Virus record (IMG/VR): IMGVR_UViG_3300045993_000169 | Span: 1 to 55,093 of that record | DNA: 55,093 bases | Strand: one strand, 5' to 3' | Source of the DNA: a virus | Taxonomy: Duplodnaviria; Caudoviricetes | Shown: piece after piece, positions 1 to 55,093 of the stretch | Layout of the letters: every line of letters begins with the position of its first letter | Numbering within the stretch: position 1 is the first letter of the stretch | The notes under the pieces: model-generated | Seen by the model: only the letters and a program-made list of their open reading frames with translations | Database searches by the model: none | What the model was told of the DNA's origin: nothing | Position numbers and translations under genes: made by a program

Positions 1-61
1 ATGCACAAGGGGGGTCTCTTTTGCGAGGCCCCCCCGCCGGTCCCAAAAATTTTATAAAAAA

Positions 62-319
62 TTAGGAAACGACTTGAGCAACCTCTTTTGCTTCAACACG
101 AAGATAAATTCCTAAAACATTTTCTTCAACAATTTCTTCAATTGCTTGCTCAATAGCAAGTGTCTGATCGGCTTCAGATAGTTCATCTGATGTCTTGACA
201 ATCCTAGCAAGGAAGGACAAGGTGTAGTACCCTTGTGCCTCATCGTATGCTCTCCACTCATTGAACTGCATGAAAGGATTGTAAGGATTGTCTTCTGTTG
301 TTAACATGTGTATAGTCAT
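62..319 (-). CDS. hypothetical phage protein (acidic)
   Basis: ORF 62..337; GAAGGAGG RBS favours the MTIHML start at 319; follows the RNAP gene. Confidence 0.7.
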   Translation of the reverse strand: MTIHMLTTEDNPYNPFMQFNEWRAYDEAQGYYTLSFLARIVKTSDELSEADQTLAIEQAIEEIVEENVLGIYLRVEAKEVAQVVS

Positions 320-323
320 GTCC

Positions 324-3056
324 TTACCCTCCTTCACTTAGTGATGTCTTCAATGTAGTAACAGACACACCCAAAGCAGAAGCAATCTCTGCCTGTGTTG
401 CACCATTCTTTGCCATTGCCCTAGCCCTTGACTGATTAGCTGTAGTCATTAGAACCTTAGCCCTTGGTGTAGCCAACTGCTTGATCTGATCTAGATCAGC
501 ATTGTCAAGGATCTTATCCAACCTATCACGACTAATAGCACCAGCCTGTATAGCAGCCCATTCACTATCTGTTAGTACTATCTTAGGCTTCTTAGCGCCT
601 GTCCTAGTACGGGCAGTCTCAAGGGCCATGTACTTCATCTTCTTCTTCTCAGAGTTCTCCATGTCCTTGTTAGAGTCTATCAAGGCTTGGATCTTGGCCC
701 CTGCTATGACCTGGGCCTGTCTTTCAAGGGGGCTGTTTCTTTGGGCGAGGATCAGTTTGGCATTGAGGGAGGCTACTTCAGTAGCATAGGCGGTCTTAGC
801 AGACTTGTTTACTTTGGTAGGGGGGGTATTAATCATCTCTAACCTAGCCATGTTGGCAAGGCCCTTCATCTTGTTAGAGTGATCAGCATAGACCCTCTCT
901 ATAGGGGTGCCTTCATGATTAGGCCCTGACAATAGGGTACGTGCATCAGTAGTCTCAACTAATGCCTTTGATTTCTGGGTGGGGTACTTAACCTTCTCTG
1001 TTACCACACCTGTTCTCTTGTTAGTGGTAGTCCTAACATAAGACTCGCCTGTTGGCACAAAGATTAAAGCACCAGTCTTGCGATCTATAGGACCGCCATC
1101 TTTTGCTGATTGGAGCTTGTATTTAGGAACATCTACCCTATGCCTAGCCCTAGAGATCAGGGTTGCAGCACCTGCATTAGCCTTGCCCTGATACTTAGTT
1201 TTGAGTTGAGCAATCCCATTGTCTACAGCAGACTGTTTGTAGTTGAGGTTATGCTTCTCAGCATCGATGACCACCATTGAATGCCGAACTGCTCGAGCAA
1301 GCTCGGTTGGCGTTGCGCCCATGATAGTCATGTCTGTAATGAGGTTAGAAACAACACCCATTTGAACGCCCTTTGTATGGACGCTCATAGGCACCATGCC
1401 TTCATAAGCAGGATACTTGTCTTTAGGGTTGAAGTTCTTCAGTCCTGCCAATGCTGGTGCAGTCTTGACACTACGACTGTTGTTTGGGATGACAAGAACT
1501 GTGTCACCATCGAAGTCTGCCCCAGAAAGGCGCTCTGCTACCTTCGAGTTGATACCAATCGCATCTGATGCAGCACCTAGAAGCTTCTTTGCATCAGGCT
1601 GCCTGTTATTGACAATCAGTTCTGGGATCTCGAAGATACCACCATGAGGAAAGCGAATTAGAGCAACTCGTTCTCCATCATTGAACTTGGGGGCATAAAC
1701 TTCGTTATCCTTCATCTTGTTTACAGGGAGAATAACATGTGTTCCCTGTCTTGGCATGGCTGCTGCTTTAAGATGTACAGCCGATGAGTCTGCTGAGTCT
1801 GCATAAGACTTAAGCAACTTGACACGAACAGCAGCATTCGTCAAGGATGATATTTCATCAAGATCAAGCGTCTTTTTCTCGAAAGTTTTGGCTAGCTGTG
1901 CCTTAGCAAACTCGGTGTTCTGTTTAGAGAGCATCTGAGAGGACAAGCTTTTTGACCATTTCTCCCATTGACCTTCATCATTGACAATGTTCATCGCAGA
2001 GCGAACGGTGTGGGGGATTTCTGCACCGTTTTCATCAAGCTTCTTAAGCTGACGAACAACAGCGCCAAATGGATTTGCCTCGTCCATCTTTCCTGTTTTT
2101 TTGTCGATCTTGATTGGCTTCATGGCATCATGCTTATCGCCAGTATCACTCTTGTTCGTGTTGAACATGAGATCTACACCTTTAGGCAGGTCATCTTTGA
2201 ACATGGCCATACCTTTAAGGTAGTGCGTACCGTCAACAGCGATACGAACCTGAGCATAGTTCTTTCCGCCTAAAGAAAGATCGTCTACATTACGACGAAC
2301 ATAGACAACACCATCAGCATCAGAGCCACCTTGTTCTGCATATCGGATCTTAACCCGACTTGATGAAACTGATATTGGAGGCTCAATTCCTGACCAAGAA
2401 AGGCCGTTGTCCTCAGTGAACTCCATAAGCGGCTTGATCTTGCCGATGTCTTTCGCAATGTCGGCATACGTAGTTCCCGGAACAGCAAGACAAGTAATCG
2501 TCGTCTTGTTTGTGGTCCCAAGCTGATCTACCTGAACCTTTGTGCGGTAGTATCCCTTTTCCTGTAGGACAGCAACGGCTTTGTCCAACTTATCTCGACT
2601 AACACCAAGAATATGGTGTTCAACGCCAGCACCAATATCGACTACACCTAAAGCATCAACTTTGTCTTTCAACATGTTCGCTGTGGACATGAGTTGATCA
2701 GCCTTGAGCTTTGTAGAAGGATCACGAAGAGCACGAACCGAAGATTCGTTAATACCCATCTGTATACCAATGGCCATGTTGCTCATACCACTGTCATGCA
2801 GTTTGTTAGCCATAGAGATATCCGCTTGCTTCTGAGCATTCTTGTAAATCGACTTCTTTGCCTGAAGCTCAGCCCTTGACATATCCATGCCTTTAGCAAT
2901 CTGAGTATCTGTTAGCCCTTGCTTGTGCATTCCCTCAACGTAGTCAAGAAAGCTCTTGTTGCGCTGAGTCTCTGTATCACCACTACCCCAAGGATAACGA
3001 CCAGACTTGTGGAGAGTGCCGATGTGGGAAAGGTAGTTCTCTTCAGAAATTATCAC
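324..3056 (-). CDS. putative single-chain two-barrel (DPBB) DNA-dependent RNA polymerase, YonO/cellular-RdRP-like, with HTH domains
   Basis: GADFDGD (ADFDGD at nt 1503-1520) preceded by LIRFPH; DG..QVR..LKG motif; HSMVVIDAEKH resembles RdRP HS.AVDFPK; HTH-like segments at both termini. Confidence 0.8.
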   Translation of the reverse strand: MIISEENYLSHIGTLHKSGRYPWGSGDTETQRNKSFLDYVEGMHKQGLTDTQIAKGMDMSRAELQAKKSIYKNAQKQADISMANKLHDSGMSNMAIGIQMGINESSVRALRDPSTKLKADQLMSTANMLKDKVDALGVVDIGAGVEHHILGVSRDKLDKAVAVLQEKGYYRTKVQVDQLGTTNKTTITCLAVPGTTYADIAKDIGKIKPLMEFTEDNGLSWSGIEPPISVSSSRVKIRYAEQGGSDADGVVYVRRNVDDLSLGGKNYAQVRIAVDGTHYLKGMAMFKDDLPKGVDLMFNTNKSDTGDKHDAMKPIKIDKKTGKMDEANPFGAVVRQLKKLDENGAEIPHTVRSAMNIVNDEGQWEKWSKSLSSQMLSKQNTEFAKAQLAKTFEKKTLDLDEISSLTNAAVRVKLLKSYADSADSSAVHLKAAAMPRQGTHVILPVNKMKDNEVYAPKFNDGERVALIRFPHGGIFEIPELIVNNRQPDAKKLLGAASDAIGINSKVAERLSGADFDGDTVLVIPNNSRSVKTAPALAGLKNFNPKDKYPAYEGMVPMSVHTKGVQMGVVSNLITDMTIMGATPTELARAVRHSMVVIDAEKHNLNYKQSAVDNGIAQLKTKYQGKANAGAATLISRARHRVDVPKYKLQSAKDGGPIDRKTGALIFVPTGESYVRTTTNKRTGVVTEKVKYPTQKSKALVETTDARTLLSGPNHEGTPIERVYADHSNKMKGLANMARLEMINTPPTKVNKSAKTAYATEVASLNAKLILAQRNSPLERQAQVIAGAKIQALIDSNKDMENSEKKKMKYMALETARTRTGAKKPKIVLTDSEWAAIQAGAISRDRLDKILDNADLDQIKQLATPRAKVLMTTANQSRARAMAKNGATQAEIASALGVSVTTLKTSLSEGG

Positions 3057-3616
3057 TGATTCAGCATCTCCATTCTAATTGCTTGAATGCGCTTGTCGAA
3101 GGTGATGATTCTATCCATGATATGAACAATGACATCAGGGTCGCCTTCATAGATCTTGATTTCATCATTCTGGTAGATCCGAAGTTCCATCTCGATCTCG
3201 AAAGGCTTAACTCGATACTCAAGACAGAATAGTGCCGCATAGACCTCTAACTGGTGTTCCGACGTTTTGGTGACACCAGTCTTTAAGTCATGAATCCGAA
3301 GTTTGCTACGATGGAAGGATATGGAGTCAGCAGTTCCAAAGCAGTTGTCTGAGTAGTACAGAACCTGCTCTGAAGCCATTCGATACCCAATCGCATCGTT
3401 GACATAGAGATGAAGAGTCTTCGGTGTCTTCGGAAGTTTGATCCCTAAGCGAATAGCCTCATGAGCAAACTCATGCAACTCAGTTCCCTTGCGAGCAGCA
3501 AGAGCCGCAATATAGACCCGATCGATCTTCTCGTCTTCGTAGTTTATCCAGTGGTGTTTAGATGCGCTTAGAAAGGCGTGCTGCCCGAGGAGATTTGAAT
3601 GCTCTTTGAAGATCAT
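3053..3616 (-). CDS. PD-(D/E)xK exonuclease, Cas4/RecB-like
   Basis: GTELH, GTAD, HDLKTG and QLxxY motifs. Confidence 0.75.
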   Translation of the reverse strand: MIFKEHSNLLGQHAFLSASKHHWINYEDEKIDRVYIAALAARKGTELHEFAHEAIRLGIKLPKTPKTLHLYVNDAIGYRMASEQVLYYSDNCFGTADSISFHRSKLRIHDLKTGVTKTSEHQLEVYAALFCLEYRVKPFEIEMELRIYQNDEIKIYEGDPDVIVHIMDRIITFDKRIQAIRMEMLNQ

Positions 3617-3878
3617 CTAACACCTCCTCTTCATTCGCAGGATAAATGAAGGCAGCGTAGGACATCTTGTCTAGCTCATAGATGTACCACTCTTGGTTTG
3701 GGCGAACCGGAGAATCTTCTTCCGCTTTCACTTCCAGCATTGCCCAACGGTCTTTCCACAATATGGTGAGATCAGGTACGCCTTGCATGTACTCCGAATC
3801 ATTCTTGAGGATGACGCAACCTTTGAACCTACGGCGAAGCTCTTTTATTAGCTGTGCTTGGTAGTCTCGTTCAAGCAT
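3558..3878 (-). CDS. VRR-NUC domain nuclease / Holliday junction resolvase-like
   Basis: ExxxQ, GVPDL and LEVK motifs. Confidence 0.8.
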   Translation of the reverse strand: MLERDYQAQLIKELRRRFKGCVILKNDSEYMQGVPDLTILWKDRWAMLEVKAEEDSPVRPNQEWYIYELDKMSYAAFIYPANEEEVLDDLQRAFKSPRAARLSKRI

Positions 3879-3935
3879 GAGAGCCTCCTATCCAAAAATA
3901 GAGGAAGAGTAAGCAGGCTTGCTTTCCCTCCATCT

Positions 3936-3960
3936 ATTATAGTCCGCGAATTTCGTGCGT
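3936..3960 (-). promoter_or_regulatory. variant copy of phage promoter motif upstream of the nuclease-RNAP operon
   Basis: ACGCAC-N13-TATAAT, same spacing as the other copies. Confidence 0.55.
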
Positions 3961-3968
3961 GATAATAC

Positions 3969-4475
3969 TTATTCTTCAACAACCCGGAACTCCTGTCCTG
4001 TAGGGAACACATAGGTCCTGTTGAGTGTTGCTATTGCAATCTCCCTGTCGAGCAAACCATACTTGATGGCCGCTTCCCACGAAGTCTCGAAGTGCTCATC
4101 AGTGTGAATCTCAAATATGGGGATGGTGAATCCACGTAGGTCATTGAGGAACTGCTTGTGGTACTTGATTGCAAACCAACGCGGACGCCACATCAAATTG
4201 ATTGCTCTGTTGTCACCTCTTACTCCATTGACGTTGATGGGTGTGTTGAACCTTTCGTTTGCTGGTGGCTCGAGGAAGGCATGAGCGACGATAGGAGCAA
4301 CAGAAAGCGTGACCTGTCGTTTCAGTGTTTCGTGTATCATCCCGATCTTGTATGCGCCAGACTGATTCTCTGACGGATGCATGACTCGCCCTGTGTCCTC
4401 ATTCCGAACAATCCCCATATCACTCACTGAGTAGTTGGGGAAGCCCAAATCTTCTAGGGTCACTTTACGTTCCAT
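3969..4475 (-). CDS. NUMOD4/HNH-like endonuclease, probably with degenerate HNH site
   Basis: YSVSDMGIVRN (NUMOD4-like); VAHAF..INVNGVRGDNRAINLMW lacks the usual His; GAAAGGAG RBS before 4475. Confidence 0.6.
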   Translation of the reverse strand: MERKVTLEDLGFPNYSVSDMGIVRNEDTGRVMHPSENQSGAYKIGMIHETLKRQVTLSVAPIVAHAFLEPPANERFNTPINVNGVRGDNRAINLMWRPRWFAIKYHKQFLNDLRGFTIPIFEIHTDEHFETSWEAAIKYGLLDREIAIATLNRTYVFPTGQEFRVVEE

Positions 4476-4493
4476 GGTGCTCCTTTCCATCAC

Positions 4494-4821
4494 TTTAAGT
4501 ATTTAAGTATTAACTCCATTATTTCGTCAAAAGAAAAACTTCATATACAGACCTTAATACTTATTCCCTATATGCATTATAAGTATTAAAGAAGAGATTC
4601 TGAGAAAGTATTAGGGCTGTTTTTGACAGATTTGGCAGAGGCGCTTTTTGGTATAATGCCTGCTCAGAGGCTTATAGCCCCTTTTTTGCTCTGCCAAATC
4701 TGAAATGGTTTTTTTTCGACCCCATTATACGTAGTCTAGAAACCAGTATTAATACGTAAAAAGAGAGGCTCGGGAAAGACCTCTCTTCAAAACCATTTCA
4801 GATTTGTCCTCAGATTTGTCC
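4494..4821. other. AT-rich intergenic region with nested inverted repeats, candidate replication origin
   Basis: IRs 4554-4564/4579-4589, 4627-4640/4689-4702, 4695-4712/4789-4806; CAGATTTG core 4 times. Confidence 0.5.
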
Positions 4822-5988
4822 TCAGAAGGTGACTCCGAAGCTACTTTCATTGAAGTTCTTCTTTCCCGACAAGGACTTTGTGATCGCCTGATCTATCACA
4901 GAGTCAGACTTTAATACGTAATAATACAGGTTTGTATACTGTGTATTTAGCCTGTCTATGCGTCCGTGGGCTTGATGCCAGTTCTTGTAAGAATATGGCA
5001 GACTATAGAACACCATAGCGTCAGTCTCTACACAGTTCCACCCCTCACTTCCGGCAACATACTGGACAATGTACACCCAAGAATCTGTGTCGGGAATATC
5101 CTCATGCTTGTGGCCACTCCATTCAGCTAGGGGGACTTCCCCAGCAAGAGTGAGAAGTTGGTCGCGCTCTACGTTTAGGTTGTAGAACACAATCAACTTC
5201 GGATGCTTTTCCAAGAGGCTACGGACGGCTTGGACTCTCGACCAATCAGAGTTGACTACCTTCCGCATTAGGTGGAACATCTCAGCAACATCCTTGATAG
5301 GACGCTCTTCATAGACATGCCATCTTTGTTTGAGGACTTGGTTGAACTTCTCAACATCATAGTTCACATGGACATCTTCTTCATGCCTGAGGGTTTGTCT
5401 CATGTATGGCATTTCGACGAGGATGTCGTTCCGAAGCCTGACCAACCTTCCGACATTGACGTAACGATCGACCTTAGGGAATTTTGAATAGTTGTTGAAG
5501 ATAACGTGCTCGCGCTTGAACTCTGTCCGATTCTTATAAAAGCCATTAGCGACGAATACGGGGATGTAGTCGAGCCAATTATCTCCGGGGGTTGCGCTAA
5601 GAAGAATCCAGCGATTGCGCTTTGCAATCTTGATAAAGGCTTTGGCCCAAGCTCCTGAGCCCACAAGTCTTTGTTCATCAAAGATGAAGAACGCATCAAC
5701 TACCTCCGCGTAGTTTTGGATGTTGTTCCAACTGTCGATAGTCAACACCCCAGCAACAGTTGCGTCCTTAGTCTTTCCCACCCCATATGCAGCGAACTCC
5801 CCCTGCCAGTCAAGAGAGTCACGCTTCTTAGCCGTTGTGATGACATACACATCTTTAGGCGCTTCTGCCTTCATGTAGTATGCCACAGCAGTCATCGATT
5901 TACCTGTGCCGACACCGCCCCACAATATGGAGCCGTTCCGCAACTTCTCGACAGCCACTTGCTGATGTGGATACAGCTCCAATTTCAT
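4822..5988 (-). CDS. SF2 (SNF2/DEAD-like) helicase
   Basis: GVGTGKS, FDEQR, SATP and QAHGRIDR motifs. Confidence 0.9.
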
Positions 5989-5990
5989 GG

Positions 5991-6332
5991 CTACTCCTTT
6001 CTATTGAGTTCCGGCCATGCAGAACTATCTATCGATATGAAGACACCTATTAGATCGGCAGACTCAATGACCATTGAATCTTCATTAATCACCAGATTGT
6101 TTAATGTGACATGCACATTTAGACTCGTCAAGTTGTACACGGTGCTAATTTCTAATGAGATCTCTCCAGTTTCCTCATCACGTCCGAACAAACCAGCCAT
6201 ACCAATCCGTTCGGTATAACCGCCGTTCCCAACAGGTATGGTGTCTTTCCTCATCGAGATAGCACCCGGAAGAATAAGACGTCCGTCTAGGGTTTGCTTA
6301 CCCTCAATAGCTACAACTCTTCGTGTCATCAC
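5991..6332 (-). CDS. hypothetical protein
   Basis: ORF with AGGAGGAG RBS, tightly packed. Confidence 0.65.
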
Positions 6333-6341
6333 TCCTCCTTT

Positions 6342-6656
6342 CTAAATTCGGATTTCTCCTTGTGGACCTTCATTACGCCAATCTTCAAATGGGATGAAAC
6401 GACGTCCAGCTTTTCGTTCTTCATCTCGATAGTCTCGCCATGTGTTCATATCGACATCATATTGATTGATTGGAACCGAAGACTTTGGAGTATGGACCCA
6501 GACGTTCTCGTCGATGTCGTACTCGTAGTTCTTGCCGACTCTCTTATCGAGAGTCGTGACGTCGGTTCCACAACTGACACACGCGACGATCAGTTCGATA
6601 TTGTCTGTGATTCCAGCAGTGATAATGTTGTGTCGGCAGGTTTCAGGATTTGTCAC
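6342..6656 (-). CDS. hypothetical protein, CxH/CxxC zinc-ribbon-like
   Basis: CRH..CVSC; overlaps upstream stop. Confidence 0.6.
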   Translation of the reverse strand: MTNPETCRHNIITAGITDNIELIVACVSCGTDVTTLDKRVGKNYEYDIDENVWVHTPKSSVPINQYDVDMNTWRDYRDEERKAGRRFIPFEDWRNEGPQGEIRI

Positions 6657-6967
6657 AGGTTCACCTCATGCTCTGGTTCTGGATCGGGTCCGAACCATTC
6701 GTATGGCTCTTTGGTGTTGTATCTGTTCCGACGAAGAATGGAGTTCGCAGCATCGAGTTCTTGCTCATACACCTCGACGTTCTGGACATCCTTCTGGAAC
6801 AGTTTGAGTGGATCTGGTCGATGAGGCCTATCCATTGCACCCTTACGAAGCTTAGGCTTTTGTTTCTTGATCAAGACCTCTACGACCCGTTCCCATTGCC
6901 AGTCATCAACCTTCTCGCCGAGTAGGCCTTCTAGATCCTCACGAGTCATTTGTATTTTGTGGTCCAC
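6653..6967 (-). CDS. hypothetical protein
   Basis: ORF in coupled minus-strand string. Confidence 0.6.
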   Translation of the reverse strand: MDHKIQMTREDLEGLLGEKVDDWQWERVVEVLIKKQKPKLRKGAMDRPHRPDPLKLFQKDVQNVEVYEQELDAANSILRRNRYNTKEPYEWFGPDPEPEHEVNL

Positions 6968-7226
6968 GTTTTTTCATCCCCTTCTCTTTGTCTATGAGTT
7001 CCTTACGTCGAGCAGAGTGCTTCCACTCAAAGCTTCGACCCATACGATCGTTGATCAGATCTAGTTCTTTGACGTCCCATGGGTCAATCTCGAGACAAGG
7101 AAAGCGAGAAGTCTTGTTGACACGATGCTTACTCGGTGCACCGTGGTTGTCACAAGTCCATGTTCGCCCCACAAGAGAATATGAGCAGTTGATTGTTGCT
7201 CCAAGCTTTACCGCCATAACGGCCAC
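6939..7226 (-). CDS. hypothetical protein
   Basis: ORF in coupled string; Cys/His residues. Confidence 0.55.
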   Translation of the reverse strand: MAVMAVKLGATINCSYSLVGRTWTCDNHGAPSKHRVNKTSRFPCLEIDPWDVKELDLINDRMGRSFEWKHSARRKELIDKEKGMKKRGPQNTNDS

Positions 7227-7435
7227 CTGTGCTCTCGTCTTTGTTTAAGCAATGTGTCGAAGTGTATCATTGACCGTTCACGCTGATCTTTAGCTGCGAA
7301 CTGCTCAACAATTTGGTTGTATCTGACTTCGATTTCCAGTCTCAGTTTTTCAACGTCACTGACGACTTTCTTTTTAGCTGCGCGTCGCTTGATGTAATCG
7401 GATCTCTGTTTACTGCTCATCACTCCGCCCCTCAA
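7208..7435 (-). CDS. hypothetical protein
   Basis: ORF in coupled string; start may be 7420. Confidence 0.55.
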   Translation of the reverse strand: MRGGVMSSKQRSDYIKRRAAKKKVVSDVEKLRLEIEVRYNQIVEQFAAKDQRERSMIHFDTLLKQRREHRWPLWR

Positions 7436-7625
7436 TCAAACGCTTGATGTTTGCAAGAGCCTCTTCAAACGTATCCTCATACCCATAGATCTTCCAGTCA
7501 TATGGGTCGTCTGGATTCTCGCGCGTCTGTATAGCCCATCTGCCACCCGGAGTCTGTCGAAGACCGTACTTCCCATCCAGAGTCTTGTACAAACCGAGTT
7601 CATTCATCTTGAGTCCGATACGCAT
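7410..7625 (-). CDS. hypothetical protein
   Basis: AAGGGGAG RBS. Confidence 0.65.
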   Translation of the reverse strand: MRIGLKMNELGLYKTLDGKYGLRQTPGGRWAIQTRENPDDPYDWKIYGYEDTFEEALANIKRLIEGRSDEQ

Positions 7626-7634
7626 GATCTCCCC

Positions 7635-7838
7635 TTAAATTGGTAGTTCGTCTCCGAGTCGACATATCTCTGCAGTCAAAGCATCGAGAATCGGTTGGTC
7701 AACGATCTCTTGCTTTTGGTAACCATGCCTAACACCGATCAAATATGCCCGACGGTTTGTTGGGGTATCACTGATCCCCACCGAAAGCATGACCGGTATA
7801 ACGTGTTCGTAGATCTTCTGGATCACATCTTTTTCCAT
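7635..7838 (-). CDS. hypothetical protein
   Basis: GGGGGAG RBS. Confidence 0.65.
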   Translation of the reverse strand: MEKDVIQKIYEHVIPVMLSVGISDTPTNRRAYLIGVRHGYQKQEIVDQPILDALTAEICRLGDELPI

Positions 7839-7846
7839 TACTCCCC

Positions 7847-8029
7847 CTACTGACTTAGACGCTTCTGGATGGCTTCGATGGACATCTTGATGTCGGCAAC
7901 ACGCTTGGCTGCAGATTCAGCCTTAGGCTCTTCGATAGCCAATTCGATACGAAGCTTCTTGAGTGTATGCGCATCGATCGCTGAACGAAGCGAGGACGTT
8001 AGGTCTTTGGTTGTGGACGAAATGCTCAT
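7847..8029 (-). CDS. hypothetical protein
   Basis: GGAGG RBS. Confidence 0.65.
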   Translation of the reverse strand: MSISSTTKDLTSSLRSAIDAHTLKKLRIELAIEEPKAESAAKRVADIKMSIEAIQKRLSQ

Positions 8030-8053
8030 AATTCCTCCAGTGTTAAAAATGGC

Positions 8054-8087
8054 AAAACCTAAAGCCCTTGTGTTAAGGGCCGTAGGT
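8054..8087 (-). terminator. cassette-type intrinsic terminator
   Basis: ACCUA-CG-GCCCUU/AAGGGC-UU-UAGGU followed by UUU. Confidence 0.7.
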
Positions 8088-8094
8088 CTGAAGA

Positions 8095-8358
8095 CTACTT
8101 CTTGTAGTAGTGTTGAGCAATGTCGTAGAATGCAAATTGCATCTTGCGGTATTCGTTGCGTTCTTTTCCACTGATTGAACTGTCATTCACCTTTGCGTTC
8201 ACTCGAGCAGCGTCAGCTTTCCATGCCTCTACGGTTCCGTATTTTGCGGAAGCCATATGGCCGTTGAGCATAAGGTGGTCGGTGATCTTCTTGGAGAATG
8301 CGATCGCAGTGAAACTAGCGGCAATAAGTGCGTAAGCAACAATCTTGTCTGGTTTCAT
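8095..8358 (-). CDS. cassette gene, small membrane protein
   Basis: GAAAGG RBS, N-terminal hydrophobic helix; flanked by promoter and terminator. Confidence 0.7.
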   Translation of the reverse strand: MKPDKIVAYALIAASFTAIAFSKKITDHLMLNGHMASAKYGTVEAWKADAARVNAKVNDSSISGKERNEYRKMQFAFYDIAQHYYKK

Positions 8359-8383
8359 GCCAATACCTTTCGTAGGGGTCTTC

Positions 8384-8408
8384 ATTATAGGCAAGGTTTT
8401 TCCTACGA
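8384..8408 (-). promoter_or_regulatory. phage promoter motif
   Basis: TCGTAG-N13-TATAATGA. Confidence 0.75.
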
Positions 8409-8415
8409 GTTTGAC

Positions 8416-8447
8416 AAAACTAAAGGGTCGGTTAAGACCCCCCAGTT
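8416..8447 (-). terminator. cassette-type terminator
   Basis: GGGUC/GACCC hairpin followed by UUUAGUUUU. Confidence 0.6.
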
Positions 8448-8464
8448 CCTACGCCAGAAGCGTA

Positions 8465-8674
8465 TTACTCCTCGGCTTTGTCGGTGTTTACCTTGATGAT
8501 CTGATCCTTGTCGAGCGTGAGGATCATTTCGCTACTGAACCTCGTCCGGACGGGAGACCAGAGCGAGATTGTCGCTTCATCGAAGTGAGTGACCACTTGG
8601 GTAATACGAAACCATGCGCCACCGATCTTGAGGTAGTCGCCAGCAACAACATTTTTTGCACACTTGTGAGTCAT
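8465..8674 (-). CDS. hypothetical protein
   Basis: AAAGGA RBS. Confidence 0.65.
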   Translation of the reverse strand: MTHKCAKNVVAGDYLKIGGAWFRITQVVTHFDEATISLWSPVRTRFSSEMILTLDKDQIIKVNTDKAEE

Positions 8675-8711
8675 GTGGTTCCTTTACAATTAGTTGGGTT
8701 GACAAAAAGGC

Positions 8712-8747
8712 AAGACCTAAAGCCCCGGTTAGGGGGTCCTAGATCTT
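8712..8747 (-). terminator. cassette-type terminator
   Basis: + strand AAGACCTAAAGCCCC..GGGG..TAGATCTT hairpin. Confidence 0.65.
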
Positions 8748-8754
8748 GTTGAGA

Positions 8755-9042
8755 CTACTTCCTCACAATTTCTTGTGCGGCATCGGCGGCGACGGTCAGG
8801 TAAGTTCCATCGCTCAAGGCGTAGATGAAGTTCCCGGCTTTGGTCTGGTCATTGATCCATCCGACGATCTCGTCAGCGTGCTCGTTCCATGCTGCTACGT
8901 CGACGTTATACTGTTTGTTGGTATAGACGACGACGGCAACGAAGGCGGCAACGCTTCCGGCGATGATGGAGGCGGCAATGATGTCCTCAGAGTGGTTACT
9001 CATCCAGCTCTTGAGCTTCTGGCTCTTGGTTGGGGTGGTCAT
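8755..9042 (-). CDS. cassette gene, single-TM membrane protein
   Basis: hydrophobic IIAASIIAGSVAAFVAVVVY; GAAAGG RBS. Confidence 0.7.
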   Translation of the reverse strand: MTTPTKSQKLKSWMSNHSEDIIAASIIAGSVAAFVAVVVYTNKQYNVDVAAWNEHADEIVGWINDQTKAGNFIYALSDGTYLTVAADAAQEIVRK

Positions 9043-9079
9043 TTCGATTTCCTTTCAATTGGTCTGTGTGAAGGGTCTC

Positions 9080-9104
9080 ATTATAGGGGAGGATTTTCCT
9101 GCGA
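9080..9104 (-). promoter_or_regulatory. phage promoter motif
   Basis: TCGCAG-N13-TATAATGAGA. Confidence 0.8.
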
Positions 9105-9269
9105 CTCCAGATATGCGAGCGTCTTGAGCTCTTCGATCCTACATAGAGCACAGACGTCGATTCTTTCCCCATCAACAGTTGCACAGTCTTTGATATCAAG
9201 GATCTTGAAGCAGAGACAACACATGAACTTCTTCGGGTTGTAGTCAGCCCATTGTGTAGGATATGGCAC
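9081..9269 (-). CDS. small zinc-finger protein
   Basis: CCLC..CALC; its stop codon lies within the promoter TATAAT. Confidence 0.6.
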   Translation of the reverse strand: MPYPTQWADYNPKKFMCCLCFKILDIKDCATVDGERIDVCALCRIEELKTLAYLESQENPPL

Positions 9270-9493
9270 TACTCCTCCTTAGGCTCTTCTATGCAGTAGA
9301 GTCCGTCTTCGGGATTCAGAGCGAAAGACTTCATTGTCATGGTTACTTTGACTCCAGTAGAAAAGCCTTCCGCAATATCTTCTGTGTTGAAGAGAAGATC
9401 GCTCGTCTTGTAGAAAACGATCTTTTGAGTCTTACCAGTGCCAAGCTGTTCGACAGTGATAACGATTTTCTGGTATGGAACTTGATCGTCCAT
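9269..9493 (-). CDS. hypothetical protein
   Basis: AAGGAGG RBS, coupled. Confidence 0.65.
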   Translation of the reverse strand: MDDQVPYQKIVITVEQLGTGKTQKIVFYKTSDLLFNTEDIAEGFSTGVKVTMTMKSFALNPEDGLYCIEEPKEE

Positions 9494-9729
9494 CAGTTAC
9501 TCCTCCTTGGCGGCGCCCACTTTGGGTCGTACATTGTTGCAGCAGCTTTTGATGGACACATGAATGATCCTGTGCAACGAAGTCCTGTGGTCTGACTCTT
9601 GTGCTTACGAATCATTCCGTCGCTATTCCGTACGGCGATGTTCTTCCCACACTCACAGCAATAGCCAAACATTGTGCTTGGCAAAGCAGTTCGATTCACC
9701 TTTGGCGTTGGTGATTTAGCAAGCCTCAT
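9493..9729 (-). CDS. small zinc-finger protein
   Basis: CxxC..H..CxGS pattern. Confidence 0.65.
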   Translation of the reverse strand: MRLAKSPTPKVNRTALPSTMFGYCCECGKNIAVRNSDGMIRKHKSQTTGLRCTGSFMCPSKAAATMYDPKWAPPRRSN

Positions 9730-9869
9730 TTAGTTTCCCTTTTTGAAAATTGTCCTACGCGGTAAAAATTGGATTAGCCATATGTGTGGGCTGCTGTTTC
9801 AAACCAGTAACCATTCAACCAACGGTTCCTACACAGCATAGGTGTATAGTTGGCACCTCATAGATATGG

Positions 9870-10103
9870 CTAGCTCTTCGGCGACAAGTCAGTAACACGC
9901 TTGTCAACGAAGTCGATCACGATCTGGATCTCAGAACAGGTTGTCTCAAATTTTGCATCTTCGGTCGTAACCGTGTCTGCGTGCCTCAGGTTCTCGATCC
10001 GAACTGCCTCTGCGTGCCGAGCTCTCTCGATGTTAAGCAAGCGATTCGCCTCGTTCTTAGTCTCTTGGAGTGATTCGATCATAGATATGGTTTCTTCATC
10101 CAT
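9870..10103 (-). CDS. hypothetical coiled-coil protein
   Basis: AGAGG RBS before MDEET; resembles 10338..10571. Confidence 0.6.
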   Translation of the reverse strand: MDEETISMIESLQETKNEANRLLNIERARHAEAVRIENLRHADTVTTEDAKFETTCSEIQIVIDFVDKRVTDLSPKS

Positions 10104-10107
10104 GTCG

Positions 10108-10341
10108 CTACCTCTGCAGTACCGAGGGCATGATGCGAACGCCGTTCGAAACCGGCACCACGTTGCACCCATAGGAGCGCGAGTGAATGCCGAGGATCAT
10201 GAGCTGGCCTCGAACCTTTCGGGCGTAGAACTTGCATCCGTTCTCATCTCCAGAGATGAATCCGACCTCGGTGAGATTTGGCGTGTCGAGAGCCAGTGCA
10301 CGAGTGACAATCGGATCATCCTGAGCAAGCTGATAGATCAT
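10108..10341 (-). CDS. hypothetical protein
   Basis: ATGA overlap with upstream gene. Confidence 0.6.
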   Translation of the reverse strand: MIYQLAQDDPIVTRALALDTPNLTEVGFISGDENGCKFYARKVRGQLMILGIHSRSYGCNVVPVSNGVRIMPSVLQR

Positions 10342-10571
10342 TTGGCGTCCTTTCCAAGGTGCTCGTTGATTCTGGCGATCAAACCGTTCAGTTCTGCAAC
10401 CCGTCGTTCGTTGTACTCGTTCTCAAGGCGAACAATAGCCTCGTACCGAGCGATCTCAACACTGATGACGCTCTCGTGACGAGTTTCCTCGGTACGCAGT
10501 TCGTCGAGGATTGCGTCCTTAGCCTGCTCGAAAGATATGACAGGCTTCTTGTTCAGGTCATCAAGATTCAT
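10338..10571 (-). CDS. hypothetical coiled-coil protein
   Basis: ORF with RBS. Confidence 0.6.
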   Translation of the reverse strand: MNLDDLNKKPVISFEQAKDAILDELRTEETRHESVISVEIARYEAIVRLENEYNERRVAELNGLIARINEHLGKDAK

Positions 10572-10579
10572 AGCTTCCC

Positions 10580-11050
10580 TTACTTCTTGACGCGGACGGT
10601 CTTGGTCGTACCCATCATGCTGAACTCGAAAGTCAGTTCGTCGTTCTTGAAGGTGAAAGGCTTGGTCTTCTCAGATGAACCCATCATTGATGCAGACAGA
10701 GCCTCGACATCAGCCTTGGAAATAACCACGGTGCCGTCCGTAGCCTTTGCAGATGGGCTCCATGAACCCTGCCAGAACAGGCTCTTGGTGTCCTTGTCAA
10801 CGAGCTGGACAGTGATGAGGTCACCCTTGATCTTGACTTCCATACCGGGCGTGATCGGATCTGTGACCCACGTGCCATTCCAAGAATATGGTGCAGGAGC
10901 GACGGCAACCACAGCAACCTCCGGAGCGTTTGTCGTTGGATTTGAGGCCGCTGAAGGGGCCTTCTCGGGGCTTGTAGAGGGTTCTGAGGAGCACCCAGAA
11001 AGAAGAGCGAACGAGCAGACAACAATGATCAAAACGAAGTACTTTTTCAT
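10580..11050 (-). CDS. lipoprotein
   Basis: MKK + hydrophobic core + LSGC lipobox, Pro/Ser/Thr linker. Confidence 0.8.
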   Translation of the reverse strand: MKKYFVLIIVVCSFALLSGCSSEPSTSPEKAPSAASNPTTNAPEVAVVAVAPAPYSWNGTWVTDPITPGMEVKIKGDLITVQLVDKDTKSLFWQGSWSPSAKATDGTVVISKADVEALSASMMGSSEKTKPFTFKNDELTFEFSMMGTTKTVRVKK

Positions 11051-11164
11051 GACAATTTCCCTTTGCTAGTATTGTTTGGATAGTGCGGGTGGTCTGACGG
11101 TGCACAGACAGTACCGGCTTCTAGTTCTTGGTGTTACGGTAGCACCCAAAGCATTTGAACGGAG

Positions 11165-11896
11165 TTACTTCAACGTGGGAAGAGCCTCAATGAGCTTGAA
11201 GATATAACGTTGCATCTCAGCGTTCGAGATCTCAAGTCGCTCGACTCTGGTCTCGTACTCGCCAATCGTCTCGTCACGCTCTTTGAGATCGTAAGCCAAG
11301 CCCTGGCTCTCATAAAGAGCCTCGTCCTTAATCTTATCCATCCTGTACAACTCATCCTTCAGAGACAGAATGGTGCCACGGCACTCCTCGAAGTTTCGAG
11401 CAATGGTTCCGTTCTGCTGATTGGATATGGCCAGATCGTCTCGGAGATGAGCAACGGTGGTTCTCGTCGTGCTAAGCTCTGATCGAGTCTCACGGAGTTC
11501 GGCCGAGACATCACCGACTTCGATGTTTAGCTCTTCGATGCGCTTGTTGCAGGAGAGGTGCACGTTCCGCTTGGCGTACTTCCTCTTGGGCGGCTGTCCG
11601 GCAGCCCTCTCAGCACGTTTCCTAGCCGTGGTCTCTGCACGCTTGGCTGCAGTTGCTGCTGGGTTCTTCGGGATTCCACTAGGCATGACAATTTCCTTTT
11701 CTGATATTTGGGTGACGCTCTTGTTTTCATTGGCCTTGAACTCTTGCGCAACACGTCTGCGATAGTCACGAAGTCGATCCTGCTCCGTGCTTCGGTCGAC
11801 TTGCATCTCAATCAAGTTAGTCAACGCACTAGCAGTTGACCTCTTGCGCAGAACAAAACTCTTTTTACGCTTCACACGACCACGACGACGGGTCAT
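11165..11896 (-). CDS. basic N-terminus + coiled-coil protein (internal start at 11686 likely)
   Basis: MPSGIPKNP at 11686 has its own RBS and parallels MPSGHPKDP at 29292. Confidence 0.6.
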   Translation of the reverse strand: MTRRRGRVKRKKSFVLRKRSTASALTNLIEMQVDRSTEQDRLRDYRRRVAQEFKANENKSVTQISEKEIVMPSGIPKNPAATAAKRAETTARKRAERAAGQPPKRKYAKRNVHLSCNKRIEELNIEVGDVSAELRETRSELSTTRTTVAHLRDDLAISNQQNGTIARNFEECRGTILSLKDELYRMDKIKDEALYESQGLAYDLKERDETIGEYETRVERLEISNAEMQRYIFKLIEALPTLK

Positions 11897-11931
11897 AGCG
11901 ATACCTTTCTATAATTGGGTGATGCATAATA

Positions 11932-12345
11932 CTATCGCAGGTGCTGGTTTTCCAACTGTCGATGCATCCTCATGATGACCTCTTCGCCAACACTGTCGGG
12001 TCGGTTGTTGTCTCGCCGAATGGCTTCCTCAAGACTGATCATGAAGATATGGAGTTGGACTTCTGCTCCCAGTTCAGTGCAGAACTTGATGAGACGATTG
12101 CGATTCGACTTGTTGACGTTGGTGTCAGCCACGATGATGTCGACCTGATCGTAAAGGAGAACCTCCTCGATCTTGTCGTAAGCACATACCGTAACCAACT
12201 GCTCGCTGTCTCCATGTTTGAGACCCAACTCAAGTCGGATGTCGTCTCGACAAACGATAACCGCTCCTGTTCGGGCAGCCTCTTCCCTCGCCCAAGTCGA
12301 CTTACCTGAGGCTGGGATTCCAACACAAAGTGTAACTGTTGACAT
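11932..12345 (-). CDS. P-loop kinase, polynucleotide-kinase-like
   Basis: GIPASGKS Walker A, RDDIR, DTN, RxxxR lid. Confidence 0.85.
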   Translation of the reverse strand: MSTVTLCVGIPASGKSTWAREEAARTGAVIVCRDDIRLELGLKHGDSEQLVTVCAYDKIEEVLLYDQVDIIVADTNVNKSNRNRLIKFCTELGAEVQLHIFMISLEEAIRRDNNRPDSVGEEVIMRMHRQLENQHLR

Positions 12346-12376
12346 TTAGTTCCCCTTAAAAATGTGAGTGTGATTG

Positions 12377-12455
12377 ATGCACCCGGGACCACACCCCCTA
12401 CGAATATGGTCCCGACGCTCTGCGCTTAAGCCGGTTTAGACTCCCGCAGAGGAGT
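12377..12455 (-). ncRNA. pistol self-cleaving ribozyme
   Basis: ACUCC UCUGCG GGAGU CUAAACCG GC UUAAG CGCAGA GCGU CGGGACCA..UGGUCCCG GGU GC: P1, 6-bp pseudoknot, AAA, AG, GCGU, P3, G^U site; P2 only 2 bp. Confidence 0.85.
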
Positions 12456-12457
12456 TG

Positions 12458-12889
12458 TTATAGATGATGTGCTTCAACAAAGAGGCGACTCCCAATCTTC
12501 TCAGAGAGATCAGTCTGCTCCAGCTTCTCATCCCGAATCTCCTTTGCAGCAGCGGCTCGATCAGCCGTATCCTGTGCGAACTCTTCATCCTGAGCCAGAT
12601 CAAAGCTGTTCTTGAATGCCGAATCGGTATAAACCTTGAACCCACTACCAGCAATCAGGATATGATCTGTGATGTATGCCTTGGTCTGCTTGTCACTGCG
12701 AGGCTCCTTCACATTGACCTTAATGAAAGGCACCTGAATCCGCTGCTTCCGGAAGCTCTCAACCTCGACAGTACCTCCACACCATTCAGCCACATCCTTG
12801 AGGTTCTCGGCAGTTACCTGAATCTCCTTGACGAAGAAAGGCTTGCGCTTGTAGATCAAAGGCTCGATCTTTTTCTTATGCGTGGTCAT
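12458..12889 (-). CDS. conserved hypothetical phage protein
   Basis: YKRKP..EIQ pattern; resembles 13614..13949. Confidence 0.7.
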   Translation of the reverse strand: MTTHKKKIEPLIYKRKPFFVKEIQVTAENLKDVAEWCGGTVEVESFRKQRIQVPFIKVNVKEPRSDKQTKAYITDHILIAGSGFKVYTDSAFKNSFDLAQDEEFAQDTADRAAAAKEIRDEKLEQTDLSEKIGSRLFVEAHHL

Positions 12890-12935
12890 AATTCTGTTCC
12901 TCTTTCCGACTTTGGTCTTGCTGATGTAATGAAAC

Positions 12936-13268
12936 TCAGAGCTGATTGAGCTTTTCCCTGATGACGTCTCGCTTCTTCCAGACGACGTAGACCGTCACTC
13001 CGACAGCAATGAGTGCCAGCGTCTTGAGCTTCGGATGAGACTTCTTCGCGATGGTGACAGCAACCGTGGTCTCAGGCTCTGCATAAAGCAAACGCAACAT
13101 GCTCTCGCCCATGTCCGATCCGCCCCAGTAATACAGAGCATCATCCATGTCGGAAGCCTTGTCCATATCACCGAGAGCGGACTTGTACCACTGCATCATC
13201 CTGTCGAGTTTGAGTGCATCGATACTCGGAGTGCCTTCGAACACATGTGGAATTGTTGTAGACATCAT
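12936..13268 (-). CDS. membrane-anchored hypothetical protein
   Basis: C-terminal hydrophobic helix; AAGGAG RBS. Confidence 0.65.
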   Translation of the reverse strand: MMSTTIPHVFEGTPSIDALKLDRMMQWYKSALGDMDKASDMDDALYYWGGSDMGESMLRLLYAEPETTVAVTIAKKSHPKLKTLALIAVGVTVYVVWKKRDVIREKLNQL

Positions 13269-13313
13269 ACTCCTTCTGAAATTGGTATTAGTACAGGGGG
13301 TGGGTGGTCGGGC

Positions 13314-13505
13314 TCAACTCTCGGCGCGTGTCACGTCGATTGAATCGTCCTGTCCAACTCGGTAAAGCAGGATCTTCTTTCCCTGAACGAGCTTACTGGT
13401 ATTGCAGTGTGACCCATCGTCACGGTGAATAATGACCTCAGTTGGGATGAGCTTGCTTCGAAGCATCATCACGCGACGGTTGTGGGTGTAGCACCTGATC
13501 TTCAA
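13314..13505 (-). CDS. hypothetical protein
   Basis: TTG start overlapping upstream TGA. Confidence 0.45.
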   Translation of the reverse strand: MKIRCYTHNRRVMMLRSKLIPTEVIIHRDDGSHCNTSKLVQGKKILLYRVGQDDSIDVTRAES

Positions 13506-13603
13506 TTGATCCTCCAGACAACGAAATTGAGTAACATGACAGTACCCATAGCAATAAAATACCCTGACCAAAAGGACAACCAGTGAATCTTCTTCAACTG
13601 CAT
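13502..13603 (-). CDS. small membrane protein
   Basis: MQLKKIHWLSFWSGYFIAMGTVMLLNFVVWRIN. Confidence 0.5.
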   Translation of the reverse strand: MQLKKIHWLSFWSGYFIAMGTVMLLNFVVWRIN

Positions 13604-13613
13604 TCCAGTACCC

Positions 13614-13949
13614 CTATGCTGGATCGTATGTTGCCTGAAAATCTGCTGCGGTTGAACTTGTGAACACACCATCTTCGAATATGATCCAGTCGCCATAACT
13701 GGCTCGAACATCGCCATCCTGTGTATGGATAACGAATGCGCCGTTTGCTGGATCGAGATAGACACCAGAGTCACCAGCCTTACCGCCACCGCCCTCTGGA
13801 ATAAGAGTGTCTGGTTCATTGGCATTGCCCAACAACCAGTAGAACTCACCCACATTCCTGACCCAGTCGATGACGTCCATAGTCTCTACGGCAGTCCCAA
13901 CTAACTGTCGAGCCTCAATCGTGTAGAGACCGTTACGATACATCGGCAC
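13614..13949 (-). CDS. conserved hypothetical phage protein
   Basis: GGAGG RBS, GTG start; IEARQ..GDWII pattern. Confidence 0.65.
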   Translation of the reverse strand: MPMYRNGLYTIEARQLVGTAVETMDVIDWVRNVGEFYWLLGNANEPDTLIPEGGGGKAGDSGVYLDPANGAFVIHTQDGDVRASYGDWIIFEDGVFTSSTAADFQATYDPA

Positions 13950-13950
13950 T

Positions 13951-14145
13951 TTATCCTCCCATTTTTCGAAGCAGGAGCCCAGCATTGTCCAAAGCATACG
14001 CTCGGGCACGATTATTGCTGAGCAAATAACAGTTGCAAGTCTTCGAATCCCTAGATGCCGAACATGTTGGAGCATGAGCAACCTTCGGTTCGATACTTGT
14101 TAGTACAGCGACGACAGCTTCTTGACGCTCAGATCTGCTCGGCAT
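13951..14145 (-). CDS. hypothetical protein, H/C metal-binding motif
   Basis: HAPTC..CNC; start uncertain. Confidence 0.55.
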   Translation of the reverse strand: MPSRSERQEAVVAVLTSIEPKVAHAPTCSASRDSKTCNCYLLSNNRARAYALDNAGLLLRKMGG

Positions 14146-14446
14146 TCTTATCAACTCTTGTCTTTCGATTGGTACGATCTCCACCTTGGCGAAGTGGCCA
14201 ACGTTCCATAGCGTCCATGAATGTCAACTCAGGGACGATCTGATTGCTGTAAGCACCGGTAGTTGCATCGGCACCAACTCGAAAGGCTGCACGATACACA
14301 AGCTCCCGAGGAAGACGACTCACAAACCACCCGAAAAGCTTCTCTCGCCTGTGTGTGACGTTGTAATACCAGAGCCAGTTCCATTTGACACTGAGTTTTG
14401 TACGCCATGGAAGATCCTTGAACGGAACATCCTCGTCCTCACTCAT
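14129..14446 (-). CDS. hypothetical protein
   Basis: GAGGAG RBS. Confidence 0.65.
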   Translation of the reverse strand: MSEDEDVPFKDLPWRTKLSVKWNWLWYYNVTHRREKLFGWFVSRLPRELVYRAAFRVGADATTGAYSNQIVPELTFMDAMERWPLRQGGDRTNRKTRVDKNAEQI

Positions 14447-14597
14447 CAGTACTCCTCAATGGAGGAGCCAACGGCGGGTTCAACGATCCGGGACACATCT
14501 GTGATCCGAGATAGCTGTGCTGAACCAGCATATGATCATCCCGAAGGTCTTTGATGTGATGACAATATGGACAACGACCTTGCTCCAACTCACTCAT
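14439..14597 (-). CDS. small zinc-finger protein (52 aa, not in ORF track)
   Basis: MSELEQGRCPYCHH..H..CPGS fills the gap between coupled genes. Confidence 0.65.
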   Translation of the reverse strand: MSELEQGRCPYCHHIKDLRDDHMLVQHSYLGSQMCPGSLNPPLAPPLRSTDE

Positions 14598-15078
14598 CAG
14601 TACGACCTCCACGAGAAGGAACGTCGTCCATGTCTGCGTACTTCAGCTCGAGAGCATCCTCTTCGATGGTCACGAAGATTGACTGGAGATATGCCTTGAT
14701 CCCAGTCTTTCCGTTGACAGCCCACTCGTAGGGACGAACGATCATGTCGACCATTTTGATGTCAGCCCAGTCGAGAAGCTCGATCTCATCCTCACCCAGA
14801 TGGTTTCGACCTCGAGATGTGATCATGACAATCCTCGGAGGACGACCCTTGAAGTTGACGGACACCTGCAGATATGCTTGCTCGATGTCGCCTTCCTCAC
14901 GAGCCTTGAGCCACTTGACATTCCATCCGTCCTTAGCCATCGCAGTAGCGACGTCCTCATCCAGAAGAACAGCGAAGTTCCGATCACCCTCTCGGTTGTA
15001 CTGGCCTTCCTTACCAGCGAAGTTGCGGAAGATGATGCGGACATCCTCCATGATGACGTTTTTGTCGTCGTAAGCCAT
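14590..15078 (-). CDS. single-stranded DNA-binding protein (phage type)
   Basis: IIFRNFAG..GIKAYL, acidic C-terminus, lies near the polymerase. Confidence 0.7.
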   Translation of the reverse strand: MAYDDKNVIMEDVRIIFRNFAGKEGQYNREGDRNFAVLLDEDVATAMAKDGWNVKWLKAREEGDIEQAYLQVSVNFKGRPPRIVMITSRGRNHLGEDEIELLDWADIKMVDMIVRPYEWAVNGKTGIKAYLQSIFVTIEEDALELKYADMDDVPSRGGRTDE

Positions 15079-15507
15079 TTAGTTCTCCTTGATTGTGACT
15101 TCGAGGGAGTCAAGATATGCCCTGACTCCAGTTTTACCAGTATCAGTGTGCCAATGACAGGGATAGACGACGAGATTGACGTTGTCGAATTCGACAGTAT
15201 CGAGCATTCCGATCTCCTCTTTGGTCATGAGGATATGACCATCGTCAGTGACCTTGACGATCGTGGATGGCATCGGTCCGTTGAAGTCAATAGCAACTCG
15301 AATGAAGGGCTTCTTCTCGCCATAGAGTTCTCTGGATGCAATCCATCGAATCGTCCAGCCTTGCTTAACTAATGAATCAGCCATCTCCTTGTCGAGGAGA
15401 ATCGAGAAGCTAGGCAAGATCTCAAACTCTCCTGCGAAATCTCTGAAGATAAGCTTTGCGTTTTTCAGGATGAGGTTTTCGATGATCGTGTCGTCGGTCG
15501 TGTCCAT
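15079..15507 (-). CDS. SSB paralog lacking the acidic tail
   Basis: LIFRDFAG..GKTGVRAYL aligns with the adjacent SSB. Confidence 0.65.
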   Translation of the reverse strand: MDTTDDTIIENLILKNAKLIFRDFAGEFEILPSFSILLDKEMADSLVKQGWTIRWIASRELYGEKKPFIRVAIDFNGPMPSTIVKVTDDGHILMTKEEIGMLDTVEFDNVNLVVYPCHWHTDTGKTGVRAYLDSLEVTIKEN

Positions 15508-15509
15508 AA

Positions 15510-15899
15510 TTAGTCCTCCGTATAAATTTCGACCGGGATTCCGGCCTTTTCTGCTTTCCGGATACAATCTGCTGTGCCAATAGAGCCTTCGTGCAGGAAC
15601 GCCAGACAAATATCCGCACCAGAGTCAACCATTCTCTGATTACGAATAGGTCCAGCAGCCTTATGTTGCTTCTTCCAGTTCGCTGTGTAAGGCTCAATGG
15701 TGAAACCAAATGCCTCTGCACATATCTCAGCGAAAGTGTCAGCACCTTTTGCTCTGCCAACAATTACCACAGTGTCCTTCGGTCGACCAGCCTCTTCCCA
15801 TGTCGAGAATATGGCATGTCTAACGATTGCCTTGTCTCGCCAGTCGCGGGCTCCAGTGATCAGGATTCGATAGGTCACTGGAGCCTTCTTCTTGGCCAT
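15510..15899 (-). CDS. SLOG-superfamily protein (DUF2493-like)
   Basis: ILITGARDW, GxAxGAD, AAGPIRNxxM, GT motifs. Confidence 0.8.
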   Translation of the reverse strand: MAKKKAPVTYRILITGARDWRDKAIVRHAIFSTWEEAGRPKDTVVIVGRAKGADTFAEICAEAFGFTIEPYTANWKKQHKAAGPIRNQRMVDSGADICLAFLHEGSIGTADCIRKAEKAGIPVEIYTED

Positions 15900-15901
15900 C
15901 G

Positions 15902-16132
15902 TTACAGCGAGCCGTCAGCCAGATTGGCGTACAACTCGTTCAGCGCATCGATATAACCATCCAACTCGGCGTCAATCCGTGCCTGATACGAGATGTTGGC
16001 CTTGATAGCGACGACAAACAGAACGACGATGACAGTAACGCCAGCGCCCATAATGAGTCCCTCTTCGTGTCGAAGGGCCCATGACTTGAATCGACTGTAC
16101 CTTGACTCCTCCATCACGATACCCTCCATCAC
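15902..16132 (-). CDS. single-TM membrane protein
   Basis: central hydrophobic helix. Confidence 0.6.
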   Translation of the reverse strand: MMEGIVMEESRYSRFKSWALRHEEGLIMGAGVTVIVVLFVVAIKANISYQARIDAELDGYIDALNELYANLADGSL

Positions 16133-16407
16133 ATCAACCTCTGAGAACGGACAACCTCGACGAGATTGTCATGAGTCCGCTGGGCCTCTTCAGACATGCG
16201 CATGAGCGTGGTCTTCAGAGTCTTCACGGTGTTCTTGATGTCGTTGAAAGCGATCCGCAACTCCGGGTCGAGTCGAGAACTGGACGTGAACTGCGTGAGG
16301 TAGTCGATAGCCATGCCAGCCTCGAGCTCGAGCTCACGAGTCGAACTCGGCTTCGGAGGAACGACGATCTGGGTTGGGGGAACAGCAGGTGCGTTCTGTT
16401 CAGTCAT
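16129..16407 (-). CDS. hypothetical protein
   Basis: AAGGAG RBS before MTEQN. Confidence 0.65.
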   Translation of the reverse strand: MTEQNAPAVPPTQIVVPPKPSSTRELELEAGMAIDYLTQFTSSSRLDPELRIAFNDIKNTVKTLKTTLMRMSEEAQRTHDNLVEVVRSQRLM

Positions 16408-16681
16408 TTGGAACTCCTTGATATTTGGCGGTGAGTTGGGCGATGCCGTGGTCAACTGCAGACTGCTTGTAGTCGAGATTGTGCTTCTCGGAGCCGAGAA
16501 CAACCTGCGAGTGTCGGATAGCACGAGAAAGCTCTGCCTGCTTGGCACCATTAATCATCATGGCCCCGATAAGATCCGAGATTGCTTTCATCTGATCATG
16601 ATATGCCTCAGTTGAGACAGGAGTCATACCCTCATACGCAGGATATGACAGCAGTGGATCGAAGCCGTTCAAACTTGTCAT
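16400..16681 (-). CDS. stand-alone paralog of an RNA polymerase subdomain
   Basis: GAGGAGG RBS; 51/86 ungapped identities to about aa 538-623 of the 910-aa protein. Confidence 0.8.
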   Translation of the reverse strand: MTSLNGFDPLLSYPAYEGMTPVSTEAYHDQMKAISDLIGAMMINGAKQAELSRAIRHSQVVLGSEKHNLDYKQSAVDHGIAQLTAKYQGVPND

Positions 16682-16691
16682 GCGAACCTCC

Positions 16692-16805
16692 TCAATTGTG
16701 TGGATCACAGTGGCAGTGACAGTGCTCACTACCGCAACGAATTTTTGGGTGAGTTGTTTCCCGACAAAGGCAAACGAGTGGCGTGAGAACTGGTTCATCA
16801 GCCAT
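16692..16805 (-). CDS. Cys/His-rich microprotein (37 aa, not in ORF track)
   Basis: MADEPVLTPLVCLCRETTHPKIRCGSEHCHCHCDPHN; GAGGAGG RBS. Confidence 0.6.
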   Translation of the reverse strand: MADEPVLTPLVCLCRETTHPKIRCGSEHCHCHCDPHN

Positions 16806-17268
16806 TGTCATCCTCCTCGGGGGAGTCGTCAATGAAGACACTGTAGGAGACAAGACCAACAGCCTTCGTCACCGTGTCAAGGATATGCTGAGCCAAGTCG
16901 GGCTTGATGTCGGAGAACGAGATGTTCATGTAGACGTTTTTGTCGGACACCAACGTGGTCGGGTTCCCACTTCCATCCGTATGGCAATGACACCCCTCGC
17001 TTCCACATTCGATTCCGACATGTTCGCTTGCGCAACCACACATTTTTGCTCCTTGGTCTTTTGTGATCTTGTTTGTCAGCTCAGTTAGCCCATACTCCGA
17101 ATATGGTTCCGTTTTGTCATACCACTCAATCGCCGCCGCACGCGTACGAAACCCAAGCTTGTGTGGGTCATTGATCGGAGGGTACTCATCAGCACTTGCG
17201 AAGTACTCCTGCATGATGAATTCCCCAGCCTCGTTCTTACGAAGAATCCACCCGTTGTCGGCACTCAT
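16798..17268 (-). CDS. hypothetical protein with CxC..H..CGSExCHCH motif
   Basis: AAGGAG RBS; motif shared with the downstream microprotein. Confidence 0.65.
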   Translation of the reverse strand: MSADNGWILRKNEAGEFIMQEYFASADEYPPINDPHKLGFRTRAAAIEWYDKTEPYSEYGLTELTNKITKDQGAKMCGCASEHVGIECGSEGCHCHTDGSGNPTTLVSDKNVYMNISFSDIKPDLAQHILDTVTKAVGLVSYSVFIDDSPEEDDNG

Positions 17269-17425
17269 AATCTTTCTCCTTTTCTTGTCGTAACATTTGA
17301 CTTAGATTACGTTCGTATTCGGCAATGGTCAAAGGGTCTGTGATCTCAACATCCAGCATGATAGTTCGCTGAAAGTCTTTAGAGAACACAAATCCTTTGA
17401 CCACTAACCGTTGTTTTTCAGGCAT
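17237..17425 (-). CDS. hypothetical protein
   Basis: ATG just after the polymerase stop. Confidence 0.5.
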   Translation of the reverse strand: MPEKQRLVVKGFVFSKDFQRTIMLDVEITDPLTIAEYERNLSQMLRQEKEKDYECRQRVDSS

Positions 17426-17426
17426 G

Positions 17427-20400
17427 TCATTCCACGAACGACTCGTAATCACCAAACTTGTTGATGGTCTTGATGGCTTCTCGGGTGATGTAGTCGAAAT
17501 ATGCCATGTCGATCTGAAGGTTATCCACGCCAAGAGCCTTTACCATCTCAGCTTCAAGCCAGAAATAACCCTTCGTACCTGTTACTGCATACTGCTTTTC
17601 ATCCTTAACCCGCCAGAGAATTCCTCCACCAGACTCAGGTTTCACCGGAACAAAGCGTCCCGTCCTACCAACAAAGTGAAATGCCTCATAGGCCATGGGC
17701 TTCTTGTCCTCGTCGAAGGCGAGATACATTGCACCCTGAGTGACCTGTTTGGTCTCACAGTAGTCGTCAAACGTGAGATCCTGAACGTCGAACAGCGTCT
17801 TGAAGACATAAGGATGCTGGAACTGAGCACCCACGGCTGTCCACATTTTGGTGTGCGGATTCTCCTTCTCATTGATCCGAGCAATATAGACGGCTTCGTT
17901 CACAAGACAAAGCTTGTTGTACGTAGCCTCATGCTCGAAGGTGTAACCATACTCAAGACCAAACAGAGAAACCATCTCGATGATCTCCGGTGTTGCATTG
18001 GGAATCTTGATCGAGTCGGTCTTGATGTGAGCAACCGTGAACCCAAGACTCTGGACGTACTCCTTGAGATCGATCATAAACAGGGCACCACGCTTCGCCA
18101 CAATGTTGTCGACGTTACGAATATCCCTGAACGGGTTGTCGAACTTAGCTGAGGTCAAGCCATAGACAATGTTGATCACAATCTTGAGCGCATACGAAAG
18201 CGCCTTTGCCTGTGTCTCATCCTTCAAATATGGTGCCAGCTTTCCACCGAGCATCTTTCGTGCATCGTTGTACTCGCCATGCTTGATTGCCAACCGAGCA
18301 TTCTTGAGATCGGAGAAGTTTGGCGTGTAATCTCCGAACATGTTAAGCACTTCGATGGTAGTTGGATGCATCGAAGCAATATCCAGCAGGGCAACGTTCT
18401 CGTACATACCCGGTTCAGCGTAAACGTATCCGCCTTCACCAGTTTCCTCACCCTTGTAGGTACTCTTCCCAAGCTCAAACTCATAACCCGGGAACTCTTC
18501 GCTCAGATCCGTGTACTGGAACTGCTTCTGAGGGAACTTGTCATTACCAAATATGATCTTTGCAGTGTGCTTCTGCGTCGTGTCATTCACGGTAAGACCA
18601 CTCAGGTCTGCAAGGATCTGACGAGCGATGAAGTCCTGCTTGCGTGACTCGAAAGTCGCCTCAGTGGCAGTCACGTCGTTGCAGCAGTAGTCAACCACAC
18701 GCTCAACATCTTCATCCTTAACAGGCTCATCCCACGGAATATCCATCTCGATGTGGGGAAGCCCTAACTCGATCTCGTACTTCTTCAGCCCCTGCTTCTT
18801 CGAGGTGAAGTCGTAAATATCCGTGTACGAGAGGTTGTATGCCTCACCAAACATCGCACCGTGATCATTGGCTATGATCTTCTGCGACAGCAGGTAAAGT
18901 TGTTCGTTGTTGTACCCCATGTACCTTCCATACAAGATATGGTTGTCGTATCGGCGGTTGTTGAAGCCCACCAACTTAAAGCCAAACAGAGATTCAACCT
19001 TCTGCGCATCAGGGTTGATCATCCGAACGACGTTGTCGTCCCCCGCATACTTCCAGCACACAACGAAGAGGTTTGGGTAAACCTCAATGTCGAAGAAGAC
19101 GATGCGCTCGTCCGTAGCCTGTGCCAAAAATGGCTGGGCATCATCCTTCCCATGGAACTTCATCTTCTGCACGATCTTGAGAGCCTGCATCGGCTGGTTG
19201 CTGCTGTTGTTCGCGAATGCAACAATCGTAGGACGCATGTCAGTCAGGTCATAAGACAGATCCGAGTCATAGGCGTCATCAAGGATCTTCTGGATGAAGT
19301 CGATTGACGGTTTGGTTCCCGGATGAATCTCCTTTCGCAGATTTCTAGCGATAAGATCTCGAAGACCTTTCTCGCTCTGAATTGTGTTCGATGGGAGCAT
19401 CTTCTTCTTCTCCTTAATTGGCAGCCCACTATTGATAGCGGCTACGGGAACGTTGTTACACTTAGTGAGCTTTCTGCGCAAAGCGCTGTTGCCCGTATAG
19501 ACTTTTACCTCAATACCTGTCGAATATTCAGGCGCGAGTTCTGCGACGTCACCGTCATAGACATAGTGCAGATGCACACCACCCTCACCCTTACTGATCT
19601 CAGCATATGTTGCTGGCCAGTTACTTGCGGCAGCGAGGTTCTGTTCGAGCGACTTCTCCCCATGTTCATTCTTGAGATCAAAGTCGATCACAATATGGTT
19701 CTCAGGGATCTGGACATAGTGCAGTTTTGAGGTGTCAATCTCAGACAACTTCGTTTTGACAGAGGACCACCTTCGTGCTGGTGTCCCATCATCATTTGCA
19801 TACTGAGCCGGATAGTCTCCGTACAAGGTGTCAAATATGGAGACATACTCATCCATCACCAGCGAGAAATTCGTATCGTTCTTTGCTGGCATCTTGAACG
19901 GACGAGCGGTGAACCCAGAGTAGTAACTCCTCAACACGACCCCATCAATATTGGTCCTGTCGTGAAACTCTGAGAAGTAGTTCCGCAACTCTTCACGAAC
20001 TTTGTACTGCGGAAGCATACGCTCAATGCCTGTGTCCCCACAGTATTCTTTGTACAACTGATAGGCTTGCCTGAGCGTCGCTCCATTCTGCTCCTTGAAT
20101 ATGTCGTAGTTCGCCTCAATGAAGTTGAAGAAGATGTCAGTCTGAAGCATCATCTCAAGGGGACGATACGAATTGTAGTAGTTCTTGCCCATCTTGCGAT
20201 AGACATCGAGACAATGTTGCGCGATAGCGCCATGCTCGAATTCGATCTTAGCCATTAACGCATGGTAGTGGTTGGCTGGGATCTTGACACCAGTTGGGTG
20301 GACGTCGATCAGACGCCTGATGATTCCCGACTTAGCATCGGAGATCTTAACTGGCTGGTTGGTACCCATGAATAAGAAAGCATTCACCCGAGCGGTATAG

Positions 20401-21182
20401 CTAGGCTTGTACTTCTCGTTCATGGTCATGTCTTCATGCGCGATGATTGAGTTAAGCTTGGTGTTGTCCTCAATCTTCGATAGATCCCCATCGTGCTGCA
20501 GTGCCACGAGTGGGTTGTCCTTGAACACCTCTGTTGCAAAAGCTCCATTCGAAGAACCAAGCGCCTTTGCTTCAAACGATGTTGTGTAACCAACAAACAA
20601 GTCCTGCAGAATGTTTAGAACGGTTGACTTACCTGTACCAGCAGGACCATACAGGACGATGAACTTCTGGATCTTCTTTGAGTCACCAGAAACCACAGCC
20701 CCAATAGCCCATTCAATCTTAGCCCTCTCCTCAACAGAATATAGAGTTCCGATGAGTTCGTCCCATGCGCTATAGTCACCAGCCGCTAGAGGATATGGAA
20801 GGCGCCGACTCACGTAGTCGGACTTCTTGGTTTCAACATTTGCAAACGTCAGATTCTGATCTAACTGATGACTATTGTCACTGACATTCTGCATAAATTT
20901 TCGAAAGGTGCTCCAAGTATTGGTACCGAAAGAGCGAAGGTACTTCACATTACACGCGGGTCCACCTGAGGTCTCTTTCTCAGCAAACTGGCGGAGGTCT
21001 TCGTCTACAAGACGTTGCACATCATACTCGTCTGTAGACCAAAGCTTCCTTTCATCGTCCCAGATTGCATAGAACGATCGTCCTCGAACCATAAGATCCT
21101 TCGAACGTCCAACAGTGAAGTCTGGATATATCTCCAAGCCTCCGCCCTTAGTCTCTCTCGTGCTGATTTGATAGAAGTCCAT
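17427..21182 (-). CDS. fused SF3/D5-like helicase - AEP primase - family B DNA polymerase with 3'-5' exonuclease
   Basis: GPAGTGKS; IDFD and HLHY; DIE, FN..YD, Y..ND; DIASMHP, KxxxNxxYG, KTDS. Confidence 0.85.
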   Translation of the reverse strand: MDFYQISTRETKGGGLEIYPDFTVGRSKDLMVRGRSFYAIWDDERKLWSTDEYDVQRLVDEDLRQFAEKETSGGPACNVKYLRSFGTNTWSTFRKFMQNVSDNSHQLDQNLTFANVETKKSDYVSRRLPYPLAAGDYSAWDELIGTLYSVEERAKIEWAIGAVVSGDSKKIQKFIVLYGPAGTGKSTVLNILQDLFVGYTTSFEAKALGSSNGAFATEVFKDNPLVALQHDGDLSKIEDNTKLNSIIAHEDMTMNEKYKPSYTARVNAFLFMGTNQPVKISDAKSGIIRRLIDVHPTGVKIPANHYHALMAKIEFEHGAIAQHCLDVYRKMGKNYYNSYRPLEMMLQTDIFFNFIEANYDIFKEQNGATLRQAYQLYKEYCGDTGIERMLPQYKVREELRNYFSEFHDRTNIDGVVLRSYYSGFTARPFKMPAKNDTNFSLVMDEYVSIFDTLYGDYPAQYANDDGTPARRWSSVKTKLSEIDTSKLHYVQIPENHIVIDFDLKNEHGEKSLEQNLAAASNWPATYAEISKGEGGVHLHYVYDGDVAELAPEYSTGIEVKVYTGNSALRRKLTKCNNVPVAAINSGLPIKEKKKMLPSNTIQSEKGLRDLIARNLRKEIHPGTKPSIDFIQKILDDAYDSDLSYDLTDMRPTIVAFANNSSNQPMQALKIVQKMKFHGKDDAQPFLAQATDERIVFFDIEVYPNLFVVCWKYAGDDNVVRMINPDAQKVESLFGFKLVGFNNRRYDNHILYGRYMGYNNEQLYLLSQKIIANDHGAMFGEAYNLSYTDIYDFTSKKQGLKKYEIELGLPHIEMDIPWDEPVKDEDVERVVDYCCNDVTATEATFESRKQDFIARQILADLSGLTVNDTTQKHTAKIIFGNDKFPQKQFQYTDLSEEFPGYEFELGKSTYKGEETGEGGYVYAEPGMYENVALLDIASMHPTTIEVLNMFGDYTPNFSDLKNARLAIKHGEYNDARKMLGGKLAPYLKDETQAKALSYALKIVINIVYGLTSAKFDNPFRDIRNVDNIVAKRGALFMIDLKEYVQSLGFTVAHIKTDSIKIPNATPEIIEMVSLFGLEYGYTFEHEATYNKLCLVNEAVYIARINEKENPHTKMWTAVGAQFQHPYVFKTLFDVQDLTFDDYCETKQVTQGAMYLAFDEDKKPMAYEAFHFVGRTGRFVPVKPESGGGILWRVKDEKQYAVTGTKGYFWLEAEMVKALGVDNLQIDMAYFDYITREAIKTINKFGDYESFVE

Positions 21183-21196
21183 CTACCCTCCTCTCG

Positions 21197-21724
21197 TTAC
21201 TCTCGTTCCTTCAAATATGCGGACATCTGATACCAGATCTCGATGTCTCGCTGGTCGCGTTCAGGATACCTCAGCGGAAATAACCCTCCGGCGCCATCAG
21301 GATTATACGTTCTCCAGATTACTTGGTCTAGCGCTGCCTCAATTTCTTCGGTCGGAATATGGGACTTATCGTTGTAAGCACGAAACTCTAGATTCTCCAT
21401 GAATTCCCAAAACCACTCGAGGGGCTCGCCTCCTGCTTCAAAGGCAAGCCTCCTCGAAAGGCCTATCAGCAACTCAAACACAGAACAACCTAGATTCATC
21501 CAGTCGAGGCTCACATCCTCGAGTTCTTTATCATCGATGAATTCGTACCGTAGATCTTTTCCGTCTTCTGCTCGGTTGTCATCGTTTGGAACAAACCAGA
21601 CGAACTCTTTACGATAGAGCAGTCTGAATATGGACCAGTAGGTCCGTGACGGGTTCTTCAGTGTTACCGAGCCGACTTGACTGTAGAGCCATGTGAGATA
21701 TAGCTCGTCCAGTTCGGTGTTCAC
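21197..21724 (-). CDS. conserved hypothetical phage protein
   Basis: DDNRAEDG..GGLFP; coupled to neighbours. Confidence 0.75.
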   Translation of the reverse strand: MNTELDELYLTWLYSQVGSVTLKNPSRTYWSIFRLLYRKEFVWFVPNDDNRAEDGKDLRYEFIDDKELEDVSLDWMNLGCSVFELLIGLSRRLAFEAGGEPLEWFWEFMENLEFRAYNDKSHIPTEEIEAALDQVIWRTYNPDGAGGLFPLRYPERDQRDIEIWYQMSAYLKERE

Positions 21725-22659
21725 TCATCGTCACCCCGGAACCGACGATTCTTCGGGCGACGATCATGATTCTCCCGCTGACGAGAACCATGACGGTCTG
21801 AGTGTTCGATGTGATCTTCCGGATCGACGAATCCAAGAACAATCTCGGCGTACTTACCAGTACTCCGCACAACCTCGAAGTCGAGTTCGAGACGATCGTT
21901 CCGGACGTAGACGATGTTCGGGTCTCGTGACCCATGACCAAACAACTTGGTGGCTTCCAAGCCAATGGTCTCGTCAACATCCGGAATCGGACGCTCTCGC
22001 TCGTCTACAAGGACGTCATCACCATCGAAATATGTGACAGTGACCTGATTGTGCTCGTCCTCATTCTCGTTGTACTCATCTTCATGCACAATGTAAGGCT
22101 CACCCGGAGTTCGTCCAGCAAGTTCTGCTTCATAACTCCACTCGCCGTCATCTTCGACTGGAGCATTGTCGACGAATATGTTCTTGACCTGAGTAGGAAG
22201 CTTTCGCTCGATCTTCTTGGGCGCAGGCTCCTTCTCATCCATCTGATCTGAAATATTCTCAGAGGTCTCGCCTTCGCCCTTGTACCGGACCATTGCCTCG
22301 GTTGCTTCCTTGACAGCCTCGAGCACCTCTTCTGGAGCATCAATGCCAAGATTTGCAACGACCATTTCGGGTGAAGAGAAGTTGCCCTGCTTGTGCTTCG
22401 ATGCGTAGAAAAGCTTTGCTTCCGCGATCTCCTGCGCAGCAATCTTCTCGTACTTAGGCTCAAGCACCTTCCTCGCGATGAAATATCCCGCAGTTGCACC
22501 GATAGAGAGGGCAATGACTCCCACCCCAGCAAGCAACCACGGGTTGTTCTTCACGATGTTGATCGGCTCTTCCATGGCATCAATGGTCTTGTCCATGATA
22601 TCGAGCGTCTCTTCGATTGTGTCGAGCGTCTCTTCAACGATCTTTTCTTTGACAGCCAT
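21721..22659 (-). CDS. membrane-anchored acidic hypothetical protein
   Basis: TM helix near N-terminus, acidic C-terminal half. Confidence 0.75.
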   Translation of the reverse strand: MAVKEKIVEETLDTIEETLDIMDKTIDAMEEPINIVKNNPWLLAGVGVIALSIGATAGYFIARKVLEPKYEKIAAQEIAEAKLFYASKHKQGNFSSPEMVVANLGIDAPEEVLEAVKEATEAMVRYKGEGETSENISDQMDEKEPAPKKIERKLPTQVKNIFVDNAPVEDDGEWSYEAELAGRTPGEPYIVHEDEYNENEDEHNQVTVTYFDGDDVLVDERERPIPDVDETIGLEATKLFGHGSRDPNIVYVRNDRLELDFEVVRSTGKYAEIVLGFVDPEDHIEHSDRHGSRQRENHDRRPKNRRFRGDDE

Positions 22660-22670
22660 AATTGGTTCTC

Positions 22671-23579
22671 CTAGATCTTGTCGAATATGGTGCCGTCGAC
22701 ATTGAAGTCGAGGAGGATGGAACCCTCACGGCCATTTACAAAAGCACGAGCACGTTCGCTATCAGCGTTGTACATGCCGAAGTCAACGAAGTTGTCGCCA
22801 ATGCCATCCTTGGTCATACGCCATCCAACGACAGCGCCTTCCTTGGACCGATCAATACCTAGAGAGTCGTAAACCTCATTGAGGAATACGTGACCGCGAG
22901 CACGGAGCCTGTCGTTCGCCCAGTCCTGCTGGCACTGGAGGAACATCCGGTTGTACTCGGGATTACGCTGCCAAGATGAAGAGTACTCGTCGAAGAACCG
23001 AGCATAAACAGACGCTCCGTTCGGACCAACTCTCGAAACCATCTTGGTCTTGGGCTCGCCCTTGTCCGTTTCCTCAAGAATCTCTCGAGTCTCCGAACCG
23101 TAGCGAAGCTCACGCTCCTTGTCTTCACCAACTTCGGTAAGGACACGTGCCCTATATTCAGCGAAGCCCTTTTCGACCGCAGCGTAAGCAGCAGTCAGTC
23201 CGATGTTTCGCTTCGTCAGGATGATGTGCGATCCTGTGAGGCAGGTAATCGAGATGACACCAATCGTAACGGCTGGCCAGTACAGCTTTGCGATTGCCAT
23301 CGCTCCACGAACGTAGATCACGGCCTTGTCCTGCTGCCAGTCCCGATCTGAGTACTTCGGGTTTCCGGTTTCATGCAGGTCATAGGCCTTGCAAAGCTTG
23401 TCGTTGGTCTCATCGATCACGTGGTCAAGATTGAGCGTTGACCGAGATGCGAGAACAACGGTTGCCACTACGCCAACAACACCAGTACCGAAGAGAATAA
23501 CCGGTGAGTGCTTCTGTCCAAGAAGAAACTGACGAGCGACTTTGGACGTTACAACGTCTTTGATTGAACTGAGGTTCAT
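22671..23579 (-). CDS. conserved membrane-associated protein (DUF6353-like)
   Basis: HSP.IL TM, AAY, F..Y, LN.VY..LG..GW; paralog of 29548..30333. Confidence 0.7.
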   Translation of the reverse strand: MNLSSIKDVVTSKVARQFLLGQKHSPVILFGTGVVGVVATVVLASRSTLNLDHVIDETNDKLCKAYDLHETGNPKYSDRDWQQDKAVIYVRGAMAIAKLYWPAVTIGVISITCLTGSHIILTKRNIGLTAAYAAVEKGFAEYRARVLTEVGEDKERELRYGSETREILEETDKGEPKTKMVSRVGPNGASVYARFFDEYSSSWQRNPEYNRMFLQCQQDWANDRLRARGHVFLNEVYDSLGIDRSKEGAVVGWRMTKDGIGDNFVDFGMYNADSERARAFVNGREGSILLDFNVDGTIFDKI

Positions 23580-23589
23580 TCCTATCTCC

Positions 23590-23721
23590 TTAAAGTTTAT
23601 TTTGCATTCTGAGCCGCATGGTTATGGCAACGACTTGCGCCTTTGTCATCTTGTCAACCTTTTCGGCCCATTGCTTGCTGGGATATGCCTTCTTGAGCAA
23701 CTCGCGCTCTGGGTTGGCCAT
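23590..23721 (-). CDS. small hypothetical protein (43 aa, not in ORF track)
   Basis: MANPERELLKKAYPSKQWAEKVDKM..; TGATG coupling. Confidence 0.65.
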   Translation of the reverse strand: MANPERELLKKAYPSKQWAEKVDKMTKAQVVAITMRLRMQNKL

Positions 23722-24383
23722 CAGTCAAGAAGTTCCGGCTTTGGAAGGTCAAGGAGATAGCCGTTGCTTACACGACTGACTCCAGCACCACGAATATCCA
23801 CCCAGCCATACTTCTCATCGGTGAAGTTCCCCGAGACACCAACAAGATCGTACAGATCAGCAACTGTTGCTGATTCGTACTTTGAAACCAGATCGAAAAG
23901 CCTGTCGACGACCTCCTCAGCCTCAACACGTGTTGGAAGAACGATCTCGTCGAAGTTATGAGCAGCCCGTGAACGCTGACTCATGTTTCGAGGCTGATCG
24001 TCGCGGCGGTCACGATCATTCCGATTCGAGTTGTGACCCGAATATCGGTTGTAGCTGACGAAACCGTTCGAACTACTGTGACGAGACCGCGAAGAACTTC
24101 GATTCATCGGACGGTTGTCACCATAGATCCGTCGGTCGATTCCCTCACGAAGGGCATCTGCGAAGAGATCTCTTGCCTGTGGAATAAGAACCTCAAACCA
24201 CACATACACCACGGCGTTCTTAGCGTTCTCACCAATGAAAACATCCTTGAACTTTTTTCCCAGCGGCTTTTTTCTGATGATCGCTGTACCAGTGGTAACC
24301 CGCTCGACCTTCTTGGGTTCGGGCTTCGCCACAGGTTCTGGCTTTTGCTTATTGCTGTTGCTGGGGAATTCGCTTCCTGCCAT
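23721..24383 (-). CDS. conserved hypothetical protein
   Basis: GAGGA RBS; C-terminal VADLYDLVG..YGW..LPKP domain. Confidence 0.75.
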   Translation of the reverse strand: MAGSEFPSNSNKQKPEPVAKPEPKKVERVTTGTAIIRKKPLGKKFKDVFIGENAKNAVVYVWFEVLIPQARDLFADALREGIDRRIYGDNRPMNRSSSRSRHSSSNGFVSYNRYSGHNSNRNDRDRRDDQPRNMSQRSRAAHNFDEIVLPTRVEAEEVVDRLFDLVSKYESATVADLYDLVGVSGNFTDEKYGWVDIRGAGVSRVSNGYLLDLPKPELLD

Positions 24384-24408
24384 AATTTTCGTCCTCAATT
24401 CAAAAGAG

Positions 24409-24442
24409 AAAACCTAAAGCCCGGGTTAGGGGCTGTCGGTTT
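24409..24442 (-). terminator. cassette-type terminator
   Basis: + strand AAAACCTAAAGCCC..GGGCT..GGTTT. Confidence 0.7.
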
Positions 24443-24453
24443 GAGTTTGTATG

Positions 24454-24717
24454 TCAGTCTTTCTTGGTGTGGGGAAACGAGCTGATCTGCTCGAAGGCGT
24501 CGAGGATCGTATCAAACTTATCGTCGGTCCAGTCTTCTGCCTTATCTGATATCATCTCTCCGATCACAAACGCGCCGATGTAAAGTTGCACGACTTGGCG
24601 CTTCTTATCAGTGACGATGTTTTGATGGATGAGGGTAATGATAACAGCAGTAACACTGTATCCGACTACTCGTCGAGTAATCTTCTTGGCTAGAGCAATC
24701 TTCTGTTTCTTAGTCAT
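24454..24717 (-). CDS. cassette gene, membrane protein
   Basis: two hydrophobic segments; own promoter and terminator. Confidence 0.7.
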   Translation of the reverse strand: MTKKQKIALAKKITRRVVGYSVTAVIITLIHQNIVTDKKRQVVQLYIGAFVIGEMISDKAEDWTDDKFDTILDAFEQISSFPHTKKD

Positions 24718-24740
24718 GATGTTCCTTCCATAGGGGTCTC

Positions 24741-24765
24741 ATTATAGGGGGCGTAATTCTTGCGT
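24741..24765 (-). promoter_or_regulatory. phage promoter motif
   Basis: ACGCAA-N13-TATAATGAGA. Confidence 0.75.
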
Positions 24766-24880
24766 GAAAGAGGGCGCATGTTTCGGGGAAGCCTCGGCTG
24801 TCGTTTAAAGTTCGCATCCGGAATAAGGGCGAGACCCTTACAAAAGGACCCTTTGCGAACTCCCCCATCACGAATATAGA

Positions 24881-25459
24881 CTACTGCTGAAGACCGTCGC
24901 TACGAGTCTTCATTGCCGTCAGCAGTTCCTCGCGAGTCATGTCCTTCGGGTCCTTGGGCCCAGTCACGACAGTTCCCTCAACAACCTTCGGCTCCTCAGG
25001 AAGAGGAACGTCCTGCACAGGCTCCTCGGGCGGTGGTACATCCTGCACGTGCTTCATCATCTCCGGCGGAAGGACAGTCATGTCCATATTCTCACTCATC
25101 TCCGCAGGGACAATTCCCTTGATGAACTCAGCGCTTGCTGGTGCATTCGTAACAAGCTCCATGAATAGGATGGAATATGCGTCCGTCTCCATGAACCTCT
25201 TGGTGATCTCAGGAGACTTCTCGAGGCCCTTGTTGTCGTCTCGACGGAGTCCATAGGCCTTCCCGATGATGTCCTCGAAGGCATTGATGATCACTTCGCC
25301 ATCCTGATCGGCGATGATCTTCTGAAGCGACTCAGCAAAGCCTCCACCCTTTCGCATGAGCTCCATCTTGGCAATATCAACCTGCCGAAGGTTGAACCAG
25401 AAGGTTTCAGTGAGCGAATTTCCATCGAGGTCTTTGTACGTAATGGTCTTCTTGAGCAT
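24881..25459 (-). CDS. conserved hypothetical phage protein
   Basis: MLKKTITYKDLDG..; Pro-rich duplicated VQDVP.PEEP tail. Confidence 0.75.
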   Translation of the reverse strand: MLKKTITYKDLDGNSLTETFWFNLRQVDIAKMELMRKGGGFAESLQKIIADQDGEVIINAFEDIIGKAYGLRRDDNKGLEKSPEITKRFMETDAYSILFMELVTNAPASAEFIKGIVPAEMSENMDMTVLPPEMMKHVQDVPPPEEPVQDVPLPEEPKVVEGTVVTGPKDPKDMTREELLTAMKTRSDGLQQ

Positions 25460-25480
25460 TGGTGTATCTCCTAGCTTGGT

Positions 25481-25603
25481 TTAGCGTGGAATATCGGTGT
25501 TTGTCAGGTACTCTTCGGTCGTTCTTCGATCCTTCTCAAGAAGCTTTCCCAGCATGACTCCAAGAACTCCACCGACAAACAGCAACAGGAACTTCTTCTC
25601 CAT
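25481..25603 (-). CDS. small membrane protein (40 aa, not in ORF track)
   Basis: MEKKFLLLFVGGVLGVMLGK.. Confidence 0.55.
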   Translation of the reverse strand: MEKKFLLLFVGGVLGVMLGKLLEKDRRTTEEYLTNTDIPR

Positions 25604-25614
25604 GTCAGAACCCT

Positions 25615-25746
25615 TCAGTGCTTGTTAATAGGATCGGGCGGGAAGAAATGGTTGATCGTACGATTGATTGCATGTGCCGCGAGAAATCCTGCAGAAACTC
25701 CCGCGACAACCACAAAGTAACGCACCTTTTCGAGCTGATTACGCAC
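25615..25746 (-). CDS. small membrane protein (43 aa, not in ORF track)
   Basis: GAAGG RBS, GTG start, hydrophobic core. Confidence 0.5.
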   Translation of the reverse strand: MRNQLEKVRYFVVVAGVSAGFLAAHAINRTINHFFPPDPINKH

Positions 25747-25755
25747 GATACCTTC

Positions 25756-26169
25756 TTAGATGTCTGCGTTGAAATGGATAGATCCGTCAGTCTTGACGCT
25801 CACATGAGACGTTGGCCTCGGAGCCTCTGTTGTGTGAAAATATGGAAGGACACCCATCTCATCCCAAGTTCCCTCAACCACAGCAGCCTTGAGGAGAAGC
25901 AAGTAGTTCAGGTTGTCTGTGATCTTCTCGGTCCAAAGCTCAAGATCGAAGGTCTTGTCGCTCTCACACATGTCATAGATCGAGACCGTGTGCTTGACCA
26001 TCATCCCGGCAACAGCCTGAGTGACAGAGCAGCCACGAATATCCGCAGCAACCTTGAAGTTGTGTAGACGATCGGTGTCAGTCGCATACTCTTCAGCCTT
26101 CCCGACCAGCACCTCCCGGCACTTCTGGATTTGCTGGTCGAGAACGTTGGCGAAGTCTTTTGTCTGCAC
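25756..26169 (-). CDS. all-alpha nucleotide-modification-associated protein (DUF1599-like, tentative)
   Basis: K..EYA..D.L.NF..KH..D..NY.LL pattern. Confidence 0.5.
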   Translation of the reverse strand: MQTKDFANVLDQQIQKCREVLVGKAEEYATDTDRLHNFKVAADIRGCSVTQAVAGMMVKHTVSIYDMCESDKTFDLELWTEKITDNLNYLLLLKAAVVEGTWDEMGVLPYFHTTEAPRPTSHVSVKTDGSIHFNADI

Positions 26170-26171
26170 TA

Positions 26172-26618
26172 CTACTCCTTGAATTTTGTTTTGATGTTGG
26201 TCGCAAACTGTCGAGCCTTGTACTCAGCCTTGAGCTTGCGGTAGTACTTCTGGCCCTCTGCGTATAGGACCTTGTCGTATCCGGTCTGGTGCAGAATATA
26301 GGCCACACCAACCAAAACGAGAACACCAGTGGACATGCTCCGACGATCCCCGCGGAGAATGCCCTTCACGTTCTTACCAATCGCGTTCGATCGGTCGATG
26401 TGCTGACGCTCCTGAGCAGCCTTGATCGCGTGCTTCGCCATATCCTGAGCAGCGTAAGCACGTTCGAAGGCCTCTTCATAGCCGGGAATACTTGTTGCCT
26501 TCTGCGCAATCGCTGCGTTGAGAAGCTTTCGACGCGTTCCAGCACCTTCACCGAAGAACATCTCAGCACGAGCCCAGTTAAACGCATCAACTGCAGCAAG
26601 TTTGTCGACGTTTTTCAC
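26172..26618 (-). CDS. conserved hypothetical membrane-anchored protein
   Basis: GEGAGTRRKL motif, C-terminal TM. Confidence 0.7.
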   Translation of the reverse strand: MKNVDKLAAVDAFNWARAEMFFGEGAGTRRKLLNAAIAQKATSIPGYEEAFERAYAAQDMAKHAIKAAQERQHIDRSNAIGKNVKGILRGDRRSMSTGVLVLVGVAYILHQTGYDKVLYAEGQKYYRKLKAEYKARQFATNIKTKFKE

Positions 26619-26866
26619 TTTGGTCCTTCCTCATTGGTGATGATCAGATTGAACTCGACGTAATCACGAAGCTCGGTCAGAATATGCTTAGGGACGTAAG
26701 GTCCCATGGTGGCGAGCATGTGATCGACCAGAGCCTTCTGCCGGTTCTTGAATACCTCATCGGACTTCAAGAGTTCCCGAACCGTGTGACGAAGGGCAAG
26801 GCCCGTACCAACGGCTCCGACAAGAATACCTACGCTCATGCCGGAGCCGAAACTGTTGAGACTCAT
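26615..26866 (-). CDS. membrane-anchored hypothetical protein
   Basis: MSLNSF start with GAAAGGG RBS. Confidence 0.6.
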   Translation of the reverse strand: MSLNSFGSGMSVGILVGAVGTGLALRHTVRELLKSDEVFKNRQKALVDHMLATMGPYVPKHILTELRDYVEFNLIITNEEGPK

Positions 26867-26868
26867 AA

Positions 26869-26985
26869 CTACCCTTTCAGATCCTTTTCGTGCTGAGCAA
26901 TGTGGCAAGGACAGGCACAAATATAGTCGTCCTTAATCGAGTCAGGACAGTTCTCATGCTCTCCAGACACGCAGTAGCCACTCAT
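26869..26985 (-). CDS. Cys/His-rich microprotein (38 aa, not in ORF track)
   Basis: MSGYCVSGEHENCPDSIKDDYICACPCH..; ATGA overlap. Confidence 0.65.
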   Translation of the reverse strand: MSGYCVSGEHENCPDSIKDDYICACPCHIAQHEKDLKG

Positions 26986-27239
26986 GATAAGTCGACCTCG
27001 TGCTGAACGAACCACAAAGACTCGGGATCAAACTCGACAGATGTCCCCTTCGGCATTGAGGACTTGGTCGTCCCAAAGAAATTGAACACATGCCCCTTTG
27101 GAATATGGTGCTGCTTCTCCACCTGCCATTCGACCTCTGCCGTTGTGGGACTCGCAGCGATACCGACCTGCACGAGAAAGAACACGTCCGTACCTTCATC
27201 CGACTGCTGGATGAATATGCCCCTCGGGATGGAACTCAT
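26982..27239 (-). CDS. hypothetical protein
   Basis: ATGA overlap. Confidence 0.6.
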   Translation of the reverse strand: MSSIPRGIFIQQSDEGTDVFFLVQVGIAASPTTAEVEWQVEKQHHIPKGHVFNFFGTTKSSMPKGTSVEFDPESLWFVQHEVDLS

Positions 27240-27805
27240 GAGTGCACCCCTTCAACCGGAACTGGCTTCGGGAGAACCAACATGTAACCAGAACGGACAC
27301 GACTGACACCAGAGCCAGCGAGGTTTGCCCAGCCCCACTTGGTGTCCTCATATGTTCCGTTGAGGCCTACAGCGTCATAGAGATCGCCAACAGAAGCCAC
27401 GTCATACTTCACGATCATCTGGAAGAGCCGTTCCAGAACTTCTTCAGCATCAGCCTCCGTAGCCAGAACGATGTCGAGAACCTGCTTCTTCACTGGTGTG
27501 ACCGTCTGAACCTTGCCCGGCTCTGCCTTGTCGTTAGCGCGCAACTTCTCCAGTTCGTCGTAGGCAGTCTCGCCGATACCCGACTGCCCAGTCAGGACCA
27601 TGAACGGGAAGTTTTCGGGGACGTGCAGATCGCAGAACTTAATCGGACTGCCATCAACCTTGATAAACGTGATGAGGACGCGTCCGAAGATGTCCTTGAG
27701 CGGCTTGTTCGTGACGCAGTACTTGCTGCCACTCAGGTAGAAGCGATCCTTCTCCTGAATCTCAGCAGCAGTCTTCTTGATGGAGTACTTCGCGGGCTTT
27801 GTCAT
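27236..27805 (-). CDS. chimeric protein whose C-terminal domain is paralogous to 23721..24383
   Basis: IVL.T..EAEEV..RLF..KY..V.DLYD.VG..GW..GVSRV..GY.L.LPKP shared. Confidence 0.7.
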   Translation of the reverse strand: MTKPAKYSIKKTAAEIQEKDRFYLSGSKYCVTNKPLKDIFGRVLITFIKVDGSPIKFCDLHVPENFPFMVLTGQSGIGETAYDELEKLRANDKAEPGKVQTVTPVKKQVLDIVLATEADAEEVLERLFQMIVKYDVASVGDLYDAVGLNGTYEDTKWGWANLAGSGVSRVRSGYMLVLPKPVPVEGVHS

Positions 27806-27816
27806 GACAATTCCTT

Positions 27817-28110
27817 TCAGATTTTGTAAAGCGCGGAATCAAATATGGATTGAGCGTGGAACACACCTTGGTCCATGTTCTTGCTATGGCTGTGTGCTCC
27901 CTTGTGACCATTCCGACGAAGACAGGAACGTACGATGTCGCAGTCCCGATCAACCTCGTTGTTCTCGATCTTGATCTCGACGATCCCATTCATCTGGAAA
28001 CCGATCATCGAGGGAATGCCTTCCAAATATGCCGTGAGGTCCGTGTAAGACTCGAACTCTCTAGGCATCTGGATAGCATTGTCGTGGAAGTCGAGTCTTA
28101 CTTTGAACAT
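27817..28110 (-). CDS. hypothetical protein
   Basis: GGGGA RBS before MFKVRL. Confidence 0.55.
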   Translation of the reverse strand: MFKVRLDFHDNAIQMPREFESYTDLTAYLEGIPSMIGFQMNGIVEIKIENNEVDRDCDIVRSCLRRNGHKGAHSHSKNMDQGVFHAQSIFDSALYKI

Positions 28111-28292
28111 TTGATTCCCCGTTCCTTGTCCCACAGATACTGCGAGGCAAGATAGATTGGACTTGGCGTGCAATCTGCACAGAACGACGTAGGGTACTCA
28201 ACACCCAAATATGCACCGCAGCCTTCGCAGTGCTGGATTCGGACGTAGTGTCCCTCACCTGCATACTCGTAGTACGTTTTGTCCTCAGTCAT
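28098..28292 (-). CDS. small zinc-finger protein
   Basis: CEGC..CADC. Confidence 0.6.
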   Translation of the reverse strand: MTEDKTYYEYAGEGHYVRIQHCEGCGAYLGVEYPTSFCADCTPSPIYLASQYLWDKERGIKCSK

Positions 28293-28494
28293 AATTGACA
28301 GTTCCTTTGTAGTGAAGTGGGCATGGAATATAGCCACGATTGTCAGGCACACCAAGTCGATGCCAGATGCTCACCGGAGGATTGAACACCCAATCCGGGA
28401 GCCACGAGAATGCTGTAAACCAGACGATGCAACACGTCGGGAATCCATAGTGTCGTCCCTGTCGAATATGGAAGCGCAGGTTGAGAAACTTCAT
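28285..28494 (-). CDS. small hypothetical protein
   Basis: G.HYGFP.CC..GYIPC..H. Confidence 0.6.
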   Translation of the reverse strand: MKFLNLRFHIRQGRHYGFPTCCIVWFTAFSWLPDWVFNPPVSIWHRLGVPDNRGYIPCPLHYKGTVNYD

Positions 28495-28528
28495 AACACT
28501 TTTCCCTTCAAAGCAATTTGGCAAAGAC

Positions 28529-28561
28529 AAAAGAAGAGCCCGTGTTAGGGGCTCCTCTCTT
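28529..28561 (-). terminator. terminator hairpin
   Basis: GAGCCC/GGGCUC hairpin followed by UUCUUUU. Confidence 0.6.
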
Positions 28562-28582
28562 GGGACGATCAGGGTGGGGTGG

Positions 28583-28777
28583 TCAGGACTCGATGGTCTC
28601 GACGACGGTCTCCACGATCTCTTCGATGGAGGAGGAATCGGACTTCAGCTTGACAACGAGCACGGCGACGACGGTGACAGCGACTGCTGCGACGGCGACG
28701 CGAATGGCGTTGGTCTTGGTGAAGAGGGACTTCTTCTCGACGGGGAGGGTGGTGATGTCGGGAGTGTTCTCGGACAT
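28583..28777 (-). CDS. cassette gene, single-TM membrane protein
   Basis: VAVAAVAVTVVAVLVV; GAAAGG RBS. Confidence 0.7.
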   Translation of the reverse strand: MSENTPDITTLPVEKKSLFTKTNAIRVAVAAVAVTVVAVLVVKLKSDSSSIEEIVETVVETIES

Positions 28778-28805
28778 GGTGGTACCTTTCTGGTTGATGG
28801 GTCTC

Positions 28806-28830
28806 ATTATAGACCCGGTATTTCTTGCGA
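28806..28830 (-). promoter_or_regulatory. phage promoter motif
   Basis: TCGCAA-N13-TATAATGAGA. Confidence 0.8.
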
Positions 28831-28836
28831 GGTGGA

Positions 28837-29292
28837 TCAGGAAATCGACGAAGCCAGATCCAGAACTGTGAACATACGACGCTCTGCATTTCCAGCATTG
28901 ATCTGGGCAGCATCAAGTTTCATCCGAAGTCGCCCGATCTCATCCTCAAGATCGTCACGATGCGCTTGAGTTGACTTGAGTTCCTTCTCGAGTTCGTGGA
29001 TGCGAACCTCAGACGCAGATATGGTGACCGTGTTCTTGGTCCCTCTCTGAGTGTACGTACGCTTGGCCTTACCAACTGCAATGGCAGTCTGGCGCTTGGA
29101 TCGAGTCTTACTGGGGTACGCCTCAGGATTCTCCTTCCGCGCCTCAGCAATCGTTCTCATAGGCTGTCCAGTCAACTTCGACCGAAGGGCCTCGAGAGCC
29201 TCATCGCTCTTCTTCTCCTCAGCACGCTTCGCTCTGTTTGCTTCCAGAACGGCAGCGTGAGCGACTGGATCTTTTGGATGTCCACTAGGCAT
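28837..29292 (-). CDS. basic coiled-coil protein
   Basis: AAGGAG RBS before MPSGHP; parallels the 11686 protein. Confidence 0.65.
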   Translation of the reverse strand: MPSGHPKDPVAHAAVLEANRAKRAEEKKSDEALEALRSKLTGQPMRTIAEARKENPEAYPSKTRSKRQTAIAVGKAKRTYTQRGTKNTVTISASEVRIHELEKELKSTQAHRDDLEDEIGRLRMKLDAAQINAGNAERRMFTVLDLASSIS

Positions 29293-29318
29293 AACGGGTC
29301 TCCTTATATTTGGGTGAA

Positions 29319-29537
29319 TCAGTGAACTTGCGTTTCCTTCAGCGAAAAAGTGCCGTACTGAATCCACCAGTCAGCATCTTTGCCTTGCATGTATCGATGA
29401 CCAGCCTTATGTTTTCCATCGACTTCATCCTGAATCCATCGTTTTGCAGCCGTCACGTCAGTAGCGAGTGCTCTAAAAACAGCAAAACCATTCATGGAGT
29501 CGACGTCGTGCTGTTCAATAACAATTACGGTCTCCAT
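29319..29537 (-). CDS. hypothetical protein
   Basis: GAAAGGA RBS. Confidence 0.65.
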   Translation of the reverse strand: METVIVIEQHDVDSMNGFAVFRALATDVTAAKRWIQDEVDGKHKAGHRYMQGKDADWWIQYGTFSLKETQVH

Positions 29538-29547
29538 CAGAATCCTT

Positions 29548-30333
29548 TCAGTGAATCCGGTGGTAATCCCTTACCGGAGCAACTCGGAACTCAATTGCAA
29601 TGCAAGGACGCTGGTCATCAGACAGAGTTCCAGTGAACTTGCACTCTAACGGCTTCTCACTTGTCCAACCGACTTCATCAGAATATGCCGTCGTGGCAAG
29701 TCCGATGTTGTCGTAGAAGTCGCCGAGAGATGCGTAGCCATCGCTCAGCATTGTGTAATTGATGTCGTTCTGAGCCTTCTTGAGCGTCTCCATGTCACTC
29801 GTGAAATATCGCCCAGAGAAAGAGTCGAAACAGAGGACTTCGCCGTTTCCTGTGATGATGACCTCACGATCACCGACAGGATTCCGACGAACCTGATCTT
29901 GCATGACTTCATCGTGGATCTTCTGTTCCTTGCCCTGACCGATTTTCTCGACGACCTTTTCCTTGTATTCGGTGAAGGCCTTCTCGGAGATGGAGTATGC
30001 GGCAGCCACCGCAGCAGCCCGACGTGTTCCGATACGGTTGGCGCCGATGATGCACACTACGGTCGCGACAACCGTACCAATCGCTGGGATGTACTCCTTC
30101 CATACGAGGACGATCTTCTCCTTGGGCTCCAGAATATGGGGCGGGTTGCCATTTGCACTCTTGCTGATTCGATACTGCTCATCTGCGATGATCTCGACAG
30201 CCTTGATAGTTGCCGTCCCCGTAAGGAAAGCCACACCAAGCGTTCCTGTGACAGCGACAGCAGTAAGAATCGCAGGCGAGTGGTCAATCGCCAGTTTCTC
30301 AACTCGTTTTGCTACCTCAACAAACGTAGTCAT
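29548..30333 (-). CDS. conserved membrane-associated protein (DUF6353-like)
   Basis: HSPAILT TM, AAAY, SGRYF, GW; paralog of 22671..23579. Confidence 0.7.
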   Translation of the reverse strand: MTTFVEVAKRVEKLAIDHSPAILTAVAVTGTLGVAFLTGTATIKAVEIIADEQYRISKSANGNPPHILEPKEKIVLVWKEYIPAIGTVVATVVCIIGANRIGTRRAAAVAAAYSISEKAFTEYKEKVVEKIGQGKEQKIHDEVMQDQVRRNPVGDREVIITGNGEVLCFDSFSGRYFTSDMETLKKAQNDINYTMLSDGYASLGDFYDNIGLATTAYSDEVGWTSEKPLECKFTGTLSDDQRPCIAIEFRVAPVRDYHRIH

Positions 30334-30574
30334 GCTTGTGCTCCTCTAGTTCGTGTTCAGCATCGATAGAAGCGTTGATGCCATCAACGCCCTCGAAATA
30401 TCGGTTCTTCTCAAGACACTTTCTCACAAAGAAAGCCGATGCTGCGATGATGACAAAGAGAAAAGCCACGCCGTCAAATTTCTCACGAATGACGAGTGAC
30501 AGAAGGACTCCCATCATAGCGGCAATATAAACTATGCAGGCGTAGAAACGTCCACGCATAACAAAACCTTTCAC
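30317..30574 (-). CDS. two-TM membrane protein
   Basis: two hydrophobic helices; GTGA overlap with deaminase stop. Confidence 0.6.
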   Translation of the reverse strand: MKGFVMRGRFYACIVYIAAMMGVLLSLVIREKFDGVAFLFVIIAASAFFVRKCLEKNRYFEGVDGINASIDAEHELEEHKHDYVC

Positions 30575-30978
30575 TTCGAATTCGGGTAGATCGTCCTTAC
30601 AATCCCAGAACCTGCGATGAGTTTTGCGCAATCTTTGCAAGGCTCACAGGTGACATAGATAGAGGCACCAACAAGTGATGTCCTCGCATAGAGAAGGGCG
30701 TTGGCTTCTGCATGGATGGATACGCAGTTGTCGTATGCCGATAAGGCACTGACGTCATCGTAAGACATCCGACCTCGTGGGCAATGACCAGCAAGACATC
30801 CCGGCATCCCAGAGGGAGCACCGTTATATCCTGTCGAGAGAATGCGATGACCGGCATCGACAATAACAGAGCCTACTTGTCTTCGGCGACAGTCGGCTCG
30901 TAGTGAAACTGCGTCAGCGAGGTTCAGGAAGTATGCGTCCCATGGTGGGCGATAGTCATCCACGACGACGCATCTCAC
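30571..30978 (-). CDS. dCMP deaminase
   Basis: GYNG, HAEAN, PCxxC motifs. Confidence 0.9.
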   Translation of the reverse strand: MRCVVVDDYRPPWDAYFLNLADAVSLRADCRRRQVGSVIVDAGHRILSTGYNGAPSGMPGCLAGHCPRGRMSYDDVSALSAYDNCVSIHAEANALLYARTSLVGASIYVTCEPCKDCAKLIAGSGIVRTIYPNSK

Positions 30979-31078
30979 GGACGAAGATCCAGATGAGCCA
31001 TAGACCTCCGGTGATGGTAGTCAGGACGACATCGAGGATGAAGTTCCAGAAGCCGTAGCGACGACGATTGTTTGCCAT
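30956..31078 (-). CDS. small membrane protein (40 aa, not in ORF track)
   Basis: MANNRRRYGFWNFILDVVLTTITGGLWLIWIFVREMRRRG; AAGGAG RBS. Confidence 0.7.
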   Translation of the reverse strand: MANNRRRYGFWNFILDVVLTTITGGLWLIWIFVREMRRRG

Positions 31079-31108
31079 TGTGGTTCTCCTTCAGAGTTGG
31101 TTAGGCAG

Positions 31109-31208
31109 AAAAAAATGAGAACCTATGACTACATCTAGTAGGACGTGTTCGTTGCAGTAACGGACAACGTCAGACTCATTGCGGTAACGGGCCCATAGGG
31201 TTCTCATT
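31109..31208 (-). ncRNA. candidate promoter-driven small RNA with two CCGUUACY loops
   Basis: terminal IR AATGAGAACC(C)TATG followed by U7; 15-nt internal repeat. Confidence 0.6.
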
Positions 31209-31230
31209 ATAGGGGGTGACTTTCTTGCGA
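31206..31230 (-). promoter_or_regulatory. phage promoter motif
   Basis: TCGCAA-N13-TATAATGAGA. Confidence 0.8.
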
Positions 31231-31261
31231 GGTCAAAAATGAAACCACATACATTGCTCGC

Positions 31262-31354
31262 GTGTACCATCAAAGACGATTTTTGCACGGAGTTAGGTGT
31301 GCCATTATAAATGACTTTTGCACCGCAGTGTACCATCAAAGACGATTTTTGCAC
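31262..31354. repeat. three 27-bp direct repeats inside a candidate small RNA (31236-31370)
   Basis: 31262-31288 and 31328-31354 identical, 31297-31323 diverged. Confidence 0.8.
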
Positions 31355-31371
31355 TGACTATGTGATTCCAA

Positions 31372-31464
31372 ATAATGAGAGAGAAATCTGATATGGTTCG
31401 GTGTCGTAGTGTCACGTCTCCGAGTGGTGCCGTAGTGTCACGGCTCCGATTTCTCTCTCATTAT
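31372..31464 (-). ncRNA. candidate small RNA with twin hairpins closed by a 17-bp IR
   Basis: IR 31372-31388/31448-31464; 24-nt repeats 31400-31423 and 31426-31449. Confidence 0.6.
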
Positions 31465-31484
31465 AGGGGGTGAAATTCTCGCGA
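31460..31484 (-). promoter_or_regulatory. phage promoter motif
   Basis: TCGCGA-N13-TATAATGAGA. Confidence 0.8.
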
Positions 31485-31486
31485 GG

Positions 31487-31882
31487 TTAAACGGTCCCCA
31501 ATCCGATGATCTCGTAATGAAGACCTTGAAGATGATCGGTATGCCCATTCAGATGCTTTGACATTACCGTCACAGCGTTGCCGGTCTCTTCCGCACAATC
31601 TTTGACTGTCTCCCAAATTTGATTCGTCTCAAGACACTTGACGAACTTATGGGCATACCCACCAAGATTCACATTGTTCGAGACTGTTATGACCGGTGCT
31701 ATAACGGGTGCTATAACAGGCGCGATGACAGGAGCAACCGTGTTAACGATCTGGGTTGAAGTCTGATTAAACTTCACGAAAAGCAAAGTCCCAGCGACGG
31801 TAACTGCAGCAGTGACACCGATCGCAATGTAGACGTTCTTGTTCTCTTGGAAATGCGTCTTGATCTTGTCACGCTGGGCCAT
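31487..31882 (-). CDS. membrane-anchored protein with NUMOD1-like DNA-binding domain
   Basis: TM helix, (APVI)x4 linker, VKCLETNQIWETVKDCAE; start uncertain. Confidence 0.6.
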   Translation of the reverse strand: MAQRDKIKTHFQENKNVYIAIGVTAAVTVAGTLLFVKFNQTSTQIVNTVAPVIAPVIAPVIAPVITVSNNVNLGGYAHKFVKCLETNQIWETVKDCAEETGNAVTVMSKHLNGHTDHLQGLHYEIIGLGTV

Positions 31883-31925
31883 GTTCAACAATGTATCTTC
31901 CCCTTCGGTTTTGGGTGGGCGAGGC

Positions 31926-32064
31926 AAAAAAATGAGATCGAGGTAAACGCTCCAACTAAAAGCGTTTCGTTAACTAGCTGTTTGTACCTTGCTAGCACAT
32001 CAGGTAGGATTCGAACCTACACATTAGTGTCTTGATCTCCGGGTTTGCACCAGAGCTCTCTCTC
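31926..32064 (-). ncRNA. candidate structured small RNA containing a tRNA T-arm
   Basis: GUAGG-UUCGAAU-CCUAC at 32004-32020, further hairpins, closing stem followed by U7. Confidence 0.6.
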
Positions 32065-32089
32065 ATTATAGGACGAGTAATTCCTGCGA
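32065..32089 (-). promoter_or_regulatory. phage promoter motif
   Basis: TCGCAG-N13-TATAATGAGA. Confidence 0.8.
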
Positions 32090-32389
32090 GGGATAGCGAA
32101 TCATGAAGGCTGGTTTACACTTTCCGCGCTTTGAAAAACCAAACTTCTCGTAGAGTTCCTCAAGTTGAGTATCGTTCAATGTAGTTTGTATTGGGTGGCC
32201 ATACCGCTGAGCAGAGAGCGTAAGTGTAAAACCGTGCTTATCAGCATACTGAATGACCTCGTCTAAAACAGCATTCGCTTGCCCCTGATGCCTAACAGGA
32301 GACCACAGACTCGACACAGAATATAGATTAGGTTCGATGTAGATGAGTCTGACTGAAGCTTGACCGTTCTTAAACTCTATGGGTTTCAT
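32066..32389 (-). CDS. GNAT-family acetyltransferase
   Basis: RHQGQA motif A, LYEKFGF. Confidence 0.75.
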   Translation of the reverse strand: MKPIEFKNGQASVRLIYIEPNLYSVSSLWSPVRHQGQANAVLDEVIQYADKHGFTLTLSAQRYGHPIQTTLNDTQLEELYEKFGFSKRGKCKPAFMIRYPSQELLVL

Positions 32390-32413
32390 GTAGTCTCCTT
32401 ACACGAATATGAC

Positions 32414-32446
32414 AAACCTTAAGCCCCAGTAAAGGGGCGTCGGGTT
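32414..32446 (-). terminator. cassette-type terminator
   Basis: GCCCC/GGGGC hairpin within AACC/GGUU. Confidence 0.65.
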
Positions 32447-32630
32447 AGAGGTCCAATGCTTCAAGTGCGGTTTTGAACTTGGATACGGTCTTGCTCGTCT
32501 TCTTCTTCATGTCGTCCAACTCGGCCTGCATCTTCTTGGCTCCAACCAGCATAGTTACTAGTGTGGCGCTCGAGACGATGAGGCTGAGTGACGAGACAGT
32601 GATGAGGGCGACGGTAGTCGATGTATTCAT
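32445..32630 (-). CDS. cassette gene, small membrane protein
   Basis: GAAAGG RBS, hydrophobic N-terminus. Confidence 0.7.
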   Translation of the reverse strand: MNTSTTVALITVSSLSLIVSSATLVTMLVGAKKMQAELDDMKKKTSKTVSKFKTALEALDL

Positions 32631-32661
32631 TTCAATGCCTTTCGTAGGGCGTATGGGTCTC

Positions 32662-32686
32662 ATTATAGGGCATGTTTTTCCTACGA
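32662..32686 (-). promoter_or_regulatory. phage promoter motif
   Basis: TCGTAG-N13-TATAATGAGA. Confidence 0.8.
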
Positions 32687-32693
32687 ATATGGC

Positions 32694-32727
32694 AGACCTA
32701 AAGGCCCGGTTAGGGGTCCTTAGTTCT
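32694..32727 (-). terminator. cassette-type terminator
   Basis: + strand AGACCTAAAGGCCC..GGGTCCTTAGTTCT. Confidence 0.65.
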
Positions 32728-32734
32728 TGAGCGT

Positions 32735-32914
32735 TCAGTCAACGAGGTTGTAGAACTCTTCGAACAGGTCGTGGTCCTTGAGGAACTGGTTGTGCTGGGA
32801 AATTCCGTTCTTCATCAGTACACAGGCCGTGGTGGTAACGACGAGTGCGGTGACGAGGATTCCGGTCTTGTGGGCAACAACGAAGTTCTTCGCTTTGACG
32901 GCGATGTCGTTCAT
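32735..32914 (-). CDS. cassette gene, small membrane protein
   Basis: AAGGAG RBS; paralog of 33258..33461. Confidence 0.7.
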   Translation of the reverse strand: MNDIAVKAKNFVVAHKTGILVTALVVTTTACVLMKNGISQHNQFLKDHDLFEEFYNLVD

Positions 32915-32944
32915 GGTCTTCTCCTTGTGGTGGTGAATGGTCTC

Positions 32945-32969
32945 ATTAGAGGACATGAAAAACTCGCGA
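32945..32969 (-). promoter_or_regulatory. phage promoter motif
   Basis: TCGCGA-N13-TCTAATGAGA. Confidence 0.8.
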
Positions 32970-32973
32970 AGTC

Positions 32974-33009
32974 AAAACCTAAACCACGTGAATATGGTGT
33001 GGTGTAGGT
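32974..33009 (-). terminator. cassette-type terminator (GAATATGG-loop subtype)
   Basis: + strand AAAACCTAAACCACGTGAATATGGTGTGGTGTAGGT. Confidence 0.7.
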
Positions 33010-33019
33010 CCTGAGGTCA

Positions 33020-33157
33020 TCAGTTGATGATGATTTCGTATGAACGAGTTCCGTCGAGATGTGTGATGGTGTTGATCTTCTGGCCTTTTCGAGCTGCGTG
33101 AGCAAGCTGTAAAGAGCCGTAAAAGTCAGCCATCTTAGTAACGAGGTACTTCTTCAT
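33020..33157 (-). CDS. cassette gene, 45 aa (not in ORF track)
   Basis: MKKYLVTKMADFYGSLQLAHAARKGQKINTITHLDGTRSYEIIIN; AAGGAG RBS. Confidence 0.7.
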   Translation of the reverse strand: MKKYLVTKMADFYGSLQLAHAARKGQKINTITHLDGTRSYEIIIN

Positions 33158-33185
33158 GGTCTTCTCCTTTAATGGATGTGATCTC

Positions 33186-33210
33186 ATTAAAGGGCAGGTA
33201 AAACCTGCGA
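33186..33210 (-). promoter_or_regulatory. phage promoter motif
   Basis: TCGCAG-N13-TTTAATGAGA. Confidence 0.8.
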
Positions 33211-33214
33211 GGGC

Positions 33215-33250
33215 AAAACCTAAACCGCGTGAATATGGTGCGGTGTAGGT
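33215..33250 (-). terminator. cassette-type terminator (GAATATGG-loop subtype)
   Basis: near-identical to 32974-33009. Confidence 0.7.
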
Positions 33251-33257
33251 CCTGAGG

Positions 33258-33461
33258 TCAGGCGTTCAGTTCGGCGAGCATTTCCGGGTTGTAGTACTCC
33301 ATCAGGTCGATTCCCTTTTCGGTGAGGAACTCGTCGAACATCTTCTTGTTGTACTGTTGTAGGGCGATCGCTGCGATAGCGACGGCTCCTAGAACATATG
33401 CAGCCTTGTGGGATGTGACGTTGTTCTTCGCTTTGAGGGCGACGGACTTGACTTTGTTCAT
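33258..33461 (-). CDS. cassette gene, small membrane protein
   Basis: KAKN.V..HK, TM, EFL.E..L.EYY. Confidence 0.7.
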   Translation of the reverse strand: MNKVKSVALKAKNNVTSHKAAYVLGAVAIAAIALQQYNKKMFDEFLTEKGIDLMEYYNPEMLAELNA

Positions 33462-33495
33462 GGGGAAATTCCTTTCGGTTGTGAATCATGGTCTC

Positions 33496-33520
33496 ATTAG
33501 AGGGCAGGAATATGCTGCGA
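33496..33520 (-). promoter_or_regulatory. phage promoter motif
   Basis: TCGCAG-N13-TCTAATGAGA. Confidence 0.8.
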
Positions 33521-33523
33521 AGG

Positions 33524-33562
33524 AAAAAACCTAAAGCCCTTGTAATAAGGGCCTGTCGGTTT
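33524..33562 (-). terminator. cassette-type terminator
   Basis: GCCCUU/AAGGGC hairpin followed by UUUAGGUUUUUU. Confidence 0.7.
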
Positions 33563-33570
33563 GGGTGAAT

Positions 33571-33840
33571 CTACTTGGAGGTGAGTTTCGCAACCTTCGC
33601 GAAGAAGATCTTATCGTACTCGCCGGTGGAGCCGTCGGAATCATCCACGACGTTGTTGTACTCTCCACGCAGGCTCTCGAAGAACATCTCTTTACTAACC
33701 TTCCGGACGATCATTGGATCGATGTCGGAATGGTTCTTAACGAGTTCTTCGGTGGAGCCTACATAGGATACGTACATCACGGTGGGGATGGCGGCGGCAG
33801 CAAGAGCGATGACTGACAAGATGATCTTGGTTTTGGTCAT
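33571..33840 (-). CDS. cassette gene, N-terminal TM protein
   Basis: AAAGGA RBS. Confidence 0.7.
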   Translation of the reverse strand: MTKTKIILSVIALAAAAIPTVMYVSYVGSTEELVKNHSDIDPMIVRKVSKEMFFESLRGEYNNVVDDSDGSTGEYDKIFFAKVAKLTSK

Positions 33841-33867
33841 GGTACTGTCCTTTGTTAGTAGGGGTTC

Positions 33868-33892
33868 ATTATAGGGCATGAAAATCCTGCGA
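33868..33892 (-). promoter_or_regulatory. phage promoter motif
   Basis: TCGCAG-N13-TATAATGA. Confidence 0.8.
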
Positions 33893-33896
33893 AGCC

Positions 33897-33932
33897 AAAA
33901 CCTAAACCACGTGAATATGGTGCGGCGTAGGT
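33897..33932 (-). terminator. cassette-type terminator (GAATATGG-loop subtype)
   Basis: + strand AAAACCTAAACCACGTGAATATGGTGCGGCGTAGGT. Confidence 0.7.
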
Positions 33933-33939
33933 CTTGAGA

Positions 33940-34188
33940 CTACTTCGTGTTCAGAAGCAGTTTGTATGCATCGAATTGGGCTTCATCCATGGCAACCACG
34001 GCCCAACCGTAGTCATCCCGAAGCTCACGGATAAACTCGTTAACGACATCGGCCTTGACCGGAGCGGTGGGCATACCAAATTTCTTGGTAAGCACTACTC
34101 CGATCACGACTCCTGCAATAGCGGTAGTGGTGAGGATGGGAACTAGGTTCTCGTGGACTGCCTTTTTGAAGTTCTTGACGGTTAACAT
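33940..34188 (-). CDS. cassette gene, single-TM protein
   Basis: GAAAGGA RBS. Confidence 0.7.
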   Translation of the reverse strand: MLTVKNFKKAVHENLVPILTTTAIAGVVIGVVLTKKFGMPTAPVKADVVNEFIRELRDDYGWAVVAMDEAQFDAYKLLLNTK

Positions 34189-34216
34189 GTCTGTTCCTTT
34201 CTTGGGGGTTGGTCTC

Positions 34217-34241
34217 ATTAGAGGGGGTGAATATGCTGCGA
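34217..34241 (-). promoter_or_regulatory. phage promoter motif
   Basis: TCGCAG-N13-TCTAATGAGA. Confidence 0.8.
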
Positions 34242-34245
34242 AGGC

Positions 34246-34278
34246 AAACCTTAAGCCCCGGTTAGGGGGCGTCAGGTT
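34246..34278 (-). terminator. cassette-type terminator
   Basis: + strand AAACCTTAAGCCCC..GGGGC..AGGTT. Confidence 0.65.
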
Positions 34279-34284
34279 AGTGGA

Positions 34285-34524
34285 CTACTTGTTAAGTCGG
34301 CGTTCTGTGAACTTCACGTTCAACCCGAAGAGAGTGCGCTCTTGGCGTCGGAGGACTTCGCGGTAGCCGTCGATGATGGACTTGAGGTGATGGGTCATAC
34401 CAGTGACATAGATGCTGTCTCTGATGTAAACCATCTTCTCGAGTTGGTCGGCGGAACTGCGAAGGCTCTCAACGACGCTGTTAAGCTCGTCTTTTTCTTC
34501 GGGTGTAAGGACGTAGGGGTTCAT
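34285..34524 (-). CDS. cassette gene, hypothetical protein
   Basis: GAAGGA RBS. Confidence 0.7.
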   Translation of the reverse strand: MNPYVLTPEEKDELNSVVESLRSSADQLEKMVYIRDSIYVTGMTHHLKSIIDGYREVLRRQERTLFGLNVKFTERRLNK

Positions 34525-34551
34525 GGGAATTCCTTCCTTGTAGGGGGTCTC

Positions 34552-34576
34552 ATTATAGGGAAGGAAAACCCTGCGA
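34552..34576 (-). promoter_or_regulatory. phage promoter motif
   Basis: TCGCAG-N13-TATAATGAGA. Confidence 0.8.
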
Positions 34577-34580
34577 AGGC

Positions 34581-34615
34581 AAACCTAAACAGCGTGAATA
34601 TGGTGCTGGTTAGGT
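34581..34615 (-). terminator. cassette-type terminator (GAATATGG-loop subtype)
   Basis: + strand AAACCTAAACAGCGTGAATATGGTGCTGGTTAGGT. Confidence 0.7.
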
Positions 34616-34621
34616 CTGAGA

Positions 34622-34801
34622 TCAGTGGCGGGGTCGGTGCCATCCTTTGTACGTTCTACTGATGCGGCGATAGCGATCGATGGTCGCAACCTGTTCGAGT
34701 TCGAAGTCGTCAAAGAACACCTTGTTGGCGTCAAATTCTGCTTCGTATCGAATACGTTGTGCGTCGTCAAGCTCTTTCGCTCGGCGTTCGTAGATGTCCA
34801 T
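34622..34801 (-). CDS. cassette gene, hypothetical protein
   Basis: GAAAGGA RBS before MDIYERR. Confidence 0.7.
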   Translation of the reverse strand: MDIYERRAKELDDAQRIRYEAEFDANKVFFDDFELEQVATIDRYRRISRTYKGWHRPRH

Positions 34802-34828
34802 GATGTTTCCTTTCGGTCGATGGGTCTC

Positions 34829-34853
34829 ATTAAAGGGCAGGTAAAACCTGCGA
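34829..34853 (-). promoter_or_regulatory. phage promoter motif
   Basis: TCGCAG-N13-TTTAATGAGA. Confidence 0.8.
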
Positions 34854-34935
34854 CTTCGACCCAAAAGTTCCTCCGCGGGATTTTTTGGATTGCAAATTTT
34901 GAGAGGCCTTGTAAAAGAAACGACCCACAAAAATA

Positions 34936-34972
34936 GAGGGCGCGCAAGAGTTTTTAGTTCTTACACGCCCTC
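34936..34972 (-). terminator. terminator hairpin
   Basis: GAGGGCG..AAGA/UCUU..CGCCCUC followed by UAUUUUU. Confidence 0.65.
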
Positions 34973-35006
34973 CACCTTCGAGGGCTGCCTGTAATAGGTC
35001 AGCGTG

Positions 35007-35294
35007 TCACTTAATGAATTTCATCAAGAAGGGGACGGCTTTGGTGGTCACGATGTTGGATCGTTCGAATATGGTAAACATCCCTCCGATGAACACATTA
35101 CCAATAACGATGAGTACAGTGTTGGGGTTCAGCTCCTCAGGCTTTTCTTCGGCTATGAGGTTGCTGAGCGTCTTGACTGCTTTCAGGGTTTCTTTGTAAT
35201 TGGTGTCATCGGGAGTGAGGTTTCTCAGATCCCAAACGAATTGGTCGCGAGCCTCCATAAGCTGAGTCTTCTCAGTTTTGGTCCAGAAGGACAT
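35007..35294 (-). CDS. cassette gene, membrane protein
   Basis: AAGGAG RBS; C-terminal TM and FE..V.TKA. Confidence 0.7.
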   Translation of the reverse strand: MSFWTKTEKTQLMEARDQFVWDLRNLTPDDTNYKETLKAVKTLSNLIAEEKPEELNPNTVLIVIGNVFIGGMFTIFERSNIVTTKAVPFLMKFIK

Positions 35295-35321
35295 GCTTAC
35301 TCCTTAATAGTAGGGGGTCTC

Positions 35322-35346
35322 ATTATAGGCGAGGTTTTACTCGCGA
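35322..35346 (-). promoter_or_regulatory. phage promoter motif
   Basis: TCGCGA-N13-TATAATGAGA. Confidence 0.8.
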
Positions 35347-35360
35347 CCCTACGCATAAGG

Positions 35361-35672
35361 CTACTTGTTGATGGTGAATATAACCTTGTCCTTCAAATCG
35401 AGGTCTGCCGGGTCAGACTCGAGGTTCAGAGAGAAGACCTTCGTTCCATCAGGGACCTGCGTGACATCGATGTTTCCATCGGCTGGAGCCTCAGCATTGG
35501 GCACCCAAAAGGCTGCCTGAAACGTCACAACCAGAGCGCCGAATATGGTGAGAAGCTCGGTCGAGGTAAATCCATCTGCAGAAGCGACGATTGCGGCCGT
35601 GATAGCAGCAGCAAGGCCAGCGACAAATGCCTTGGCGGATTTCGCGCTCAGCATAAGTTTGAAGTTGTTCAT
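35361..35672 (-). CDS. holin-like membrane protein
   Basis: two TMs (KAFVAGL.., ..WVPN), end of tail module. Confidence 0.6.
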   Translation of the reverse strand: MNNFKLMLSAKSAKAFVAGLAAAITAAIVASADGFTSTELLTIFGALVVTFQAAFWVPNAEAPADGNIDVTQVPDGTKVFSLNLESDPADLDLKDKVIFTINK

Positions 35673-35715
35673 TTTAGGCTCCTGTAGTCTATGTGAAGCA
35701 TGGTATGGCACGTTC

Positions 35716-36405
35716 TTAGCCCTTTGGTGCTAGGTCGATGATGGATATGAGGAATGTGATAACGCCTATGACAGCAAGCACGATTCCAATATATAAACCA
35801 GCAGCGCCACGGTTATCCGTGCGGTTTTCAAAACCCTGCGACCGTTGTTCCTTAACGGTGATTCCGGAGGCTATGATCGTGTTGACCTGAAGTTTCAATT
35901 CATCAACCTGCTTCGTCAAAGATTGCACTTCACTGAGCGACAGGTCACGGTTGGTTTTGATTGTCTCAGACGTTGCTGTCTCAGATTTGCTAATTGCCAG
36001 AGCATTCGACTCGTTCTGCGCAACGGCCTGTTTTTCTTGTGCAGCGAAGGCCGCGTCAACAGCCAGCTTGTTATCCCTCGCCTCACGCTCAGTACGAGTA
36101 TCACGTTCCTTGAACTGGAGTCCAACCGAGGAGAATCTCTCATCAGTTAAAGACCTTAGATGAGACACTTCTTCATTGATCTTATCTGGAAGGTTGTCTA
36201 TCACAATCATACGAAGAGCAGTTGCTTGCTCCATTGCATCCACTTTGACCGTAAACAGGTCCCGAAGACCCTTTAGTTCTCGATGCCGCTCGGCTTCGCG
36301 ACGTACAAGATCCTCTTTAATGACCTCTACTTCGCGAAGAATTGCTTGAGTTGTTAACGCAGTTGGATCTGATGCTCGGTTTCTAAACGCTTGTTCTTCT
36401 GGCAT
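35716..36405 (-). CDS. coiled-coil protein with C-terminal TM (lysis-module associated)
   Basis: AAGGAGG RBS before MPEEQ. Confidence 0.6.
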   Translation of the reverse strand: MPEEQAFRNRASDPTALTTQAILREVEVIKEDLVRREAERHRELKGLRDLFTVKVDAMEQATALRMIVIDNLPDKINEEVSHLRSLTDERFSSVGLQFKERDTRTEREARDNKLAVDAAFAAQEKQAVAQNESNALAISKSETATSETIKTNRDLSLSEVQSLTKQVDELKLQVNTIIASGITVKEQRSQGFENRTDNRGAAGLYIGIVLAVIGVITFLISIIDLAPKG

Positions 36406-36460
36406 CGGCGGCCTCCTTTTCTTGGCTTTGGGCACCCCTCCCATGAATTTAGACATATTC

Positions 36461-37447
36461 CTAACCAGTTTGTTTCCAAACACCAGCCGCCCTACTCCAT
36501 GGTTGCGCCAATTTCCACACACCTGCGACATTCACGTATGGTATGGCTTCTTTCCATACGCCATTGACAAGCACACGAGCGCCAGCAATAGTTCTTGCAG
36601 ATTTTACAACAGACCAAGGTCCTGTTCCAGTAGAACTGATTCCTCTAGCCCACCAGTAATATGTTGTTCCGGGTAGAAGCCCTGTAACGGTGCTTGTTCC
36701 ACTAGCCGTAATAATCGTAGCACCTGTTGTTGTATTTGCTGTATTTCGAGCGAGTTCCCACCGGGACCATGTGGTATAGACGCCCATGTCATTGCCTGAA
36801 AATTTGGCAATCATTGACGTCTGAGATATAGATGATAAAGTAACTTGAGATGGTGCTGCCGGTAGCTTTAGAGTCTTCATAGATCGTACAGAAGACCACG
36901 CGCCATACCCAACGGCATTCTGTCCACGCGCCCAGAAGTAGTAAACCGTTCCTGGGACTAGACCAGTAACAGAAAGCGTTCCATCAGAGGTAAATATGGA
37001 GGCACCACTGGTTGTGTTTACATTGTGACTAGCCAGTTGCCATTTGATAATCGTTGCTCCGCCATCACCATTACCACTAAACGTAGTGTAGACAGATGTC
37101 TGTGTAATGGACGAGAACGTAACTGGTACTGGCGGAGGAGGAACCGTATCACGATTGATAGCATGAGTAATAGTCGTTGGTCCACCAAGACCAGATGTGC
37201 CTGTGGCATTCAGCGTCAGACGTACTGTCTGGTTCGTACTAACATTCCCAGACTTAACCAGATACCAATCAGCGCCGGTGGGATAATCGAAACTACCACT
37301 AGACGTGCCATTTAAATACCAGCTAGCAGTTGCGCCATTAATCCAAGTCTGAGTGGACCCGGCCTTAACGTATAGGTAGACCATAGATCCAGTATCCCGG
37401 ATCATAAGAGAACCACCGTTGCCGGTTCCTGTAGTCCAATCAGTCAT
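36461..37447 (-). CDS. minor tail / adhesion protein with two fibronectin type III domains
   Basis: two GL.PGT.Y..WARG...G.G.WS repeats. Confidence 0.8.
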   Translation of the reverse strand: MTDWTTGTGNGGSLMIRDTGSMVYLYVKAGSTQTWINGATASWYLNGTSSGSFDYPTGADWYLVKSGNVSTNQTVRLTLNATGTSGLGGPTTITHAINRDTVPPPPVPVTFSSITQTSVYTTFSGNGDGGATIIKWQLASHNVNTTSGASIFTSDGTLSVTGLVPGTVYYFWARGQNAVGYGAWSSVRSMKTLKLPAAPSQVTLSSISQTSMIAKFSGNDMGVYTTWSRWELARNTANTTTGATIITASGTSTVTGLLPGTTYYWWARGISSTGTGPWSVVKSARTIAGARVLVNGVWKEAIPYVNVAGVWKLAQPWSRAAGVWKQTG

Positions 37448-37455
37448 GGCAACCC

Positions 37456-37692
37456 CTAAACAGTCTTGAAGTAGATATCGCCGTCATTACCACCAGTTGG
37501 GTTGGCAGTACCAGACGTAATGCCTGATGCCGAGCGATATGAGGCCTTTCCGACTGGAATAAGTGCCTTTGCTAAAGCGACTAGATCTCGCGTACGGTTG
37601 ATCTCTCGTCCGCCCCAACGAACACGACCCTCTTCTCCCGTATCGGGAACAAGAGGGAATGCCGCAGCGGCTGCAGCGTCTCCAACAGCCAT
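37456..37692 (-). CDS. small tail-associated protein
   Basis: GTANPTGGNDGDIY motif; AAGGAGG RBS. Confidence 0.7.
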   Translation of the reverse strand: MAVGDAAAAAAFPLVPDTGEEGRVRWGGREINRTRDLVALAKALIPVGKASYRSASGITSGTANPTGGNDGDIYFKTV

Positions 37693-37716
37693 GTTAAACC
37701 TCCTTCACTAAGTGGG

Positions 37717-39075
37717 TCATTCTTGTACCGCCCATGTCTCTTCTGGGTTGTTCTCGAGGTCGACCCAGAACTGGTTGTACTTCCATGCAATCCATGAACC
37801 AGGCTCGATGAACTGGTTGATAGCAAGAGTCGGGTAAGAACGATCGCCTTCTTTGTCTGATACAAAGATCTGCTCTGTGACCTGCATCTTGTTTGTTACA
37901 CCGTCAACATTACGCATCTCAACCATGTCGCCGAGATTGTAGTTCAAGCCATACTTGTAGTCACTGTTCTGATTGATCTCGCCATCAAACGCAGAATATC
38001 GACGACACTTGGCAAGCTCTTCCAGACCTCTGCGCCGCAACTGTGGTTCGACAGCAATCCTTTCGGCAGCAGCCATAGACAGATCAGCCGCTGCTTGAGC
38101 CACATTTGCTGCGGATCTAGCGTTTGTCGCAGCTAGTTTCTCACCCGCAGTTGATGTCGGTGTAATATTCGACTCGAGGTTGCTTGCTGTAGTCTGCTTT
38201 GCTTTTGCTGCTGTCTCCTCGACGGTATCAGGGACCACGACAGTAATATCAGTTGGCTTCACAAGAAGTACTCGTCGTTCGAAGCCTGCTGTGGTCGGAT
38301 CGACCTCCTCTGGATAGACGACAGCAAATCCCTGTTCGGTGAAGACATAGGCAACGTTCTTGTACATCTCCATCGTTGTCAACTCAGACGTGTTCTGCAG
38401 ATTGTCGAGATCTGGAGAGAAAACCACGGCAGGAAAAGTTGTCTGCGTGGTGGTCCGATTACTACCCGCGTAAATATCGAAACGCAATTGTGAGGTGTCG
38501 AAGTTTCGGTACAGACGGAAGCCTAGATCGTAGATGTCACAGAGATCCTTGATCACCTTGTATACCGTGTCTGGCTCGATCCAAACCGTGATCGCTTCCG
38601 ACGGCATAGGATTCGTGTCGGCTGGAAATATGGTGCCTTGGACATAGAAAGGTATCGGGTCAGCAGGGTCGAGATACTCAGTACCGTATGTTGTACACAT
38701 GGTCCTGAATATAGCCATGGTAATGGCGTAGACAGTTCCGGTGATACCCCACTTTGCCTCGACGCCTAGATCATTGAGATGTTTCTTGGCAACCCGATCC
38801 TCCATGATCATCTCCAAGGAACGTCCCTTTAGAGTGAGCATGTTTCGGCCCTCAGAATCAGTCTTGTCTTCGATAGTCTCGACTGTCATCACTCGATATG
38901 ACTCGTTGAGGGCCAGACGAGTTCCAGTGACAAACAATCGACGATTCTCTAGCGTTGAGTTGAGTACCAACTCGAAGTCTCCATAAGCTGAGAAACGCTC
39001 AGTCCAGATGATCGACTCAAACCTGTCTACGACCGTTTCGCGACGAAGCAGATTATCGAGTGTGTACACCTCCAT
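37717..39075 (-). CDS. minor tail protein (siphovirus Gp37-like baseplate hub)
   Basis: FES.IWTERF...GDFEL; Y.LGD.V; position after Dit. Confidence 0.8.
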   Translation of the reverse strand: MEVYTLDNLLRRETVVDRFESIIWTERFSAYGDFELVLNSTLENRRLFVTGTRLALNESYRVMTVETIEDKTDSEGRNMLTLKGRSLEMIMEDRVAKKHLNDLGVEAKWGITGTVYAITMAIFRTMCTTYGTEYLDPADPIPFYVQGTIFPADTNPMPSEAITVWIEPDTVYKVIKDLCDIYDLGFRLYRNFDTSQLRFDIYAGSNRTTTQTTFPAVVFSPDLDNLQNTSELTTMEMYKNVAYVFTEQGFAVVYPEEVDPTTAGFERRVLLVKPTDITVVVPDTVEETAAKAKQTTASNLESNITPTSTAGEKLAATNARSAANVAQAAADLSMAAAERIAVEPQLRRRGLEELAKCRRYSAFDGEINQNSDYKYGLNYNLGDMVEMRNVDGVTNKMQVTEQIFVSDKEGDRSYPTLAINQFIEPGSWIAWKYNQFWVDLENNPEETWAVQE

Positions 39076-39896
39076 TACAAGCCTCCATACCTTCTGTTAT
39101 ACGAAATGTTGAAAGGTATCGCAACGCCAGTGGCGTAGACCCGAAGATAATTATCACCGGGAGTGAGTGTGATCCAACTTGATTGCGGTGAGATGCCATA
39201 CAGAACTGAGCTCTGAGTACCAGAACGGGTACGCCATGCTCCTTTTATTCCTGGAACTGTATTGATAATCAATTGATCACCAGCAATGAGTGGTGCCGAG
39301 AAATCAAGTTGCTTAAGCAAACCGCCCGACGATCGTTGGTAGATCGTGAACTCTGAGATTGCCCGATCAGCATTCAGAATAAAGACGAGACCCGAATCAA
39401 CCGATCCTTCGTAGTCGATAAGGGTCTCGACCTCTGTTGCGACAGTCCCACTTGACAATAGGATCTGAGTGTTGTCGATGAAATCTGGATCGAAGCATAT
39501 GATCGAGATATCAACGGCAGGCTCCTTCGTGAAGAACGGAGTCTCAAACGTCTCCACTCTCCCCCGAATAACCACCGAAGAATTGTTTGAGTCACGAAAG
39601 GTGAGTATGACCTCACTCTTTGGCATGAAAAACGTATAGAGCCTTTGCCGGAGATCCTGTACTGAGTCCACAATATAGTCGGGCTCAAGGCCTAACCGAA
39701 ACTTGAGGTTCCGAGTCTCCCTCCGGCTGGAATGGTACTGTTCTCCATCCAGCCGGGCGAACGATGATGACACTAAGGTTGCCTTTACCGGGTCTAACCC
39801 CTCGATCTGTTCGAGGATAAGACCCGCAGACACGTCGTCGAGCGGAAGGATAAGCAGATCGCCCTGAGTTGTTCGAACTTCGACTTGGGTGAGCAT
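39075..39896 (-). CDS. distal tail protein (Dit)
   Basis: directly after tape measure; IEGLDP..L.PGDN. Confidence 0.8.
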   Translation of the reverse strand: MLTQVEVRTTQGDLLILPLDDVSAGLILEQIEGLDPVKATLVSSSFARLDGEQYHSSRRETRNLKFRLGLEPDYIVDSVQDLRQRLYTFFMPKSEVILTFRDSNNSSVVIRGRVETFETPFFTKEPAVDISIICFDPDFIDNTQILLSSGTVATEVETLIDYEGSVDSGLVFILNADRAISEFTIYQRSSGGLLKQLDFSAPLIAGDQLIINTVPGIKGAWRTRSGTQSSVLYGISPQSSWITLTPGDNYLRVYATGVAIPFNISYNRRYGGL

Positions 39897-42800
39897 TACG
39901 TTGCCAGAGCTCCTTTCGCTACGGACAGTTGGTTCTTGGTTTGACGATAAATCTCAGCAGAAGACAGAGCCTTCGGCGAGTTGTTGTTCTGGATGAAAGT
40001 CATCCCATCATTGGGTGTTGCTTGCGCTACTACCTGAGCAACAGCCGTCTTGTTACTCTGATATCCAGCAGAAGCGTCCTTAGCCGTCGAATATGTGGCT
40101 CCAACAGAGATCTGCTGTGCTGCCAAGAGGCTGCCAATCAGGCCAGCACCCTTCTGAACCTTTGACAGATCGATTATAGGTGTAATGACGGGCACAATAT
40201 CAATAGGACCACTCACCAGATCTGCCATACCCGAGATCGACTTACGCATTGTTTCGATGGCAACGCGACCAACATTCTCGGTCTCATCAGATACGAGATG
40301 CGAGAAGTCGGTCACACCATTAGCCATACCCTCATCCATGCCCATACCAAGCTCATGGAACTTCTTCGAGGGAGAGTTGATCTTAAGGAAGCTCTTAGCT
40401 GCCTCAAACGCTCGAGAGGCAACTCCCTTGGCAGCATCAACAACAACACCACCCATTGCTTTTAGTCCACTAGCCATGCCCTTGACCATCGCAATGCCAA
40501 GCCTTCCACCAGCTTCACCAATCGCAGCAGAATTCTTGTTAATTGCTGTGGTCAGTCCGTTGATGAACTTGATAATAAGGTTGGCACCAGCCTGAATGAT
40601 CTTTCCGAGGTTGTTTGCCACACCTCTGATGAAACTAGTAATGACATTGACGCCCGCCGTAACGATCCTTGGCAGTTGCTTGGCTAGAGCATTCAGGAAG
40701 TTCACAATGATATTGCCTGCTGCTGTGACAATCTTACCGATGTTTTTGGCGATACCGGTTAGGATACCCGTAACCAGTTTCATTCCTGCAGTAACCAAGC
40801 GAGGTATGGCTTTAACCAAAGTATCTACCAAGAGAAACAGCATTCTTACCAGTGTAGATATGATCACTGGTGTTAGTCTTGCAATCGCTGTAACAAGCGA
40901 TAGAAGAACAACAGTGATCGCGTTTGTAATCGCTGGACCACCAGTTGCAATCACCTTAGCGAATGCAATGATGCCTAGACCAATCTGTGTCAGGAGCATC
41001 GGAATAAGACCGATCAAACCACTGACAATACCGACAACCATGGCGGTTGCAGCCACTCCAGCCACACTGAGAATTGTCAAACCTGTCGCAAACAGCATCA
41101 AACCTGCTCCGGCAAACAGCATCCCAACTCCCAATAGGGTGACAGCAATGCCAAATCCGAGAAGTGTCGGAATAACCGGGGTAAGAAGCAGACCAGCAAT
41201 ACCAATCACAGCAAAGACCGCGGCGAGCATGAAAAGACCCTTGCCGATTGCTTCCCACTCCATGTTCCCCAGTGCTAGGAGAACTGGTGTAAGAACCGCA
41301 AGTGCACCCGCAATAACAATGAGTGCTAAAGCACCGGGTCCTGCCAATATCATCGCTGTCACGGCGATAGCAATGATGGCCAACGCACCAGCAAGCACGA
41401 TAAGAGCCTTGGCAATGTTCTCCCAAGGCATAGTTCCGAAAGTCATGAGGACTGGTGCAAGAATCTGTAGTGCAGCAGCAACAACGATCAACGCTGCGGC
41501 TCCAAATATAGCTGTGGTCATAGCGTTCATAGCCACGGCAATAATCAGAAGAGATCCAGCAAGGACGATCAAGCCCTTAGCGATTTCTTCCCAAGACATA
41601 CTGCCCATCTGCCCAAGAGCATCAGCAATCATGCCAAGAGACGCTGCGACAACGAGGACTGCAGCCGCCGAGAGAAGTGATGATGGTGGAATAAGCTTAA
41701 GCGCGATCGCCATGATGGCAAGACCACCAGCCATAGCAACTAAGCCACGACCAATCTCTTCCCAACTCAAAGCTGAGAGATCTGTTAAGGCACTCGCCAG
41801 AATCTTGATGCCAATCGCCATAAGCAGAATACCGGCGCCTTGCGCCATACCACCCTTGTCTGCTCCTGAGAATTTGGTGAAGAAAGTGAGTGCAGCGAGA
41901 ATAACACCAACTCCGATGAGTCCCTTAGCTAGTTCTTCCCAACTAAGAGCACCGAGATCAGTTACTGCACCTACAAGCAGTCGGATAGCAATAGCCATAA
42001 GAATAAGACCAGCAGCAGAGCGGATCATTCCCTTGGAGTTAGTTTCCATGCCCTTTGAGGCGAGCACTAATGCACCAAGCAAGACCACAACTCCAGTCAA
42101 ACCCTTTGCCAGTTCACCCCAACTCAACTTTGCCAACTTAGTGACGGCAATAGCCAGAATATCAATGGCAACAGCGAAGAGAATCATGGCCGCAGCAATG
42201 ACGGGCATCTGAACTGCACCCTTAAGCCCAGCAATCTTGCTGAATACAGACATCGCTGCCAAGAGTTGAACCATCATGACTGAGATTGCTGTAAGAGCTT
42301 TAGTGAGCTTAGCTGAATCAATCATGGACAAAGCCACAACAGACAATGTCAAGATCCCAATAGCAATGGCGATCTTCATCAACGTACCAGCCTTGAGGTT
42401 CTGCTGCATCGTCGTGAAAGTCTCAGTCAGACCACCAAATGCTTCTTTGATCGAACCCAGCACGCCACCGGTGAGATCAGTACTGACCTCAACGCCAAAC
42501 TTTCCGCCACCACCAAGGAACTTCTTGATCATGATGATAAGACCGGCAAGAAGACCAGTGTTAATGCTGTCAAGCACTGTTGCGTAGTCGATCTTACCGA
42601 AACTTTCTTGAATCGTCTTACCAACATTTGAGAAGAACGTAGAAAATGCAGTAGCAAGAGGAGCAAAGGTTACAGCCGCCGCAGCCATAAAGCCACCGAT
42701 ACTAGCCCAGACCTTCGCGATTCCCTCGCCGATCTTTCCTAGTGGCGACAGACGCTTTCCAAGAGCATCAATTCCACCACTGAATCCGCTGGTGTCGATA

Positions 42801-44458
42801 TTGGCGAAACCGCCAAAGATCTTTCCGATGATTCCGAAGAACGACTTGAGGACTCCGATGACTATAACAATCGGGTCACCAAGTTTGGAGAAGAACTTTG
42901 TCAGACCGTCTCCATCACGAATGGCTGCACGCAGACCAGTAAACCAGTCTCCGATCTTGGCCAACGTGGTCAAGAAGCCGCCGGAGGCACCTGAAGTCAC
43001 TGCACCGAAAAGTCGTGCGAAGAAACCAATGACCTGAACTAAAACCATCCGGCCAATGTCTAGGATGGCGAAGAAACCCTGAAAGACCCGTTTGATCTTA
43101 AAGGCTGTATCTGATCCTATTTTGAGTTTCTCGGTGAAGTGCGCGAAACCTGCCGTAAAGGCATAGAGTTGAGTAACAGTTGTTGCTGGGAAGATGCCAC
43201 GAAAAGCTTCTTTAATTGGAGTAAGGACTGACATCAAGCCCTTGAAGGCATCTCCGATACCCTTGATGAGTAGATCGCGCCCACCCATCTCTTTCCAGCC
43301 ACCGATGAGTGCATTTCGAGACGCGGCTGAGGCACCAATCATTTCACCAATGACATTGTTGACGTTGGTCCACATCTTAGGCGCTTCATTGAAGTCGCCA
43401 AGAATGAGTTCCCAAGTAGCAGCCCAACCAGACTGAGCAGACTCCTGCAGAGTTCCGATTAACTGGGTGCCTGTCTTAACAACAGTCGCGGCTTTCTTTG
43501 CCGTCTGTGCTTGTGCCTGAATAGCCACGATCTGAGATGCAGTAAAACCTTGCGCGGCGAGGTCGGCGTCCTTCAGGTCCCCCGTAAAGGTGGCTAGAGA
43601 GGTCGTCAGGACGTCAGAAGTTAGCCATGACTGTTTGCCCGGCTTTGCCATGATCGAGTCTCTGAACGCCTTGCCGTTGACTGTGACATTCTTCATCGGA
43701 CCGACGAGTTTCACTGCAGAGGCGGGCAACTTACCCATAGCAACAGCAGTTTCGACGAGGTTTCGCTTGAAAATTGTGCCACCCATACCAGCATTAGTCA
43801 CAGAGTTCCAAGACTCGAGTGTGACTTTACCCTCAGAAATTGCCTGAGAAAGTTGGTACATAGCAGTAGAAGCTTGTTGCGAGTTTGAACCCGAGAGTGC
43901 TGCCAAGTTGGCAATACCCTTGATTGAGTTGACCGAAGTCTCCAAGTCAACACCAGCCGCAGTGAACGTACCAATGTTCTTGGCCATCTCACCAAAGTTG
44001 TAGATGGTTTTGTCGGAATATTCGTTCAAGTCATTTAGAGCAGCGCTTACCTGACTAAGATTCGTGCCAGCAGCTTGCGTATTGGCAAGAATCGTCTGAA
44101 TCGAGGTTAGTTTCGTCTCGTACTCAGTCATACCAGACATGATAGGGGCGATAGTCAAAGACTTAGCAAGATTCAAACCTGCAGTAACAGCCTTGTTGAC
44201 AATGTTCGTGAGTGCAGTAATCGCGATAACGGACATCGCTGTAAATTTGGACGCAATCTGGTCGACACCAGTCGAGATGTTCGAAAGATTTAGGCCCTTG
44301 CTGGCCACAGCATTGATGTCGTTGAGGCCTTTGGTAGCACCCTCAAGCTTTAGGCCCGTCTTCAATGCAGTCAGAGACCCAAGCGTGGATCTGATGCCAC
44401 TCTCAAACTGGGCATTGTCGAACTTCATCTGTACAACGCGAGAGTCAATACTGCTCAT
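39896..44458 (-). CDS. tape measure protein
   Basis: about 1520 aa, Ala/Gly-rich with periodic W, C-terminal I.SPS. Confidence 0.95.
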   Translation of the reverse strand: MSSIDSRVVQMKFDNAQFESGIRSTLGSLTALKTGLKLEGATKGLNDINAVASKGLNLSNISTGVDQIASKFTAMSVIAITALTNIVNKAVTAGLNLAKSLTIAPIMSGMTEYETKLTSIQTILANTQAAGTNLSQVSAALNDLNEYSDKTIYNFGEMAKNIGTFTAAGVDLETSVNSIKGIANLAALSGSNSQQASTAMYQLSQAISEGKVTLESWNSVTNAGMGGTIFKRNLVETAVAMGKLPASAVKLVGPMKNVTVNGKAFRDSIMAKPGKQSWLTSDVLTTSLATFTGDLKDADLAAQGFTASQIVAIQAQAQTAKKAATVVKTGTQLIGTLQESAQSGWAATWELILGDFNEAPKMWTNVNNVIGEMIGASAASRNALIGGWKEMGGRDLLIKGIGDAFKGLMSVLTPIKEAFRGIFPATTVTQLYAFTAGFAHFTEKLKIGSDTAFKIKRVFQGFFAILDIGRMVLVQVIGFFARLFGAVTSGASGGFLTTLAKIGDWFTGLRAAIRDGDGLTKFFSKLGDPIVIVIGVLKSFFGIIGKIFGGFANIDTSGFSGGIDALGKRLSPLGKIGEGIAKVWASIGGFMAAAAVTFAPLATAFSTFFSNVGKTIQESFGKIDYATVLDSINTGLLAGLIIMIKKFLGGGGKFGVEVSTDLTGGVLGSIKEAFGGLTETFTTMQQNLKAGTLMKIAIAIGILTLSVVALSMIDSAKLTKALTAISVMMVQLLAAMSVFSKIAGLKGAVQMPVIAAAMILFAVAIDILAIAVTKLAKLSWGELAKGLTGVVVLLGALVLASKGMETNSKGMIRSAAGLILMAIAIRLLVGAVTDLGALSWEELAKGLIGVGVILAALTFFTKFSGADKGGMAQGAGILLMAIGIKILASALTDLSALSWEEIGRGLVAMAGGLAIMAIALKLIPPSSLLSAAAVLVVAASLGMIADALGQMGSMSWEEIAKGLIVLAGSLLIIAVAMNAMTTAIFGAAALIVVAAALQILAPVLMTFGTMPWENIAKALIVLAGALAIIAIAVTAMILAGPGALALIVIAGALAVLTPVLLALGNMEWEAIGKGLFMLAAVFAVIGIAGLLLTPVIPTLLGFGIAVTLLGVGMLFAGAGLMLFATGLTILSVAGVAATAMVVGIVSGLIGLIPMLLTQIGLGIIAFAKVIATGGPAITNAITVVLLSLVTAIARLTPVIISTLVRMLFLLVDTLVKAIPRLVTAGMKLVTGILTGIAKNIGKIVTAAGNIIVNFLNALAKQLPRIVTAGVNVITSFIRGVANNLGKIIQAGANLIIKFINGLTTAINKNSAAIGEAGGRLGIAMVKGMASGLKAMGGVVVDAAKGVASRAFEAAKSFLKINSPSKKFHELGMGMDEGMANGVTDFSHLVSDETENVGRVAIETMRKSISGMADLVSGPIDIVPVITPIIDLSKVQKGAGLIGSLLAAQQISVGATYSTAKDASAGYQSNKTAVAQVVAQATPNDGMTFIQNNNSPKALSSAEIYRQTKNQLSVAKGALAT

Positions 44459-44835
44459 GCTGATGTCACCGCCATCCATACCTTGTTTGCGATTGAGTCA
44501 AATACGGGTCTCATTGCGGGGTTAATGTAGTCCCGTCCTTGAACGTAACCACCAGTTCCTGTGCCATACCCATACTGAAGCATGATAGCCACTGGGAATC
44601 CGCCCTCAATGTTGGTGTTAGTCCAAGATATGGTGTAGATGCCACCGCCGCCACTTACCTGAGAGCCCCAAGACGATGAGGCTAACCGACTGTCAACTGG
44701 GGTTGCTGAGGCCAATGCATTGACCCCTTCTTGTGCGGCTGACTTTAGCACGCTAAGGATGTTAACCTTAGACACTTTAGTAAGAAAGGCTTCCGTCTTG
44801 TTAAAGGAGCCTGAGTGAACAAATGTAATGCCCAT
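44455..44835 (-). CDS. tail completion / HK97 gp10-like protein
   Basis: ATPVDS..SW; YGYGT..G..YI.PA. Confidence 0.7.
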   Translation of the reverse strand: MGITFVHSGSFNKTEAFLTKVSKVNILSVLKSAAQEGVNALASATPVDSRLASSSWGSQVSGGGGIYTISWTNTNIEGGFPVAIMLQYGYGTGTGGYVQGRDYINPAMRPVFDSIANKVWMAVTSA

Positions 44836-44856
44836 TGTGGCTCCTTAATGGTCTAG

Positions 44857-45294
44857 TTAATCTGTTCTATCAAGCTTTCTGATGACAAGACGGATTAAAT
44901 GGTTGAGTTGTGCTTTGTTTGTCTGATCGTGAACTGCCATAAGTTTGACTCCAGTTGCAAGATCCTTCAACGCAGCAATCAATTGAGGTTGGGTCAAAGA
45001 CGTTCCAGCGAACGCTAGCATGTTGTTTGCTGCAGTGATAATGGCGACGTTCTGAGCAGACTCATTGCGATTAATTTCAAGAGCTGTGGTAGCAAGTAGC
45101 GTAATTTCCACACTATTTGTTATAGCAACAGAAGACACCTTAGCGTTTTCTACTGCCGTGTTTGCAGTCTCTTGATCGACTCCAGGTATTGTTATAACCC
45201 ACTCGTCTGGACCGGCGTTTGTTACATAAGCTCCATCGATGTCGATTTGTCCGAAGTAACTTTCCGGGTCACTAGTAACCACTACGTCAGTCAT
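44857..45294 (-). CDS. hypothetical virion-associated protein
   Basis: ORF with RBS in tail module. Confidence 0.6.
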   Translation of the reverse strand: MTDVVVTSDPESYFGQIDIDGAYVTNAGPDEWVITIPGVDQETANTAVENAKVSSVAITNSVEITLLATTALEINRNESAQNVAIITAANNMLAFAGTSLTQPQLIAALKDLATGVKLMAVHDQTNKAQLNHLIRLVIRKLDRTD

Positions 45295-45303
45295 TACGAA
45301 TCC

Positions 45304-45837
45304 TTATCCATGGGCAATCCACATACAAGAAGTAATCGTTGTGTTGGCTCGGTAGATCCAAGCAGTAAAACCTTGTGTTGTAACACCCGTGACTGAGGCG
45401 CCTTGTACTGTTGTTCCTATAACCGATGAGTTCGGCACGATTACAACATTTGGAATAGTTGCAAAAGCTGTAGGAAAAGTCACAACCTTGCTTGTTGCTA
45501 CATTTGTTACTGGTGTAATATCAACAAGTCCAGATTGAGTTTTCTTAATAAGTTGGGCATCTGTATATGCTTTTGCTGCAGTTAGGTTTGCTACATCCTG
45601 ACTCTGAACATAGGTCTGTGTGGTATCGAAAAATGCGTCGTCCTGACTGTCTGCATATGCTCGAATTGCTGTTTCATCAGCAGGAGTACCGGGAAGACCT
45701 CGCAGATTACCGGCGACAACTTGCGAGCCATCATGCTTCGTCAGAACAAGATTGTCTCCAACAACTACTCCATCAACCACAGAAGCCGACTCAATTTCGA
45801 GCATTCGAGCAGCAGTAAGTCCAGTAACGGTAGCCAT
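45304..45837 (-). CDS. minor tail / decoration protein with fibre-tip-like C-terminus
   Basis: QSG..VTFPTAF..P..WIA.G. Confidence 0.65.
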   Translation of the reverse strand: MATVTGLTAARMLEIESASVVDGVVVGDNLVLTKHDGSQVVAGNLRGLPGTPADETAIRAYADSQDDAFFDTTQTYVQSQDVANLTAAKAYTDAQLIKKTQSGLVDITPVTNVATSKVVTFPTAFATIPNVVIVPNSSVIGTTVQGASVTGVTTQGFTAWIYRANTTITSCMWIAHG

Positions 45838-45850
45838 GAGGCCTCCTGTC

Positions 45851-46576
45851 TTATAGAGAGCTGAGAGTATAGCTTGTTTGATCGATCATAACGGCAGTAT
45901 CCCATGTAATCTGGAAAGTCGTGGAATCGAGCATCTGAATTGCTTCGTCTGGTCCTGTCGCAGTGAAAGACCCGTCACCGTTGTCAATAACTCTAAATAG
46001 TGAGTTGACCTCAAATATCTCGAGTACTTCTTCGGGTGTTGGCATTTGAGGCGGTCGTCCCTCGGAGCCATATAGCACATCCTCAAAAGCTGAAACAGTC
46101 CAAGCATATGCTTTTGAGACATCGATAACTAAGTGCGAACTAGCCGAAGCACCATTAATAGGCCTAGCCCTAGTTGTGAAATCCCAACTAAATGCTGATG
46201 CATCTGACTGATCGTACGTGGGTGTATCTGGAGACAGAAGAATGTTGTACACGAGGTGGATCTTGTACGACCTGCTTGTCATCACACTATAACTCAACCC
46301 GAAAGTCTTTTGCCGTCTTGGCACAAGCACGGTTTCATAGAACGACTCAGGATATGTGAAAGCCTCAATCGTACCGGCAAACTCGCCAGCCCTACTGCGA
46401 TTGTCAACCTTCACCCCATCGAGATAGCGAGGTGTTCTATCAGACTCAGTCGGAGCCTCCTGCACAGAAACTAGACCATTCCAAGCCTCACCGGCACCGT
46501 TTGGTGGGTAGAACACGCCACGATCCACGCCATACTCGTAGATTCGATTGTCGTTGCTTTCCCAGTTCAGTCTCAT
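45851..46576 (-). CDS. major tail protein paralog 3
   Basis: YEYGVDRGV..WNGL..EAFTYP..YKIHLVYN. Confidence 0.75.
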   Translation of the reverse strand: MRLNWESNDNRIYEYGVDRGVFYPPNGAGEAWNGLVSVQEAPTESDRTPRYLDGVKVDNRSRAGEFAGTIEAFTYPESFYETVLVPRRQKTFGLSYSVMTSRSYKIHLVYNILLSPDTPTYDQSDASAFSWDFTTRARPINGASASSHLVIDVSKAYAWTVSAFEDVLYGSEGRPPQMPTPEEVLEIFEVNSLFRVIDNGDGSFTATGPDEAIQMLDSTTFQITWDTAVMIDQTSYTLSSL

Positions 46577-46598
46577 GTCAAGACATCCTTAGTTCGTC

Positions 46599-47231
46599 TC
46601 AAGCGAACAGAGTTATGAGTTCGTCTGGACTTGGAAGTCGAGGGTCATTGAACTCTGACCCATAGAGAATATCCTCCAGAGCGATAAGCGTTGCACCAAG
46701 AGTCATTCGTGAGTCAATGACAAGATGTGCTGTTGGCTTATAGCCAGTAATCGATGGCGATAAAGTCGTTATGTCCCAACTCAACGTCGATGGATCTGGT
46801 GAATCGCTGGTTGTGGTGTGCTGTCGGTCCGAAGGCGCTGCCAATGCGTTATAGACAATATGAATCTTGTACGCATGATTCGACATGTCTACGTCGTTAC
46901 CTATCTTCGTTCGATAGGAAAAGTTGAATGACTTTCTAGGCTGTTGGGTAACGAACAGACCGTTTTGGACAGAAACTACACCATCGCAGACAGCAAACTC
47001 TGGCGGATTGTAAAAGGCTTCGAGGTTTGCGGTATACTCTTCGGCTGCAGCAATGTTAAGAAACTTGACACCATCGATGTAGTAGGGCTTTGCTTCTCCT
47101 CCAGACGAAGACTCTGAGATCGAGATCAATCCAGCCCAAGCAACTCCACTGTCAGCGATATAGAGAACCCCGCGGTCAACCCCAGTTTCATAGAATCGCT
47201 CACCTGCCACGCCCCATTCTAGTTTTGCCAC
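46599..47231 (-). CDS. major tail protein paralog 2
   Basis: YETGVDRGV..YKIHIVYN..LEDILYG. Confidence 0.75.
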   Translation of the reverse strand: MAKLEWGVAGERFYETGVDRGVLYIADSGVAWAGLISISESSSGGEAKPYYIDGVKFLNIAAAEEYTANLEAFYNPPEFAVCDGVVSVQNGLFVTQQPRKSFNFSYRTKIGNDVDMSNHAYKIHIVYNALAAPSDRQHTTTSDSPDPSTLSWDITTLSPSITGYKPTAHLVIDSRMTLGATLIALEDILYGSEFNDPRLPSPDELITLFA

Positions 47232-47243
47232 GTCAAGGTCCTC

Positions 47244-47786
47244 CTATCCTGTCGTATTGAGTTTTGCTCTACGTGCTGCGTTAAGATCACGGTTGCGTTG
47301 TCCCAGATCTCGCCGACTCATCTTTTTCTCTGGAGTATTCTTCTGATTGCAGACTCGTACCAAAGTCAACAGACGGTTCAAATGCCAAGTCTGGACCTCG
47401 AACGGGATGCTAAGTGCAACCAACCAGTAGTAGATGATCTCTGCTGTAATGATTTCACGACTATGACTATGGTTGTCTCTCTCGTTAAACCATGTGGCTG
47501 TCATCTTAGCATTAATGTAATCGTTTATCTCTTGGAAATTTTCATTTGAAAGTTTCTGGAAAACCTCCGGAGGAACATTGGGGGTAAGTGCCATAGCAGT
47601 GACATACCACAACGTCTCTTCGGAAGTCTTCTCATCAGGACCTAAGAAAGGCTTCTCAAAGAAAGACTCCCATTTTGAAAGGGACGCCAGAGAGTGCTCC
47701 AACTCCAAGGTAAACGACTCGGAAGTAACAAACTCGTTCTTCTCGTTGTCGAATCCCTCAGACATTGTGACTGTAATTGAAAGCAC
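47244..47786 (-). CDS. tail assembly chaperone (probable)
   Basis: LEHSL.S.SKWES; follows the major tail gene. Confidence 0.6.
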
Positions 47787-47813
47787 TCTCTGGCTCCTTT
47801 CTGAATCAGATGA

Positions 47814-48470
47814 CTACGGCAGATCGGTAAACAGAGCGATGACTGCGTCGGGCATCGGAAGAGCCGGTTCCACAGCGAGAACGCCATAGAGGAGATCTTC
47901 CAAAGCCAACAGGTCGGCCGGGTCCACCTTGGTCGAGTCAATTGTAAGAACTGCAGTCGGCTTATGGCCGGTAACGGCGACCGGAGTGGTCGTAATTGCC
48001 CAACTGAACGTCAGCGCTTCAGGAGAATCGTTGATCGTGGCGTATGCCTTCTCAGAAGGGGCCGCCAGAGCGTTGTAGACAAGATGGAGCTTGTACCCTG
48101 CCTCGGTTCCAGTCAGGTCGTCTCCGACCCTCGTACGGTAGGACAGACCGAATGGGGTCCGAGCCTGCTGACCGACGAGAACGCCCTTCTTTGGAGCTGC
48201 CGTGCCGTCACACACCCCGAACTCTTCGGGATAGGTGAATGCCTCGATGGTTCCGCCAAACTCTTCAGCGGAAACGAGGTTCAGATACTTGATGTTGTCG
48301 GCGTACTGAGGACTTGCCTCAGCACCTGAGGGCGACTCGGTAACGGCGGTCAGACCATTCCAAGCAAACCCGGTGTTGTACACACCAGCCACAGGAATGT
48401 AGAGAACGCCGTGATCGACGCCCGTCTCATAGATCCGTTCGCCGGTCTTGTCCCATGTGATAGCCACCAT
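47814..48470 (-). CDS. major tail protein
   Basis: YETGVDHGV..YADNIKY..EAFTYP..LEDLLYG. Confidence 0.85.
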   Translation of the reverse strand: MVAITWDKTGERIYETGVDHGVLYIPVAGVYNTGFAWNGLTAVTESPSGAEASPQYADNIKYLNLVSAEEFGGTIEAFTYPEEFGVCDGTAAPKKGVLVGQQARTPFGLSYRTRVGDDLTGTEAGYKLHLVYNALAAPSEKAYATINDSPEALTFSWAITTTPVAVTGHKPTAVLTIDSTKVDPADLLALEDLLYGVLAVEPALPMPDAVIALFTDLP

Positions 48471-48482
48471 GGTACTTCCTTT

Positions 48483-48788
48483 CTAGAAGTAAAGATTGAA
48501 GACATCGTGGTTGAGGTTGTCTGCCGTAAAGAACCTATTATGGGCACACATAGGCAGGGCGGCGACCTTATCCGGAATCAAACTGTCTGGATTCCGGTCA
48601 ATAACGGTCACCTGATACCGCTTGGTGTAGCGATATGGGTTGTTGCTAGCGAACTGCGCAACCGCGATGTCTCTCATGTAGACAATACACGGATACTGCA
48701 TTTGCACATTGGCTGGTGGTTGGAAGTACACTGACTCAGAACCCAGAATAGTCTCAAGGAGATCCTGGAGTTGTAGCCTTAGGGCCAT
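48483..48788 (-). CDS. tail terminator
   Basis: VYFQPP..YPCIVY motif. Confidence 0.75.
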   Translation of the reverse strand: MALRLQLQDLLETILGSESVYFQPPANVQMQYPCIVYMRDIAVAQFASNNPYRYTKRYQVTVIDRNPDSLIPDKVAALPMCAHNRFFTADNLNHDVFNLYF

Positions 48789-49095
48789 TGTATACACCTC
48801 CCAACCGCAAAAGTAGGCGGGGACTCTCTACGGTAACATCTGAAACTTCCCAAAGAGTCCCCGCCCACTCGACATAGCGAATGGCAAAGAAACGTTCACC
48901 AGCATATGCATCAGCAACGATACTGATGGAATTGCCGACCGTCAGATCATCATTAACCTGTTGGCCATCTTGAAGTTTTCTTGAATTGCGGACGACGTCA
49001 CCATAGTAGTTACGCGCTGTGATGACGTCATCCCAAACTCCATCGGCAATTTCCACAGATTCACCGTATCCAATTGCTCCGTGAAACTTTGCCAT
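48754..49095 (-). CDS. head-tail adaptor / head closure protein
   Basis: position after capsid; conserved-looking motifs. Confidence 0.65.
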   Translation of the reverse strand: MAKFHGAIGYGESVEIADGVWDDVITARNYYGDVVRNSRKLQDGQQVNDDLTVGNSISIVADAYAGERFFAIRYVEWAGTLWEVSDVTVESPRLLLRLGGVYNGPKATTPGSP

Positions 49096-49113
49096 CGTAG
49101 AACTCCTCTTGGA

Positions 49114-51186
49114 CTAGAGGGTGTAGGTGTAGGTCCAGTCGGTGTCCTGATTGTGCACGAAGCTGTAGGTCGCCTGAGGAACGGCGTTGACCTCAGTGGT
49201 CTCCGTGATAACAACCGGTCCAGCAGCCTGCGTGACACCAAGGATCTGGTAGTCAATACCCGCAGTGGTCGGAATCGTGATGGTGTGGTTGACCGGGTTG
49301 TAGGTCGGAACAACCGGCGTGACAACAGTACCCGAAACGCGCTTGACCACAACAGCCGACTTCGGCTTGGTCAGGGCACCCGAGACGCGAGTCTCAATCA
49401 GGTACTTGTACTGGTTGTAGTCGATGTCGAAGTCGTCGAACATTGAGATGCTGCCACCCTTGTCGGCACCGAGGGTGTAGTCAGCAATGTTGACCACGAT
49501 GGCGAAGAGGTCGGGCACGTTCTCCATGACCTCAACAACGACGATCTTCTCGACGCGAAGCGCTGCGGCCAGCTCGACCTCAGTCATGTACAGACGACGG
49601 CCAACCTTGTCCTTGAGCAGGATGAGGTCTGTGAGAACCGAGTCCGTGGTGTAAAGCGTCGGAGTGCCGGTGCCCTTGTAGTAGGTCCGTGCACGCAGAA
49701 TCGCCTCGACGATCGCGTCGCCACTGATGTTGCTGGCAACCGTGATCTGGTGGGCATACATCTCGTCATCGAACGCGATTGGACGAAGGTGGGTCTCGTC
49801 AATCTTGTCCTCAGACTCCGGGTCGCGACCGTCACCGATGAGCACAGCGCGAGCCAGCTCCTCGTCAAGCATGACGCGCATCTCAGCCTTGAGCCAAGAA
49901 ACAACGTCGAGGTCCGTGATGTCGACGATGTCGTCCCGGTCCAGCTTCTGCTTCTTGTAGATCGTGGTCGGAGTGGTCACTCGCTTCAGGAGCTTGATGA
50001 CCTCTTCCTTCTTCAGGCTCGCCTTGACGTAACCCTTCGCACGCGCCTCATCCGCAGTCAGGTCGACCGCAGTGGACTTGATTCGAGAGAACGGGGAGTG
50101 CTTGGCACCGCCGATGACCGACTGCACCCACTCCATACGACGCCCGATGACATCGGGGACTCCGGTGACCGACTGAGCGTCGGGGAACAGGAAGTCAATG
50201 TTCTCGATGCCGTACTCCACAGCGTGAGCGAGGAAGGACTCCTTGTACGAACCCAACCGCTGGGCGTCGTCGACGATCGCCTTGAGCTGGTCGTGAGAGA
50301 GGGTGGGACGCTCCTGCTGGTTGACGCCGTTCTGCTCGAAGACATTGGTCATGTCGACAGTTCCTTCCGTGTGGTTGAGGTTTCCCTCGTTGTTGGTCGT
50401 GCCCTCATCGGCATTGTCGTCAGAGGAGTGTGCGGCGGTACCAGACTGAGCAGCTTCAAGAGCAGCCCCGATCATGAAGTGGACGACATTCTTCTGCTCT
50501 TCAGTGAGCGAGTCGTAGACGTCCTTGACAGTCTTGTCGGAAGACGCCGGAGCATCTCCAGATGCGTGCTCTGCAGTATCGGGCTGTGCCGACTCAACAG
50601 CGTCGCCAATCATGGCGTGCACAACTTCCTTCTGCTCATTGGTGAGAGCATCGTAGACGTCCTGAGGAGTTGCCTCGACAGCGACAGTCTTCTCCTTGGC
50701 GACATCCGCCGTCTTAGACGAGTCGTCATGTTCAAGAGTGAGCCCGGTGTAAATGATTGCCTCCTCTTCGAGCGTTTCGATGTCACCATCGGAATGCGCA
50801 ATAGCGATGTTGTCGATGAGTGCACCCGGATTGGCACCTGAGAGTACGAGACTGACCTCTCGGATGACGCCGTGGAACACCTGCTTGGAACGCTCAACCA
50901 ACTGATTGGCGTAGATGGACAAAGCCACGATGTCCCCGTGCTGGACAAGGGCCTTGGCGTTGGTTCCGCCAGAGTTTGCGTTGAAGAACGCGTATGCGTA
51001 AACGCCATCCGGACGAGCCTCGAGCAGCGCGTGCCCAAGAACATTGGCGGGATCATTGTGGCCATGCTGCCAGACGAGTGGAACCTTCAGTCCGTCCATA
51101 CCCTTGAATGCTTCGGGCATGATGGTCCGACCGTCGGAGCACTTGAGGCCAGCCTTGGTTGCGTAACCGCTAAAATCTGCTCCCAT
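49114..51186 (-). CDS. prohead protease-scaffold-major capsid protein fusion
   Basis: FSGYA, WQH.H, LSI, EVSLV..GANP protease motifs; acidic linker; HK97-like capsid domain; AAGGAG RBS before 51186. Confidence 0.85.
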   Translation of the reverse strand: MGADFSGYATKAGLKCSDGRTIMPEAFKGMDGLKVPLVWQHGHNDPANVLGHALLEARPDGVYAYAFFNANSGGTNAKALVQHGDIVALSIYANQLVERSKQVFHGVIREVSLVLSGANPGALIDNIAIAHSDGDIETLEEEAIIYTGLTLEHDDSSKTADVAKEKTVAVEATPQDVYDALTNEQKEVVHAMIGDAVESAQPDTAEHASGDAPASSDKTVKDVYDSLTEEQKNVVHFMIGAALEAAQSGTAAHSSDDNADEGTTNNEGNLNHTEGTVDMTNVFEQNGVNQQERPTLSHDQLKAIVDDAQRLGSYKESFLAHAVEYGIENIDFLFPDAQSVTGVPDVIGRRMEWVQSVIGGAKHSPFSRIKSTAVDLTADEARAKGYVKASLKKEEVIKLLKRVTTPTTIYKKQKLDRDDIVDITDLDVVSWLKAEMRVMLDEELARAVLIGDGRDPESEDKIDETHLRPIAFDDEMYAHQITVASNISGDAIVEAILRARTYYKGTGTPTLYTTDSVLTDLILLKDKVGRRLYMTEVELAAALRVEKIVVVEVMENVPDLFAIVVNIADYTLGADKGGSISMFDDFDIDYNQYKYLIETRVSGALTKPKSAVVVKRVSGTVVTPVVPTYNPVNHTITIPTTAGIDYQILGVTQAAGPVVITETTEVNAVPQATYSFVHNQDTDWTYTYTL

Positions 51187-51202
51187 TTTGACTGTCTCCT
51201 TC

Positions 51203-52504
51203 CTAACTTGTTTGTACTGAGATTGCTGGCTCCGACGGAACCGGCATGTTGCTGTTGTTGAACCCATTGACCGTTGTTCTGATCGGCTTGGGGATCGGCG
51301 GAGTTGCCGATGGTTGAGGCATGTTGCTGTTCTGGAGCTTGTCGGCCTTTGGATCGGTCGACGGTTTGACACCGATGGCCTGTCTGAGCTCATTCGAACT
51401 CATGACTTCGTTCCGAGCCAACTTATCGGCAATGTCCGCGAACTCTGTGAGAGGTACGAGCTTGAACGGATCTCGGAAGTAGGCAATTGATTGGAGTTGT
51501 GACCGAGCAGTCTTAGTCAGGAAGGTTCGCTTCATGGCTTCAGTGATGGCAGCAAGAACCGGTTCAATCGTTCGGTTCATGTAGTTAAGCATTGCCTTCT
51601 CGTCAGCCGTTCCGTTCATAACCTCCGCTGTTAGACCCAGTTGTGCGTACAACTCCATTGTCAGATAGGTCACCTGAGCAAGCAAGTTGTTCTCGGCTGG
51701 TCGGTTGAGTTGGGTGATCTTCTCGGTACCGTCTGTATAGGCGATCCCGTACTTGCTACCCTTCAACTGGAACTCAACATCCGCACGTCTTTGTTCAGCC
51801 TGTTGCCTACGAGCCTCAGACTTGATGATGTATGGAAGCTGGATGATCAGATCGAGTTTTCCAGAACTAGACGCCTCATCAACAGCATCAAGCATGTTGA
51901 GTTTTCGAATGAGACGACTAAGAGTCGAGTTCTTCTCGTTCATCACCGAGTAAAGTGGATTCTCGACGATTGCAACGAGTCGTTTCTCGAGAGTGAGGTC
52001 CTGCCGGTTGCCAGTGGCTTCGTTATAGAGGCTGACTTTGACGTGACGAGGATACCAAGTCACGACTTCACCAACCCGCATGGTCTTAATGTCGAATGCA
52101 CCTGACGTCGACGGATCGAGTGTAGTATCTACCGGAACGATAGCCACAACACCCTTATCGAAGAGCGTCATCGCGACATCCTGACGGAATGCTCGAGCTG
52201 CTTGGTCTAGATTAGCCTCAATCGTGAGACAGTTATTAAGACCTGTGTCAAGATCTTCGGTATAACGCTTGTCTTTGTCCAGACGAACATGCCGAATATC
52301 GATTGATGCAACATCGATGCTCAACCGCGTATAGATCGAGGAGATGATAGAACGCTCATTCGAATAGCGAAGTCTAACTCGGTCAGGCCGAGCACCATAC
52401 GACGCTACCCCACCTTGCCCGAAAGAATACTCAGCAAATGAATCAGTGGGGGTCTGGTTTGTGAATGCGTTCCATGCATGGGCCAATCTTGCGCCTAATG
52501 CCAT
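51203..52504 (-). CDS. portal protein
   Basis: size and position; TIEP, S.NE.R...G..P motif. Confidence 0.85.
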   Translation of the reverse strand: MALGARLAHAWNAFTNQTPTDSFAEYSFGQGGVASYGARPDRVRLRYSNERSIISSIYTRLSIDVASIDIRHVRLDKDKRYTEDLDTGLNNCLTIEANLDQAARAFRQDVAMTLFDKGVVAIVPVDTTLDPSTSGAFDIKTMRVGEVVTWYPRHVKVSLYNEATGNRQDLTLEKRLVAIVENPLYSVMNEKNSTLSRLIRKLNMLDAVDEASSSGKLDLIIQLPYIIKSEARRQQAEQRRADVEFQLKGSKYGIAYTDGTEKITQLNRPAENNLLAQVTYLTMELYAQLGLTAEVMNGTADEKAMLNYMNRTIEPVLAAITEAMKRTFLTKTARSQLQSIAYFRDPFKLVPLTEFADIADKLARNEVMSSNELRQAIGVKPSTDPKADKLQNSNMPQPSATPPIPKPIRTTVNGFNNSNMPVPSEPAISVQTS

Positions 52505-52540
52505 GAGTCACCTCCTTTCTTAGGATATGGTTGTGGATCA

Positions 52541-52939
52541 TCAGTACATGCTTCGCTTCTGCTTGTACTCGATCCGACGAGACCTGACTGAAGTGCCAGC
52601 CATTACCGTCATGCCATAGGGAAGTAGGAGGATTGATGCTGCTTTCTCACCCTTTGTCATTCGAGCAGCAATGACTCGATCTGGGTTCTTCAGCATCGTC
52701 GCTTTCGTCTCTATTAACTCAAGCTTCGCCTTAGACTGGGCAGCAGAACCTTTCTCCATTGCGTCAGCTACAGCTTTTTGATTCTTGTATTTAGCACGAT
52801 TCTGGCCAACAGTCGCTCGAGCAGTGCGAATCTGAGTTGCAGTCGCTTGTGCTCGAGAATGTTTACCCCACTGCATTCCCATAACGCCATAGTGAGCCAT
52901 AACCTCTTCGATCGGAGGCTTGTCTTCTACCTGTGTCAT
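52541..52939 (-). CDS. head-region protein with HYG..GM.WG N-terminal tag
   Basis: MAHYGVMGMQWG. Confidence 0.7.
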   Translation of the reverse strand: MTQVEDKPPIEEVMAHYGVMGMQWGKHSRAQATATQIRTARATVGQNRAKYKNQKAVADAMEKGSAAQSKAKLELIETKATMLKNPDRVIAARMTKGEKAASILLLPYGMTVMAGTSVRSRRIEYKQKRSMY

Positions 52940-54615
52940 GCTTTACCTCCAATTGTCTTTGGTCTGAGCCCGAGTTCTCGCTGGGCTTTGTTGATCTCAT
53001 CGGTTGTTAGCTTTCTAACACTACCAACCTTGAGCGTGTTCTCAGGATCAAGCAGAATTAGTGGAGCTTTGGTAACAAGTCGACGGTCATTGTCATCTGG
53101 AAGAGCATTGTAGCCCTTCTTCTGCAAAGACTCGAAATATGCCTGTGCTAATGGGTTCTTCTTGTCGCCTTGCATGTGGACAAAGTCGTACCAAGTCTTT
53201 AAACCAAGTTCTTGCGTGTCGTACTTCTTGAGTTTGGTGTTGTATCCACGCTCTGACAAGAACTGACGTCCACTGATTGGAGCATTCCGGCCAGCAAGTT
53301 TGATCGAAGGAGTATCTAGCAGTTGCAAATATGTGTCAACACGTTCCTTCTCAGAAGGTGACGACAACTTCTTAACTGTTGAGTACTCCATCTCATAGCT
53401 GGCGTTCTTGTATGTCTTCTTACCGCCACCCTTTTTACCAGCGAGGGGTCCTATGGCAGGGAAAGCAGCCCGATAGTACTCTGAGTCTTCCATCAATCTG
53501 GATGCAAATAACGCACCCTTGACTTGTGCCGACGGGCCCATACTAATGCGTCGAATGGTCGTGTCTATAGCAAAGTTCTCGCCCTTTGTAGACAGAGCAG
53601 TATACTCAGCATGTGACATGGTCATAAATATGGGTTCATCTTTAACCATGTTCCACATGTACTGGTTCAAAGCTTTAGAACTGGCTTTTCTGTCGCGTCG
53701 AGTTTCAGTAGATCGATCCTGACTTTTGCTTACACCCCAATGCATACCAAGTGTTCCGTAGTGCTTGACGATCTTGTCGGGGAAGACCAACTGCCTTTGT
53801 GCCTTCAGAATATCCTCAGAAGAAAGCGGTTTGACTCGAAGGTTCTGCAGACTTCCTTTAGCATCAATGACTAGCCATGGTTCTTTGGCTGTGATGTTTC
53901 GGTCATTGTCATCAACAATCGCGTTGTAGCCCTTAGCCTGCAAGGACTTGAAATATGCGGAGTTGATTGGCAAGTTCTTGATGCCGTTATCCTTCGTGAA
54001 CTTCTGGTAATACATCATACCCAATTCGAGCGACTCAAGTTTCTTAGCCTGATGTCCGTAACCTTGCTCGGTCAGCCACTGCTTTCCGGTGATCGTCTTT
54101 CCATCAGCAGTCTTAATCGCGCGCTCATCCATAAGACGAACGAATGCGTCAACACGCTCTTTCTCAGAAGGTGACTTCAGTTTGACAACAACCTTCATTG
54201 TCACTTCATGGTAACCTTCAGAGGGACGACGGTAAGAGCCCAAGAACTTCGACGAAGGCATGATTCCGCGATAGATCTGTGCATCACTTCGAGTTCTCGA
54301 TACGAACAGATTGTTCTCAATCGTTCCATCGGGGTTTCGAGTAGTACGTCGCATGGTCTTGCCGACTGCGACTGTAACCTCTTTGGTCGAAAGGGCATCA
54401 TACTGGGATTTGGTCATACCCTTACGATTGATCGACTGACCGAAACGAGTTTTGAGTTCAGACTTCTGCTCCTTACGGAGATTCTTCTGACTTGCATTCC
54501 GCTCAGATCGCTGCGAATATGTCTCTCTAGTGACGCCCCACTTCATGCCCTTAACACCGAAGTGTTCTAGCGCTGGCTCGGGCGCTGAAGGTCTATCTCG
54601 TTCGGGGATGAGCAT
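52936..54615 (-). CDS. head-region protein with an internally duplicated domain, each half with the H.G..GM.WG tag
   Basis: SPSEKERVD and YF.SLQ.KGYNA..DDNDR each occur twice. Confidence 0.75.
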   Translation of the reverse strand: MLIPERDRPSAPEPALEHFGVKGMKWGVTRETYSQRSERNASQKNLRKEQKSELKTRFGQSINRKGMTKSQYDALSTKEVTVAVGKTMRRTTRNPDGTIENNLFVSRTRSDAQIYRGIMPSSKFLGSYRRPSEGYHEVTMKVVVKLKSPSEKERVDAFVRLMDERAIKTADGKTITGKQWLTEQGYGHQAKKLESLELGMMYYQKFTKDNGIKNLPINSAYFKSLQAKGYNAIVDDNDRNITAKEPWLVIDAKGSLQNLRVKPLSSEDILKAQRQLVFPDKIVKHYGTLGMHWGVSKSQDRSTETRRDRKASSKALNQYMWNMVKDEPIFMTMSHAEYTALSTKGENFAIDTTIRRISMGPSAQVKGALFASRLMEDSEYYRAAFPAIGPLAGKKGGGKKTYKNASYEMEYSTVKKLSSPSEKERVDTYLQLLDTPSIKLAGRNAPISGRQFLSERGYNTKLKKYDTQELGLKTWYDFVHMQGDKKNPLAQAYFESLQKKGYNALPDDNDRRLVTKAPLILLDPENTLKVGSVRKLTTDEINKAQRELGLRPKTIGGKA

Positions 54616-54632
54616 TCAACGCCTCCTTCCAG

Positions 54633-54875
54633 TTAAGCCTGCAATCGATCCAGAATATCCACAGGGTTTGGGAAGTCCTGTGGCGAGAAGTCTCGAAAAG
54701 CTCCAGTGGTCTTGTGAACAGAGAAGAAAGGATCGAGATGACCTTCAAGAGGATCTGGGTTAGGCGCTAGAAAGAGAAAGAAGTCGCCTTCTTCTGTAGC
54801 GCCTTTAACTACACTTCCTGCGGGAAGTTTCTTCAACACAATTTGACGTGCTTCAACAAGCGTCAACGGCTTCAC
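54633..54875 (-). CDS. hypothetical protein
   Basis: GGAGG RBS; FFSVHKTTG. Confidence 0.6.
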   Translation of the reverse strand: MKPLTLVEARQIVLKKLPAGSVVKGATEEGDFFLFLAPNPDPLEGHLDPFFSVHKTTGAFRDFSPQDFPNPVDILDRLQA

Positions 54876-54883
54876 GGTTCCTC

Positions 54884-55093
54884 CTATGCGTTAGTAGCCC
54901 AGCGGGACAAGAACTTCATGTCTAACGGCATGTTGTCCAATCGTGTAAGTTCAGCACCAGCGGGTATACCCCAATGCTCTGTTAGTTTACCTAAACCTTT
55001 AGAGGCGTCATACATTACGCCCTTCTGACTGTCAAAGATCATGGGTTTTCCACCGATAATCTCATAAGCCATACTGTGTCCAAATGATTTGAA
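54884..55093 (-). CDS. 3' end of a gene truncated by the window edge
   Basis: frame open to the edge; IFDSQ..RLDN. Confidence 0.55.
   Translation of the reverse strand, partial: FKSFGHSMAYEIIGGKPMIFDSQKGVMYDASKGLGKLTEHWGIPAGAELTRLDNMPLDMKFLSRWATNA

Follow-up and report, generated by a model that had tools for sequence, protein, structure and literature searches.

The features described here lie on the minus strand of a window of 55,093 nucleotides (the whole stretch of phage DNA that was analysed), and each RNA unit among them uses a repeated promoter of about 30 nt. Searching for the motif CCTATAATGAGA with at most one mismatch gave 14 copies in the window, all on the minus strand, against a chance expectation of 0.34, and alignment of the flanks extended the consensus to tCGCaGG-N12-TATAAT-GAGA. 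Ten of the 14 fall within 31.2-35.3 kb, each preceded by the hairpin/T-rich tail of the prior cassette, and 11 have an RBS and ATG within about 20-35 nt downstream. The other three, at 32072, 31467 and 31213, have no RBS and ORF behind them, just as an earlier note on this DNA had claimed; folded segments of 83-137 nt stand in their place. By motif search and flank alignment these three promoter copies (TCGCAGG..TATAAT GAGA in the first) span 32061-32089 (M1), 31456-31484 (M2-M3) and 31202-31230 (M4), and the interval consists of three transcription units carrying four modules, M1 to M4. The three promoter copies of the earlier note stand, with the correction that M2 and M3 share a single unit, in which M3 lacks its own promoter and begins 7 nt past M2. 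The modules do occupy, as it had said, the same slot as the protein cassettes, within an array of small protein genes. A generic promoter/terminator scanner was set aside as blind to the phage promoter and to long-range stems; it returned a single plus-strand hit, below chance.

The four modules of the earlier account share the interval with a protein gene that it had left unmentioned. ORF146 (31487-31927, minus strand, 146 aa), present in the ORF list, is a real gene, with a match to phrog_27818 (E 2.7e-7) and homologues in eight loci. Translation probably begins at TTG 31891 or ATG 31882. The protein carries a transmembrane helix at its N-terminus and an (APVI)4 repeat, and its C-terminal domain bears a weak likeness to a homing-endonuclease HTH in a PDB profile search (1u3e, E 0.02). 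The first gene after M4 is orf40 (30956-31078, minus strand), a small membrane protein with a strong RBS, identified from the sequence and the ORF list; neither it nor the gene after M1 has its own promoter.

M1 (31934-32064, minus strand, 131 nt) was delimited by its fold, a match of 85.9 bits to covariance model R1 and family covariation. Its elements are P1 (32064-32061 with 31937-31934), an extra 5' hairpin, P2, a J2/3 junction, a P3 hairpin with sequence GUAGGUUCGAAUCCUAC at 32020-32004, P5 and P6, and a pseudoknot pairs 32028-32024 with 31959-31955, joining J2/3 to the P6 loop. An A+U7 tract (31926-31933, minus strand) follows P1 as a terminator-like tail. M2 (31377-31459, minus strand, 83 nt) rests on its fold, on a homologue with both units in relative L050 and on a weak one in L086; a 12-bp closing stem surrounds two hairpin units (31447-31426 and 31421-31400), each with the loop ACAC, and GGAGNCGUGACACUACGNCACC occurs twice. 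M3 (31241-31369, minus strand, 129 nt), defined by its fold, unit covariation and homologues in L098, L050 and L032, has an 11-bp closing stem around three units (31356-31326, 31324-31296 and 31289-31261). These are GUGCAAAA-stem-ACAC hairpins with loops UUU/UAU and an internal loop CAAAA, and two of them are identical across 27 nt. M4 (31117-31205, minus strand, 89 nt), known from its fold, has a closing stem around three hairpins and the repeat CCGUUACYGCAA at 31190-31179 and 31163-31152, with loops ACCGC/ACUGC.

Against dinucleotide shuffles the folds score z = -2.25 for M1, -5.51 for M2, -2.13 for M3 and -2.77 for M4, with 4, 0, 7 and 3 of 200 shuffles, respectively, folding at least as well. 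The minimum free energy folds confirm that the segment ends base-pair and that three modules carry repeated hairpins (two in M2, three in M3, two in M4), and the U-tract reported for three of the four is likewise present: U7 in M1, AUUUUU at 31240-31235 in M3 and AU7 at 31116-31109 in M4, M2 being followed by just AUUAUUU. Stop codons interrupt all three sense frames of M1 and of M3, and every frame in 9 of 13 M1 homologues. On these grounds the sequence supports M1-M4 as non-coding, structured, promoter-proximal RNA modules with predicted transcript starts and ends.

A common architecture runs through the modules. In each fold 2-4 hairpins are enclosed by a stem between the two ends of the module, formed by pairing of the bases right behind TATAAT (GAGA...) with the module's final ones (...UCUC), mostly just before the U-tract. 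In these folds the U-tracts are preceded by the long-range P1 only, with no local terminator hairpin found. A sigma-70-type start 6-8 nt past TATAAT would omit GAGA from the RNA and shorten the closing stems. A motif location search placed the hairpin motifs exclusively within modules. When a closing stem was defined as at least 6 bp that start with the G behind TATAAT and lead into a T-rich tail, it was found at 65 of 115 non-coding promoter copies compared with 7 of 226 coding copies, and as judged from such comparisons the closed-end cassette design is lineage-wide. The phages that bear it are a large group of actinophage-like siphoviruses. Members of this group encode their own two-barrel RNA polymerase, and the carrier of the four-RNA row is a soil/wetland phage.

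Of the 61 unique modules, 7 (about 7-8) contain an internal repeat 15 nt or more in length, compared with 0/305 shuffles and 0/221 coding segments. Hairpins in 2-3 copies per RNA recur across other phages, the repeat-unit period in tandem-hairpin modules being 26-35 nt; one relative (L028) has three 29-nt units head to tail, and some modules of relatives are bare hairpins of 30-50 nt straight after the promoter. A gene of the ORF146 family contains, in frame, a promoter-like motif, closed module and U-tract in at least four relatives (L004, L032, L034, L098), so the architecture alone is no proof of a non-coding module.

The family to which M1 belongs provides 69 covariance model matches, 57 of them distinct. 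Pairing holds in 95.4% of its cells, and changes on both sides are seen at 18 of 23 pairs; 0/500 shuffles reach the observed covariation, and slid controls are 31-46% paired. The covariation extends over four helices. The pseudoknot was left out of the covariance model; its centre pair reads G-C in 35 sequences, U-A in 14, C-G in one and otherwise in six. We assign M1 to a new family of structured RNAs whose four helices covary and which also has a pseudoknot. An ACAC/GUGU hairpin once drawn in M1 was dropped, as A38 stands opposite C in 5 of 13 sequences and an alternative extension of P3 covaries. In 17 cultured Gordonia cluster-DJ phages M1 lies in gaps left without annotation, in phage Tanis at NC_048817.1:29823-29947; it is absent from Streptomyces phage Bing, which shares the promoter and shows no RNA cassette behind its six copies.

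The claim that M1 carries a tRNA T-arm found no support in the form given: the element is one variant of a conserved hairpin in this pseudoknotted family. P3 pairs over 5 bp and closes a loop of 7 nt, with U1 and A5 in 45 of 57 distinct members. A conserved T-arm would have a GGUUCGAAUCC-type loop; the window reads UUCGAAU, and the canonical UUCGAAU occurs in just 4 of the 57. Likeness to tRNA and tRNA-like RNAs extends to paired ends, several enclosed hairpins and the T-loop-like P3, and the bacterial Y RNA YrlA also carries a tRNA-like domain. M1 differs from both in the pseudoknot between J2/3 and the P6 loop, and the Y RNA model gave no match. We rejected M1 as a tRNA, since neither ARAGORN nor the Rfam tRNA model recognises it and an anticodon arm is absent. 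ARAGORN found 0 tRNA genes in the window, and Rfam gave no hits at gathering in the window and none, tRNA and Y RNA included, at E<=10 over 30900-32200. The Rfam comparison that the earlier note had proposed thus yielded no family for any of M1-M4, and Rfam 15 on the loci of 11 relatives (137,645 bases) returned tRNAs only.

Conservation of structure, which the earlier note had made a test of its proposal, is seen by covariation for M1, M2 and M3, and fails to extend to M4, for which neither blastn nor nhmmer found a homologue among 124 loci. The M3 unit is 90.9% paired with 5 of 11 pairs doubly changed, slid controls reaching 25-53%, and in homologues of M2 and M3 loops and internal loops are kept while the stems covary. 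Beyond its training units the M3 hairpin-unit model (R2) matched only weakly, in L006 (16.6 bits) and L032 (16.2 bits); a loose regular expression for M3-type hairpins gave mostly noise and was abandoned. The M2 unit pattern was found in IMG/VR only in L050, and in 596 Gb of genomes it gave one single-copy match, on a high-GC Streptomyces contig, at or below chance. Selection is acting on the RNA structure of the module interiors. Stems of the M1 family and the M3 unit contain many G-U pairs, which points to minus-strand RNA rather than DNA. On the phage's own sense strand, 4 antisense matches of 11 nt were found where 5.1 are expected; a number at chance makes a protein or a ligand the likelier partner, rather than phage mRNA through pairing.

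These results bear directly on whether the modules are DNA-level elements (such as origin iterons, sites of recombination or a tRNA fragment resembling attP) or decayed genes for tRNAs or small proteins. We consider this highly improbable. The direct repeats and the tRNA-like T-arm sequence speak for it, as do the tRNA genes in this slot in two relatives and an 87-aa ORF (31091-31354) running through M3, the promoter and M4; that ORF, though, lacks an RBS and has a promoter within it, every frame of M1 is interrupted by stops, and no tRNA was found by ARAGORN or Rfam. The compensatory changes and G-U pairs are strand-specific, promoter and U-tract frame the modules exactly and always on the gene strand, and no integrase was found among the scanned proteins, which were a subset of the ORFs.

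It could also be supposed that the modules are passive punctuation, that is promoter-terminator couplers or insulators or 5' stabilisers, whose stem with the promoter's first bases blocks read-through from upstream or shields the mRNA 5' end, and whose interior has no specific partner. The bare hairpins behind some promoters fit this, as do U-tracts that abut the next promoter, and promoter-terminator coupling is described as widespread in bacteria in the available text of a recent preprint (bioRxiv 10.64898/2026.08.19.745784). Nevertheless, punctuation would leave unexplained the fold and pseudoknot that M1 preserves across 57 distinct sequences, the kept loops and covarying stems of the M3 units and the near-identical hairpin copies, and we regard it as distinctly unlikely.

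Comparison with relatives bears out the description of the modules as a swappable set. Module order differs among L050, L098 and L032, and we also compared contigs of four DNA metagenome runs covering part of 30500-33000: in two (X1 and X3) position 31016 is joined to 31201 via 195 other letters, M4 being replaced, and in a third (X4) M1 is retained and the ORF107 cassette is replaced. The whole interval had no blastn match among cultured phages. RNA cassettes stand in a row in L098 (four) and L050 (three), where every one except the last precedes the next promoter, and the last, of M1 type in L098 and M3 type in L050, is followed by an ORF146 homologue. Over the 61 unique modules in relatives, 30 are followed by an RBS and an ORF without a promoter and 13 directly by a promoter; tRNA-Leu and tRNA-Lys genes come after such a module in L007 and L010. 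The first recognisable gene 3' of M1 (n=52) is orf40 in 22 cases (median distance 48 nt); DUF6353 takes this place in 17 and orf146 in five, which makes orf40 the gene most commonly found immediately 3' of M1 in relatives.

Such placement is what would be expected of cis-acting leaders or attenuators, in which the closing stem and U-tract make up a terminator whose formation depends on folding of the enclosed domain. A protein bound to the repeated hairpins, or a ligand or protein bound to the pseudoknotted fold of M1, would then set the passage of polymerase into orf146 after M1, and into orf40, dCMP deaminase and DUF6353 onward after M4, with the short RNAs as by-products. Behind both M1 and M4 comes an RBS with a promoter-less gene, nearly half of the unique modules in relatives are laid out likewise, the distance from M1 to orf40 is leader-like, and the U-tracts have the long-range P1 in place of a local terminator hairpin. 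Regulatory RNAs close to promoters are familiar from lambdoid phages (nut/boxB, HK022 put, the pR'-tR' short transcript) and from riboswitch-type attenuators, and M1 and M4 resemble them in having a structured domain in the 5' leader right after the promoter, then a terminator, then genes. They differ in that the terminator stem encloses the domain, some cassettes have no downstream gene, and no Rfam similarity is seen. M2-M3 are followed by another promoter, the RNA-only runs of L098 and L050 have nothing to regulate, a promoter directly follows the 13 modules counted above, and the synteny of M1 with orf40 may merely mirror a gene order conserved among relatives. We take cis action to be a serious competing account, above all for M1 and M4, and on balance less likely than not.

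Among trans-acting RNAs one analogy is with CsrB/RsmZ, multi-hairpin protein sponges with repeated GGA motifs in their hairpin loops. The likeness lies in several copies of one hairpin on a small RNA with its own promoter and terminator; the loops of M2-M4 (ACAC; UUU/UAU; ACCGC/ACUGC) have no GGA, and there are merely 2-3 copies. Tandem near-identical repeats between promoter and terminator, as in ToxIN-like type III toxin-antitoxin systems, are found here too (two in M2, three in M3, two in M4), but these units are held inside a closing stem, an arrangement not known from ToxI arrays. PADLOC gave no match of any kind for orf146, orf107, orf40, orf72 or DUF6353, and Pfam showed no toxin of the ToxN/AbiQ/CptN family; the deaminase near the modules matched a dCTPase model only.

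A special case of a trans decoy would be mimicry of a host immune RNA, with the tandem-hairpin RNAs resembling pseudo-ToxI or the RNA anti-CRISPRs (Racrs). Like the modules, both are promoter-driven phage repeats of about 26-40 nt, which might titrate an immune protein that binds RNA. Racrs are described, in the portion of the paper available, as promoter-driven solitary repeat units in phages (PMC10651486). Near-identical units in 2-3 copies at a period of 26-35 nt between promoter and terminator-like tail, the head-to-tail units of L028 and the A-rich internal loop of M3-type units are all consistent with mimicry. We judge it quite improbable given the enclosing stem, the chance-level result for the M2 unit in 596 Gb, and the absence in PADLOC and Pfam of a ToxN/AbiQ-like or other defence protein beside the modules.

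As regards organisation, the accessible text on T4-type phages describes PeSL cassettes in which promoter-early and stem-loop motifs flank small genes (PMC2839356, PMC4122927). As in those passages, many small cassettes in a plastic region are bounded by a recurring promoter-terminator motif and are swapped between close relatives; here also the motif flanks the cassettes and the content differs at the motif boundaries. Set against what the same text describes, some of the present cassettes are RNA-only with no ORF, the terminator stem is made from the first transcribed bases, and the carriers are actinophage-like siphoviruses encoding their own two-barrel RNA polymerase. Highly expressed ncRNAs have been reported in mycobacteriophage D29/cluster A and Rhodococcus phage WC1 (PMC10986025); as far as the consulted sections of that paper go, they too are intergenic, without assigned function and from phages of Actinomycetota, they lie at genome ends or centre in cluster A/CA temperate phages, and no tandem-hairpin or closed-end design is reported for them. 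Our literature search, which covered few subscription journals and left out supplements, found no paper describing the RNAs presented here, and the Vardy and Conley genome notes, in the parts available, mention the promoter motif and gaps and nothing more on these elements.

Taken together, we favour the interpretation that the interval is a cassette-type cluster of small structured RNA genes in which M2-M3 act in trans as sponges or decoys and M1, perhaps with M4, either does the same or gates its own terminator, and we would tentatively put its probability at roughly 0.45. The closing stem and U-tract would end a share of transcripts, giving discrete, end-protected RNAs of about 85-260 nt, and read-through past M1 and M4 would supply the promoter-less genes behind them. 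M2-M3 would be stand-alone RNAs acting in trans; their relatives sit in RNA-only runs, each followed by the next promoter. With 2-3 identical hairpins they could be a sponge or decoy for an RNA-binding protein that forms oligomers and comes from the host or the phage. At the head of the orf40/DUF6353 block, M1 (and perhaps M4 too) would be a structured RNA that either acts likewise or gates its own terminator. Against this stand the facts that just 7-8 of 61 modules have repeats and that M4 is without a homologue. A broader proposal is that of a shuffling arsenal of RNA-only cassettes, swapped via the shared promoter motif, that titrates host RNA-binding defence or decay proteins. End-clasped RNAs would then present identical hairpins in 2-3 copies, as in the M2-M4 types, or, as in M1, a pseudoknotted fold that bears a T-loop, in an RNA-based counter-defence island exchanged like protein anti-defence genes. 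We hold this to be unlikely as a whole; such a decoy arsenal is something we infer, and a role in cis is equally open for M1, M4 and like-placed modules because those two, and the 30 of 61, are 5' leaders of promoter-less genes.

The locus adds at least three new phage RNA families, namely M1, with 57 distinct members and a covariation-backed pseudoknot, and the tandem-hairpin types M2 and M3. It also reveals a general cassette design across actinophage-like siphoviruses, whereby the 5' arm of the terminal stem is supplied by the first bases of the promoter, together with a conserved promoter, from about -25 to +11, that is tentatively linked with the phage-encoded two-barrel RNA polymerase. 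Annotation 'gaps' of SEA-PHAGES genomes are flagged as RNA genes, and the presence of M1 in the cultured Gordonia phages, which grow on a laboratory strain, makes expression, partner and deletion phenotype directly testable. If the modules are decoys, RNA-based counter-defence would extend beyond mimics of CRISPR repeats; if they are attenuators, they would represent a new terminator design with the sensor domain inside the terminator loop.

Fourteen copies of the promoter motif CCTATAATGAGA (at most one mismatch) are found in the window against 0.34 expected, all on the - strand, and with its flanks the consensus reads tCGCaGG-N12-TATAAT-GAGA. Eleven copies run into a short leader and then an RBS with its ATG. 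Those at 32072, 31467 and 31213 lead into M1, M2 with M3, and M4 respectively, four folded RNA modules on the - strand: M1 at 32064-31934 (fold z -2.25), M2 at 31459-31377 (z -5.51), M3 at 31369-31241 (z -2.13), which has no promoter of its own and begins 7 nt past M2, and M4 at 31205-31117 (z -2.77). A U-tract follows M1, M3 and M4, and M2 ends in AUUAUUU. In the predicted fold of all four a stem pairs the first with the last bases and encloses two to four hairpins, with a module-specific hairpin displayed twice in M2, three times in M3 and twice in M4; across the window these hairpin motifs are confined to the modules. The anatomy described in the earlier note, of promoters, end-pairing folds, U-tracts and repeated hairpins, is thereby borne out and extended. 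Rfam and ARAGORN returned no match for the modules, and antisense matches to the phage's own sense strand stayed at chance level. Because M1 and M3 have stops in every sense frame and an 87-aa ORF here lacks an RBS, the modules are, as judged from the sequence, not plausibly coding. That ORF (31091-31354, - strand, GTG start) spans M3, a promoter and M4 and draws a repeated peptide from the M3 units; with no RBS and a promoter inside it, it is probably not a gene.

This arrangement extends across the lineage. Relatives were gathered by two routes, the DUF6353 protein and the promoter pattern (at least 116 stretches), giving a survey set of 124 loci plus the window (1.15 Mb, some loci overlapping on one contig). 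A scripted search found 341 promoter copies, 226 with and 115 without an RBS and ORF. We defined a closed module by a pairing of 6 bp or more whose first base is exactly the G that follows TATAAT and whose end precedes a T-rich tail; such modules follow 65 of the 115 non-coding copies versus 7 of the 226 coding ones. Removal of duplicates left 61 modules, whose median length is 87 nt, succeeded by an RBS and ORF that lack a promoter (30), another promoter (13), further RNA modules or tRNAs (17, scored as "other") or the end of the locus (1). Seven of the 61 contain internal repeats of 15 nt or longer, compared with none of 305 shuffles and none of 221 coding segments; the strict promoter pattern overlooked additional tandem-hairpin cassettes in loci L098 and L050, which were found by eye. 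The base after the terminal UCUC is A in 20 of the 61 modules and T in 29, so pairing into TATAAT is not general. In two loci, L010 (5455-5762) and L007 (2639-3193), this same promoter leads into a closed RNA module and then tRNA-Leu(UAA) and tRNA-Lys(UUU), just upstream of the block formed by DUF6353 and the small membrane-protein gene orf40; the L010 module is 128 nt long with a closing stem of 14 bp.

M1 is a new structured RNA family and not a tRNA. Thirteen homologues align well, with 92.9% of cells paired and both-side changes in 17 of 23 pairs, and from this alignment RNAalifold and manual reading gave the inner helices P2, P3 and P6 as well as a pseudoknot between a conserved junction (ACGAA/ACUAA) and the P6 loop (UUCGU/UUAGU). 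A covariance model, built without the pseudoknot, matched about 19 contigs of the first set and, in a later pass, 69 places (57 distinct); a strict core pattern matched 60 IMG/VR stretches. In the enlarged set 95.4% of cells are paired and 18 of 23 pairs show double changes, a level reached by 0 of 500 shuffles, and controls with shifted partner positions were 31-46% paired. The centre pair of the pseudoknot is G-C in 35 members, U-A in 14, C-G in one and other in six, a U in the junction being met by an A in the loop in 14 of 14 cases; in the divergent member L022 junction and loop are complementary over 7 bp. What the earlier note took for a tRNA T-arm is the P3 hairpin, whose loop has seven bases with U1 and A5 in 45 of the 57 distinct members and the canonical UUCGAAU in only four. 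Weak second matches to the model lie upstream of a strong M1 copy in L078 (11160-11271, 30.9 bits) and L005 (4636-4743, 21.5 bits), and may by sequence be diverged paralogues. Among cultured Gordonia cluster-DJ phages, M1 is present in 20 GenBank/RefSeq records (17 phage names), never under an annotated feature; its Tanis copy spans 29823-29947, with gp36 and gp37 on either side.

The usual place of M1 is near the orf40/DUF6353 block. Among 52 cases the first recognisable gene downstream is orf40 in 22 (median 48 nt), DUF6353 in 17, orf146 in five and none in eight; in the window orf146 follows M1, and M4 occupies the slot ahead of orf40. Attenuators and the lambdoid nut and put elements are promoter-proximal leader elements, and the position of the modules resembles theirs. 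A purely cis-acting attenuator role is strongest for M1 because of this leader position, and as an account of the whole set we consider it possible though doubtful.

In L050 homologues of M2 and M3 form part of three RNA cassettes in a row ahead of the orf146 homologue. Loci L098 and L032 also carry a homologue of M3, and L086 has a weak one of M2. The GUG, the AAAA internal loop, the bulged A and the CAC are kept across eight M3 hairpin units drawn from three phages, with both-side changes in four of six inner-stem pairs and 90.9% of cells paired (25-53% in the slid controls). The M3 unit model found only weak matches, in L006 and L032, making this a narrow family. L098 has five promoters in succession, of which four (9075-9615) drive promoter-to-terminator RNA cassettes with no ORF in between, namely three tandem-hairpin cassettes, each with two hairpin copies of 31-40 nt, and then an M1-family member; the fifth lies inside an orf146 homologue. 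Trans action is most strongly argued for M2-M3, since equivalent cassettes occur in such RNA-only runs. No homologue of M4 was found in the 124 loci. Close relatives exchange cassettes at promoter boundaries: in contigs of two wetland runs 195 other letters replace M4 between orf40 and the promoter (window 31016-31201), and a contig of 1171 nt from a fourth study retains M1 and swaps the cassette upstream of it (ORF107; 32092-32467) for 193 letters.

Architecture alone does not prove a module to be non-coding, given that in L004, L032, L034 and L098 a promoter-like motif, closed module and U-tract lie in frame within an ORF146-family gene (L098 9700-9815; L004 5617-5760). There the motif encodes ..AGxTxxIMRG.. 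and the U-tract ..FLS.., and two repeated hairpins of L034 yield the repeated peptide GIQGVPE/GIRGVPD; these are either dual-use sequences or genes built across a cassette boundary. ORF146 itself (31487-31927, - strand), the 146-aa gene between M1 and M2, is real and has homologues in eight loci. It has an N-terminal TM helix, four tandem 12-nt repeats (31688-31735, - strand) encoding (APVI)4, and a C-terminal domain of about 60 aa weakly resembling the DNA-binding HTH of the HNH homing endonuclease I-HmuI (1u3e, E 0.02). We regard coding or DNA-level explanations of the modules as very improbable.

Conservation of the promoter extends from about -25 to +11 in phages of Gordonia and Streptomyces and in others without an assigned host, and it has no -35 element at sigma-70 spacing, from which we infer that a phage enzyme may read it and possibly begins transcription at the G following TATAAT. 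The candidate is a 910-aa protein (324-3056, - strand) matching phrog_4291 over its full length (E = 0; labelled 'RNA-dependent RNA polymerase'), with an ADFDGD metal-binding motif around residue 520 and, at its C terminus, an HTH that gives sigma region 4-like matches. By analogy with YonO of SPbeta (PMC5467207), it is likely a single-chain two-barrel DNA-dependent RNA polymerase. Five of five near-complete relatives having the promoter encode a homologue, and that of Streptomyces phage Bing (gp86) occupies the matching genome end. Bing carries six copies of the promoter, and its inspection revealed neither M1 nor an RNA cassette. The Vardy and Conley genome notes take the host sigma A holoenzyme as the reader (PMC9671010, PMC10868162); transcripts would then begin 6-8 nt further downstream and have shorter closing stems.

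The window, a 55,093-nt IMG/VR virus record, is an estimated 93% complete, with 49% GC and all long ORFs on the - strand. Its minor tail protein matches Arthrobacter phages and, at no more than 58% identity, Streptomyces phages (Bing and others). Gene order is that of Bing and of Gordonia phage Tanis (cluster DJ, Deejayvirinae): structural genes, a run of small genes, DUF6353, primase-polymerase, helicase, exonuclease and the terminal polymerase of about 910 aa. Between the HNH endonuclease and helicase genes lies a 328-nt AT-rich stretch without ORFs (4494-4821, - strand), with a GC-rich hairpin then a T-tract and several TATAAT-like boxes. At 3880-3968 (- strand) a variant promoter-like box, TTCGCGGACTATAAT, leads into a start rich in purines, then a short hairpin and UAUUUUU immediately ahead of an ORF, and may be another small leader module.

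The modules are non-coding, strand-specific, conserved RNA structures set between a promoter and a terminator-like end, and they behave as swappable cassettes. The closing stem and U-tract would end a share of transcripts, giving end-protected small RNAs; that the modules are passive punctuation and nothing further seems unlikely to us. Stand-alone tandem-hairpin RNAs such as M2-M3 and their relatives would target an oligomeric RNA-binding protein in trans, and M1, perhaps also M4, would do the same or gate read-through into the orf40 block. To this combined reading, an RNA gene cluster with trans-acting tandem-hairpin RNAs, we give a probability of roughly 45%.

Nearest in cassette logic are the PeSL motifs of T4-type phages (PMC2839356, PMC4122927). 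CsrB-type sponges come nearest in multi-hairpin display, although the modules lack GGA loops, and type III antitoxins in repeat layout, although no toxin gene adjoins the modules. RNA anti-CRISPRs may also be close, and a specific immune-RNA mimic is to us a long shot. Actinophage ncRNAs without assigned function are already on record (PMC10986025), and in the literature covered, mostly open-access main text, there was no sign of these RNA families having been described. A decoy function is a hypothesis; the feature is real and unusual, and the cultured Gordonia phages make that hypothesis testable.

What the first reader, a model, noticed from the sequence alone, without database searches (positions are those of the whole stretch)
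31926..32064. Small RNA cassette with a perfect tRNA T-arm in a non-tRNA scaffold
Seen in the minus-strand RNA: a CUGG-UGCAAAC-CCGG T-loop-like hairpin; canonical T-arm GUAGG-UUCGAAU-CCUAC (32004-32020); a CUAGC/GCUAG hairpin; an AAACGCU..AGCGUUU hairpin enclosing D-loop-like UAGUUGG placed after the T-arm; closing GAGAUC/GAUCUC and U7. There is no canonical acceptor/anticodon layout. Inference: a permuted tRNA-elbow mimic that could decoy tRNA-targeting toxins or engage RNase P/Z.
Basis: partly seen in the sequence, partly recalled or inferred. Interest (0 to 1): 0.7.

Follow-up and report, generated by a model that had tools for sequence, protein, structure and literature searches.

The report
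Structured phage small RNA with T-loop
This 139-base non-coding gene of an uncultivated phage belongs to an unannotated family of tightly folded small RNAs shared with Gordonia and Rhodococcus phages; it reuses one tRNA building block, a T-loop hairpin, but it is not a tRNA, and its job is unknown.

Summary
ARAGORN and Rfam find no tRNA.

The element is neither a chance fold nor a decayed tRNA. It is the most divergent full-length member of a conserved RNA family that I call R1.
- A covariance model gave 67 hits, 56 of them distinct. They come from IMG/VR, metagenome and MAG contigs and from cultured Gordonia (Deejayvirinae) and Rhodococcus (Pepyhexavirus) phages. GenBank annotates nothing there.
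- Covariation is strong: 97.1% of cells pair, 23 of 28 pairs show compensatory changes, and 0 of 500 shuffles do as well.
- The fold has a closing stem made of the RNA's own two ends plus a U-run, five inner helices and a pseudoknot.
- The "D-loop-like" loop is the pseudoknot partner of the strand in front of the T hairpin.
- Only the generic T-loop signature (U1, R4, A5) is conserved, in 55 of 55 seven-base loops. The tRNA-type UUCGAAU occurs only in this window, and a close relative has UUGGAAU.

Each copy sits behind the phage's repeated promoter motif.

Function is inferred. My best guess is a trans-acting RNA that mimics the tRNA core with permuted strand order (about 0.35). The main rival is a cis-acting attenuator or leader.

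The parts
32063..32089 (-). Phage promoter-like motif (TCGCR, 13 bases, YTNTAATGA). It overlaps the stop codon of the upstream ORF 32066-32389.
   Evidence: There are 16 matches in the window, all on the minus strand, against 0.16 expected. The same motif occurs in Gordonia phage Petito: 11 copies against 0.87 expected. Cluster DJ genome announcements describe it as a 43-50 nt TATAAT motif (passages of PMC9671010 and PMC10868162).
31926..32064 (-). The R1-family small RNA gene. It runs from the G right after TATAAT to the end of the U7 run.
   Evidence: The covariance model R1 hits 31922-32044 at 48.2 bits, E about 7e-10. The start site is inferred from covariation of the 5'-terminal bases with the 3' end in 24 of 24 cassettes.
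32056..32064 (-). P1 5' strand (GAGA..GAG). It pairs with 31934-31942.
   Evidence: The family shows GAGAAG/CUUCUC, GAGAGG/CCUCUC, GAGACG/CGUCUC and GAGAAAA/UUUUCUC.
32037..32055 (-). H0, an extra 5' hairpin specific to this lineage. The stem is CUCUGG/CCGGAG and the loop is UGCAAAC, a family-type T-loop.
   Evidence: The same loop letters form the P3 loop of L073. A 5' T-loop hairpin in the same position occurs in the second cassette of L084. No differences are listed here for the X4 contig, while contigs in X1 and X2 vary here.
32033..32036 (-). P2 5' strand (AUCA). It pairs with UGAU at 31999-32002.
   Evidence: Homologous to GGCG/CGCC, GGCU/AGCC, GGUG/CACC, GAUA/UAUC and GACG/CGUC in relatives. 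This helix is 100% paired, and all 5 pairs show compensatory changes.
32021..32032 (-). J2/3. It holds AGAC at 32032-29 and the pseudoknot 5' strand ACUAA at 32028-24.
   Evidence: AGAC is unchanged in all rows of A1 and A2, though the later pattern scans required it. The pseudoknot is supported.
32004..32020 (-). P3, the T-loop hairpin GUAGG/UUCGAAU/CCUAC.
   Evidence: The stem covaries in Hydrus (GUUGG/CCAAC).
31999..32002 (-). P2 3' strand (UGAU).
31973..31996 (-). P4 hairpin (GCUAGC / 12-nt loop / GCUAGU).
   Evidence: The P4 helix is 98.6% paired in the family, and all 4 pairs show compensatory changes. The window's loop is atypical. The X4 relative changes 2 loop bases to the family-like AAGCAA.
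31945..31967 (-). P5 hairpin (7 bp). Its loop holds the pseudoknot 3' strand UUAGU at 31959-55 and the two G's at 31953-52.
   Evidence: All 6 pairs of P5 covary. The window's 5 pseudoknot pairs are A-U, C-G, U-A, A-U and A-U.
31934..31944 (-). ACC (the remnant of the P6 3' strand) followed by the P1 3' strand CUC..UCUC.
   Evidence: The covariance model marks P6 as not paired in the standard register in this copy.
31926..31932 (-). U7 run directly after P1 (one A between). This is the presumed terminator tail.
   Evidence: A U-rich tail follows P1 in 24 of 24 cassettes.
31487..31882 (-). Downstream gene (131 aa, with a hydrophobic N-terminal stretch). The homologous Petito gene is annotated as a helix-turn-helix DNA-binding domain. 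No promoter motif lies between the U7 run and its start codon.
   Evidence: Pfam gives no hit.

Best explanation
The element is a stand-alone phage gene for a structured small RNA of about 139 nt.

Shown:
- It is a divergent member of a conserved, covarying RNA family (R1), found once per genome where present (5 of 5 records checked).
- The family occurs in a patchy set of siphoviruses related to Gordonia Deejayvirinae and Rhodococcus Pepyhexavirus.
- Every copy sits directly behind the phage's repeated promoter motif.
- The RNA's first bases (GAGA..) pair with its last bases (..UCUC) in front of a U-rich tail.
- Inside that closing stem lie five further helices and a pseudoknot.

Inferred:
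- Transcription starts at the G right after TATAAT.
- The closing stem plus the U-run stops transcription and protects both ends of the RNA.
- The short helix P2 stacks on the T-loop hairpin P3, like the acceptor and T arm of tRNA.
- The loop of P5 pairs with the strand just before P3 and presents two unchanging G's to the T-loop. This rebuilds the D-loop/variable-loop/T-loop core of tRNA, but with the strands in a different order.

Most likely function, not shown: an accessory RNA that acts in trans. It would bind a host or phage factor that recognises the tRNA core or elbow, for example as a decoy or inhibitor.

My confidence that it is a genuine structured RNA of this family, and not a tRNA, is about 0.9. 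My confidence in the trans-acting tRNA-core-mimic mechanism is about 0.35. The confidence figure given for this explanation, 0.4, is for the whole statement, mechanism included.
For: Homologs:
- Unannotated intergenic copies occur in Petito, Kerry, Avazak, Secretariat, Hydrus, ReqiPepy6 and ReqiPoco6.
- BLAST found 21 Gordonia phage records, all with no annotated feature under the match.
- The strict pattern found 33 IMG/VR stretches, 39 metagenome stretches and 3 MAG-contig stretches.
- The covariance model gave 67 hits in 66 sources, 56 of them distinct.

Covariation:
- On a plain MAFFT alignment of 18 sequences, 97.6% of cells pair, 12 of 23 pairs are compensatory, 0 of 500 shuffles do as well, and slid controls stay at or below 44%.
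- On 56 distinct rows, 97.1% of cells pair, 23 of 28 pairs are compensatory, and 0 of 500 shuffles do as well.
- The pseudoknot is not part of the model, yet all 5 of its pairs covary. One pair (A2 columns 21-84) is GC in 10 and UA in 8 of 18 rows. Another (A3 columns 17-126) is AU in 25 and GC in 5 of 30 rows.

Other support:
- P1 is found in 24 of 24 cassettes and covaries.
- The T-loop signature U1/R4/A5 is kept in 55 of 55 seven-base loops.
- A close relative (a contig in run X4) has only 4 listed substitutions and no indels inside the 139 nt. They fall in the U-run, the P4 loop (two) and the T-loop. The 156 nt just downstream carry 16 substitutions and 4 indels.
- Distribution is that of an accessory gene. 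The model finds one copy in each of 5 positive-control records and none in 5 of 5 other Kenoshavirus genomes.
- Sister cassettes of the same design in relatives are tRNA-like RNAs without a usable anticodon loop, scoring 37-43 bits on Rfam tRNA. This links the cassette zone to tRNA-shaped RNAs.
Against: - There are no expression data. No RNA run holds the sequence.
- The start site is inferred. A sigma-70 reading of TATAAT would put it about 7 nt further downstream, inside P1.
- No three-dimensional model was made.
- T-loop positions 2 and 3, which pair with G18 and G19 in tRNA, are G and A in most members. A literal elbow copy is therefore not conserved.
- T-loops also occur in riboswitches, RNase P and rRNA (recalled), so a T-loop does not by itself imply mimicry.
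- P6 is not formed in the standard register in the window's copy.
- The family-consistent nested fold of the window's copy is 6 kcal/mol above the minimum free energy fold: -33.6 against -39.7, with the pseudoknot not counted.
- In 16 of 30 loci examined, the window included, a gene with a ribosome-binding site follows the U-run with no new promoter. That fits a cis-acting leader as well.
- P3, AGAC and UGG look invariant partly because my pattern scans required them.
Confidence: 0.4

Rival explanations
1. It is a cis-acting leader or attenuator, like a riboswitch or a protein-dependent switch. Because the terminator stem is the closing stem P1 of the fold, anything that stabilises the folded core would raise termination. 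That would throttle the gene that follows.
For: - The window has no promoter motif between the U7 run and the start codon at 31882.
- In 16 of 30 loci an ORF with a ribosome-binding site starts within about 50 nt of the hit's end without a promoter.
- The RNA has many nearly invariant junction bases, a pseudoknot and a T-loop, as in ligand-binding aptamers.
Against: - The downstream genes differ between members: a small membrane peptide, a phrog_2152-like protein, and a TM+HTH protein.
- In 11 of 30 loci a fresh promoter follows, so the RNA there is a unit of its own.
- The same closing-stem-plus-U-run design also wraps tRNA-like and other inserts.
- No Rfam riboswitch matches.
Confidence: 0.25
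2. It binds tRNA rather than mimicking it. Two T-loop hairpins (H0 and P3) would form a platform that stacks on the tRNA elbow, as paired T-loops do in RNase P and T-box stem I (recalled).
For: - The window's copy has two hairpins with T-loop-type loops, UGCAAAC and UUCGAAU.
- Both L084 cassettes carry an extra T-loop-type hairpin.
Against: - In the members I read in full, the extra hairpin was seen only in the window and in L084.
- The H0 region varies in contigs of runs X1 and X2.
- No specifier-like element or UGGN-like element was identified.
Confidence: 0.08
3. It is a decayed tRNA gene, or the tRNA 3' fragment of a phage attachment site.
For: - The T arm is perfect.
- There is a local Rfam tRNA match of 14.5 bits.
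- Relatives carry tRNA or tRNA-like genes nearby.
Against: - The family is conserved with compensatory changes.
- The tRNA-type loop is unique to the window, 1 of 55.
- Nothing outside the T arm aligns to tRNA.
- None of the 88 ORFs scanned matched a PHROG family described as an integrase at E<=1e-5.
- The element has its own promoter and terminator.
Confidence: 0.02
4. It is a self-cleaving ribozyme or another catalytic RNA.
For: It is compact and pseudoknotted, has invariant junction bases, and is phage-borne.
Against: No known ribozyme family matches. No cleavage-site logic is evident. Nothing was tested.
Confidence: 0.05
5. It is only an elaborate terminator or insulator, and the RNA product has no role.
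For: P1 plus the U-run is the shared design of all such cassettes.
Against: A terminator needs no conserved inner helices, pseudoknot or T-loop. In the close relative, listed differences inside the element fall only in loops and the U-run.
Confidence: 0.03

Closest known systems
tRNA (Rfam RF00005)
   Same: - A 5-bp, 7-nt T-loop hairpin with U1...A5.
- A second hairpin loop with GG.
- Pairing between that loop and the strand 5' of the T hairpin, which recalls the D-loop to variable-loop contacts of tRNA.
   Different: - No cloverleaf, no anticodon arm and no acceptor end.
- The strand order is permuted: the D-like hairpin lies 3' of the T hairpin.
- It scores 14.5 bits against a gathering score of 29, and ARAGORN is negative.
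- T-loop positions 2 and 3 are not tRNA-like in 54 of 55 relatives.
Anticodon-less tRNA-like cassettes of related phages: Hydrus L014:588-654, and ReqiPepy6/ReqiPoco6 (annotated 'tRNA-OTHER')
   Same: They have the same promoter motif, the same closing stem made from the transcript's ends, the same U-run and the same genome zone. AGAC precedes the T arm in Hydrus.
   Different: They are true cloverleaves, scoring 37-43 bits on Rfam tRNA, with a 4- or 6-nt loop in place of the anticodon loop. R1 is not a cloverleaf. The window has none of them.
Bacterial Y RNA-like RNAs (YrlA); features recalled, not from a call
   Same: A tRNA-like module is held inside a stem made from the RNA's 5' and 3' ends. 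Some are phage-borne.
   Different: Rfam returned no Y RNA or YrlA hit at E<=10 on the element or at E<=5 on relatives. The order of the D-like and T-like arms differs. No Ro/Rsr-like protein was noticed among 88 ORFs.
T-loop modules of RNase P, T-box stem I and riboswitches (recalled)
   Same: The generic T-loop signature U-N-N-R-A is used as a docking module inside a larger fold.
   Different: No sequence or model match to any of them. Size and architecture differ.
Anonymous candidate structured RNAs from IMG/VR (PMC10690425; I read passages only)
   Same: They have the same data source, the same kind of evidence (covariation in intergenic regions) and a similar length range (29-151 nt).
   Different: I could not check whether R1 is one of the 8,495 candidates, because the supplements are closed. 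No function or structure is described in the passages I read.

Membership tests
tRNA | Cloverleaf found by a tRNA finder | tested here: not met
   ARAGORN finds 0 genes in the window.
tRNA | Score at or above the Rfam gathering score (29 bits) | tested here: not met
   14.5 bits, model positions 43-63 only. No hit at gathering score.
tRNA | T arm: 5-bp stem and 7-nt loop with T54..A58 | tested here: met
   32020-32004, GUAGG/UUCGAAU/CCUAC.
tRNA | Acceptor stem closing both ends, and an anticodon arm between the D and T arms | tested here: not met
   The strand after the T arm pairs only with 4 bases about 30 nt upstream (P2). Nothing aligns to model positions 1-42 or 64-71.
R1 family (defined here) | Significant match to a covariance model built without this sequence | tested here: met
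   48.2 bits, E about 7e-10, full model length. It is the lowest but one of the full-length first hits.
R1 family (defined here) | Helices P2, P3, P4 and P5 all formed by standard pairs | tested here: met
   The script checked that every listed pair is a standard pair.
R1 family (defined here) | Pseudoknot between J2/3 and the P5 loop | tested here: met
   5 of 5 pairs are formed in the window. The pseudoknot covaries in the family.
R1 family (defined here) | P6 (GGU/ACC) enclosing P4 and P5 | tested here: not met
   The model marks these pairs as non-standard in the window. At best 2 pairs (GU/AC) can form. An upstream GGUG is a possible substitute, but it clashes with H0 and P1.
R1 family (defined here) | T-loop signature U1, R4, A5 | tested here: met
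   UUCGAAU fits the signature, as do 55 of 55 seven-base loops.
R1 family (defined here) | Own promoter motif, a closing stem made from the transcript's ends, and a U-rich tail | tested here: met
Y RNA-like (YrlA) | Match to the Rfam model | tested here: not met
   No such hit among all matches up to E 10, nor on relatives up to E 5.
Y RNA-like (YrlA) | Ro/Rsr partner gene in the genome | tested here: inconclusive
   None of the 88 ORFs has a PHROG family so named. Many of them have no family at all.
Riboswitch or other cis-regulatory leader | Constant class of downstream gene, and a match to a known aptamer | tested here: not met
   Downstream genes vary, and 11 of 30 loci have a new promoter after the RNA. 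No Rfam match.
Canonical intrinsic terminator | Short G+C-rich hairpin (loop of 3-8 nt) followed directly by a T run | tested here: not met
   The consensus scan finds none here. The stem before the U7 run is the long-range P1.
Phage attachment site carrying a tRNA 3' end | Integrase gene in the phage | tested here: not met
   None of the 88 ORFs matched a PHROG family described as an integrase. The cluster DJ relatives are described as lytic with no integrase (passages of PMC9671010).

The most novel reading that the evidence does not exclude
R1 is a new class of phage RNA that rebuilds the tRNA core from permuted strands. A T-loop hairpin is stacked on a short helix, and a D-like loop is locked onto the strand before it by a pseudoknot. 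The phage would use it to occupy or disarm a host factor that reads tRNA shape, such as a processing enzyme or a tRNA-directed defence nuclease. In copies with two T-loops it might instead dock on tRNA itself.
Probability: 0.3. Interest if true: 0.85.

Novelty: new variant of a known kind. Interest (0 to 1): 0.62.

Why it matters
Phages are known to carry tRNAs. A conserved, strongly covarying, tRNA-sized RNA that keeps only the tertiary core logic of tRNA has no counterpart in Rfam 15, in the GenBank records I examined, or in the papers I searched.

More than 20 cultured SEA-PHAGES Gordonia phages carry it. Sister phages of the same genus lack it. Natural presence/absence pairs and tractable hosts therefore already exist, and the function can be tested directly.

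The finding also exposes a wider pattern in this phage group: a battery of small-RNA cassettes, each built as promoter, closing stem made from the transcript's ends, and U-run. The payloads include tRNA-like RNAs without anticodon loops.

Covariation of the first transcribed bases also suggests that the repeated 'sigma-70-like' motif starts transcription right after TATAAT. That bears on which polymerase reads it.

Tried and rejected
- BLAST of 1.2 kb around the element against cultured phages found no match. The family was reached only through the DNA polymerase and by reading the syntenic region of Petito.
- The exact 27-mer of T arm plus flank was absent from IMG/VR.
- Rfam at permissive thresholds gave only chance-level hits on the element and none on 8 relatives' R1 copies.
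- Sequencing runs: no RNA holder was listed. Only DNA contigs could be laid.
- The sigma-70 and terminator consensus scan flags neither the promoter nor the terminator.
- L003, L006 and L009 show no R1 within the stretches held, even with filters off. L003 is the closest relative by one neighbouring protein.
- An alternative P6 using the upstream GGUG was checked. My first coordinates were wrong. Re-read by eye, it clashes with H0 and P1, so I left it open.
- A possible contact between T-loop position 6 and the P4 loop (mutual information 0.83; 19 of 25 rows pairable) is too weak to claim.
- The 910-aa protein has no PDB relative by sequence, no NCBIfam hit, and only helix-turn-helix matches in Pfam. 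Its role as a polymerase stays a lead.
- The original ReqiPepy6/ReqiPoco6 paper (PMC3020559) is not held. It may describe the 'tRNA-OTHER' gene or the promoters.
- Five literature searches found no description of this RNA. The supplements of PMC10690425 could not be seen.

Full report
WHAT THE WINDOW IS. The window is a whole IMG/VR virus record of 55,093 bases with an estimated completeness of 93%. A PHROG scan of 88 ORFs shows a siphovirus. It has terminase, portal, capsid, tail and tape-measure genes, a 1,251-aa primase/polymerase, a helicase, exonucleases and a dCMP deaminase. No family described as an integrase appeared. The polymerase is 65% identical to that of Gordonia phages of the Deejayvirinae, cluster DJ. 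All real genes run on the minus strand. My early plus-strand ORF picks at 7.8-11 kb were wrong, as the promoter motifs there later showed.

THE OBSERVATION. ARAGORN finds no tRNA. Rfam gives nothing at gathering score. At E<=10 there is only a local tRNA match to the T arm, at 14.5 bits against a gathering score of 29. Taken alone the element is weak evidence. The T-arm core occurs once against 0.38 expected, and the fold z-score is -2.35.

CONTEXT: A TRANSCRIPTION UNIT OF ITS OWN. Reading 30.9-35.8 kb shows a repeated motif in front of almost every small gene: TCGCR, 13 bases, YTNTAATGA. There are 16 copies, all on the minus strand, against 0.16 expected. One copy (32063-32089) ends exactly where the element begins, and it overlaps the stop codon of the upstream ORF. 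The element ends in a U7 run. Two further non-coding cassettes of the same build follow downstream, at about 31370-31459 and 31109-31205. In each, the first bases after TATAAT (GAGA...) are complementary to the last bases before a U-rich tail. Ordinary genes in the array end with local hairpins instead. Cluster DJ genome announcements describe the motif as a 43-50 nt intergenic TATAAT motif and report no tRNAs. In the passages I read they mention no small RNA (PMC9671010; PMC10868162; PMC11008172).

HOMOLOGS. The syntenic region of Gordonia phage Petito holds an unannotated cassette that shares the stretch in front of the T hairpin, the hairpin stem and a second hairpin. BLAST with it found copies in other Gordonia phages and in Rhodococcus phages ReqiPepy6 and ReqiPoco6: 90 records matched, 20 of them over at least 80% of the query (read). 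A second BLAST found 21 Gordonia records, all with no annotated feature under the match. A strict pattern found 33 stretches in IMG/VR, 39 in metagenomes and 3 in the species-genome collection. Those 3 are MAG contigs of 3.2, 53.6 and 40 kb, probably phage contigs, and all 3 match the model. One caveat applies. The pattern fixed AGAC, the P3 stem and UGG, so their invariance among pattern-derived members is partly by design.

STRUCTURE AND COVARIATION. I annotated five helices on a plain MAFFT alignment of 18 members (A2).
- P2 encloses J2/3 and the T-loop hairpin P3.
- P6 encloses P4 and P5.
- On A2, 97.6% of cells pair, 12 of 23 pairs carry compensatory changes, 0 of 500 shuffles reach this, and sliding the partners drops pairing to 26-44%.

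A pseudoknot joins five bases of J2/3 to the P5 loop. On A2 one of its pairs is GC in 10 and UA in 8 of 18 sequences, with none unpaired. Mutual information showed that the outermost pair is AU in 25 rows and GC in 5 rows of 30, across an optional bulge.

A covariance model built from A2, which excludes the window's copy and the pseudoknot, gave 46 hits in 49 sources. After the metagenome scan it gave 67 hits in 66 sources, 56 of them distinct rows. On these rows 97.1% of cells pair, 23 of 28 pairs are compensatory including all five pseudoknot pairs, and 0 of 500 shuffles reach this. That alignment is fitted to the nested helices, but not to the pseudoknot.

The closing stem P1 pairs the first transcribed bases with the bases before the U-rich tail. 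It is present in 24 of 24 cassettes tested and it covaries: AG/CU, GG/CC, CG/CG and AAA/UUU. Because these bases pair at the RNA level, transcription most likely starts at the G right after TATAAT. That resembles the layout of single-subunit phage polymerase promoters (recalled) more than a sigma-70 -10 box. This is an inference.

THE WINDOW'S COPY. The model hits 31922-32044(-) at 48.2 bits. This is the only hit in the window and almost the weakest full-length one in the family.
- P1, P2, P3, P4, P5 and all five pseudoknot pairs are formed by standard pairs.
- P6 is not formed in the standard register.
- An extra 5' hairpin, H0 (32055-32037), carries the loop UGCAAAC. That is a family-type T-loop and is identical to the P3 loop of L073.
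- A 5' T-loop hairpin in the same position occurs in the second of two tandem cassettes in L084.
- The family-consistent nested fold costs -33.6 kcal/mol against a minimum free energy of -39.7, with the pseudoknot not counted.

A contig in a permafrost run (X4) covers 31770-32092. Inside the 139-nt element it shows 4 listed substitutions and no indel: one in the U-run, two in the P4 loop and one at T-loop position 3 (C to G). The 156 nt downstream show 16 substitutions and 4 indels. The differences listed inside the element thus fall only in loops and the U-run, while the flank has drifted.

THE 'PERFECT T ARM'. Across 55 seven-base P3 loops, U1, a purine at position 4 and A5 are kept in 55 of 55. 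The common loop is UGAAAGA (23 of 56 rows). UUC at positions 1-3 occurs once, in the window. The close relative has UUGGAAU. What is conserved is therefore the generic T-loop motif, not the TΨC identity. The likeness to a canonical tRNA T arm is a lineage-specific variant within what the motif allows.

WHAT IT IS NOT.
- Not a tRNA or a decayed tRNA (against the covariation above).
- Not an attachment-site remnant: no integrase was found, and the element has its own promoter and terminator.
- Not a member of any Rfam 15 family.
- Not coding: the P4 region varies in length between members, from nearly absent to an insertion of about 70 nt, and the substitution pattern is that of helices.

HOW IT MOST LIKELY WORKS.
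- Shown: a single-copy accessory gene for a compact, pseudoknotted RNA. It is present in 5 of 5 positive-control records and absent from 5 of 5 other Kenoshavirus genomes.
- Inferred: P1 plus the U-run ends transcription and seals both ends. P2 and P3 stack like the acceptor and T arm. The P5 loop pairs with the strand before P3 and offers two unchanging G's to the T-loop. This is the logic of the tRNA core, with permuted strand order.
- Relatives carry, in the same zone and the same cassette design, true cloverleaf RNAs that lack a usable anticodon loop. These are in Hydrus, and in ReqiPepy6 and ReqiPoco6 where GenBank calls them 'tRNA-OTHER' (Rfam tRNA 37-43 bits). Real tRNAs lie nearby in L022 and L028.
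- I therefore favour a trans-acting RNA that mimics tRNA shape and binds a factor, at about 0.35.

The main rival, at 0.25, is a cis-acting attenuator. In 16 of 30 loci, the window included, a gene follows the U-run without a new promoter. In 11 of 30 a new promoter follows, and 3 are unclear. The downstream genes differ, and the same design wraps unrelated payloads. Both points speak against a dedicated switch. A tRNA-binding double T-loop reading, a ribozyme and a bare terminator are less likely (see the rival explanations).

COMPARISON AND NOVELTY. The closest relatives in kind are tRNA-like modules such as the anticodon-less cassettes of sister phages and bacterial Y-RNA-like RNAs (the latter recalled). 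R1 fails the membership tests for tRNA and for Y RNA. Five literature searches found no description of it. I rate it a new variant of a known kind (phage tRNA-like or T-loop RNAs). About 0.3 of the probability goes to its being a distinct new class of tRNA-core mimic.

VERDICT. Interest is 0.62. It is real, conserved and unannotated, and it can be tested in cultured phages. Its function is unknown, and the eye-catching tRNA-type loop is incidental.

Noticed in passing
window 31370-31459 (-): A second small-RNA cassette. It has the promoter motif, a 12-bp closing stem made from the transcript's ends, two repeated hairpin units of about 19 nt, and an AU-rich tail. The fold z-score is -7.64. A cassette of the same design, with two other repeated hairpins, follows the homologous TM+HTH gene in Petito (L002:13777-13900).
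   Followed up: partly
window 31109-31205 (-): A third cassette of the same build. It has an 11-bp closing stem and a U7 run, and its insert holds two similar units of about 14 nt. It lies directly before the small membrane-peptide gene at 30956-31078.
   Followed up: no
window about 31262-31354 (-): Two 27-nt direct repeats, plus a third looser copy, lie between cassettes 2 and 3. The 87-aa ORF listed there (31091-31354) is probably spurious.
   Followed up: no
window, 16 sites: The promoter-like motif occurs 16 times, all on the minus strand. Covariation of the bases right after TATAAT with cassette 3' ends implies a start site at that G. The sigma-70 scan does not flag these sites.
   Followed up: partly
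window 324-3056 (-): A 910-aa protein matches PHROG 4291, described as 'RNA-dependent RNA polymerase'. In Pfam it has only terminal helix-turn-helix matches, and it has no PDB relative by sequence. It is conserved in 250 phage records (Arthrobacter, Gordonia, Streptomyces, Lactococcus and others) and mostly annotated as a DNA-binding protein. It is a candidate phage RNA polymerase for the repeated promoters.
   Followed up: partly
L014:588-654; L016:319-391; L015:27-99: Hydrus, ReqiPepy6 and ReqiPoco6 carry cloverleaf tRNA-like RNAs scoring 37-43 bits on Rfam tRNA. Their 'anticodon' loop has 4 nt (GCAA) or 6 nt. Each lies inside the same promoter, closing-stem and U-run cassette.
   Followed up: partly
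L003:4846-4915 and L003:5648-5770: L003 is the closest relative by one neighbouring protein. It lacks R1 in the stretch held, but it has two other cassettes of closing stem plus U-run with different inserts.
   Followed up: no
L084:8887-9090 and L084:9120-9255: Two tandem divergent R1-like cassettes. One has a large P4 insertion that holds an extra T-loop-type hairpin. The other has a 5' T-loop hairpin and a long P3 loop.
   Followed up: partly
window 30956-31078 (-) and loci L004, L019, L021, L033, L036, L041, L043, L046, L003: A 36-46-aa membrane peptide ending in a WLIWIFVREMRR-like motif recurs next to the small-RNA cassettes in many relatives.
   Followed up: no
window 11932-12345 (-): A 137-aa P-loop kinase matches PHROG 'polynucleotide kinase' and Pfam AAA_33. 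It may bear on RNA repair in a phage that carries tRNA-shaped RNAs.
   Followed up: no
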